Part shown: one piece after another, positions 1 to 29,831 of the stretch | Numbering within the stretch: position 1 is the first letter of the stretch | Layout of the letters: the number at the start of each line of letters is the position of its first letter | NCBI GenBank assembly: GCA_030824175.1 | Contig: JAVBYH010000418.1 | Span: forward strand, 1-29,831 | DNA: 29,831 nt | Reading direction: 5' to 3' | DNA from: Bacteroidota bacterium | GTDB taxonomy: Bacteria; Bacteroidota; Ignavibacteria; UBA10030; UBA8401 | The notes under the pieces: generated by a model | What the model was told of the DNA's origin: nothing | Seen by the model: only the letters and a program-made list of their open reading frames with translations | Database searches by the model: none | Program-made: the position numbers and the translations under genes

Positions 1-1191
1 AGCCCGGATTGCTCGCCACCACAAAGTCCGCCGCGGCTGCGTGCACATTCGTCATTTTACGCTCGAGGATCTTCATCGAGTCGTCGTAATGTGTCATATT
101 AAAGGTGCCCGCACTTCCGCAACACCACGAGGATTCAGGGAGTTCCACCGGCACGACCCCGGGGATCTGCGACAGCAGCGTTCTCGGCTGCACGGTGACC
201 TTCTGGGCGTGCGCCAGGTGGCAGGCGTCGTGATACGCCACGCGGTGCGCGAACGGCTCGGCGGGTCGTTTCCATTCGAACAGGGCGAGAAATTCAGTGA
301 GATCCACAACGAGCTTCGAAAAAGCCTCGGCCTTAGTTGCATACGCCGAATCGTCCTTCAGATAGTGCCCGTACTCCTTCATGAGCGCCCCGCATCCGGC
401 CGAATTGATGACAATGTAATCGAGGTCGTACCGCATGAACACGTCGATGTTCTTCCGCGCGAGCATGCGCGCCGTCTCGAAGTCGCCGTTGTGCGCCTGC
501 ATCGATCCGCAGCAGCCCTGGTCCTTCGGGATGATGATCTCGCAGTCGTTGTGCAGCAGCACCTTCACCGTGTCGTCGTTGATCTTCGAGAACGCGACGT
601 TCATGATGCAGCCGGAGAGGAATCCGATGCGGTATCTGATCTTCCCTGCCGGAAAGAGAATCTCGGGATGCGTCTCGTCGAAGAATTGATCGTCGATCCG
701 CGGCGAGAGTTTCTGGAGCTTCGCTAGCTTCGGCGCCACGGCGTTGAGGATCCCCGTCCTGTTCACGAACCATTCGAGGCCGCCGGTCTGGTAGAAGTGC
801 AGAAGCTTCGCAACGAACTTCAACTGAGCCTTGTTCGAGAGCACGTTCTTCAGGAAGATACGCTTGACGATCGTCGAGAGGAACGAATCCTTTCCCTGCA
901 TGGCGATCTGATTGCGCGCGGCTTCTACAAGCGATCCGTACTTCACTCCCGCCGGACAGGCCGTTTCGCATGCCTGGCAGTCCAGGCAGAAGTTCATTTC
1001 GTCGATGAATCCCTGCGTCATGTCGAGCTCGCCTTCGGCCACCGCCTTGATGAGGCGTATGCGGCCGCGCGGCGAGGAGCGCTCCCGGCCCGTGAGGGAG
1101 TATGTGGGGCATGTGGGCAGGCACAATCCGCAATGCATGCAGTTCGTGATGACGTCGTCGCTCGGTATGTCTATGCCGGTGAATCCGTTCT

Positions 1192-1195
<4 letters not shown>
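1..1195 (-). CDS. glcF: Glycolate oxidase-type Fe-S subunit (2x[4Fe-4S] ferredoxin domain plus CCG domains), 3' end runs off the window
   Basis: Not in the ORF track because it has no stop inside the window. Manual translation from ATG 1195 gives MKNGFTGIDIPSDDVITNCMHCGLCLPTCPTY...FCLDCQACETACP...QGCCG...YHDACHL...SWCCGSAG. ATGA overlap with the glcD stop. Confidence 0.9.
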
Positions 1196-4067
<2,872 letters not shown>

Positions 4068-4094
4068 GGTCCACACGACACAGGCACACGTCAG

Positions 4095-4134
4095 AAACAA
4101 CAAGACCGCACTCAACATGCGGTCTTGTTGTTTT
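4095..4134. terminator. Probable bidirectional intrinsic terminator between tpl and the convergent OMP gene
   Basis: Perfect 16-bp inverted repeat AAACAACAAGACCGCA (4095-4110) / TGCGGTCTTGTTGTTT (4118-4133), 7-nt loop, T-rich on both strands. Confidence 0.85.
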
Positions 4135-4156
4135 CCCTGTATCGTTCACAGCAGGC

Positions 4157-4915
4157 TCAGTTAAAGAAGCCGAACATGAGTCCGCCATTGATCGTGACGC
4201 CGTCAGTTTTCAGGTTCGAGGGCACGTTCTGGATCTCATCGTTGCCGTTCAATTCCCACGTCGCATTGAACAGGATCGGATACCCCACCCCGACGCGCAC
4301 CTGCATCCAGGTTAGAATGGAGTATTCTATGTTCAGATGCGGATTGAACGCCACGAACGTGCCGGCGAGCGACCGGTTCACGTTGACGGTCGGGGCATTG
4401 GTCCCGTATTCGTTCCAGAGGTCGCCCCATTTTTTAAATCCGCCGTCGTCGCGCGACATTTCGATCTCGATGGTGCCGCCGCCGATCGTGAAACCGCCCG
4501 CGATGTCGAGATGGTTAGACACCGGCACCACATAATCCATGAGAAAGCCGCCGTAGGTAACATTGTAGTCAACATCTTTTTTAACGGAGCCGGCGAGCGT
4601 GCTCGCGGACTTGTGACCGCCGGTGCCGAATCCGCCGATGCGGAGGTTCGGCAGGAACATGATGTAGCCGTACCCTTCGCCGCCGACGAGGAGCATCGGA
4701 TCCTTGTTCAGTTCAGGCATCCCGATACTCTTCAGCGTCTTGTTGATCTCATCGTTCTTGAACAATCCCAGCGAGGGTACCACGCCGCCGGCCCCTCCGA
4801 CCTTCACCCTTCGCGGTTCCTTCCACTCATTGGTGTCCTCAATGCTCTGTTGCGCGCTGACCGGTGCCGCCGAGGCGAGCACAATCAGGCATGCGATCAT
4901 CATCCACCGTTTCAT
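4157..4915 (-). CDS. Hypothetical secreted protein, probable outer-membrane beta-barrel
   Basis: Sec signal peptide (MKRWMMIACLIVLASAAPVSA|QQ), Gly/aromatic-rich alternating strands, C-terminal strand GGLMFGFFN, GGGGAG RBS. Confidence 0.7.
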   Translation of the reverse strand: MKRWMMIACLIVLASAAPVSAQQSIEDTNEWKEPRRVKVGGAGGVVPSLGLFKNDEINKTLKSIGMPELNKDPMLLVGGEGYGYIMFLPNLRIGGFGTGGHKSASTLAGSVKKDVDYNVTYGGFLMDYVVPVSNHLDIAGGFTIGGGTIEIEMSRDDGGFKKWGDLWNEYGTNAPTVNVNRSLAGTFVAFNPHLNIEYSILTWMQVRVGVGYPILFNATWELNGNDEIQNVPSNLKTDGVTINGGLMFGFFN

Positions 4916-4962
4916 AGCTATCTCCCCTGTTAATAATCATGAATTTTCAATTCATTTTTTGT

Positions 4963-4986
4963 GTAGGGCGAAATGATATTTCGCCC
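4963..4986 (+). repeat. REP-like GTAG palindrome (singlet)
   Basis: GTAGGGCGAAATGATATTTCGCCC; identical to the reverse complement of 27472-27495. Confidence 0.8.
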
Positions 4987-5026
4987 CGTCGCATACACCG
5001 TATAACGCATCCCCGCTTCTTTTGTT

Positions 5027-5770
5027 TCACCCCGCACACGTGCACGCCGCCCTTTTTTCCACACCGAACTTGTGCGTTTCCATCGTGAGCGCGTCGAACA
5101 CGAGCATTTTTCCGAGGAGAGGCACGCCCGTTCCAAGGACGTGCTTGATGGCCTCCGCAGCCTGTATGCTGCCGATGATCCCGGGCAGAACGCCGATGAC
5201 GCCGGCCTCGTCGCACCGGAAGATCACGCCTTCCTCAGGCGGCTCGGAATAGAGACAGCGGTAGCACGGTCCGGTTTCGCCGCAGAGCCCGAGGACGCGG
5301 CCCTCGAACCTGTGTATGCTCGCCTCGATGAGCATCTTTCGCGTGCGCGCGCATTCGTCTGAGATGACATAGCGCGTCGTAAAATTGTCGCTGCAGTCGA
5401 GGATGATATCGTACGGAGCGATGAGTCCGGTCGCATTCTCTTCGGCGATGCGCACGGGGATCGCATCGATGGCGATCGTGGAATTGAGGGCGCGGAGCTT
5501 CTCGGCGGCACGGACCGCCTTGCCGGCGCCCTGGTCGGCTTCTCCGTAGAGGATCTGCCGCTGAAGATTGGAAAGATCCACCGTATCGTTGTCGACGATG
5601 CCGATTCTTCCGACACCGGCGGCTGCCAGGTACAACAGCGCCGGAGAGCCAAGGCCGCCCGCCCCGATCACGAGCACACTCGCATCGAGGAGCAGTTTCT
5701 GGCCGCGCATGCCGATGCCCGGAATCACCATTTGCTTCCGGTAGCGCCGGATGATGTCCGATGATTCCAT
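5027..5770 (-). CDS. MoeB/ThiF/HesA family E1-like adenylyltransferase, no rhodanese domain
   Basis: GAGGLGS, DLSNLQRQ, DNF, GPCYRC, CDEAGV motifs. Whether it acts as MoeB or ThiF cannot be told from the sequence. Confidence 0.9.
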   Translation of the reverse strand: MESSDIIRRYRKQMVIPGIGMRGQKLLLDASVLVIGAGGLGSPALLYLAAAGVGRIGIVDNDTVDLSNLQRQILYGEADQGAGKAVRAAEKLRALNSTIAIDAIPVRIAEENATGLIAPYDIILDCSDNFTTRYVISDECARTRKMLIEASIHRFEGRVLGLCGETGPCYRCLYSEPPEEGVIFRCDEAGVIGVLPGIIGSIQAAEAIKHVLGTGVPLLGKMLVFDALTMETHKFGVEKRAACTCAG

Positions 5771-5771
5771 A

Positions 5772-6332
5772 TTATAATCCGAGCGTTTCCGCTTCCTCGG
5801 TTAACGCCTCGATCACGAATTGAATGTGCTCGTCGAGCGGCACACCGATTTCCGCCGCCCCCGCGACGATGTCTTCACGGCTCACGGCCCGTGCAAATCC
5901 CTTGTCCTTCATCTTCCGCTTCACCGATCCCAGCTCAACTTCCGCCATTTTCCTGTTCGGCTTCACGAGCGCGCAGGCAGTGAGAAAGCCGGAGATTTCG
6001 TCGCACGCGAAGAGGGCCTTCGCCATGAGCGACTCGCGCGGCACGTTCGTATACGAGGCATGGCCGAGAATTGCCGTGCGGATTTCCTCGGCATACCCCT
6101 TCTCCTTCAATATCTCCGATCCCTTGAACGGATGATCCGGCATCGTCGGATACATCTCGTAATCGAAATCATGGAGCAGTCCGACGATCCCCCATGTGGT
6201 TTCGTCCTCGCCGAATTTGCGCGCGTACGCGCGCAGTGCGATATCGACTGCGAATGCATGCTTGCGAAGGCTGTCTGATTTCGTGTATTCAAAAAGAAGC
6301 GCGAGGGCGCTTTCCCTGTCTGATGCCGTCAT
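5772..6332 (-). CDS. HD-domain (HDIG-like) metal-dependent phosphohydrolase
   Basis: LRKH...GLLHDFDYE...DH...ILGHA...LFACDE. Start moved to ATG 6332 (TAATG overlap with the nth stop). Confidence 0.85.
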   Translation of the reverse strand: MTASDRESALALLFEYTKSDSLRKHAFAVDIALRAYARKFGEDETTWGIVGLLHDFDYEMYPTMPDHPFKGSEILKEKGYAEEIRTAILGHASYTNVPRESLMAKALFACDEISGFLTACALVKPNRKMAEVELGSVKRKMKDKGFARAVSREDIVAGAAEIGVPLDEHIQFVIEALTEEAETLGL

Positions 6333-6997
6333 TATGCGGTTCCCGTCGTGGAGGATGGACAAAATGAATTGAAGACGCACTCCGGACACTTCGGAGAACG
6401 AGCGATGCACACGGCTCTTCCATGAAGAATGATCGCATGCGAGAAAAAGATCCATGAATTTTTCGGGACGATGGCGTTGAGGTCCCGTTCGATCTTTTCG
6501 GGATTGTCATTGTCGGTGAGTCCGAGCCGGTTCGAGAGGCGTATCACATGCGTATCGACGACGACACCCGAGGGGATGCCGAAGGCGCTGCCGAGCACGC
6601 AGTTTGCCGTCTTGCGGCCCACACCGGCGAGCGATTCGAGCGCCTCCATCGTGTTCGGCACCTCTCCGTTGTAGCGGTCAACGAGCGCCGCCGCGCACGC
6701 GATGATGTTCTTCGCCTTGTTCCTATAGAATCCGGTGGAACGTATCATGTCCTCGAGCTCCGCCGGATCCGCCTTCGCAAAGTCCCGCGCCGTGTGGTAC
6801 TTGTCGAAGAGCGCGGGCGTCACCATGTTCACGCGCACGTCCGTGCATTGCGCCGAGAGAATTGTCGCAACCAGCAACTGCAGCGGCGTCCGATGCTCGA
6901 GCGCCGTATGCGCATCGGAATAATGTTTCCTGAGCAGCGGGAGTATCTTTTTTATCCGCTCTTTCTTCGCTTCCGTCGTGTCGGTCTTTTTTGTCAT
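6332..6997 (-). CDS. nth: Endonuclease III
   Basis: LSAQCTD, HhH motif LAGVGRKTANCV, VDTHV, C-x6-C-x2-C-x5-C [4Fe-4S] motif. Confidence 0.96.
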   Translation of the reverse strand: MTKKTDTTEAKKERIKKILPLLRKHYSDAHTALEHRTPLQLLVATILSAQCTDVRVNMVTPALFDKYHTARDFAKADPAELEDMIRSTGFYRNKAKNIIACAAALVDRYNGEVPNTMEALESLAGVGRKTANCVLGSAFGIPSGVVVDTHVIRLSNRLGLTDNDNPEKIERDLNAIVPKNSWIFFSHAIILHGRAVCIARSPKCPECVFNSFCPSSTTGTA

Positions 6998-7060
6998 CGA
7001 TGGATCGGGCCCTGTCTATCCTGAATATGGCCGGACTGTCTCCCGGCCGCCTGTGAAAAT

Positions 7061-7089
7061 AATATACACGTCGGATGGGTCACTTGCAA
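7061..7089 (-). promoter_or_regulatory. Putative sigma70 promoter of the nth operon
   Basis: TTGCAA-N17-TATATT on the minus strand. Confidence 0.55.
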
Positions 7090-7142
7090 TGTCGGCGCCA
7101 TGTAGGCGCCGCGAAAGAAGATTGGGCGCAAGTATAAACGCA

Positions 7143-7177
7143 CAAACGCCTCATAGTGGTGAGCTATGAGGCGTTTG
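7143..7177 (-). terminator. Hairpin / probable terminator downstream of tRNA-Lys
   Basis: Perfect 14-bp stem CAAACGCCTCATAG / CTATGAGGCGTTTG, 7-nt loop, followed by TGCGTTTATACTT on the minus strand. Confidence 0.7.
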
Positions 7178-7185
7178 ATGTGGTG

Positions 7186-7258
7186 TGCACCCACCAGGAC
7201 TCGAACCTGGAACCCAATGATTAAGAGTCATTTGCTCTACCAATTGAGCCATGGGTGC
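7186..7258 (-). tRNA. tRNA-Lys (anticodon CTT); CCA not encoded in register
   Basis: Cloverleaf: acceptor GCACCCA/TGGGTGC, D-arm GCTCAATTGGTAGAGC, anticodon arm AATGA-CTCTTAA-TCATT, T-arm CCAGG-TTCGAGT-CCTGG. Confidence 0.96.
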
Positions 7259-7285
7259 GGTGCGTTTCTCTCGAAACGTGTTACT

Positions 7286-7314
7286 AAAGTACTGCTTTTT
7301 TTTTTCTAAGTCAA
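7286..7314 (-). promoter_or_regulatory. Putative sigma70 promoter of tRNA-Lys
   Basis: TTGACT-N17-TACTTT, with an A10 tract in the spacer. Confidence 0.7.
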
Positions 7315-7354
7315 CAACGCAGGCAACTTTTTCGTCGCCTTGCACTACTTTTTT

Positions 7355-8245
7355 TCACATTGTTATGTCGAGCTGCATGTGGAACTGCAGAAGCGGATAT
7401 GGATCCTGATTCACGATGTCGAATGGGAGGATGATCCGCTCCCCTGCGACGAATCGTACGTCCTCCATGAGCTGCACGAACACGCCGGGCGTGAAGCCCA
7501 CGATCCACTGCGAGGCGGTCGCCCTCCTGTCGTTCGTAAAATAGAACGGGCCGAGGCTCGTCTCCGGCACATAATCGACAAAGCGCTGTTTCGTCACGTA
7601 CGCGTTGACGAAAAAATTCACCGGCCACGACTGCCGCGTCGTGTTCACGGTCAGGCTGCCGAAGAGGTTGAGGTGGTTGTCCCTGTCGCTGTCCAGATAG
7701 AGCGACGTATCGCGCGAATCGTTTGTCTGTTTTACGACGACACGCGTGAGCGAACTGTAATGATTCGGGGTCGATTGCACGCCGAAATCGAAACGCACCG
7801 CCTGGGTCTCCTTTTCGTTGAAGATGCCGATGCCCGCAGACCATCCCCCGTACGTGCGGCCATAGAGACTCGAGATGCTCATGCCGAATCCGAGTGCCGC
7901 ATGATGGGATACGACATAATCGACATCGACGCCCCCCTCCATTTTAGGGATCCTCCACTTCAGGTTGTTGTCCGCGGGGGCCGAAGCGCGGTATGTCTCG
8001 GATTCGCTCAGTTCGAGGATGCCCGTCACGGTGTGTGTGAACGGCAGCGCGAGATGCGGCGTGATTGTGAAACGGTTCGGCTGAGCATCGCATGTGATCC
8101 TCACCGGAGGCACGGCGGCAGGGGCCGTGACATCGACATTCACGAGTGTTACAGACTCCGTGACACCGCAGCCGCCAAGCCCGAATACCGCTATCAGTAC
8201 TGCGAACGACACGCATCGATGCGCCCATGCCATATGGATCTTCAT
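7355..8245 (-). CDS. Hypothetical lipoprotein with beta-strand-rich, barrel-like C-terminal region
   Basis: Start moved to ATG 8245 (GGAG upstream). Lipobox-like LGGC at Cys26 after a hydrophobic stretch; alternating aromatic strands ending LLQFHMQLDITM. Confidence 0.65.
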   Translation of the reverse strand: MKIHMAWAHRCVSFAVLIAVFGLGGCGVTESVTLVNVDVTAPAAVPPVRITCDAQPNRFTITPHLALPFTHTVTGILELSESETYRASAPADNNLKWRIPKMEGGVDVDYVVSHHAALGFGMSISSLYGRTYGGWSAGIGIFNEKETQAVRFDFGVQSTPNHYSSLTRVVVKQTNDSRDTSLYLDSDRDNHLNLFGSLTVNTTRQSWPVNFFVNAYVTKQRFVDYVPETSLGPFYFTNDRRATASQWIVGFTPGVFVQLMEDVRFVAGERIILPFDIVNQDPYPLLQFHMQLDITM

Positions 8246-8268
8246 AGTGTTCTCCGTAAATGAACAAT

Positions 8269-8297
8269 AACCTAGGAAATTTCCAGGAAACATTCAA
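8269..8297 (-). promoter_or_regulatory. Putative sigma70 promoter of the lipoprotein gene, with a palindrome in the spacer
   Basis: TTGAAT-N17-TAGGTT; spacer contains the perfect palindrome GGAAATTTCC (8275-8284). Confidence 0.5.
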
Positions 8298-8353
8298 TCA
8301 GATTCCTCCGCCCGATCGAGGGCCTGCTTGTCCGCCGTCACACACCGTTCAAT

Positions 8354-8394
8354 AAAAAAAATGCCGCTCCCCGATGTGAGGAACGGCATTTTTT
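8354..8394 (-). terminator. Intrinsic terminator of secG
   Basis: Minus strand ATGCCGTTCCTC-loop-GGGGAGCGGCAT (G-U pairs form on this strand) followed by a T run. Confidence 0.8.
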
Positions 8395-8460
8395 AATGTT
8401 CAATTGCACTATCACACAGCCCGGTACGAAGCGAGTGCGCGCGTGTGAAGGCCTTCGATC

Positions 8461-8799
8461 TTACTGTCCCTGAGCGGGAGCCGGTGCGGGCTGCTGCTGG
8501 GGCACCGAAGCGGGCGGCACGGAGGACTGACCCGACTGGATCACGCTGTCCGTTGCTTTCGCACCTTTTCCGGGAAGGAAAAAAATGTTGGTCAGAAGCG
8601 CGATGATGATGAACGCCGCAGCCAAATAACTTGTTGCTTTAATAAGAAAGTCGGCTGTTCGTCGCACACCGAACACTGTGCCGATGTTGCCGCCTCCGAA
8701 CGATCCGGCAAGACCGCCTCCCTTGCTGTTCTGCATGAGAATGGCGATCGTGAGGAAAAAGCAGATGATGATTTCAAGAATGATCAAAAAGGTGTACAT
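8461..8799 (-). CDS. secG: Preprotein translocase subunit SecG
   Basis: ILMQNSKGGGLAGSFGG...FG...RTADFLIKAT pattern, two TM segments, Pro/Gln-rich tail. Confidence 0.93.
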   Translation of the reverse strand: MYTFLIILEIIICFFLTIAILMQNSKGGGLAGSFGGGNIGTVFGVRRTADFLIKATSYLAAAFIIIALLTNIFFLPGKGAKATDSVIQSGQSSVPPASVPQQQPAPAPAQGQ

Positions 8800-8822
8800 G
8801 GCGCTTCCTTATCAAAAATATG

Positions 8823-8851
8823 TTGACACAAATCTAACAATTTGCTACTCT
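8823..8851 (+). promoter_or_regulatory. Putative sigma70 promoter of the metallophosphoesterase gene
   Basis: Consensus TTGACA-N17-TACTCT. Confidence 0.65.
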
Positions 8852-8859
8852 AAATGCAA
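8831..8859 (-). promoter_or_regulatory. Putative sigma70 promoter of secG
   Basis: TTGCAT-N17-TAGATT on the minus strand, interleaved with the plus-strand promoter. Confidence 0.55.
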
Positions 8860-8906
8860 GATGAAATTTTTCGAAACACACTTTTTCCACAGGTAAGAGC
8901 AACACT

Positions 8907-9773
8907 ATGCAGGAACAGCGAATCATCCACGGCCGCGGCATGACGCGGCGCGACTTTCTCCGCACCGGCACCATCGGGATCTCCTCACTCGCCTTCGTCG
9001 GATCGTCATACACGATTTCAAGCAACGAGGACTATGACCTCGTCGAGCGCATCGTCACAATTCCGCGGCTGCCGGAGGCGTTCAGGGGATTCTCCATCGG
9101 ATTGTTGAGCGATATCCATTCGAGCGTCTTCATGAACAAGGAAGACATGGATGCGTACGTGATGGCCATGAACGCCCTCTCCCCCGATATCATCTTTGTG
9201 ACGGGCGATTTCGTGAACAGCAAGACGAGCGAGGTGTATCCCTTCGTCGAGTCCTTCTCGCAGTTGAAGGCGCCGCACGGCGTCTGGGGCGTGCTCGGAA
9301 ACCACGATTACTTCGCCGATGTCGAAACCGTATCGAAGGAAGTCGACGCCTGCGGCGTGAAACTCCTGCGCAACGACGCCGTAACTGTTGCCATCGGTTC
9401 ATCGGTCATCAATATCGTTGGCGTCGACGATATCGGTCGGGGCGCCAGGGCCTCGGAATACATCGGCCGCGCGCTTTCCTCCGTCACAAACGCCGCACCG
9501 AGGATCCTGCTCTGCCACAAGCCGTACTTCATGGAAGATTTTTCCGCGAATGCGTTCGATCTCGTGCTCAGTGGTCATACGCACGGGGGACAGATTGTCT
9601 TCGCGAAGATTAACGACACATATATCACTCCGGCCTCGTTGTGGTCGAAGTATGTGTGGGGACTCTATCGCCACAACGACACGCAGCTCTACGTCAACCG
9701 CGGTCTAGGCTCCGTCGGCATACCGTTCCGCATGAACTGTCCGCCGGAACTCACGAAGCTCACGCTGGCATGA
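8907..9773 (+). CDS. Calcineurin-like metallophosphoesterase (YkuE-like) with twin-arginine signal
   Basis: TRRDFLR Tat motif; DIH, GDF, GNHD, H, GHTHGGQ metal motifs. Start could be ATG 8940. Confidence 0.88.
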   Translation: MQEQRIIHGRGMTRRDFLRTGTIGISSLAFVGSSYTISSNEDYDLVERIVTIPRLPEAFRGFSIGLLSDIHSSVFMNKEDMDAYVMAMNALSPDIIFVTGDFVNSKTSEVYPFVESFSQLKAPHGVWGVLGNHDYFADVETVSKEVDACGVKLLRNDAVTVAIGSSVINIVGVDDIGRGARASEYIGRALSSVTNAAPRILLCHKPYFMEDFSANAFDLVLSGHTHGGQIVFAKINDTYITPASLWSKYVWGLYRHNDTQLYVNRGLGSVGIPFRMNCPPELTKLTLA

Positions 9774-9821
9774 ACTGGCATGAAAGAGACATGCGATTTT
9801 TCCTGAGGCATGAAATAGGTG

Positions 9822-9850
9822 TTGAAATTCGACGGTGATTTGTCTATATT
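9822..9850 (+). promoter_or_regulatory. Putative sigma70 promoter of tdk-PNP
   Basis: TTGAAA-N17-TATATT. Confidence 0.6.
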
Positions 9851-9894
9851 TTTCGGCAATTCAATATTCGTCTCATCACTCATGCCCTCTTTCT

Positions 9895-10467
9895 ATGGAA
9901 GTCACACTGCATTCAACGCCGCAAAACACAGGATGGATCGAAGCCGTTGTCGGTTGCATGTTCAGCGGAAAAACTGAAGAATTGATACGCCGTCTCCGCC
10001 GCGCGCAGATCGCCCGGCAAAAAGTCCTGATCTTCAAACCGAAGATTGACAATCGTTATAGTGCCAATCAGATCGTGTCGCACAGCGAACAATCGCTCGT
10101 CTCCACCGTCATCGAAAATGCTGAGGAGATCCTCGCTCTCGCCGCCGACGCGCAGGTGATCGGCATCGATGAAGGACAGTTTTTCGGCGCGAACCTCATC
10201 GAAGTGTGCGAACAACTCGCCAACAGCGGGAAGCGCGTGATCGTCGCGGGCCTCGACCAGGATTACCGCGGAAAGCCCTTCGAACCCATGCCGGCGCTCA
10301 TGGCGGTATCCGAATATGTCACAAAGACGCTTGCCATTTGCATGGTCTGCGGGAATCCCGCCGATCGGACACAGCGCACAACGGACTCGCATGAGCGCGT
10401 CGTCGTCGGCGCAAAAGGCGCATACGAAGCACGCTGCCGACACTGCTTCGAACCGCCGAAGGAATAA
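9895..10467 (+). CDS. tdk: Thymidine kinase (type II, TK1-like)
   Basis: [12 protein letters not shown]-loop, [14 protein letters not shown], Zn-binding CMVC...CRHC. Start moved to ATG 9895. Confidence 0.95.
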
Positions 10468-10470
10468 CAC

Positions 10471-11289
10471 ATGACAATTACCCTTTCAGAATCGATCGAC
10501 GCTATCCGATCGCGGGCGCCGCTGGTTCCCACCATCGCACTCGTGCTCGGTTCCGGGCTGGGCGATTTCGGCGATCATCTCTCGAACACTATTTCCATCG
10601 GCGCCGGCGAGATCCCCCATTATCCCATGTCGTCTGTTTCAGGGCATGCGGGAAGGATACTCTTCGGAACGCTCGAGGACGGGGGAAGGAAAACGACGCA
10701 GCTCGTTGTGTTTCAAGGGCGCGTACATTACTATGAATGCAGCGATCTCGGGAAGGTTGTGTATCCGATACGCGTCGCGCGCGCGCTCGGCGCCACAACG
10801 CTTTTCGTCACCAATGCCGCGGGCGGCGTTAATCGTCTTTTCACTCCCGGCGATCTGATGTTCATCCGGGACTACATCAATATGACAGGCGAGAATCCGC
10901 TCATCGGCCTGAAGGGCGCCGTGGGGCAGAGAATCCGGCCTGCATTCGATCCGGAACTCCTGGCCATAGCCCGGCGGACCGCCTTGAACCATGCCATCCC
11001 GACACAGGACGGCGTCTATTGCTGGACGAAGGGGCCCACGTACGAAACGGCGGCGGAAATACGCATGATGGCAGGTGCCGGCGCCGACGCCGTGGGAATG
11101 TCGACAGTGCCCGAAGTGATCGCCGCATCCCAGCTTGGCATGCGAACGCTCGGCATCTCGTGCATCACGAACATGGCCACCGGACTCTCGAAGGAGAAAT
11201 TGTCGCACGCCGAGGTCACCGAAACGGCCAATACGGTGAAGGCGAATTTCACGCGGCTGCTTACAGAGATCCTGTTCGCCCTATCCTGA
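10471..11289 (+). CDS. punA: Purine-nucleoside phosphorylase (trimeric PNP I / XapA family)
   Basis: LGSGLG, VSGHAG, QGRVHYYE, TNAAGG, GPTYET.AE, VGMSTVPE, ITN...H.EV. Confidence 0.93.
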   Translation: MTITLSESIDAIRSRAPLVPTIALVLGSGLGDFGDHLSNTISIGAGEIPHYPMSSVSGHAGRILFGTLEDGGRKTTQLVVFQGRVHYYECSDLGKVVYPIRVARALGATTLFVTNAAGGVNRLFTPGDLMFIRDYINMTGENPLIGLKGAVGQRIRPAFDPELLAIARRTALNHAIPTQDGVYCWTKGPTYETAAEIRMMAGAGADAVGMSTVPEVIAASQLGMRTLGISCITNMATGLSKEKLSHAEVTETANTVKANFTRLLTEILFALS

Positions 11290-11305
11290 TTCCGCCCCCT
11301 TTCGC

Positions 11306-12277
11306 TTATACGCTTCGAGGTCCGCATATGCCTCCTTCAGGCAGTCCGGACACAGCGCATGGGTAAATCGATCCCGCCGCATCCATAATGTCTTCCTCCC
11401 TGGAAACCCGGACCCAACGTATCCGGTCGTCGGGACGAAACCACGTGAGCTGCCGTTTGGCGAAGCGTCGCGTGTTCTGCTTCATCAGTTCGACCATTCG
11501 GTCGAGCGAAATTTCGTGTCGAAGGAACGCGAAGGCTTCCTTGTAACCGACTGTTTGCAACGACTTGAGGCGTTCGTCGAATCCCAATTCAAGAAGCATC
11601 CGGACCTCGTCGAGGAAGCCCGACTCGAGCATGCTGTCCACGCGCCTGTTGATCCGTTCGTAGAGGAGCTTTCTCTCCCATTCTATTCCGACGAACGAGG
11701 CGTCGTAGAGTTCCGCGCGCTGCTGCCGCTGGTGGTGAACCGTAAGGGGAATGCCGGTGGCTTGGTAGACTTCGAGCGCGCGGATGATCCTGCGCGTGTT
11801 CGTGGGCAGCATTCTAGCGGCCGCTTCCGGGTCCACCGCCCGTAATTCTTCGAGCAGGCGGCCGCCGCCCTCCGCTTCCATGCGTGCCTCAAGGACGGAG
11901 CGGATCGCGGGTTGTATGGGAGGTCCGTCGAACAATCCATCGACGAGCGCCTCAACATAGAGACCCGTCCCTCCCGCTATAATCGGTATTTTTCCACGAA
12001 TGATGAGGTCGGTAATCGTCCTACGTCCCTGCTCGGCAAAGTCGCCTGCTGAAAAATGGACATTCGGTTCGAGGATATCGATGAAATGGTGCGGTATGCT
12101 CCGGAGCTCGGCAGGAGAGGGCTTGGCTGTCCCGATTGTGAGATGTTTATAGATCTGCCGGGAGTCGGCCGAGAGGATCTCCCCGTTGAGACGGCGGGCG
12201 ATCTCTAGTGCCAATGCGGTCTTGCCCGAGGCGGTCGGACCGACGATGCAGAGTATTTTGGGGAGGGCGTGTGCCAT
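11306..12277 (-). CDS. miaA: tRNA dimethylallyltransferase
   Basis: GPTASGKT, SADSRQIY, IGTAKP, GGTGLY, TRRFAKRQLTWFR. Confidence 0.96.
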   Translation of the reverse strand: MAHALPKILCIVGPTASGKTALALEIARRLNGEILSADSRQIYKHLTIGTAKPSPAELRSIPHHFIDILEPNVHFSAGDFAEQGRRTITDLIIRGKIPIIAGGTGLYVEALVDGLFDGPPIQPAIRSVLEARMEAEGGGRLLEELRAVDPEAAARMLPTNTRRIIRALEVYQATGIPLTVHHQRQQRAELYDASFVGIEWERKLLYERINRRVDSMLESGFLDEVRMLLELGFDERLKSLQTVGYKEAFAFLRHEISLDRMVELMKQNTRRFAKRQLTWFRPDDRIRWVRVSREEDIMDAAGSIYPCAVSGLPEGGICGPRSV

Positions 12278-12285
12278 ACTCGCCG

Positions 12286-12918
12286 TTACCAGGCGTTCTT
12301 TCCGATAAGGGGAACAAACTTAAATCCGCTTTCCTGCCTCAGCGTGAACTTGTCCCCCGCCCTGCTGAGCATCATGATTGTCTGTGTCTGTTTGTCCCCG
12401 ACGGGTATCACCATACGGCCGCCGTCGGCGAGTTGGTCGCGCAACGGATCCGGTATTGTCGGGGCGCCGGCCGTCACGATGATGCCGTCGTATGGCGCGT
12501 ACTCGGGCCAGCCGAGCGTGCCGTCTCCCGCCTTGGCGAGCACATTCACACGGAGCTGGTCGAACATTTTCCGCGCGTGTGTGAGCAGCGGGAGGTGTCG
12601 CTCGACGGTGTAGACCCTGCACCCCATCTCTGCGAGCACCGCCGCCTGATACCCCGATCCGGTGCCGACCTCGAGGACCCTGCTTCCGCGCTTGAGGCCG
12701 AGCGCCTGTGTCATGAATGCCACAGTGTACGGCTGCGAAATGGTCTGGTCGTACCCGATGGGCAGCGCGGTGTCCTCGTACGCGCGTGCTACGAAGAGCG
12801 GGCCCACGAACTTATGGCGTTCCACCGCACCGATCGCCGCAAGCACACCGTTGTCCGTAATATTCCGTTCGCGAAGCAACTGCACCAGTTCAAGCCGTTC
12901 AATTTCAAATCGTGTCAC
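12286..12918 (-). CDS. pcm: Protein-L-isoaspartate O-methyltransferase
   Basis: AYEDTALPIG..QTISQP, VLEVGTGSGYQAAVL, PYDGIIVTAG. Start uncertain: GTG 12918 preferred over TTG 12984, which overlaps the GT2 gene. Confidence 0.92.
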   Translation of the reverse strand: MTRFEIERLELVQLLRERNITDNGVLAAIGAVERHKFVGPLFVARAYEDTALPIGYDQTISQPYTVAFMTQALGLKRGSRVLEVGTGSGYQAAVLAEMGCRVYTVERHLPLLTHARKMFDQLRVNVLAKAGDGTLGWPEYAPYDGIIVTAGAPTIPDPLRDQLADGGRMVIPVGDKQTQTIMMLSRAGDKFTLRQESGFKFVPLIGKNAW

Positions 12919-12938
12919 GTCTGCAATCCAATCTTCGC

Positions 12939-13598
12939 TTAGTCTGCCATCAGCACGCTGATGAACTTTTTCGTTGTGTGCCAATGCGTCATCGAACTTT
13001 TTTCACCGGCATAAATAGTATCGATCGGCAGCGCGCCGAACGTGCATCCGACGGCAGCCGCCCGGATAATGAATTCCGTTTCCGCCTCGAATCCGTTGGA
13101 CGTCGTCCTGACCGCGCGGAGGGCGCGTGCATGGATGAAGCGGAATCCTGACTGGCTGTCCTCGATCGACGCGGCCGTGCGCGCACACACAAGGAACGTC
13201 GTGATCAGGTTCGAGAGGCGGCGGTGGACCGGCATTCCCTTCAGGGAGTGCAGCCGGCTGCCGATGATGATGTCCGCGTTCGTCTCAGAGAACGCGGCGA
13301 GGAACCGGGGGATGTCCTCGGGCTTATGCTGCAGATCCGCATCCATCGTGACGACGCCGTCGTACCCGTGTTCGAGGGCGTATGCGCACCCCGTTCTGAG
13401 CGCGGCACCCTTTCCGCGGTTCACGTCGTGCGAGAGGACCACCGCACCGGCGCGGGCGGCCGTTTCCGCCGTCGCGTCGCGCGAGCCGTCATTGACGACG
13501 ATCGTGTGTTCACGGGGATGGACGAGGCTGGAGCGATGGAGCAATGCATCGAGTGATGAAGAGGCATTGTACGCTGGAATGACGACTGCAATGTTCAT
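12939..13598 (-). CDS. GT2 family glycosyltransferase (DPM-synthase-like)
   Basis: VVIPAYN, VNDGSRD, NRGKGAAL, DADLQH (DxD), DSQSGFR. Confidence 0.9.
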   Translation of the reverse strand: MNIAVVIPAYNASSSLDALLHRSSLVHPREHTIVVNDGSRDATAETAARAGAVVLSHDVNRGKGAALRTGCAYALEHGYDGVVTMDADLQHKPEDIPRFLAAFSETNADIIIGSRLHSLKGMPVHRRLSNLITTFLVCARTAASIEDSQSGFRFIHARALRAVRTTSNGFEAETEFIIRAAAVGCTFGALPIDTIYAGEKSSMTHWHTTKKFISVLMAD

Positions 13599-13600
13599 GG

Positions 13601-14416
13601 TTACGATTCTGCGCGAAGCGCTTCTTTTACATTCGTGAGCGATCGCTGCATCGAGAGCACCAGGCGTTCACGAAGTTCCTTGCGGAGTTCCTGAGGCGTC
13701 AGGTTCCGGAGCAGGAATCCGTTCTCGGCGAGCGAGATCGATCCCGTCTCCTCGGAAATTATGACGGACACCGCGTCCGTCTGTTCCGAGATGCCGAGCC
13801 CCGCGCGATGGCGCATGCCGAGCACGATGTCGCCGATGCGCGTGTTCGCAGACAGCGGCAGCGTGCAGCGCGCGGCCTCGAGTATCCTGTCGTTCACGAT
13901 CACCGCGCCGTCGTGCAGAGGCGCCTTCGGATTGAAGATCGCCAGCAGCAGCGAGCGGCTGATCTGCGCGTTCAATTGGATGCCGGTTTCGACGAACGAC
14001 TTCATGCCTGCCCCTCGCGAGACGACGATGAGCGCCCCCTGACGTTTCTTCGAGAGCTCGGCGGCGGCGCTTGCGATCTCCTCGATCGATTCGTTCACAT
14101 TTAAACGCAGGAACATGCGCACGAAGCGGTTCCGTGCCACCTGCGACAACACCCTGCGAATCTCCGGCTGGAAGAGGATGATGAACCCGACGACCCAAAT
14201 GTCTGTCAGCGTCTGCAGTATCCACCCCATCGCCTTCAGGTTGCCCGCGCGCGACAGGAACGAGAGCGCGATGATCACCATGAGGCCGATGAAGATCTGC
14301 ACGGCCACCGTTCCGCGCAACACCACATACAAACGGTACAGAATGAACGCAACGAGCGCGATATCGATGCAGTCGATCAGTGTAACGCTGATAAAGCCGA
14401 TCTTGAATAATTCCAT
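13601..14416 (-). CDS. cdaA: Membrane-bound diadenylate cyclase CdaA (c-di-AMP synthase)
   Basis: N-terminal TM helices, ILFQPEIR, catalytic HDGA and RHRA motifs, SEETG. Confidence 0.92.
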   Translation of the reverse strand: MELFKIGFISVTLIDCIDIALVAFILYRLYVVLRGTVAVQIFIGLMVIIALSFLSRAGNLKAMGWILQTLTDIWVVGFIILFQPEIRRVLSQVARNRFVRMFLRLNVNESIEEIASAAAELSKKRQGALIVVSRGAGMKSFVETGIQLNAQISRSLLLAIFNPKAPLHDGAVIVNDRILEAARCTLPLSANTRIGDIVLGMRHRAGLGISEQTDAVSVIISEETGSISLAENGFLLRNLTPQELRKELRERLVLSMQRSLTNVKEALRAES

Positions 14417-14434
14417 GGGGTCGTCAGTCTGTTG

Positions 14435-15280
14435 TCATGCATGCACCACGGCATCGGTCATCATCGCCACGCGCTTCATCCGTAGCACGTCGTGAACCCG
14501 CACGATGTGCGCCCCGTTCATGATCGCCATCGCGACCGTCGCTCCCGTGCCGTCGTTGCGGTCGTCCGTCTGCGTGCCTGTGGCCGTGCCGATGAATCCC
14601 TTGCGTGACGTGCCGACGAGAATGGGGCAGCCGATGTCCTTCAGCCGTGCGAGGTGTTTCAGGAGCAGAAGATTGTGATGATACGTCTTGCCGAATCCGA
14701 ATCCGGGATCGATCATGACGGTCTCTATGCCGGCCTCGCGCGCCGCCCGCACTCGTGCGGCAAGGTGCCCGGCCACCTCCTCCACCACGTCGTCGTAGTG
14801 CGGATGCTCCTGCATCGTCGACGGCGTGCCCTGGATGTGCATCGCGACGAGGGATGCATGATGCCGTGCGATTACCGCCGCCATGGCGGGATCGAATGTC
14901 ATGCCGCTGATATCGTTGATGATGTCGACCCCGGCCGCAAGCGCCGCCTCGGCGACCTCAGCCTTGTACGTGTCGACGGACAGCAGGACGCCGTCCAGCT
15001 TCCTCAATTCCCTGACCACGGGCAGGATCCGGTCCAGCTCTTCCTCCGCGGTGACCGCTGCAGCCCCGGCGCCGTACGCGCCCTTCGGCCGTGTGGATTC
15101 GCCGCCGATATCGATGATGTCGGCCCCGTCGTCGAGCATCCTGCGTCCATGCGCGGCCGCCGCCGCAGATGATACATACATGCCCCCGTCTGAAAACGAA
15201 TCGGGTGTCACGTTCAGGATCCCCATGATGAGCGTGCGGCGCGAACAGTCGACGATCTTGGTACCGATACGCATGTCCAT
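14435..15280 (-). CDS. folP: Dihydropteroate synthase
   Basis: MGILNVTPDSFSDGG, GGESTRP, DTYKAEVA, INDISG, DPGFGF, SRKGF, RVHDV. Start ATG 15280 or 15274. Confidence 0.95.
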   Translation of the reverse strand: MDMRIGTKIVDCSRRTLIMGILNVTPDSFSDGGMYVSSAAAAAHGRRMLDDGADIIDIGGESTRPKGAYGAGAAAVTAEEELDRILPVVRELRKLDGVLLSVDTYKAEVAEAALAAGVDIINDISGMTFDPAMAAVIARHHASLVAMHIQGTPSTMQEHPHYDDVVEEVAGHLAARVRAAREAGIETVMIDPGFGFGKTYHHNLLLLKHLARLKDIGCPILVGTSRKGFIGTATGTQTDDRNDGTGATVAMAIMNGAHIVRVHDVLRMKRVAMMTDAVVHA

Positions 15281-15291
15281 GACTTTCTCGC

Positions 15292-15320
15292 AATATATCC
15301 AATTCACACGGGTTTAGCAA
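15292..15320 (-). promoter_or_regulatory. Putative sigma70 promoter of the folP operon (very short leader)
   Basis: TTGCTA-N17-TATATT, ending 11 nt upstream of ATG 15280. Confidence 0.55.
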
Positions 15321-15344
15321 TAAAAAACCCTCGTCACCGAGGGT
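15319..15344 (-). terminator. Intrinsic terminator of the small basic-peptide gene
   Basis: ACCCTCG-GTGA-CGAGGGT stem with a GNRA tetraloop, then a T run, starting 6 nt after the stop. Confidence 0.85.
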
Positions 15345-15350
15345 CTCTAC

Positions 15351-15449
15351 TTACGCTTTCTTCTTCGCGCGCAGCGCTCTTGCTTTTTCCTTCAGTTTCA
15401 ATCTGCGCTTGCGATGTTTTTTCGAAACATGCAGTCCTTTTTTGTTCAT
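15351..15449 (-). CDS. Small highly basic protein, 32 aa (not in ORF track): MNKKGLHVSKKHRKRRLKLKEKARALRAKKKA
   Basis: Manual translation. AAGGGAAG RBS just upstream, a sigma70-like promoter upstream and an intrinsic terminator downstream. Confidence 0.75.
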   Translation of the reverse strand: MNKKGLHVSKKHRKRRLKLKEKARALRAKKKA

Positions 15450-15509
15450 GATCTTCCCTTTGCATTTAACATGTGTATCGGTTGTTCTGTTAGTATCTTC
15501 GCATTGTTT

Positions 15510-15538
15510 AAAATATCCAAAAAAATCGAAGGAATCAA
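15510..15538 (-). promoter_or_regulatory. Putative sigma70 promoter of the small basic-peptide gene
   Basis: TTGATT-N17-TATTTT. Confidence 0.55.
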
Positions 15539-15545
15539 GGGGAAT

Positions 15546-16184
15546 CTACCGGATTGCAACATATCCGTCGTTCACGATGATCGTGTCGATTCGGTTCTTG
15601 TCGTTCAGCAGCGGAAGCATCAGCTCGAAATGCCGGATGAGGAACCGGAGACGGGTGTTTTCCGAGGTCATCGTGAGGAAGAGCTGGCGCTGCACCATTT
15701 CAAGACCGGCCTTCTGCACCATGACAAACGAGAGGCAGGAGCTGTCGGGAAATGCCTCAAGAGACTGTACAGTTCCCTTGAACGCGATCGTCACGAACTT
15801 GTTGTATAATGAGGCCGCTTCATCCACGAGCGCATGGTCCACCATTTCCGTCGCGTCGTCATAGTACGAGATGCTGCCGATTGAGTACGCGTGCCGGGTG
15901 TCTGCAAATCCGTGGAGGGTGTAGCGGCGGGCCCCTTCCACGACGATCTCCATGGTGCCGTCCGCATGCCGCTCCAGGACCTCCACCACGCGCGCAACGC
16001 ACCCGATGGAGCGGATCTTGTTCTCGTACATGAGGTTGATGCCGAATGCCGAGTTCGCCGCAATGCACTCGTTGATGAGCAGCTTATAGCGCTCTTCGAA
16101 GATGTGAAGCGGGAGCCGCGATCCGGGAAACATCACGACAGACAACGGGAAGAGCGGCAAGAGTGTCCGTTGGGAACTGGGCAT
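15546..16184 (-). CDS. Stand-alone LON peptidase substrate-binding (N-terminal) domain protein
   Basis: LPLFPL.VVMFPG..LPLHIFEERY...GCVARV...VVEG..R. No AAA+ or protease domain. Start moved to ATG 16184. Confidence 0.85.
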   Translation of the reverse strand: MPSSQRTLLPLFPLSVVMFPGSRLPLHIFEERYKLLINECIAANSAFGINLMYENKIRSIGCVARVVEVLERHADGTMEIVVEGARRYTLHGFADTRHAYSIGSISYYDDATEMVDHALVDEAASLYNKFVTIAFKGTVQSLEAFPDSSCLSFVMVQKAGLEMVQRQLFLTMTSENTRLRFLIRHFELMLPLLNDKNRIDTIIVNDGYVAIR

Positions 16185-16229
16185 AGGCAGATGGAGTGCA
16201 TCGTGTTTGTGAACACAGCGCGTGCAGCG

Positions 16230-16259
16230 GAGGGCCCGTACGTGATGCACGGGCCCCTC
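16230..16259. other. GC-rich stem-loop between sodA and the LON-N gene, no T tract
   Basis: GGGCCCGT...ACGGGCCC inverted repeat. Could be a stabilising or processing hairpin rather than a terminator. Confidence 0.45.
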
Positions 16260-16266
16260 ACCGCGA

Positions 16267-16878
16267 TTATTTCGACGCCATCTCGAAGCGTTCAACGACA
16301 TCGTTCCAGTTGACGACGTTCCAGAACGCGCCGAGGTAATCGGCCCGGCGATTCTGATATTTCAGATAATATGCGTGTTCCCACACGTCCACCGTCAGGA
16401 GCGGAACATGGCCGACTGAGAGCGGCGTGTCCTGGTTTGCTGTCGATGTGATGGCCAGCTTGCCGCCGCCATCGAGGATGAGCCATGCCCAGCCCGACCC
16501 GAATCGGCCGAGGCCGGCCTTCGTCAGTTGGTCCTTCAATCCGTCGAACGATTGGAATTCTTTCTTCACGGCATCGGCGAATGCGCCCGTCGGAAGCGGG
16601 ACGTCCTTTTTTAGCTGTTCCCAGAACATGTTGTGGTTTACGACACCGCCGCCGTTGTTGCGCACCGCCGTCTGTACCGCTTCGGGAAGCGACTGGAGAT
16701 CGGAGATCAATTCGACCGGCGACTTCGCCTGAAGCTCGGGATAATTGGTGACGGCATTGTTCAGGTTCGTTACATACGTCTGGTGATGCTTGTCGTGATG
16801 GATCTCCATCGTCTTCGCATCTATGAACGGTTCGAGTGCGTCGAACGCGTAGCCGAGGGGTTGAAGAGTGTATGCCAT
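16267..16878 (-). CDS. sodA: Fe/Mn superoxide dismutase with Mn-type signature
   Basis: HHDKHH, NNGGG..NH, NQD, DVWEHAYY. Confidence 0.92.
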   Translation of the reverse strand: MAYTLQPLGYAFDALEPFIDAKTMEIHHDKHHQTYVTNLNNAVTNYPELQAKSPVELISDLQSLPEAVQTAVRNNGGGVVNHNMFWEQLKKDVPLPTGAFADAVKKEFQSFDGLKDQLTKAGLGRFGSGWAWLILDGGGKLAITSTANQDTPLSVGHVPLLTVDVWEHAYYLKYQNRRADYLGAFWNVVNWNDVVERFEMASK

Positions 16879-16915
16879 GAGACTTGATCCTTATGTTTGA
16901 TGATTGATTGGGTAG

Positions 16916-17248
16916 TTACATATTCAGTGCGAGCTTCGCGGCTTCGGTCATCATGCTCGGGTCCCAGCGGGGCTCCCAAACGACCGAAACGTTGGCCTGC
17001 GTGATACCTTTTACCGTCTCCACCTTCTCCTTGATCTCCGGAGGCAGGCTTTGGGCGGCGGGACACATCGGTGAAGTGAGCGTCATCGTGATGTCGGCGA
17101 CGCCGTTCGGCGCGATATCAACTGTATACACAAGTCCGAGCTCGTAAATATCGACCGGAATCTCCGGATCATACACCGTCCTGAGCGTGTTGACGACCTC
17201 TTCCTTCAGCACGATGAGTTCAAATGAATTGTGCAACATTGTGTCCAT
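16916..17248 (-). CDS. sufT: SufT / DUF59 Fe-S maturation protein
   Basis: YDPEIPVDIYELGLVY...TLTSPMCP (DPE...T-x3-C). Start moved to ATG 17248 (AAGGGA RBS). Confidence 0.88.
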   Translation of the reverse strand: MDTMLHNSFELIVLKEEVVNTLRTVYDPEIPVDIYELGLVYTVDIAPNGVADITMTLTSPMCPAAQSLPPEIKEKVETVKGITQANVSVVWEPRWDPSMMTEAAKLALNM

Positions 17249-17258
17249 TGCCGTTCCC

Positions 17259-17732
17259 TTATTCGGTTGTATCTGATGTAACAATAGTTTTCGGAGAATC
17301 GTTCATTTCGTGCAGCACGGAATGCATGGCATGCCAGGCCAGGCTCGCGCACTTGATGCGTGCCGGAAATTCCGCGACGCCGGCCAGCGCGCCGAGAGAT
17401 CCGAGGTCTTCCACGTCCGGATCCGGCCCCATCTTCCCCGTGACGACGGCGTGAAATTTCTGGAAGAGGCTTTCGACTTCCTCCACGGTGGCCCCCTTGA
17501 TGGCCGATGTCATCATCGACGCCGATGCCTTCGAGATCGCACATCCCGCGCCCTGGAATGAGGCGTCGGCGATCCGATTGTCTTTCACGTTGAGATAGAT
17601 CGTGTAATGATCTCCGCACAACGGATTATACCCTTCCACTGTCTTGTCCGCATGCTCGATCGTCCGGAAGTTTCGGGGACTCTTGTTGTGTTCCAGTATC
17701 AGCTGCTGGTACAGTTCATTGATGGCGCTCAT
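17259..17732 (-). CDS. sufU: SufU (Zn-dependent sulfur acceptor, NifU-N family)
   Basis: NPLCGD, GCAIS, PARIKCA. Lacks the IscU LPPVK..CH motif; follows sufS. Confidence 0.9.
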   Translation of the reverse strand: MSAINELYQQLILEHNKSPRNFRTIEHADKTVEGYNPLCGDHYTIYLNVKDNRIADASFQGAGCAISKASASMMTSAIKGATVEEVESLFQKFHAVVTGKMGPDPDVEDLGSLGALAGVAEFPARIKCASLAWHAMHSVLHEMNDSPKTIVTSDTTE

Positions 17733-19000
17733 GCGTGGAAGATCTCCTTCACTTTTGCGATGCCCCGGCCGAGCGCATCGAGCTCTTCCTTCGTGTTGTA
17801 AAATGCCAGCGACGCCCGCGCGGTGGCCGGTATGCCGAACCGCTTCATGACGGGCTGCGTGCAGTGGTGTCCGGTCCGGATGGCGATGCCTTCCTGGTCC
17901 AGGATCGTTCCGATGTCGTGGGGATGCACGTGTTCCATGACGAAGGAAAGTACGCCCGCCTTCTCCCTGGCCGTGCCGACGAGGCGCACGCCGTCGATCG
18001 CCGAGAGGAGCGTTGTGCCGTAGGCGAGCAATTCGCGTTCGTACTCCTCCACCTCTTCGAAACCGACGCGCCGCACGTAATCGATCGCCACACCGAGACC
18101 CACCACGCCGGCGATGTTCCCCGTGCCGGCTTCGAATTTATACGGCAGGGCGTTGTATGTGGTTTTTTCGAATGTGACGGATTCGATCATGTCGCCGCCG
18201 CCCTGGTACGGATCCATACGGTCCAGGATCTCGGCCTTGCCATAGAGCGCCCCTACACCCGTGGGCGCAAACACCTTGTGCCCCGAGAATGCGAAGAAAT
18301 CACAATCGAGGTCCCTCACGTCGATCTTCATATGCGAGACAGCCTGCGCCCCGTCGACGAGCACGGGCACGCCGAGCGCATGCGCGCTCTTGATGATGTC
18401 TTTCACGGGATTGACGGTACCGAGCGAGTTCGAGACCATCACAACGGACACGAACTTCGTTTTCGGCGACAGCATCTTCTCGTACTCGTCCATGAGGAGT
18501 TCCCCCTCGTCGTTCATCGGGATGACGCGCAGCACGGCTTTCTTCTCGGCGCAGACCATCTGCCACGGCACGATGTTGGAATGGTGCTCCATCGCCGAGA
18601 TGATCACTTCATCCCCCTCCGCAAGAAATTTCCTGCCGTACCCGTGAGCCACAAGATTGATCGCCTCGGTCGCGCCGCGGACGAAGATGATCTCATGGTT
18701 GTCGGCCGCATTCACGAAATTCTTCACCTTGCCGCGGGCTTTTTCATATTCGAACGTGGCCACCTCGCTCAGGTAATGGACGCCGCGATGAATGTTCGCA
18801 TTCTGCGAATGGTAATACCGCTGGTCCGCGTCGATCACGTGAAGGGGCTTCTGCGTCGTTGCGGCGTTGTCGAGATACACGAGGGGCTTGCCGTGCACAA
18901 GCGTGTGAAGGATGGGAAAATCCTCGCGGATGCGTTCGATATCGAAGCGCACGCGCTTGTCGACATCCATCATCATTGCGCTGTCATTCTTTTTCATCAT
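17729..19000 (-). CDS. sufS: Cysteine desulfurase, group II
   Basis: YLDNAATTQKP, FSGHKVF (PLP Lys), RTGHHC group II signature. Start ATG 19000 or 18976. Confidence 0.95.
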   Translation of the reverse strand: MMKKNDSAMMMDVDKRVRFDIERIREDFPILHTLVHGKPLVYLDNAATTQKPLHVIDADQRYYHSQNANIHRGVHYLSEVATFEYEKARGKVKNFVNAADNHEIIFVRGATEAINLVAHGYGRKFLAEGDEVIISAMEHHSNIVPWQMVCAEKKAVLRVIPMNDEGELLMDEYEKMLSPKTKFVSVVMVSNSLGTVNPVKDIIKSAHALGVPVLVDGAQAVSHMKIDVRDLDCDFFAFSGHKVFAPTGVGALYGKAEILDRMDPYQGGGDMIESVTFEKTTYNALPYKFEAGTGNIAGVVGLGVAIDYVRRVGFEEVEEYERELLAYGTTLLSAIDGVRLVGTAREKAGVLSFVMEHVHPHDIGTILDQEGIAIRTGHHCTQPVMKRFGIPATARASLAFYNTKEELDALGRGIAKVKEIFHA

Positions 19001-20392
19001 GCTTCCCGCTGTGGACGATTTCAGGGATCTCGTTGCCGAGCTTTTTCCGGAGCTGTGATACGACCAACGCATCCACCATGCTCCGCGACGCCGCATGATC
19101 GATCTTCTCCGTCACCTCGGCGGCAAAGCCGATCGTGACGATGCCGCGAGCCGTCGCTCCGCCGATGCCGCGGCTCTTCAGATAAAACACGAGTGTTTCG
19201 TTCATGCCGCCCACCGTCGCCCCGTGCGTGCATTTCACGTCGTCGGCGAAGATCTCGAGCTGCGGCTGCGTGTCGACCGACGCCGTCTCGGACAACATCA
19301 GGTTGCGGTTCGTCTGCTTCGAATCCGTCTTCTGCGCGATGGCGTCCACGTACACCTTACCCGTATAGACCGCGCGGGCGCTTCCGTCCAGGATGCCCTT
19401 GAAGAGCTCATGGCTCGTGCACTCGGGGACCTTGTGGTGAATGAATGTGTGGTGGTCGGTGAGCTGTGTGCCGTCGGCCATGTACAGCCCGTTCACGTTC
19501 ACGTCCGCCTTCTCGCCTTCGAGCGCGACGCTGATCTCGGAGCGCGAAATTGCGCCGCCCATGGCAAGCGAGAACATATTGAGCCGGCTCTCCGCATGCT
19601 GCTCGCCGGAGACCGTGTGCATGTGGAATGCTCCGACATGTTCGTTTTGGATCTTGACATAATCGATGCTGCTGTTGGCCGCCAGCACGATCTCCGTGAC
19701 GGCATTCGTGAACGAGGCGCGAGCGCTCATCGAGATGAAACTTTCAATGACCGTCGCCGAGGAGTGTTTCTCCGCGGTAACGATGAGGCGCGGATACGAG
19801 GCGCGCGCGGGCTCGTCGTCCGTCTGCACGGACACATTCAGCACGTGGATCGGCGTATCGATCGTGATGCCCTCCGGTATCTGCACGAAGAGCCCGTCCG
19901 ACAGGAACGCCGTGTTCAACGCCGCAAAGGCGTTCGTGCGCATGTCGGCATGACGCGCGCAATGCCGCTGGACGTCGGCGTTGTCCCGCGCCTCCGCCGA
20001 GGCCAGGTTGAACACTTCAACATTCGCCGAGAAGTTGACGGCCGAGAGCGACGGCGAAAAATGACCGTTCACGAAGACAAACCGGTGCTCGTCCTTCTGG
20101 ATCGTGTAACGCTCGAGGCGTGCGCCTGTGAGCTCGGGGTAGTCCCTTTTCGGCGAGACGGCGAAGGCCTGCTTCGCGAGTGGAGCGATGTTCGTGAAGC
20201 GCCAGTCCTCCCTGTCCTGCCCCGGAAGGCCGAGCTCCCCAAATGACGCAATCCCCGCGCTGCGGAGGTGCTTCATCCATGCCGGCGATGCGGAGGCTCC
20301 GTTGCCCTCGAACCGCCGGTGGTCGTTTATGTACGGCGTCTGTGCTGTTTCGTGTGCCATGCTGTCAATATCCTTGTGTGAGTGCGGTGCCA

Positions 20393-20393
<1 letters not shown>
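18984..20393 (-). CDS. sufD: Fe-S assembly protein SufD
   Basis: FAALNTAF, beta-helix repeats, PQLEIFADDVKCTHGAT. Start 20393 (TGATG coupling) or 20360. Confidence 0.93.
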
Positions 20394-21157
<764 letters not shown>

Positions 21158-21190
21158 TGAGGTTCTCCGTTGTTCAATAGTAATGTGTGC

Positions 21191-22624
21191 TTAACCGACG
21201 CTGCCCTCGAGCGAGACGCCGAGCAGCTTTTGCGCCTCGACGGCGAATTCCATGGGAAGGTTCTTGAAGACGGCCTTTGCGAATCCGTTCACGATCATCG
21301 AGATGGCGTTCTCACCGGTGATGCCGCGCTGCTTGCAGTAGAAGAGCTGGTCCTCGCCGATCTTCGAGGTGGACGCCTCGTGCTCGACGCTCGAGCTCGT
21401 GTTCTTCACCTCGATGTACGGGAACGTGTTCGCGCTGCACTGGTTGCCGAGCAGCATCGAATCGCACTGCGTGTAGTTCCTCGCGTTCGCCGCGTTCGGG
21501 CCGACCTTCACAAGACCGCGGTACGTGTTGTGCCCGCGGCCGGCCGAGATGCCTTTCGAGATGATCGTGCTCTTCGTGTTCCTGCCGATGTGTATCATCT
21601 TCGTGCCCGTGTCGGCCTGCTGGCGGTTGTTCACCACGGCGACAGAGTAGAACTCGCCGACGGAATTGTCGCCGAGCAGGATCACCGACGGGTATTTCCA
21701 TGTGATCGACGAGCCGGTCTCGACCTGTGTCCACGAGATCTTCGCGTTGTCGCCGGCGCACTTGCCGCGCTTCGTGACGAAGTTGTAGATGCCGCCCTTG
21801 CCGTCCTTGTCGCCGGCATACCAGTTCTGCACCGTCGAATATTTGATCTCGGCATCCTTCGCCGCCACGAGCTCGACCACTGCCGCGTGAAGCTGGTTCT
21901 CGTCTCTCATCGGCGCGGTGCATCCCTCGAGATAGCTCACGTACGCGCCCTCTTCGGCGACAATGAGCGTGCGCTCGAACTGCCCCGTGTTCAGCGCGTT
22001 GATGCGGAAGTACGTCGAGAGTTCCATCGGGCACCGGACACCCTTCGGGATGTAGCAGAACGAGCCGTCGCTGAACACGGCCGAATTCAGCGCGGCGAAA
22101 TAATTGTCCGTTGACGGTACAACCGAACCCAGATACTTTTTTATCAGTTCCGGATGCTCCTTCACCGCATCCGAGAAGGAACAGAAGATGATGCCGACTT
22201 TCGAGAGGGATTCCTTGAACGTCGTCGCGACAGAGACGCTGTCGAACACCGCGTCCACCGCCACACCGCTCATGCGCTTCTGCTCTGTGAGCGAGATGCC
22301 GAGCTTCTCGTACGTCTCACGCAGCTTCGGATCCACCTCGTCGAGACTGTTGATCGTCTTCGGCGCCTTCGGCGCGGAATAATACACCATCGACTGGTAG
22401 TCGATCGGCGGGTACGTCACGTTCTCCCAGTTCGGCTCCTTCATCGTCAGCCAGTGGCGGTACGCCTTCAGCCGCCATTCGAGCATGAACGGAGGCTCGC
22501 CCTTCTTCTCGGAGATCAGGCGCACGACATCTTCGCTTAATCCCGCCGGGATCGAATCCGATTCGATGTCCGTGACGAAACCGTACTTATATTCCTTGTT
22601 GACAAGCTCTTCCATTTCCTGCAT
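21191..22624 (-). CDS. sufB: Fe-S assembly protein SufB
   Basis: [32 protein letters not shown]; normal length, no intein. Confidence 0.97.
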
Positions 22625-22651
22625 AACATCTCCATGATGGCTGTAATGATT

Positions 22652-23020
22652 CTAGACGCCGAACGAACTTCCGCACCCGCAGCTCTTCGTCGCCTGCGGA
22701 TTGTTAAAGACGAAACCCCGCCCGTTCAGTCCGTCGCTGAAATCAAGCGTCGTGCCCGACAAGTAGAACATGCTTTTCTGGTCGATGAATACCGTGACGC
22801 CGTTTTTCTCGAGCACGATGTCACGCTCGGTCGATTTTTCATCGAACGCAAGCACATACGTCAGTCCCGAGCATCCGCCGCCCTTCACTCCGAGTCGGAG
22901 GCCGTGCGTGTCGGGAATCTTGTTCTCACTCTTGATGCGGCGCACTTCGATGGCGGCTTTTTCCGTCAACGTGATATCGTCTTCGGTCACCGGGGTCTGC
23001 TGAATTTCGATCGGATCCAT
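22652..23020 (-). CDS. iscA: A-type Fe-S carrier (HesB/IscA/SufA)
   Basis: GGCSG and CGCGSSF motifs. Start moved to ATG 23020 (AAGGAG RBS). Confidence 0.93.
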   Translation of the reverse strand: MDPIEIQQTPVTEDDITLTEKAAIEVRRIKSENKIPDTHGLRLGVKGGGCSGLTYVLAFDEKSTERDIVLEKNGVTVFIDQKSMFYLSGTTLDFSDGLNGRGFVFNNPQATKSCGCGSSFGV

Positions 23021-23045
23021 AACTCTCCTTGTGGTAATGTGGTGC

Positions 23046-23348
23046 TTATTTTTGAACTGCAGGCTGAACTGTCTTGGGTGTCGTGAATTCGGGATATGTG
23101 ACGACCCATCCCTGTGTGTTGACCCTGCGAAACATGTTCCGCTTCTCAAAATTTGCGATCACCTCGTGCGTAATCGCCTCGGCGGCAGTGAAGCCGACGA
23201 CAACATTGCGCTTGGCGAGATACTGCGTCACGCCGTACATGAGGTCGCGGTAGAAGACGTTGGACATGTGATACACCGGGAACTTCGTTCGCAGGTAATT
23301 GAGAAATTCGATCGGGCTGTTGGTGATGATTTGAACATGTGCGGTCAT
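23046..23348 (-). CDS. Uncharacterised 100-aa protein inside the Fe-S operon
   Basis: GC3-rich coding pattern, ATGA overlap with the iscS stop, fills the gap before iscA. No family recognised. Confidence 0.8.
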   Translation of the reverse strand: MTAHVQIITNSPIEFLNYLRTKFPVYHMSNVFYRDLMYGVTQYLAKRNVVVGFTAAEAITHEVIANFEKRNMFRRVNTQGWVVTYPEFTTPKTVQPAVQK

Positions 23349-24556
23349 GAAAGATCCTTTGTTGATGGTTGCCGCTCCGCGAGGGAGCGCTGGTTATAGA
23401 TGAACTCTGTGATGCGTCTGCCCGTATACTCGATCTCGGCGTCCGTGGTGAAGCGCCCGATGCCGAAGCGGAGCGTGGACTCTGCCTGGTGGCGGCTCAG
23501 GCCGATGGCCCGAAGCACGTGAGAATATTCTTCCGTCGCGGCGTCCTCGGAGGTGCATGCGCTTCCGGTTGAGATCGCGATTTCGCGGATCTCCGTCAGG
23601 ACGTCCTTCGAGACGATCCCGGCGAGCGTCACATTGAGATTGTTCGGAAGCCTGTTCGTTTCGTCGCCGTTGACGCGCACACCGCCGGCGGCAGCGAGGT
23701 GCGCCTGCAGCTCGTCGCGCATGCGCGCGATGCGTTTGTGTTCCGGCTGCCCGAGCTGCACCGCGAGCACCGCGGCTTCGCTGAAGCCCACGATGCCAGG
23801 AATGTTCAGCGTCCCCGAGCGCAGCCCGAATTCGTGGCCGCCGCCGTCCATCTGCGGCGCGATCCGCACACCGTTCCTGTTGCGGCGCAGAAACAAGCCG
23901 CCGACGCCCTTCGGACCGTAGAGCTTGTGCGCCGAAAACGACATCGCGTCGATGCGCATCGCCTTCACGTCGATCGCCACTTTCCCGTAGGCCTGCGATG
24001 CGTCGGTATGAAAAATGATGCCGCGCTCACTGCACATCCTGCCGATCGCTCCGAGCGGAGCGACGGTGCCGATCTCGTTGTTGGCCGCCATGATCGATAC
24101 GAGAATCGTCCGGTCGGTGAGCGCGCGCTCCAACTCGTCGAGATCGATGCGCCCGTGTGCGTCAACATCCAGCGTCGTCACGCTGAAACCGCACGTCCGC
24201 AGCGCGGCGCACGTGTCGAGCACGGAGCGGTGTTCGGTCGCACAGGTGACGATATGCGTGCCTTTGCCGCTGTATGCCTCAGCAATGCCCTTCAAGGCAA
24301 GATTGTTGGACTCTGTGGCGCCGCTCGTGAAGATGATCTCGTTTGACTCGGCATTCATCGAACCGGCGATGGTCCGCCGCGCCAATTCGGCAGCCTCTTT
24401 GGCATGCCACCCGTACCGATGCTCCTTGCTCGATGCGTTGCCGTACTGCTCCGCAAAATACGGCAGCATCGCCTCGATCACGCGGGGATCCACACGCGTC
24501 GTCGAATGATTGTCGAGATAGATCGGAAAATGAATGTCGTTTGTGTGCGTTGTCAT
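23345..24556 (-). CDS. iscS: Cysteine desulfurase, group I (IscS/NifS-like)
   Basis: FTSGATESNN, TEH, SAHKLYGPKG (PLP Lys), RSGT, TGSACTS catalytic Cys. Confidence 0.92.
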   Translation of the reverse strand: MTTHTNDIHFPIYLDNHSTTRVDPRVIEAMLPYFAEQYGNASSKEHRYGWHAKEAAELARRTIAGSMNAESNEIIFTSGATESNNLALKGIAEAYSGKGTHIVTCATEHRSVLDTCAALRTCGFSVTTLDVDAHGRIDLDELERALTDRTILVSIMAANNEIGTVAPLGAIGRMCSERGIIFHTDASQAYGKVAIDVKAMRIDAMSFSAHKLYGPKGVGGLFLRRNRNGVRIAPQMDGGGHEFGLRSGTLNIPGIVGFSEAAVLAVQLGQPEHKRIARMRDELQAHLAAAGGVRVNGDETNRLPNNLNVTLAGIVSKDVLTEIREIAISTGSACTSEDAATEEYSHVLRAIGLSRHQAESTLRFGIGRFTTDAEIEYTGRRITEFIYNQRSLAERQPSTKDLS

Positions 24557-24565
24557 AGCCGTGTG

Positions 24566-24967
24566 TTATACGATCTCCGACACCTTCATCGTGTTGAACA
24601 CCTGGTGAAGGTTATGTTGGATCTTCCCCAGCGGATTCTTTATCGTGCAATTGTCGTAGATCGAACAGATGCCGTCATCGGCCGTCAAACATTGTACGAT
24701 GCCCGCCGACGCGGCGCCTTCGATCGCGTCGATGACGTTTGTGATCGAGATATCCGCCGCCCGTCGGGCCAATGTGTATCCCCCGTTCATGCCCTGCTGC
24801 GACACGATGAGACCCGCCTTCGCCAGCTTCTGCAGCACCTTCGCAACAAGGTCGTGCGATATCGCATACCGGTCGGAGATCTCCTTCGCAGAAGAAACGG
24901 ACTGCGCCGCGGCGATGTGCCGCATTGCGATGAGACCATATTCGACTTTTTTCGATAATTTCAGCAT
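24566..24967 (-). CDS. Rrf2 family Fe-S-sensing regulator (SUF-associated Rrf2 type)
   Basis: GGYTLAR wing; C93-x7-C101-x5-C107. Lacks the residues equivalent to IscR E43 and H107. Confidence 0.9.
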   Translation of the reverse strand: MLKLSKKVEYGLIAMRHIAAAQSVSSAKEISDRYAISHDLVAKVLQKLAKAGLIVSQQGMNGGYTLARRAADISITNVIDAIEGAASAGIVQCLTADDGICSIYDNCTIKNPLGKIQHNLHQVFNTMKVSEIV

Positions 24968-24973
24968 CGGGAA

Positions 24974-24994
24974 CTCGGACTAAAACGGTCCTAT
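24974..24994. promoter_or_regulatory. Putative Rrf2 autoregulatory operator (IscR type-1-like)
   Basis: GGAC-N7-GTCC palindrome at 24977-24991. Core GACTAAAACGGTC is one mismatch from the IscR type-1 core GACTRWWWYAGTC, 9 nt upstream of the regulator ATG. Confidence 0.65.
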
Positions 24995-25157
24995 TTATGG
25001 GTAAAAAAATATTTGTTTCTCTTCAGTTTATAACAGGGCTGTGTTCCAAATAGTTTCGATCGCCGCCATAAAAGTACGAATTATTTCAATGTGTTCAAAA
25101 TACTTTATGAGAACTGCATACTTTTCACTAACAGCATGCCCCCAGACTGCCATGCGA

Positions 25158-25186
25158 TTGCATTACAGGGATATTTTGGCTATTTT
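25158..25186 (+). promoter_or_regulatory. Putative sigma70 promoter of hbd-ackA
   Basis: TTGCAT-N17-TATTTT. Confidence 0.5.
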
Positions 25187-25260
25187 ATGAGAGAAAATTC
25201 ACCGTGCCCCCCTTCGACACATCATTACTGAACTCAACTTACACATAATACGACACTCTT

Positions 25261-26202
25261 ATGGCTGAATCACCATCTATGCATCGGATCGAAGACATTC
25301 TGAGCGACATTCAGTTCGCAAAACCCGTTTCCAACGAGATCAACTCCATTGCCGTCATCGGATTCGGCATCATGGGTCAGGGCATTGCGCAGACCATCGC
25401 CGCCGCCGGTATTGAGGTCACGGCAATCGAGAAGTCGCCCGAACGCCTCGCGATCATGTACCAATCACTCGAGGAACAAATGGACCGCGAGATCATGCGC
25501 TGGACGATGACGAAAAGCGAAAAACGCGCCATCCTCTCGCGCATCCACGGCACCTCCGATTTTCAGAAGGTAAAAGAGTGCGAGATCGTCATCGAGGCGG
25601 TCGACGAGAATTTCGAAATGAAGAAGAAGATCTTCGCCGAGCTCGACGCACTTTGCCCCCACGAGACGATCTTCATCTCCAACACGTCCACGCTGAGCCT
25701 CTCGAAGCTCGCGGCAGCGACGACGCGGCCGGACAAGGTCGTCGGCATGCACTTCCTGAATCCCGTGCCCAAGGTCCCCCTCGTGGAGATCGTGCGCGGC
25801 ATGCAGACGTCCGACGAATCCTTCATCCAGGTGAAACGGCTCGCCGAACGGCTTGGGAAAACGGCCATCGAGGTGTTCGAATATCCCGGATTCGTCACCA
25901 CGCGTGTGATCATTCCGCTCATCAACGAGGCGGTGCACGTGCTCATGGAAGGCGTCGCGACAGCCGAAGGCATCGACACCGCCATGAAACTCGGATACCA
26001 TTTCCAATACGGACCGCTGGAGCTCGCCGACAGCATGGGGCTGAACGAGGTGCTGGCCTGGATGGAATCCCTCTTCCACGAATTGGGCGATGCGAAGTAC
26101 CGCCCCTGCCCCCTTCTCCGGCGCATGGTTCGCGAAGGCAAACTCGGACGCAAAAGCGGCGAAGGATTTTTCAAATACGACGAATCAGGAAAAAAATCAT
26201 GA
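25261..26202 (+). CDS. hbd: 3-hydroxyacyl-CoA (3-hydroxybutyryl-CoA) dehydrogenase
   Basis: Rossmann GFGIMGQGIA, IEAVDE, SNTS, GMHFLNP..LVE, GPLELAD, LGRKSGEGFF. Confidence 0.88.
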   Translation: MAESPSMHRIEDILSDIQFAKPVSNEINSIAVIGFGIMGQGIAQTIAAAGIEVTAIEKSPERLAIMYQSLEEQMDREIMRWTMTKSEKRAILSRIHGTSDFQKVKECEIVIEAVDENFEMKKKIFAELDALCPHETIFISNTSTLSLSKLAAATTRPDKVVGMHFLNPVPKVPLVEIVRGMQTSDESFIQVKRLAERLGKTAIEVFEYPGFVTTRVIIPLINEAVHVLMEGVATAEGIDTAMKLGYHFQYGPLELADSMGLNEVLAWMESLFHELGDAKYRPCPLLRRMVREGKLGRKSGEGFFKYDESGKKS

Positions 26203-27401
26203 AAATATTAGTGTTGAATTGCGGTAGCTCTTCCGTTAAATACCAGCTCATCGATGTCGATTCGAAGGTCGCCCTCACCAAAGGCAGTATCGAACGGATC
26301 GGCATGGCCGACGCCGTGCTCACCAATCAGCGATCCGACGGCGACGAGATCAAGATCACAGGAGACATCCTCGAACACACGACGGCAATCGAATACATCC
26401 TGGCCGTCCTGCTGAGCAAGAACCACGGCGTCATTACGGACAAGAACGAGATCGCCGCCGTTGGGCATCGTGTCGTGCATGGCGCCGAGCGATTCACCGA
26501 TTCGGTCCTCATCGAGGACGATGTGCTCAAGGGCATCAGGGACAGTTTCGACATCGCCCCGCTGCACAATCCGCACAACCTCCGGGGCATTCTCGCCTGC
26601 CAGGTAAACCTCCCCGGCATTCCCCAGGTCGGCGTGTTCGATACGGCGTTCCATCACAACATGCCGCCGCAGGCCTACCTCTACGGCATCCCGTATTCGC
26701 TCTACACACAATATAAGATCCGCCGTTACGGTTTCCATGGCACAAGCCATAAGTTCGTGTCGCAGCGCCTGGCCACGCTCCAGCGCAAGGATATCAGGGA
26801 CCTGAAGATCATCACCTGCCACCTCGGGAACGGCTGCAGCATGGCCGCCGTGGACCGCGGCGCTTCAGTCGATACCACAATGGGGTTCACACCGCTCGAA
26901 GGACTCCTGATGGGCACGCGCTCGGGAGATATGGACCCGTCCGTGATCCTCTACATCAGCGGCAAGGAGGAACTCTCGTATGCGGAGGCGAATACGCTCC
27001 TGAACAAGCACAGCGGACTGCAGGGCATCTCCGGCGTCTCGAGCGACATGCGCGAGATCGAAACGGAAATGAAGGCGGGCAACAAGCGCGCCAGGATGGC
27101 CTTCGACGTGTTCGTCTATCGCGTGAAGAAATACATCGGCGCCTATGCCGCCGCAATGGGAGGCCTCGACGCCGTCGTCTTCACCGGCGGCATCGGCGAG
27201 AACTCCATCGAGGTCCGTCACGCCGTCTGCCAGAACATGGAATATTTCGGCATCGAGCTGGACGAGGACCGCAACACATCGAAGGACAAGGAGAAGCCCA
27301 TCAACAAGGACTCGGCGCGCACGAAGGTCTACGTCATCCCCACGAACGAGGAGCTCATGATCGCCATGGAGACCGAAACAGTCGTCCGCGGCAAGAACTG
27401 A
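26199..27401 (+). CDS. ackA: Acetate kinase
   Basis: LNCGSSSVK, GHRVVHG, PLHNP, FDTAFH, HLGNG, GTRSGD, FTGGIGEN, PTNEE. True start ATG 26199 (ATGA overlap), not 25578. Confidence 0.95.
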   Translation: MKILVLNCGSSSVKYQLIDVDSKVALTKGSIERIGMADAVLTNQRSDGDEIKITGDILEHTTAIEYILAVLLSKNHGVITDKNEIAAVGHRVVHGAERFTDSVLIEDDVLKGIRDSFDIAPLHNPHNLRGILACQVNLPGIPQVGVFDTAFHHNMPPQAYLYGIPYSLYTQYKIRRYGFHGTSHKFVSQRLATLQRKDIRDLKIITCHLGNGCSMAAVDRGASVDTTMGFTPLEGLLMGTRSGDMDPSVILYISGKEELSYAEANTLLNKHSGLQGISGVSSDMREIETEMKAGNKRARMAFDVFVYRVKKYIGAYAAAMGGLDAVVFTGGIGENSIEVRHAVCQNMEYFGIELDEDRNTSKDKEKPINKDSARTKVYVIPTNEELMIAMETETVVRGKN

Positions 27402-27418
27402 CCGCGCAATACGAGCGT

Positions 27419-27495
27419 GTAGGGCGAAACGGTGTTTCGCCCCGGTTCACCTACCGTACGATCGCGTGGCAGGGCGAAATATCATTTCGCCCTAC
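27419..27495. repeat. REPIN-like inverted doublet of GTAG REP palindromes
   Basis: GTAGGGCGAAACGGTGTTTCGCCC (27419-27442, +), a 29-nt spacer, then GGGCGAAATATCATTTCGCCCTAC (27472-27495, - orientation). Confidence 0.8.
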
Positions 27496-27504
27496 AAGTA
27501 ACAG

Positions 27505-27549
27505 ACACGCCCGCCAATTCTTCTCGAATTGACGGGCGTGTTGTGTTTT
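27505..27549. terminator. Probable bidirectional terminator between ackA and the DHS-like gene
   Basis: 16-bp stem with one mismatch, ACACGCCCGCCAATTC / GAATTGACGGGCGTGT, followed by TGTGTTTT. Confidence 0.7.
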
Positions 27550-27567
27550 AACCCCTGCAGGCGGCGC

Positions 27568-28590
27568 TTAGTACATCTTCGCCCACTGGTATTTCTTCCG
27601 CGATTTCCATTTGGCGTTGTGATACACGTAACTGAAGATCAGCGGGACGACCGTCGTGGCTTCGGCATACACCATCTGCTCGAACACGGTGTCGACTTTT
27701 CCCCAGGAGCTGGCTTCCTTCAGCGTGGAGCTTGAGCAGGCGCCGTCCCTCACGTCGGCAACGGTGATCTGCACCGCATACTTGTGCATCGGCACTTCCT
27801 TGCCGAGGCATTCCGCACAGACGACCGTGTCCTGCGCGAAATTCTTCGGCACGCCGCCGCCGATCATGAAGAGGCCCGAGGTTTTCGCCGCCATCTTGAT
27901 CTCCGTGAGTTCAAGGAAATCCTTCGCCGAATCGAGGCTCATGTACGGCTTGCCTTTCTTGCGGTTCTCATACTGGTGCATGACAAGCCCGAAGCCGGCG
28001 CTTGAATCGGAGAATGCGGGACAGAAGATCGGCATGTTGTTCTCGTAGGCGAGCTGCACGAGCGAATTCTTCTTCTTCGAGTTCTTCACGAGGTATTTCC
28101 CCATCTCGGCGATGAACTCGCGCGAGGAGTACGGGCGCGGTTCGAGCGTGTCGGCGATCTTCTTGATCGTGGCGTCGCAGGTCTGGAGCTGCGCCTCGTC
28201 GATGTACGTATCGTAGATCCTGTCCACATAATTATTGCGCAGCATCGCATCGTCGATGAACGGCGTTCCCTTGTAATGCCTGAAGCCGAGGGCCTCGAAG
28301 AAATCCATGTCGACGATGGAGGCGCCCGTGGCCACGACGGCGTCGACCATGTTATATTTCACCATGTCCGCATACACGTTCATGCATCCGCCGGCGCTCG
28401 TCGAGCCTGCGAGCGTGAGCATGATTGTGCATCCTTTTTCGTCGATCATTTTCTTCAGAATGTCCGCGGCGCGCGCAGTGTCGCGCGACGAGAAGGACAT
28501 CTCGCGCATCGAGTTGATGATCGGGGTGGAATCGTACTTCGTGGCGTCCACCTGCGTGACCACTTGTTTGAGGAGGTCTTTTTTCTTCAT
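27568..28590 (-). CDS. Deoxyhypusine synthase-like protein (bacterial homospermidine-type synthase family)
   Basis: SFSSR, VVATGA, PAFSDSSAG, IGGGVPKNF, YAVQIT..D.RDG..S..EASSWGK (catalytic Lys kept), AEATTVVP. Confidence 0.88.
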   Translation of the reverse strand: MKKKDLLKQVVTQVDATKYDSTPIINSMREMSFSSRDTARAADILKKMIDEKGCTIMLTLAGSTSAGGCMNVYADMVKYNMVDAVVATGASIVDMDFFEALGFRHYKGTPFIDDAMLRNNYVDRIYDTYIDEAQLQTCDATIKKIADTLEPRPYSSREFIAEMGKYLVKNSKKKNSLVQLAYENNMPIFCPAFSDSSAGFGLVMHQYENRKKGKPYMSLDSAKDFLELTEIKMAAKTSGLFMIGGGVPKNFAQDTVVCAECLGKEVPMHKYAVQITVADVRDGACSSSTLKEASSWGKVDTVFEQMVYAEATTVVPLIFSYVYHNAKWKSRKKYQWAKMY

Positions 28591-28672
28591 TGTCGTTCCT
28601 TTGTAAGTATGTGATAGTGTCGTTTTTTTCCACAGTCAGTGCGGCATGGCATTCCTCGGCCGCGCTCCCCCG

Positions 28673-29647
28673 TCAGAGATAGCGGTCCGAGGGATGGAGA
28701 TAGTTCGCCACATAGTCGCGTACGGATTCCTCGAGCGTCATGAACGATGCCGGGAATCCCTTGCCCTTCAATTTTGCGACCGTCGCTTCCGTGTGATACT
28801 GGTACGCGTTGCGTATGCTCTCCGGCATGTCGATGTATTCGATGTTCGCCGGTTTCCCGAGCGCGGAAAAGATCGCGTTCGCAAGGTCGTTCCACGAGCG
28901 GGAAACGCCGGTGCCGAGATTGTAGATGCCGTTCACGTCCTTATGCTCAAGGAGCCACCAGAGCGCCTCGGTAACGTCCTTCACGTAGATGAAATCGCGC
29001 ACCTGCTCCCCGTCCTTGTAGTCGTCGCGGTGCGACCGGAAGAGCTTCACCGTGCCGGTCTCCATGATCTGGCGGTAGGCTTTCACGACGAGGCTCTTCA
29101 TCTCGCCCTTATGATACTCGTTCGGACCGAACACGTTGAAGAACTTGATGCCGGCGACCGAGTCCATGAGCCCGTTCTGCATCGCCCAGAGGTCGAACAC
29201 CTGCTTCGAATAGCCGTACGGGTTTAGGGGGCGCAGCAGCGGCGTTACCGCATCGTCGTCCGAGAATCCGCGCTCGCCGTCGCCGTATGTGGCGGCGCTG
29301 CTTGCGTAGATGAACCGGATGTCGCTCCACGTGGCGTAGTCGGCCAGGCGCTTTGAATAGTAATAATTGTTCTGCATGAGATAGTCGACGTTCCGTTCCG
29401 TCGTCGCCGAGCAGGCGCCGAGGTGGATGATGGCGTCGAAGTCGCCGCGCGGAAACGTGCCGCCGTCAATCGCCTTGAGGAACGTATCCTTGTGCATGTA
29501 ATCGGCGAACCGCTTGCCGACGAGATTCTTCCATTTATCGGTCGATCCGAGGTCGTCGACGACAAGAATATCCTCGCGTCCCTTCTCGTTCAGTTTCGCT
29601 ATCATGGCGCTTCCGATGAATCCCGCGCCGCCTGTCACTACGATCAT
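28673..29647 (-). CDS. hldD: ADP-L-glycero-D-manno-heptose 6-epimerase
   Basis: VTGGAGFIGS, HLGACSATTE, YASSAATYG, PLNPYGYSK, FFNVFGPNEYHKG.M.S, RDFIYVKD. Confidence 0.95.
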   Translation of the reverse strand: MIVVTGGAGFIGSAMIAKLNEKGREDILVVDDLGSTDKWKNLVGKRFADYMHKDTFLKAIDGGTFPRGDFDAIIHLGACSATTERNVDYLMQNNYYYSKRLADYATWSDIRFIYASSAATYGDGERGFSDDDAVTPLLRPLNPYGYSKQVFDLWAMQNGLMDSVAGIKFFNVFGPNEYHKGEMKSLVVKAYRQIMETGTVKLFRSHRDDYKDGEQVRDFIYVKDVTEALWWLLEHKDVNGIYNLGTGVSRSWNDLANAIFSALGKPANIEYIDMPESIRNAYQYHTEATVAKLKGKGFPASFMTLEESVRDYVANYLHPSDRYL

Positions 29648-29681
29648 TGTCTGTCCTTTGATGGTTGTATCGGGAAATAAT

Positions 29682-29831
29682 TTATTTGATGCCGCTGCCG
29701 CTCGGCACGTCGTTCGTCACCGTGAGCAGGGCGAATTCCCTGCCGCTGCCGTGCGTCGCGAGGATCATGCCTTGCGATTCGACGCCCATGAGCGTTGCGG
29801 GGGCCAGATTCGCCACCATGATCACGGAGGA
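29682..29831 (-). CDS. metG: C-terminal OB-fold tRNA-binding domain, most likely the end of methionyl-tRNA synthetase (5' part outside the window)
   Basis: Manual translation ...VIMVANLAPATLMGVESQGMILA...PSGSGIK*. A stand-alone tRNA-binding protein cannot be excluded. Confidence 0.7.
   Translation of the reverse strand, partial: SSVIMVANLAPATLMGVESQGMILATHGSGREFALLTVTNDVPSGSGIK

Follow-up and report, generated by a model that had tools for sequence, protein, structure and literature searches.

A winged-helix protein family encoded within Fe-S cluster assembly operons of Ignavibacteria and its probable role as an accessory factor

Introduction

The assembly of Fe-S clusters is among the best-studied essential pathways, and small accessory proteins such as IscX, CyaY and SufT are its least understood components. 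To our knowledge, almost everything learned about such accessory proteins comes from Proteobacteria and Firmicutes. IscX has a fold that is described in the literature as a modified winged helix. The protein binds IscS and modulates desulfurase activity and cluster formation (PMC8593673). A second instructive case is DsrD, a small Cys-less winged-helix protein that is encoded beside the genes of its enzyme and was long presumed to bind DNA (PMC8794893). DsrD is an allosteric activator of this adjacently encoded enzyme, its DNA binding is unspecific, and in one species it is fused to the enzyme (PMC8794893).

Here we analyze a gene, termed X in the following, from an Fe-S operon of an Ignavibacteria genome. 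The window, that is the whole stretch of DNA under analysis, comprises 29,831 nt. Its DNA occurs only in metagenome runs, namely from freshwater sediment and, to a small extent, from a wetland; no RNA dataset is listed with it, which says nothing about expression. X and IscX (YfhJ; PF04384) are both small, Cys-poor and encoded in Fe-S operons. However, IscX is an acidic protein of 66 aa, whereas X is basic in the window, and its family measures about 90-100 aa and has an additional helix at the N-terminus. Furthermore, IscX is found at the 3' end of isc operons, while X is located right after iscS or Rrf2. DsrD (PF08679) resembles X as a small Cys-less winged-helix protein, and may serve as a mechanistic precedent by analogy only: it has no detectable homology to X (no Pfam match) and acts in another pathway, dissimilatory sulfite reduction.

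Results

X is encoded between a cysteine desulfurase and an A-type carrier

At the head of a suf operon controlled by Rrf2, X is flanked by the genes of a class-I desulfurase and an A-type carrier. The features of this region, all genes being on the minus strand, are:

24977..24991, no strand: palindrome GGAC-N7-GTCC, candidate Rrf2 operator, preceding the Rrf2 start codon by about 10-25 nt
24566..24967, minus strand: Rrf2-family regulator, first gene of the operon (Pfam Rrf2 2.1e-29; NCBIfam rrf2_super above cut-off)
23345..24556, minus strand: class-I (IscS/NifS-type) cysteine desulfurase, 403 aa (Pfam Aminotran_5 2.8e-81)
23345..23348, minus strand: ATGA overlap of iscS stop and X start, a translational coupling signal (direct sequence reading)
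23046..23348, minus strand, stop codon included: gene X, encoding a 100-aa Cys-free protein of predicted winged-helix fold (ORF and translation, homologues, dN/dS, AlphaFold2 model)
22652..23020, minus strand: A-type Fe-S carrier (IscA/SufA/ErpA family), 122 aa (Pfam Fe-S_biosyn 8.8e-22; TIGR00049 122 bits)
21191-22624, minus strand: sufB (ORF; downstream of X, same operon)
20393-21157, minus strand: sufC (ORF; downstream of X, same operon)
18984-20393, minus strand: sufD (ORF; downstream of X, same operon)
17729 to about 19000, minus strand: sufS (ORF; downstream of X, same operon)

The ATG of X occupies positions 23348-23346 and the TGA of the desulfurase gene positions 23347-23345, so that two bases are common to both. 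Since these coordinates interlock, the overlap is real. Close relatives show the same 4-nt overlap between iscS and X, and in more distant ones the two genes are 30-130 nt apart. The initial annotation had described a Cys-free ORF of 100 aa that starts in the iscS stop codon, carries a net charge near +5 and sits between iscS and iscA in a recognizable Fe-S operon. The sequence bears this out (0 Cys, 11 K+R versus 6 D+E, pI 9.8), and the Pfam and NCBIfam matches of the neighbors agree with it.

The desulfurase scored 480.8 bits with the NCBIfam IscS model and 420.7 bits with the NifS model, both under the equivalog cut-offs, and a second class-I desulfurase paralog is encoded on contig C251 of the same genome. 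The Rrf2 protein of the window has three Cys in the cluster-ligand region. In syntenic loci the orthologues of the suf genes bear the Pfam domains SUFBD, ABC_tran and Aminotran_5, and there the operon continues with SufU, a DUF59/SufT protein, an Fe/Mn-SOD and a LON-N-domain protein.

X represents an undescribed protein family

X is a real gene and not a chance ORF. An exhaustive phmmer search of 1.84 billion representatives revealed 145 homologous clusters (clustered at 50% identity) at E<=1e-3, 63 of them at E<=1e-10. A word-indexed search returned 18 close homologues with 69-88% identity, all labelled "hypothetical". Within the order of the window, homologues were found in 38 of 41 genomes, with identity falling to 27-36%. 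Pairwise comparison with three relatives gave dN/dS values of 0.05-0.2 at saturated dS, and X evolves under purifying selection.

The family profile matched 52 of 301 sampled genomes of the phylum, all from the class Ignavibacteria, and none from any other class of the phylum. Hence X had rightly been called lineage-specific as far as the phylum is concerned. Remote metagenomic members exist outside this phylum sample, in true ISC operons. A pattern scan over one genome per GTDB species yielded 382 stretches encoding a relative of X, corresponding to about 380 species genomes. Of these 382 stretches, the best 80 belong to MAGs whose titles read Ignavibacteria, Ignavibacteriales or Bacteroidota; a few of these labels are evidently loose.

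Neither the single protein nor the 78-member profile had a match in Pfam, NCBIfam or the PDB sequences. The lone sub-threshold family match was DUF6974 (17.6 bits versus a cut-off of 26), and beyond it none of the 78 members matched a Pfam or NCBIfam family. X is therefore, as the first description "uncharacterised" implied, without a known family by sequence, profile or structure search. It is an undescribed protein family that can be assigned to no named family, only to the winged-helix fold class.

Homology to the known IscS partners was considered separately. X gave no Pfam match to PF04384 at E<=1, none of the 78 members matched this family, and hhalign of the X family profile against E. 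coli IscX returned a probability of 0.26%. In one remote operon, that of member P0131, X and a PF04384 protein are found together. Since X and IscX occur in one operon they are not alternatives. Along with the lack of sequence and profile similarity, the opposite charge and the different operon position, this led us to reject X as an IscX homologue or stand-in. We also rejected a relation to CyaY/frataxin (PF01491), based on the lack of a Pfam match, the winged-helix model in place of an alpha/beta sandwich, and the basic charge. Searches for IscX (PF04384) and CyaY (PF01491) were negative in five genomes, namely that of the window (71% complete), two complete ones from its genus and those of two further relatives. 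The earlier statement that the operon encodes neither protein thus holds for this genome, at its 71% completeness, and four relatives.

X is predicted to adopt a winged-helix fold

An AlphaFold2 model built on a 78-row alignment reached a mean pLDDT of 89.9 and a pTM of 0.77. The modelled elements are helices 3-9, 12-22, 33-46 and 53-69 and strands 30-32, 73-77 and 80-83, and the tail from about residue 90 is of low confidence. The model meets the topology H1-S1-H2-H3-S2-wing-S3, with the extra helix 3-9 preceding the canonical winged helix. A winged-helix-like protein had been guessed from a helix-strand-helix-helix-strand-strand pattern read by eye. Apart from the additional N-terminal helix, the predicted topology matches this pattern, and the structure searches support the fold.

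In structural comparison X superposes on solved winged-helix domains. Foldseek found nothing in the PDB at E<=1e-3, the top rows being Fur, the JetA kleisin, cullin WHB, TubR and ROQ. Hits in AFDB Swiss-Prot (Fur, FoxO, TubR, MCM) all had E>0.04, and AFDB clusters and the ESM Atlas returned only uncharacterized relatives of X, with TM values of 0.79-0.88. VIA-align against 48,161 chains likewise gave only generic winged-helix domains or relatives of X itself. The structure search that had been proposed as a check of the initial annotation therefore points to generic winged-helix domains and to no confident unrelated known family. All structural neighbors are winged-helix domains, and many of them are protein-binding (cullin WHB, MukF/JetA kleisins). 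IscX, DsrD and FeoC are missing from the lists of the structure searches, which does not exclude a likeness. A cluster containing DsrD appeared as a weak neighbor of X in feature space, with a score of 0.77 that is below the counting level and serves as a lead only.

A nucleic-acid-binding X, either as a second regulator of the operon or as an RNA- or nucleoid-binding protein, has to be weighed here. Fur, GntR-type regulators, TubR, linker histone and ROQ domains are indeed among the fold neighbors, and the wing carries K/R at positions 74-75. However, X matches no DNA-binding Pfam or NCBIfam family, including the Rrf2, GntR, MarR and Fur models. Regulators built on Fur, GntR and Rrf2 domains have no family-level sequence match with X, and, unlike them, X is without a dimerization or sensor domain and the exposed positions of its would-be recognition helix are not conserved. 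DsrD further shows that a winged helix with unspecific DNA affinity can mislead.

The conserved residues form a putative protein-binding surface

Among 78 diverse family members N30, F32 and D35 are invariant, and S29 (76/78), R34 (71/78), W81 (70/78) and E57 (68/78) are nearly so. P24, H27, Y38, E68, N84, Y85, P86 and F88 are conserved as well. These residues cluster on strand 1, at the start of helix 2 (its first turn) and in the stretch that follows the wing, where they make up a patch of the form H-x-S-N-x-F-x-R-D plus W-x-L-N-Y-P-E-F. Helix 3 behaves differently. Its conservation follows an i/i+3/i+4/i+7 periodicity, as expected of a buried face, and the conserved residues are acidic (E57, E68) or on the hydrophobic face (A56, L67). 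Its exposed positions 54, 55, 58, 61, 62, 65, 66 and 69 have an entropy of about 2.85-3.85 bits across the 78 members. Here, exposure was deduced from the helical periodicity, and the surface patch from sequence position.

The variable exposed face of this would-be recognition helix argues against sequence-specific DNA reading, which we consider unlikely on these conservation data. Most likely, X functions through a surface on its sheet/helix-2 side that binds a protein (or a ligand). The initial annotation had also proposed X as a second regulator. This is possible, as a fusion to an Rrf2 domain exists (see below), but it becomes less likely given that the solvent face of the recognition helix is among the most variable parts of the protein.

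Charge speaks on both sides of the nucleic-acid reading. Untailed Ignavibacteria members have a net charge of +2 to +9 and nearly all of them a pI of 9-10, which favors nucleic-acid binding. In contrast, many remote members (about 30) are acidic, with a pI of 4.7-6.3 and a net charge of -3 to -8, and nevertheless keep the motif. Consequently, "basic protein" is an apt description of X and its Ignavibacteria relatives, but not of the family.

Cysteines are absent from most members; a minority has one, a few have more, and there is no conserved Cys column. Since a conserved Cys is lacking, persulfide relay or cluster ligation by X is unlikely. We thus rejected X as a persulfide or sulfur carrier in the manner of SufE, CsdE, TusA or SufU, and as a cluster ligand, for want of a conserved active-site cysteine.

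The motif also varies in an instructive way. One clade (f11), which has no adjacent IscS, has replaced H27 and lost the C-terminal YPEF segment, and it keeps S-N-x-F-x-R-D and the adjacency to IscA. This pattern fits two sub-sites of X for two partners, but it is a single evolutionary event. A general tie of H27 and Y85 to IscS adjacency was rejected: it is seen in one clade only, and IscS-less members of the window's order keep H27 and, in all but one case, Y85.

X homologues cluster at Fe-S loci

We compared 124 distinct X loci, comprising relatives and remote metagenomic members, onto which the Fe-S proteins of the window were mapped by tblastn. This sample is weighted towards the window's own order. 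Nearly all of the 124 loci are Fe-S loci. The gene directly upstream of X (n=111) is IscS in 80 cases (72%), Rrf2 in 21, nuoN in 4 and another or no gene in 6. Directly downstream (n=118) we found IscA 69 times, SufB 30 times, SufC nine times and SOD three times. Of the remaining six loci, four belong to tailed X members, where the true neighbor lies just past the distance limit. Considering only loci flanked by 5 kb or more in both directions (n=73), Rrf2 (same strand) and IscA were each present in 62, IscS in 49, SufB in 45 and SOD in 37. Such a survey of gene neighborhoods had been suggested along with the initial annotation. It reveals that the homologues are not scattered but cluster at Fe-S loci, and the scattering that would have spoken against an Fe-S role is therefore not seen.

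The order of the genes differs between lineages. In the order of the window the architecture is Rrf2-[IscS]-X-[IscA]-SufB/C..., and IscA otherwise ends the operon; close relatives have Rrf2-IscS-X-IscA-SufBCDS. Other orders of the class show [nuoLMN]-[Rrf2]-[IscS]-X-IscA-SOD-LON_N. Remote members are found in true ISC operons, namely Rrf2-IscS-X-hyp-IscU-IscA-hyp-HscB-HscA and, for P0131, Rrf2-IscS-X-IscU-IscA-HscB-SIS-HscA-SOD-Fdx-IscX-LON_N. Minimal remote loci consist of Rrf2-X-SOD or Rrf2-X-IscA-SOD-LON_N, and a 3.2-Mb genome has a bare X-IscA pair where its relative has the full ISC operon. X is thus kept at loci without operon IscS, Rrf2, IscU and HscBA. A place between iscS and iscA or iscU would be unusual for a regulator, which again weakens the reading of X as a nucleic-acid binder. 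However, where Rrf2 is missing X comes first in the X-IscA-SOD cluster, the usual place of an autoregulator. Taking all these points together with the architecture of the tailed relatives described below, we consider a nucleic-acid-binding role distinctly unlikely.

The proximity to SOD raises another alternative. X could belong to an oxidative-stress module, X-IscA-SOD-LON_N. Instead of serving de novo assembly, it would then work alongside SOD or the LON-N protein, for example to protect damaged Fe-S proteins or to turn them over. In 20 loci from other orders of the class, X-IscA-SOD is conserved in 19, LON_N being next in 10 of those 19 (Rrf2 was found in nine and IscS in six of the 20). 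SOD and LON_N end the window's type of operon in relatives, and both occur near X in remote lineages too. On the other hand, SOD is within reach in only 37 of the 73 well-flanked loci, X and SOD are set apart by about 8 kb of suf genes in the window's order, and the sequence of X gives no hint of a protease adaptor or a redox function. A role in such a module therefore appears highly improbable to us.

Loss of the gene is informative as well. In one genus with five sampled species, X is cleanly deleted in three: one species has Rrf2-X-SufB, and in three Rrf2 is followed by SufB after about 90 nt. Because of this clean loss in three of five sampled species, X is not essential.

No single neighbor accompanies X throughout

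The initial annotation had cast X as a lineage-specific modulator or adaptor of IscS. The lineage restriction and the link to Fe-S assembly stood up to analysis, but specificity for IscS is weakened by the retention of X without operon IscS. IscS is not next to X in 28% of the loci. The genomes with Rrf2-X-SufB are without the operon-type IscS, a protein with about 51% identity throughout the order. Their sole class-I desulfurase is the second paralog, encoded elsewhere (43-44% identity). In genomes that lost the operon IscS paralog X directly follows Rrf2, and in another family of the class it comes after nuoLMN with neither IscS nor Rrf2 adjacent. IscA is the neighbor of X that survives most rearrangements. 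Rrf2 and IscA are nevertheless each missing from about 15% of the well-flanked loci, and no single neighbor is universal.

Rate covariation between the proteins was analyzed by a mirror-tree approach on 50 loci, controlled for SufB/SufC. Rrf2, IscS and X showed mutual partial correlations of 0.55-0.62; for X the values were 0.56 with Rrf2 and 0.55 with IscS, and they are confounded by SufB replacement. As the rates of X covary equally with Rrf2 and IscS, no partner is singled out.

The Rrf2 protein itself is a further candidate. X might be a partner of this IscR-like regulator, that is a co-repressor, an anti-repressor or a stabilizer that alters binding of the dimer at the GGAC-N7-GTCC operator. 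The Rrf2 protein CymR, for comparison, needs the protein partner CysK for its function. Rrf2 heads 62 of the 73 well-flanked loci, X stays directly behind Rrf2 when operon IscS is lost (21 of 111), and the minimal loci Rrf2-X-SOD and Rrf2-X-IscA-SOD point in the same direction. A natural Rrf2::X fusion (P0154, 217 aa) exists as one open frame in two assemblies with 99% identity. Its Rrf2 domain comes first and is devoid of Cys ligands, its X domain comes second and retains the S-N-x-F-x-R-D motif, and no other Fe-S gene is present at its locus. As an observation on its own, the fusion points to the regulator and not to IscS or IscA. It may however be a derived oddity, because the Cys ligands are absent and the locus is not an Fe-S locus.

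As for the operator, 87 of 98 distinct related regions contain a GAC-N7-11-GTC element in the 120 nt that precede Rrf2; among the regions listed the spacing is N7 in nearly all, and the element is mostly at -17 to -35. Where a locus has no Rrf2, the GAC-N7-GTC palindrome is also missing ahead of X. The roughly 15% of loci without a nearby Rrf2 include most of one large family, in which X follows nuoN. Moreover, Rrf2 at the head of Fe-S operons is a general rule that does not imply contact with X. We therefore regard a role of X as an Rrf2 partner as unlikely.

Some relatives carry tails with LPPVK-like repeats

About one fifth of the family representatives are longer than 140 aa, and their C-terminal extensions are of three recurrent kinds. 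Disordered Pro/Ala/Lys tails are found in one group (P0026, P0030, P0036, P0048, P0050, P0053 and P0054), whose members have a net charge of +10 to +20. These tails contain L-P-P-[LI]-x three to five times, with K as the usual x and S/N/A/T in some copies, and they end in L-P-P-[IL]-K/R-[SG]. Members from ISC operons have tails with K-[LI]-A-E-L-[QK]-A-K-M repeats or a terminal P-P-W-[ML]-[KR]-K. X of the window has no tail and no LPP-type motif. The long Pro/Ala/Lys tails give some relatives, with net charges of +13 to +20, an architecture like that of linker histones, which counts for nucleic-acid binding.

LPPVK is the sequence by which the Hsp70 protein HscA recognizes IscU (PMC6506825); it is present in the IscU that accompanies a remote X member in its operon. 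The tailed relatives resemble IscU in their LPPVK-like motifs, but differ in that the lysine is not kept in every copy. In the tailed Ignavibacteria genomes checked, a DnaK-like Hsp70 is present, and neither HscA nor HscB was found above cut-off. One might picture X as the globular head of an Fe-S factor of Ignavibacteria and related FCB bacteria that docks at the IscS/A-type-carrier step, with the L-P-P-[LIV]-K array of the tailed forms recruiting DnaK in trans to a SUF-type system without IscU, HscA and HscB, and with the form of the window as the tail-less core. We judge this scenario very unlikely as a whole. The recruitment of DnaK by the tails is speculation, and is not applicable to the tail-less X of the window.

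Discussion

X is probably a new accessory factor of the Fe-S assembly machinery, because in Ignavibacteria and some relatives it is nearly always encoded inside operons for Fe-S cluster assembly. What is new is the protein family itself; the role would be of a known kind. More specifically, X could act as a protein-binding accessory or modulator subunit at the step of IscS and the A-type carrier, a proposal that we hold at about even confidence. An IscS-specific role is unproven.

In the mechanism that we propose, X would be a small, non-catalytic winged-helix protein, and an accessory subunit rather than a DNA-reading regulator. It may be made together with the class-I desulfurase, in the window's genus by coupled translation. 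The protein would then dock onto a core Fe-S protein via its invariant surface, formed by H27, S29, N30, F32, R34, D35 and Y38 together with W81, N84, Y85, P86 and F88. Most probably the partner would be IscS and/or the A-type carrier IscA, and the effect might be a tuning of sulfur or cluster flow between the two. Thus pictured, X would act much as IscX and CyaY do on IscS, or DsrD on DsrAB, as an allosteric modulator or an adaptor, with no sequence relation to any of them.

If X were only a minor, dispensable modulator, it would add one more annotated domain of unknown function. Throughout a bacterial class, in about 380 species genomes, the family occupies a fixed position in Fe-S operons, and it occurs in true ISC operons of remote relatives as well. 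The LPPxK-like repeats of the tailed relatives offer a testable link between SUF-type systems and Hsp70 chaperones. Finding the partner of X would reveal the working of a hybrid system that combines a class-I desulfurase, an A-type carrier and SufBCD-SufSU without IscU and HscAB, and it could expose a new way to regulate desulfurases or A-type carriers.

Upstream region of Rrf2

The start codon of Rrf2, the first gene of the Fe-S operon, is closely preceded by a palindrome, with a T-rich tract ahead of it:

Window 24977-24991: palindrome GGAC-N7-GTCC, a short distance 5' of the Rrf2 start codon

Of 98 upstream regions that are distinct and related, 87 carry a GAC-N7-11-GTC element within 120 nt 5' of Rrf2. 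Among the regions listed, its spacer was N7 in nearly all, and it was mostly positioned at -17 to -35 relative to Rrf2. The window palindrome is probably the operator of the IscR-like Rrf2 protein. At loci without Rrf2, the GAC-N7-GTC palindrome was not found 5' of X. Separately, Rrf2 and a 3-hydroxyacyl-CoA dehydrogenase gene are divergent, and the intergenic region that separates them holds two similar decamers, TTTTGAACAC and TTTGGAACAC, spaced by 51 nt (window 25040-25100, minus strand).

Rrf2 and X were also recovered as a natural fusion:

Locus L032, 1259-1912: Rrf2 domain and X domain in one ORF

The Rrf2 domain of this fusion lacks the three Cys ligands. The neighbours of the fusion gene encode a nucleoside-phosphorylase-like protein and a secreted protein, with no Fe-S genes adjoining. 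A copy that is 99% identical (P0167) is carried by a second assembly.

X without the operon IscS

The genome of the window encodes a second paralog of the desulfurase, which is 41% identical to the operon IscS:

Genome G000, contig C251, 1305-2405 (outside the window): class-I cysteine desulfurase, second paralog

In genomes that carry X and have lost the operon IscS, the ortholog of this paralog (43-44% identity) is the sole remaining class-I desulfurase. X of the f11 family of the class (L135-L148) stands without an adjoining IscS; here Y, F, N, K or L takes the place of H27, and F that of Y85. The protein ends shortly past the wing and lacks the Y-P-E-F segment.

C-terminal tails of X relatives

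Disordered Pro/Ala/Lys tails of 120-160 aa were found on seven X relatives (P0026, P0030, P0036, P0048, P0050, P0053 and P0054), one of which is located at:

Genome G030, contig C30, 83008-83310 and onward: tailed X relative

These tails contain three to five repeats of L-P-P-[LI]-x, where x is mostly K, and a conserved C-terminal motif, L-P-P-[IL]-K/R-[SG]. These sequences look similar to the LPPVK motif of IscU that is recognised by HscA. DnaK is present in those genomes of tailed relatives that were checked, and neither HscA nor HscB was detected above cut-offs in them. Other tail types occur on remote members in true ISC operons:

L117, 6001-6636: remote X member
L150, 9001-9870: remote X member
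L034, 1419-2057: remote X member

In some of these remote members the tail repeats an amphipathic K-[LI]-A-E-L-[QK]-A-K-M unit and closes with ...R-E-[AT]-G-G; others carry a terminal P-P-W-[ML]-[KR]-K motif.

Gene order at Fe-S loci

A gene without a Pfam domain lies 3' of IscA at two loci:

L117, 8161-8550: 129-aa protein
L132, 8097-8441: the corresponding protein

The proteins from L117, an ISC-type metagenomic locus, and L132, from an Ignavibacteria-class genome, are 80% identical. L117 has an additional domain-less ORF of 142 aa between X and IscU. One family of the class lacks X; there (genome G081, L128 2192-6262) a glycosyltransferase-like gene separates Rrf2 from sufB and a large membrane-protein gene separates sufB from sufC.

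In other orders of the class (L130-L149) the conserved cluster is [nuoLMN]-[Rrf2]-[IscS]-X-IscA-SOD-LON_N. In syntenic relatives of the window (15546-24967 compared) a SufBCD-SufS-SufU-SufT block separates IscA from SOD. It looks as if the cluster of the other orders were the older module, into which the Suf block was inserted or from which it was excised.
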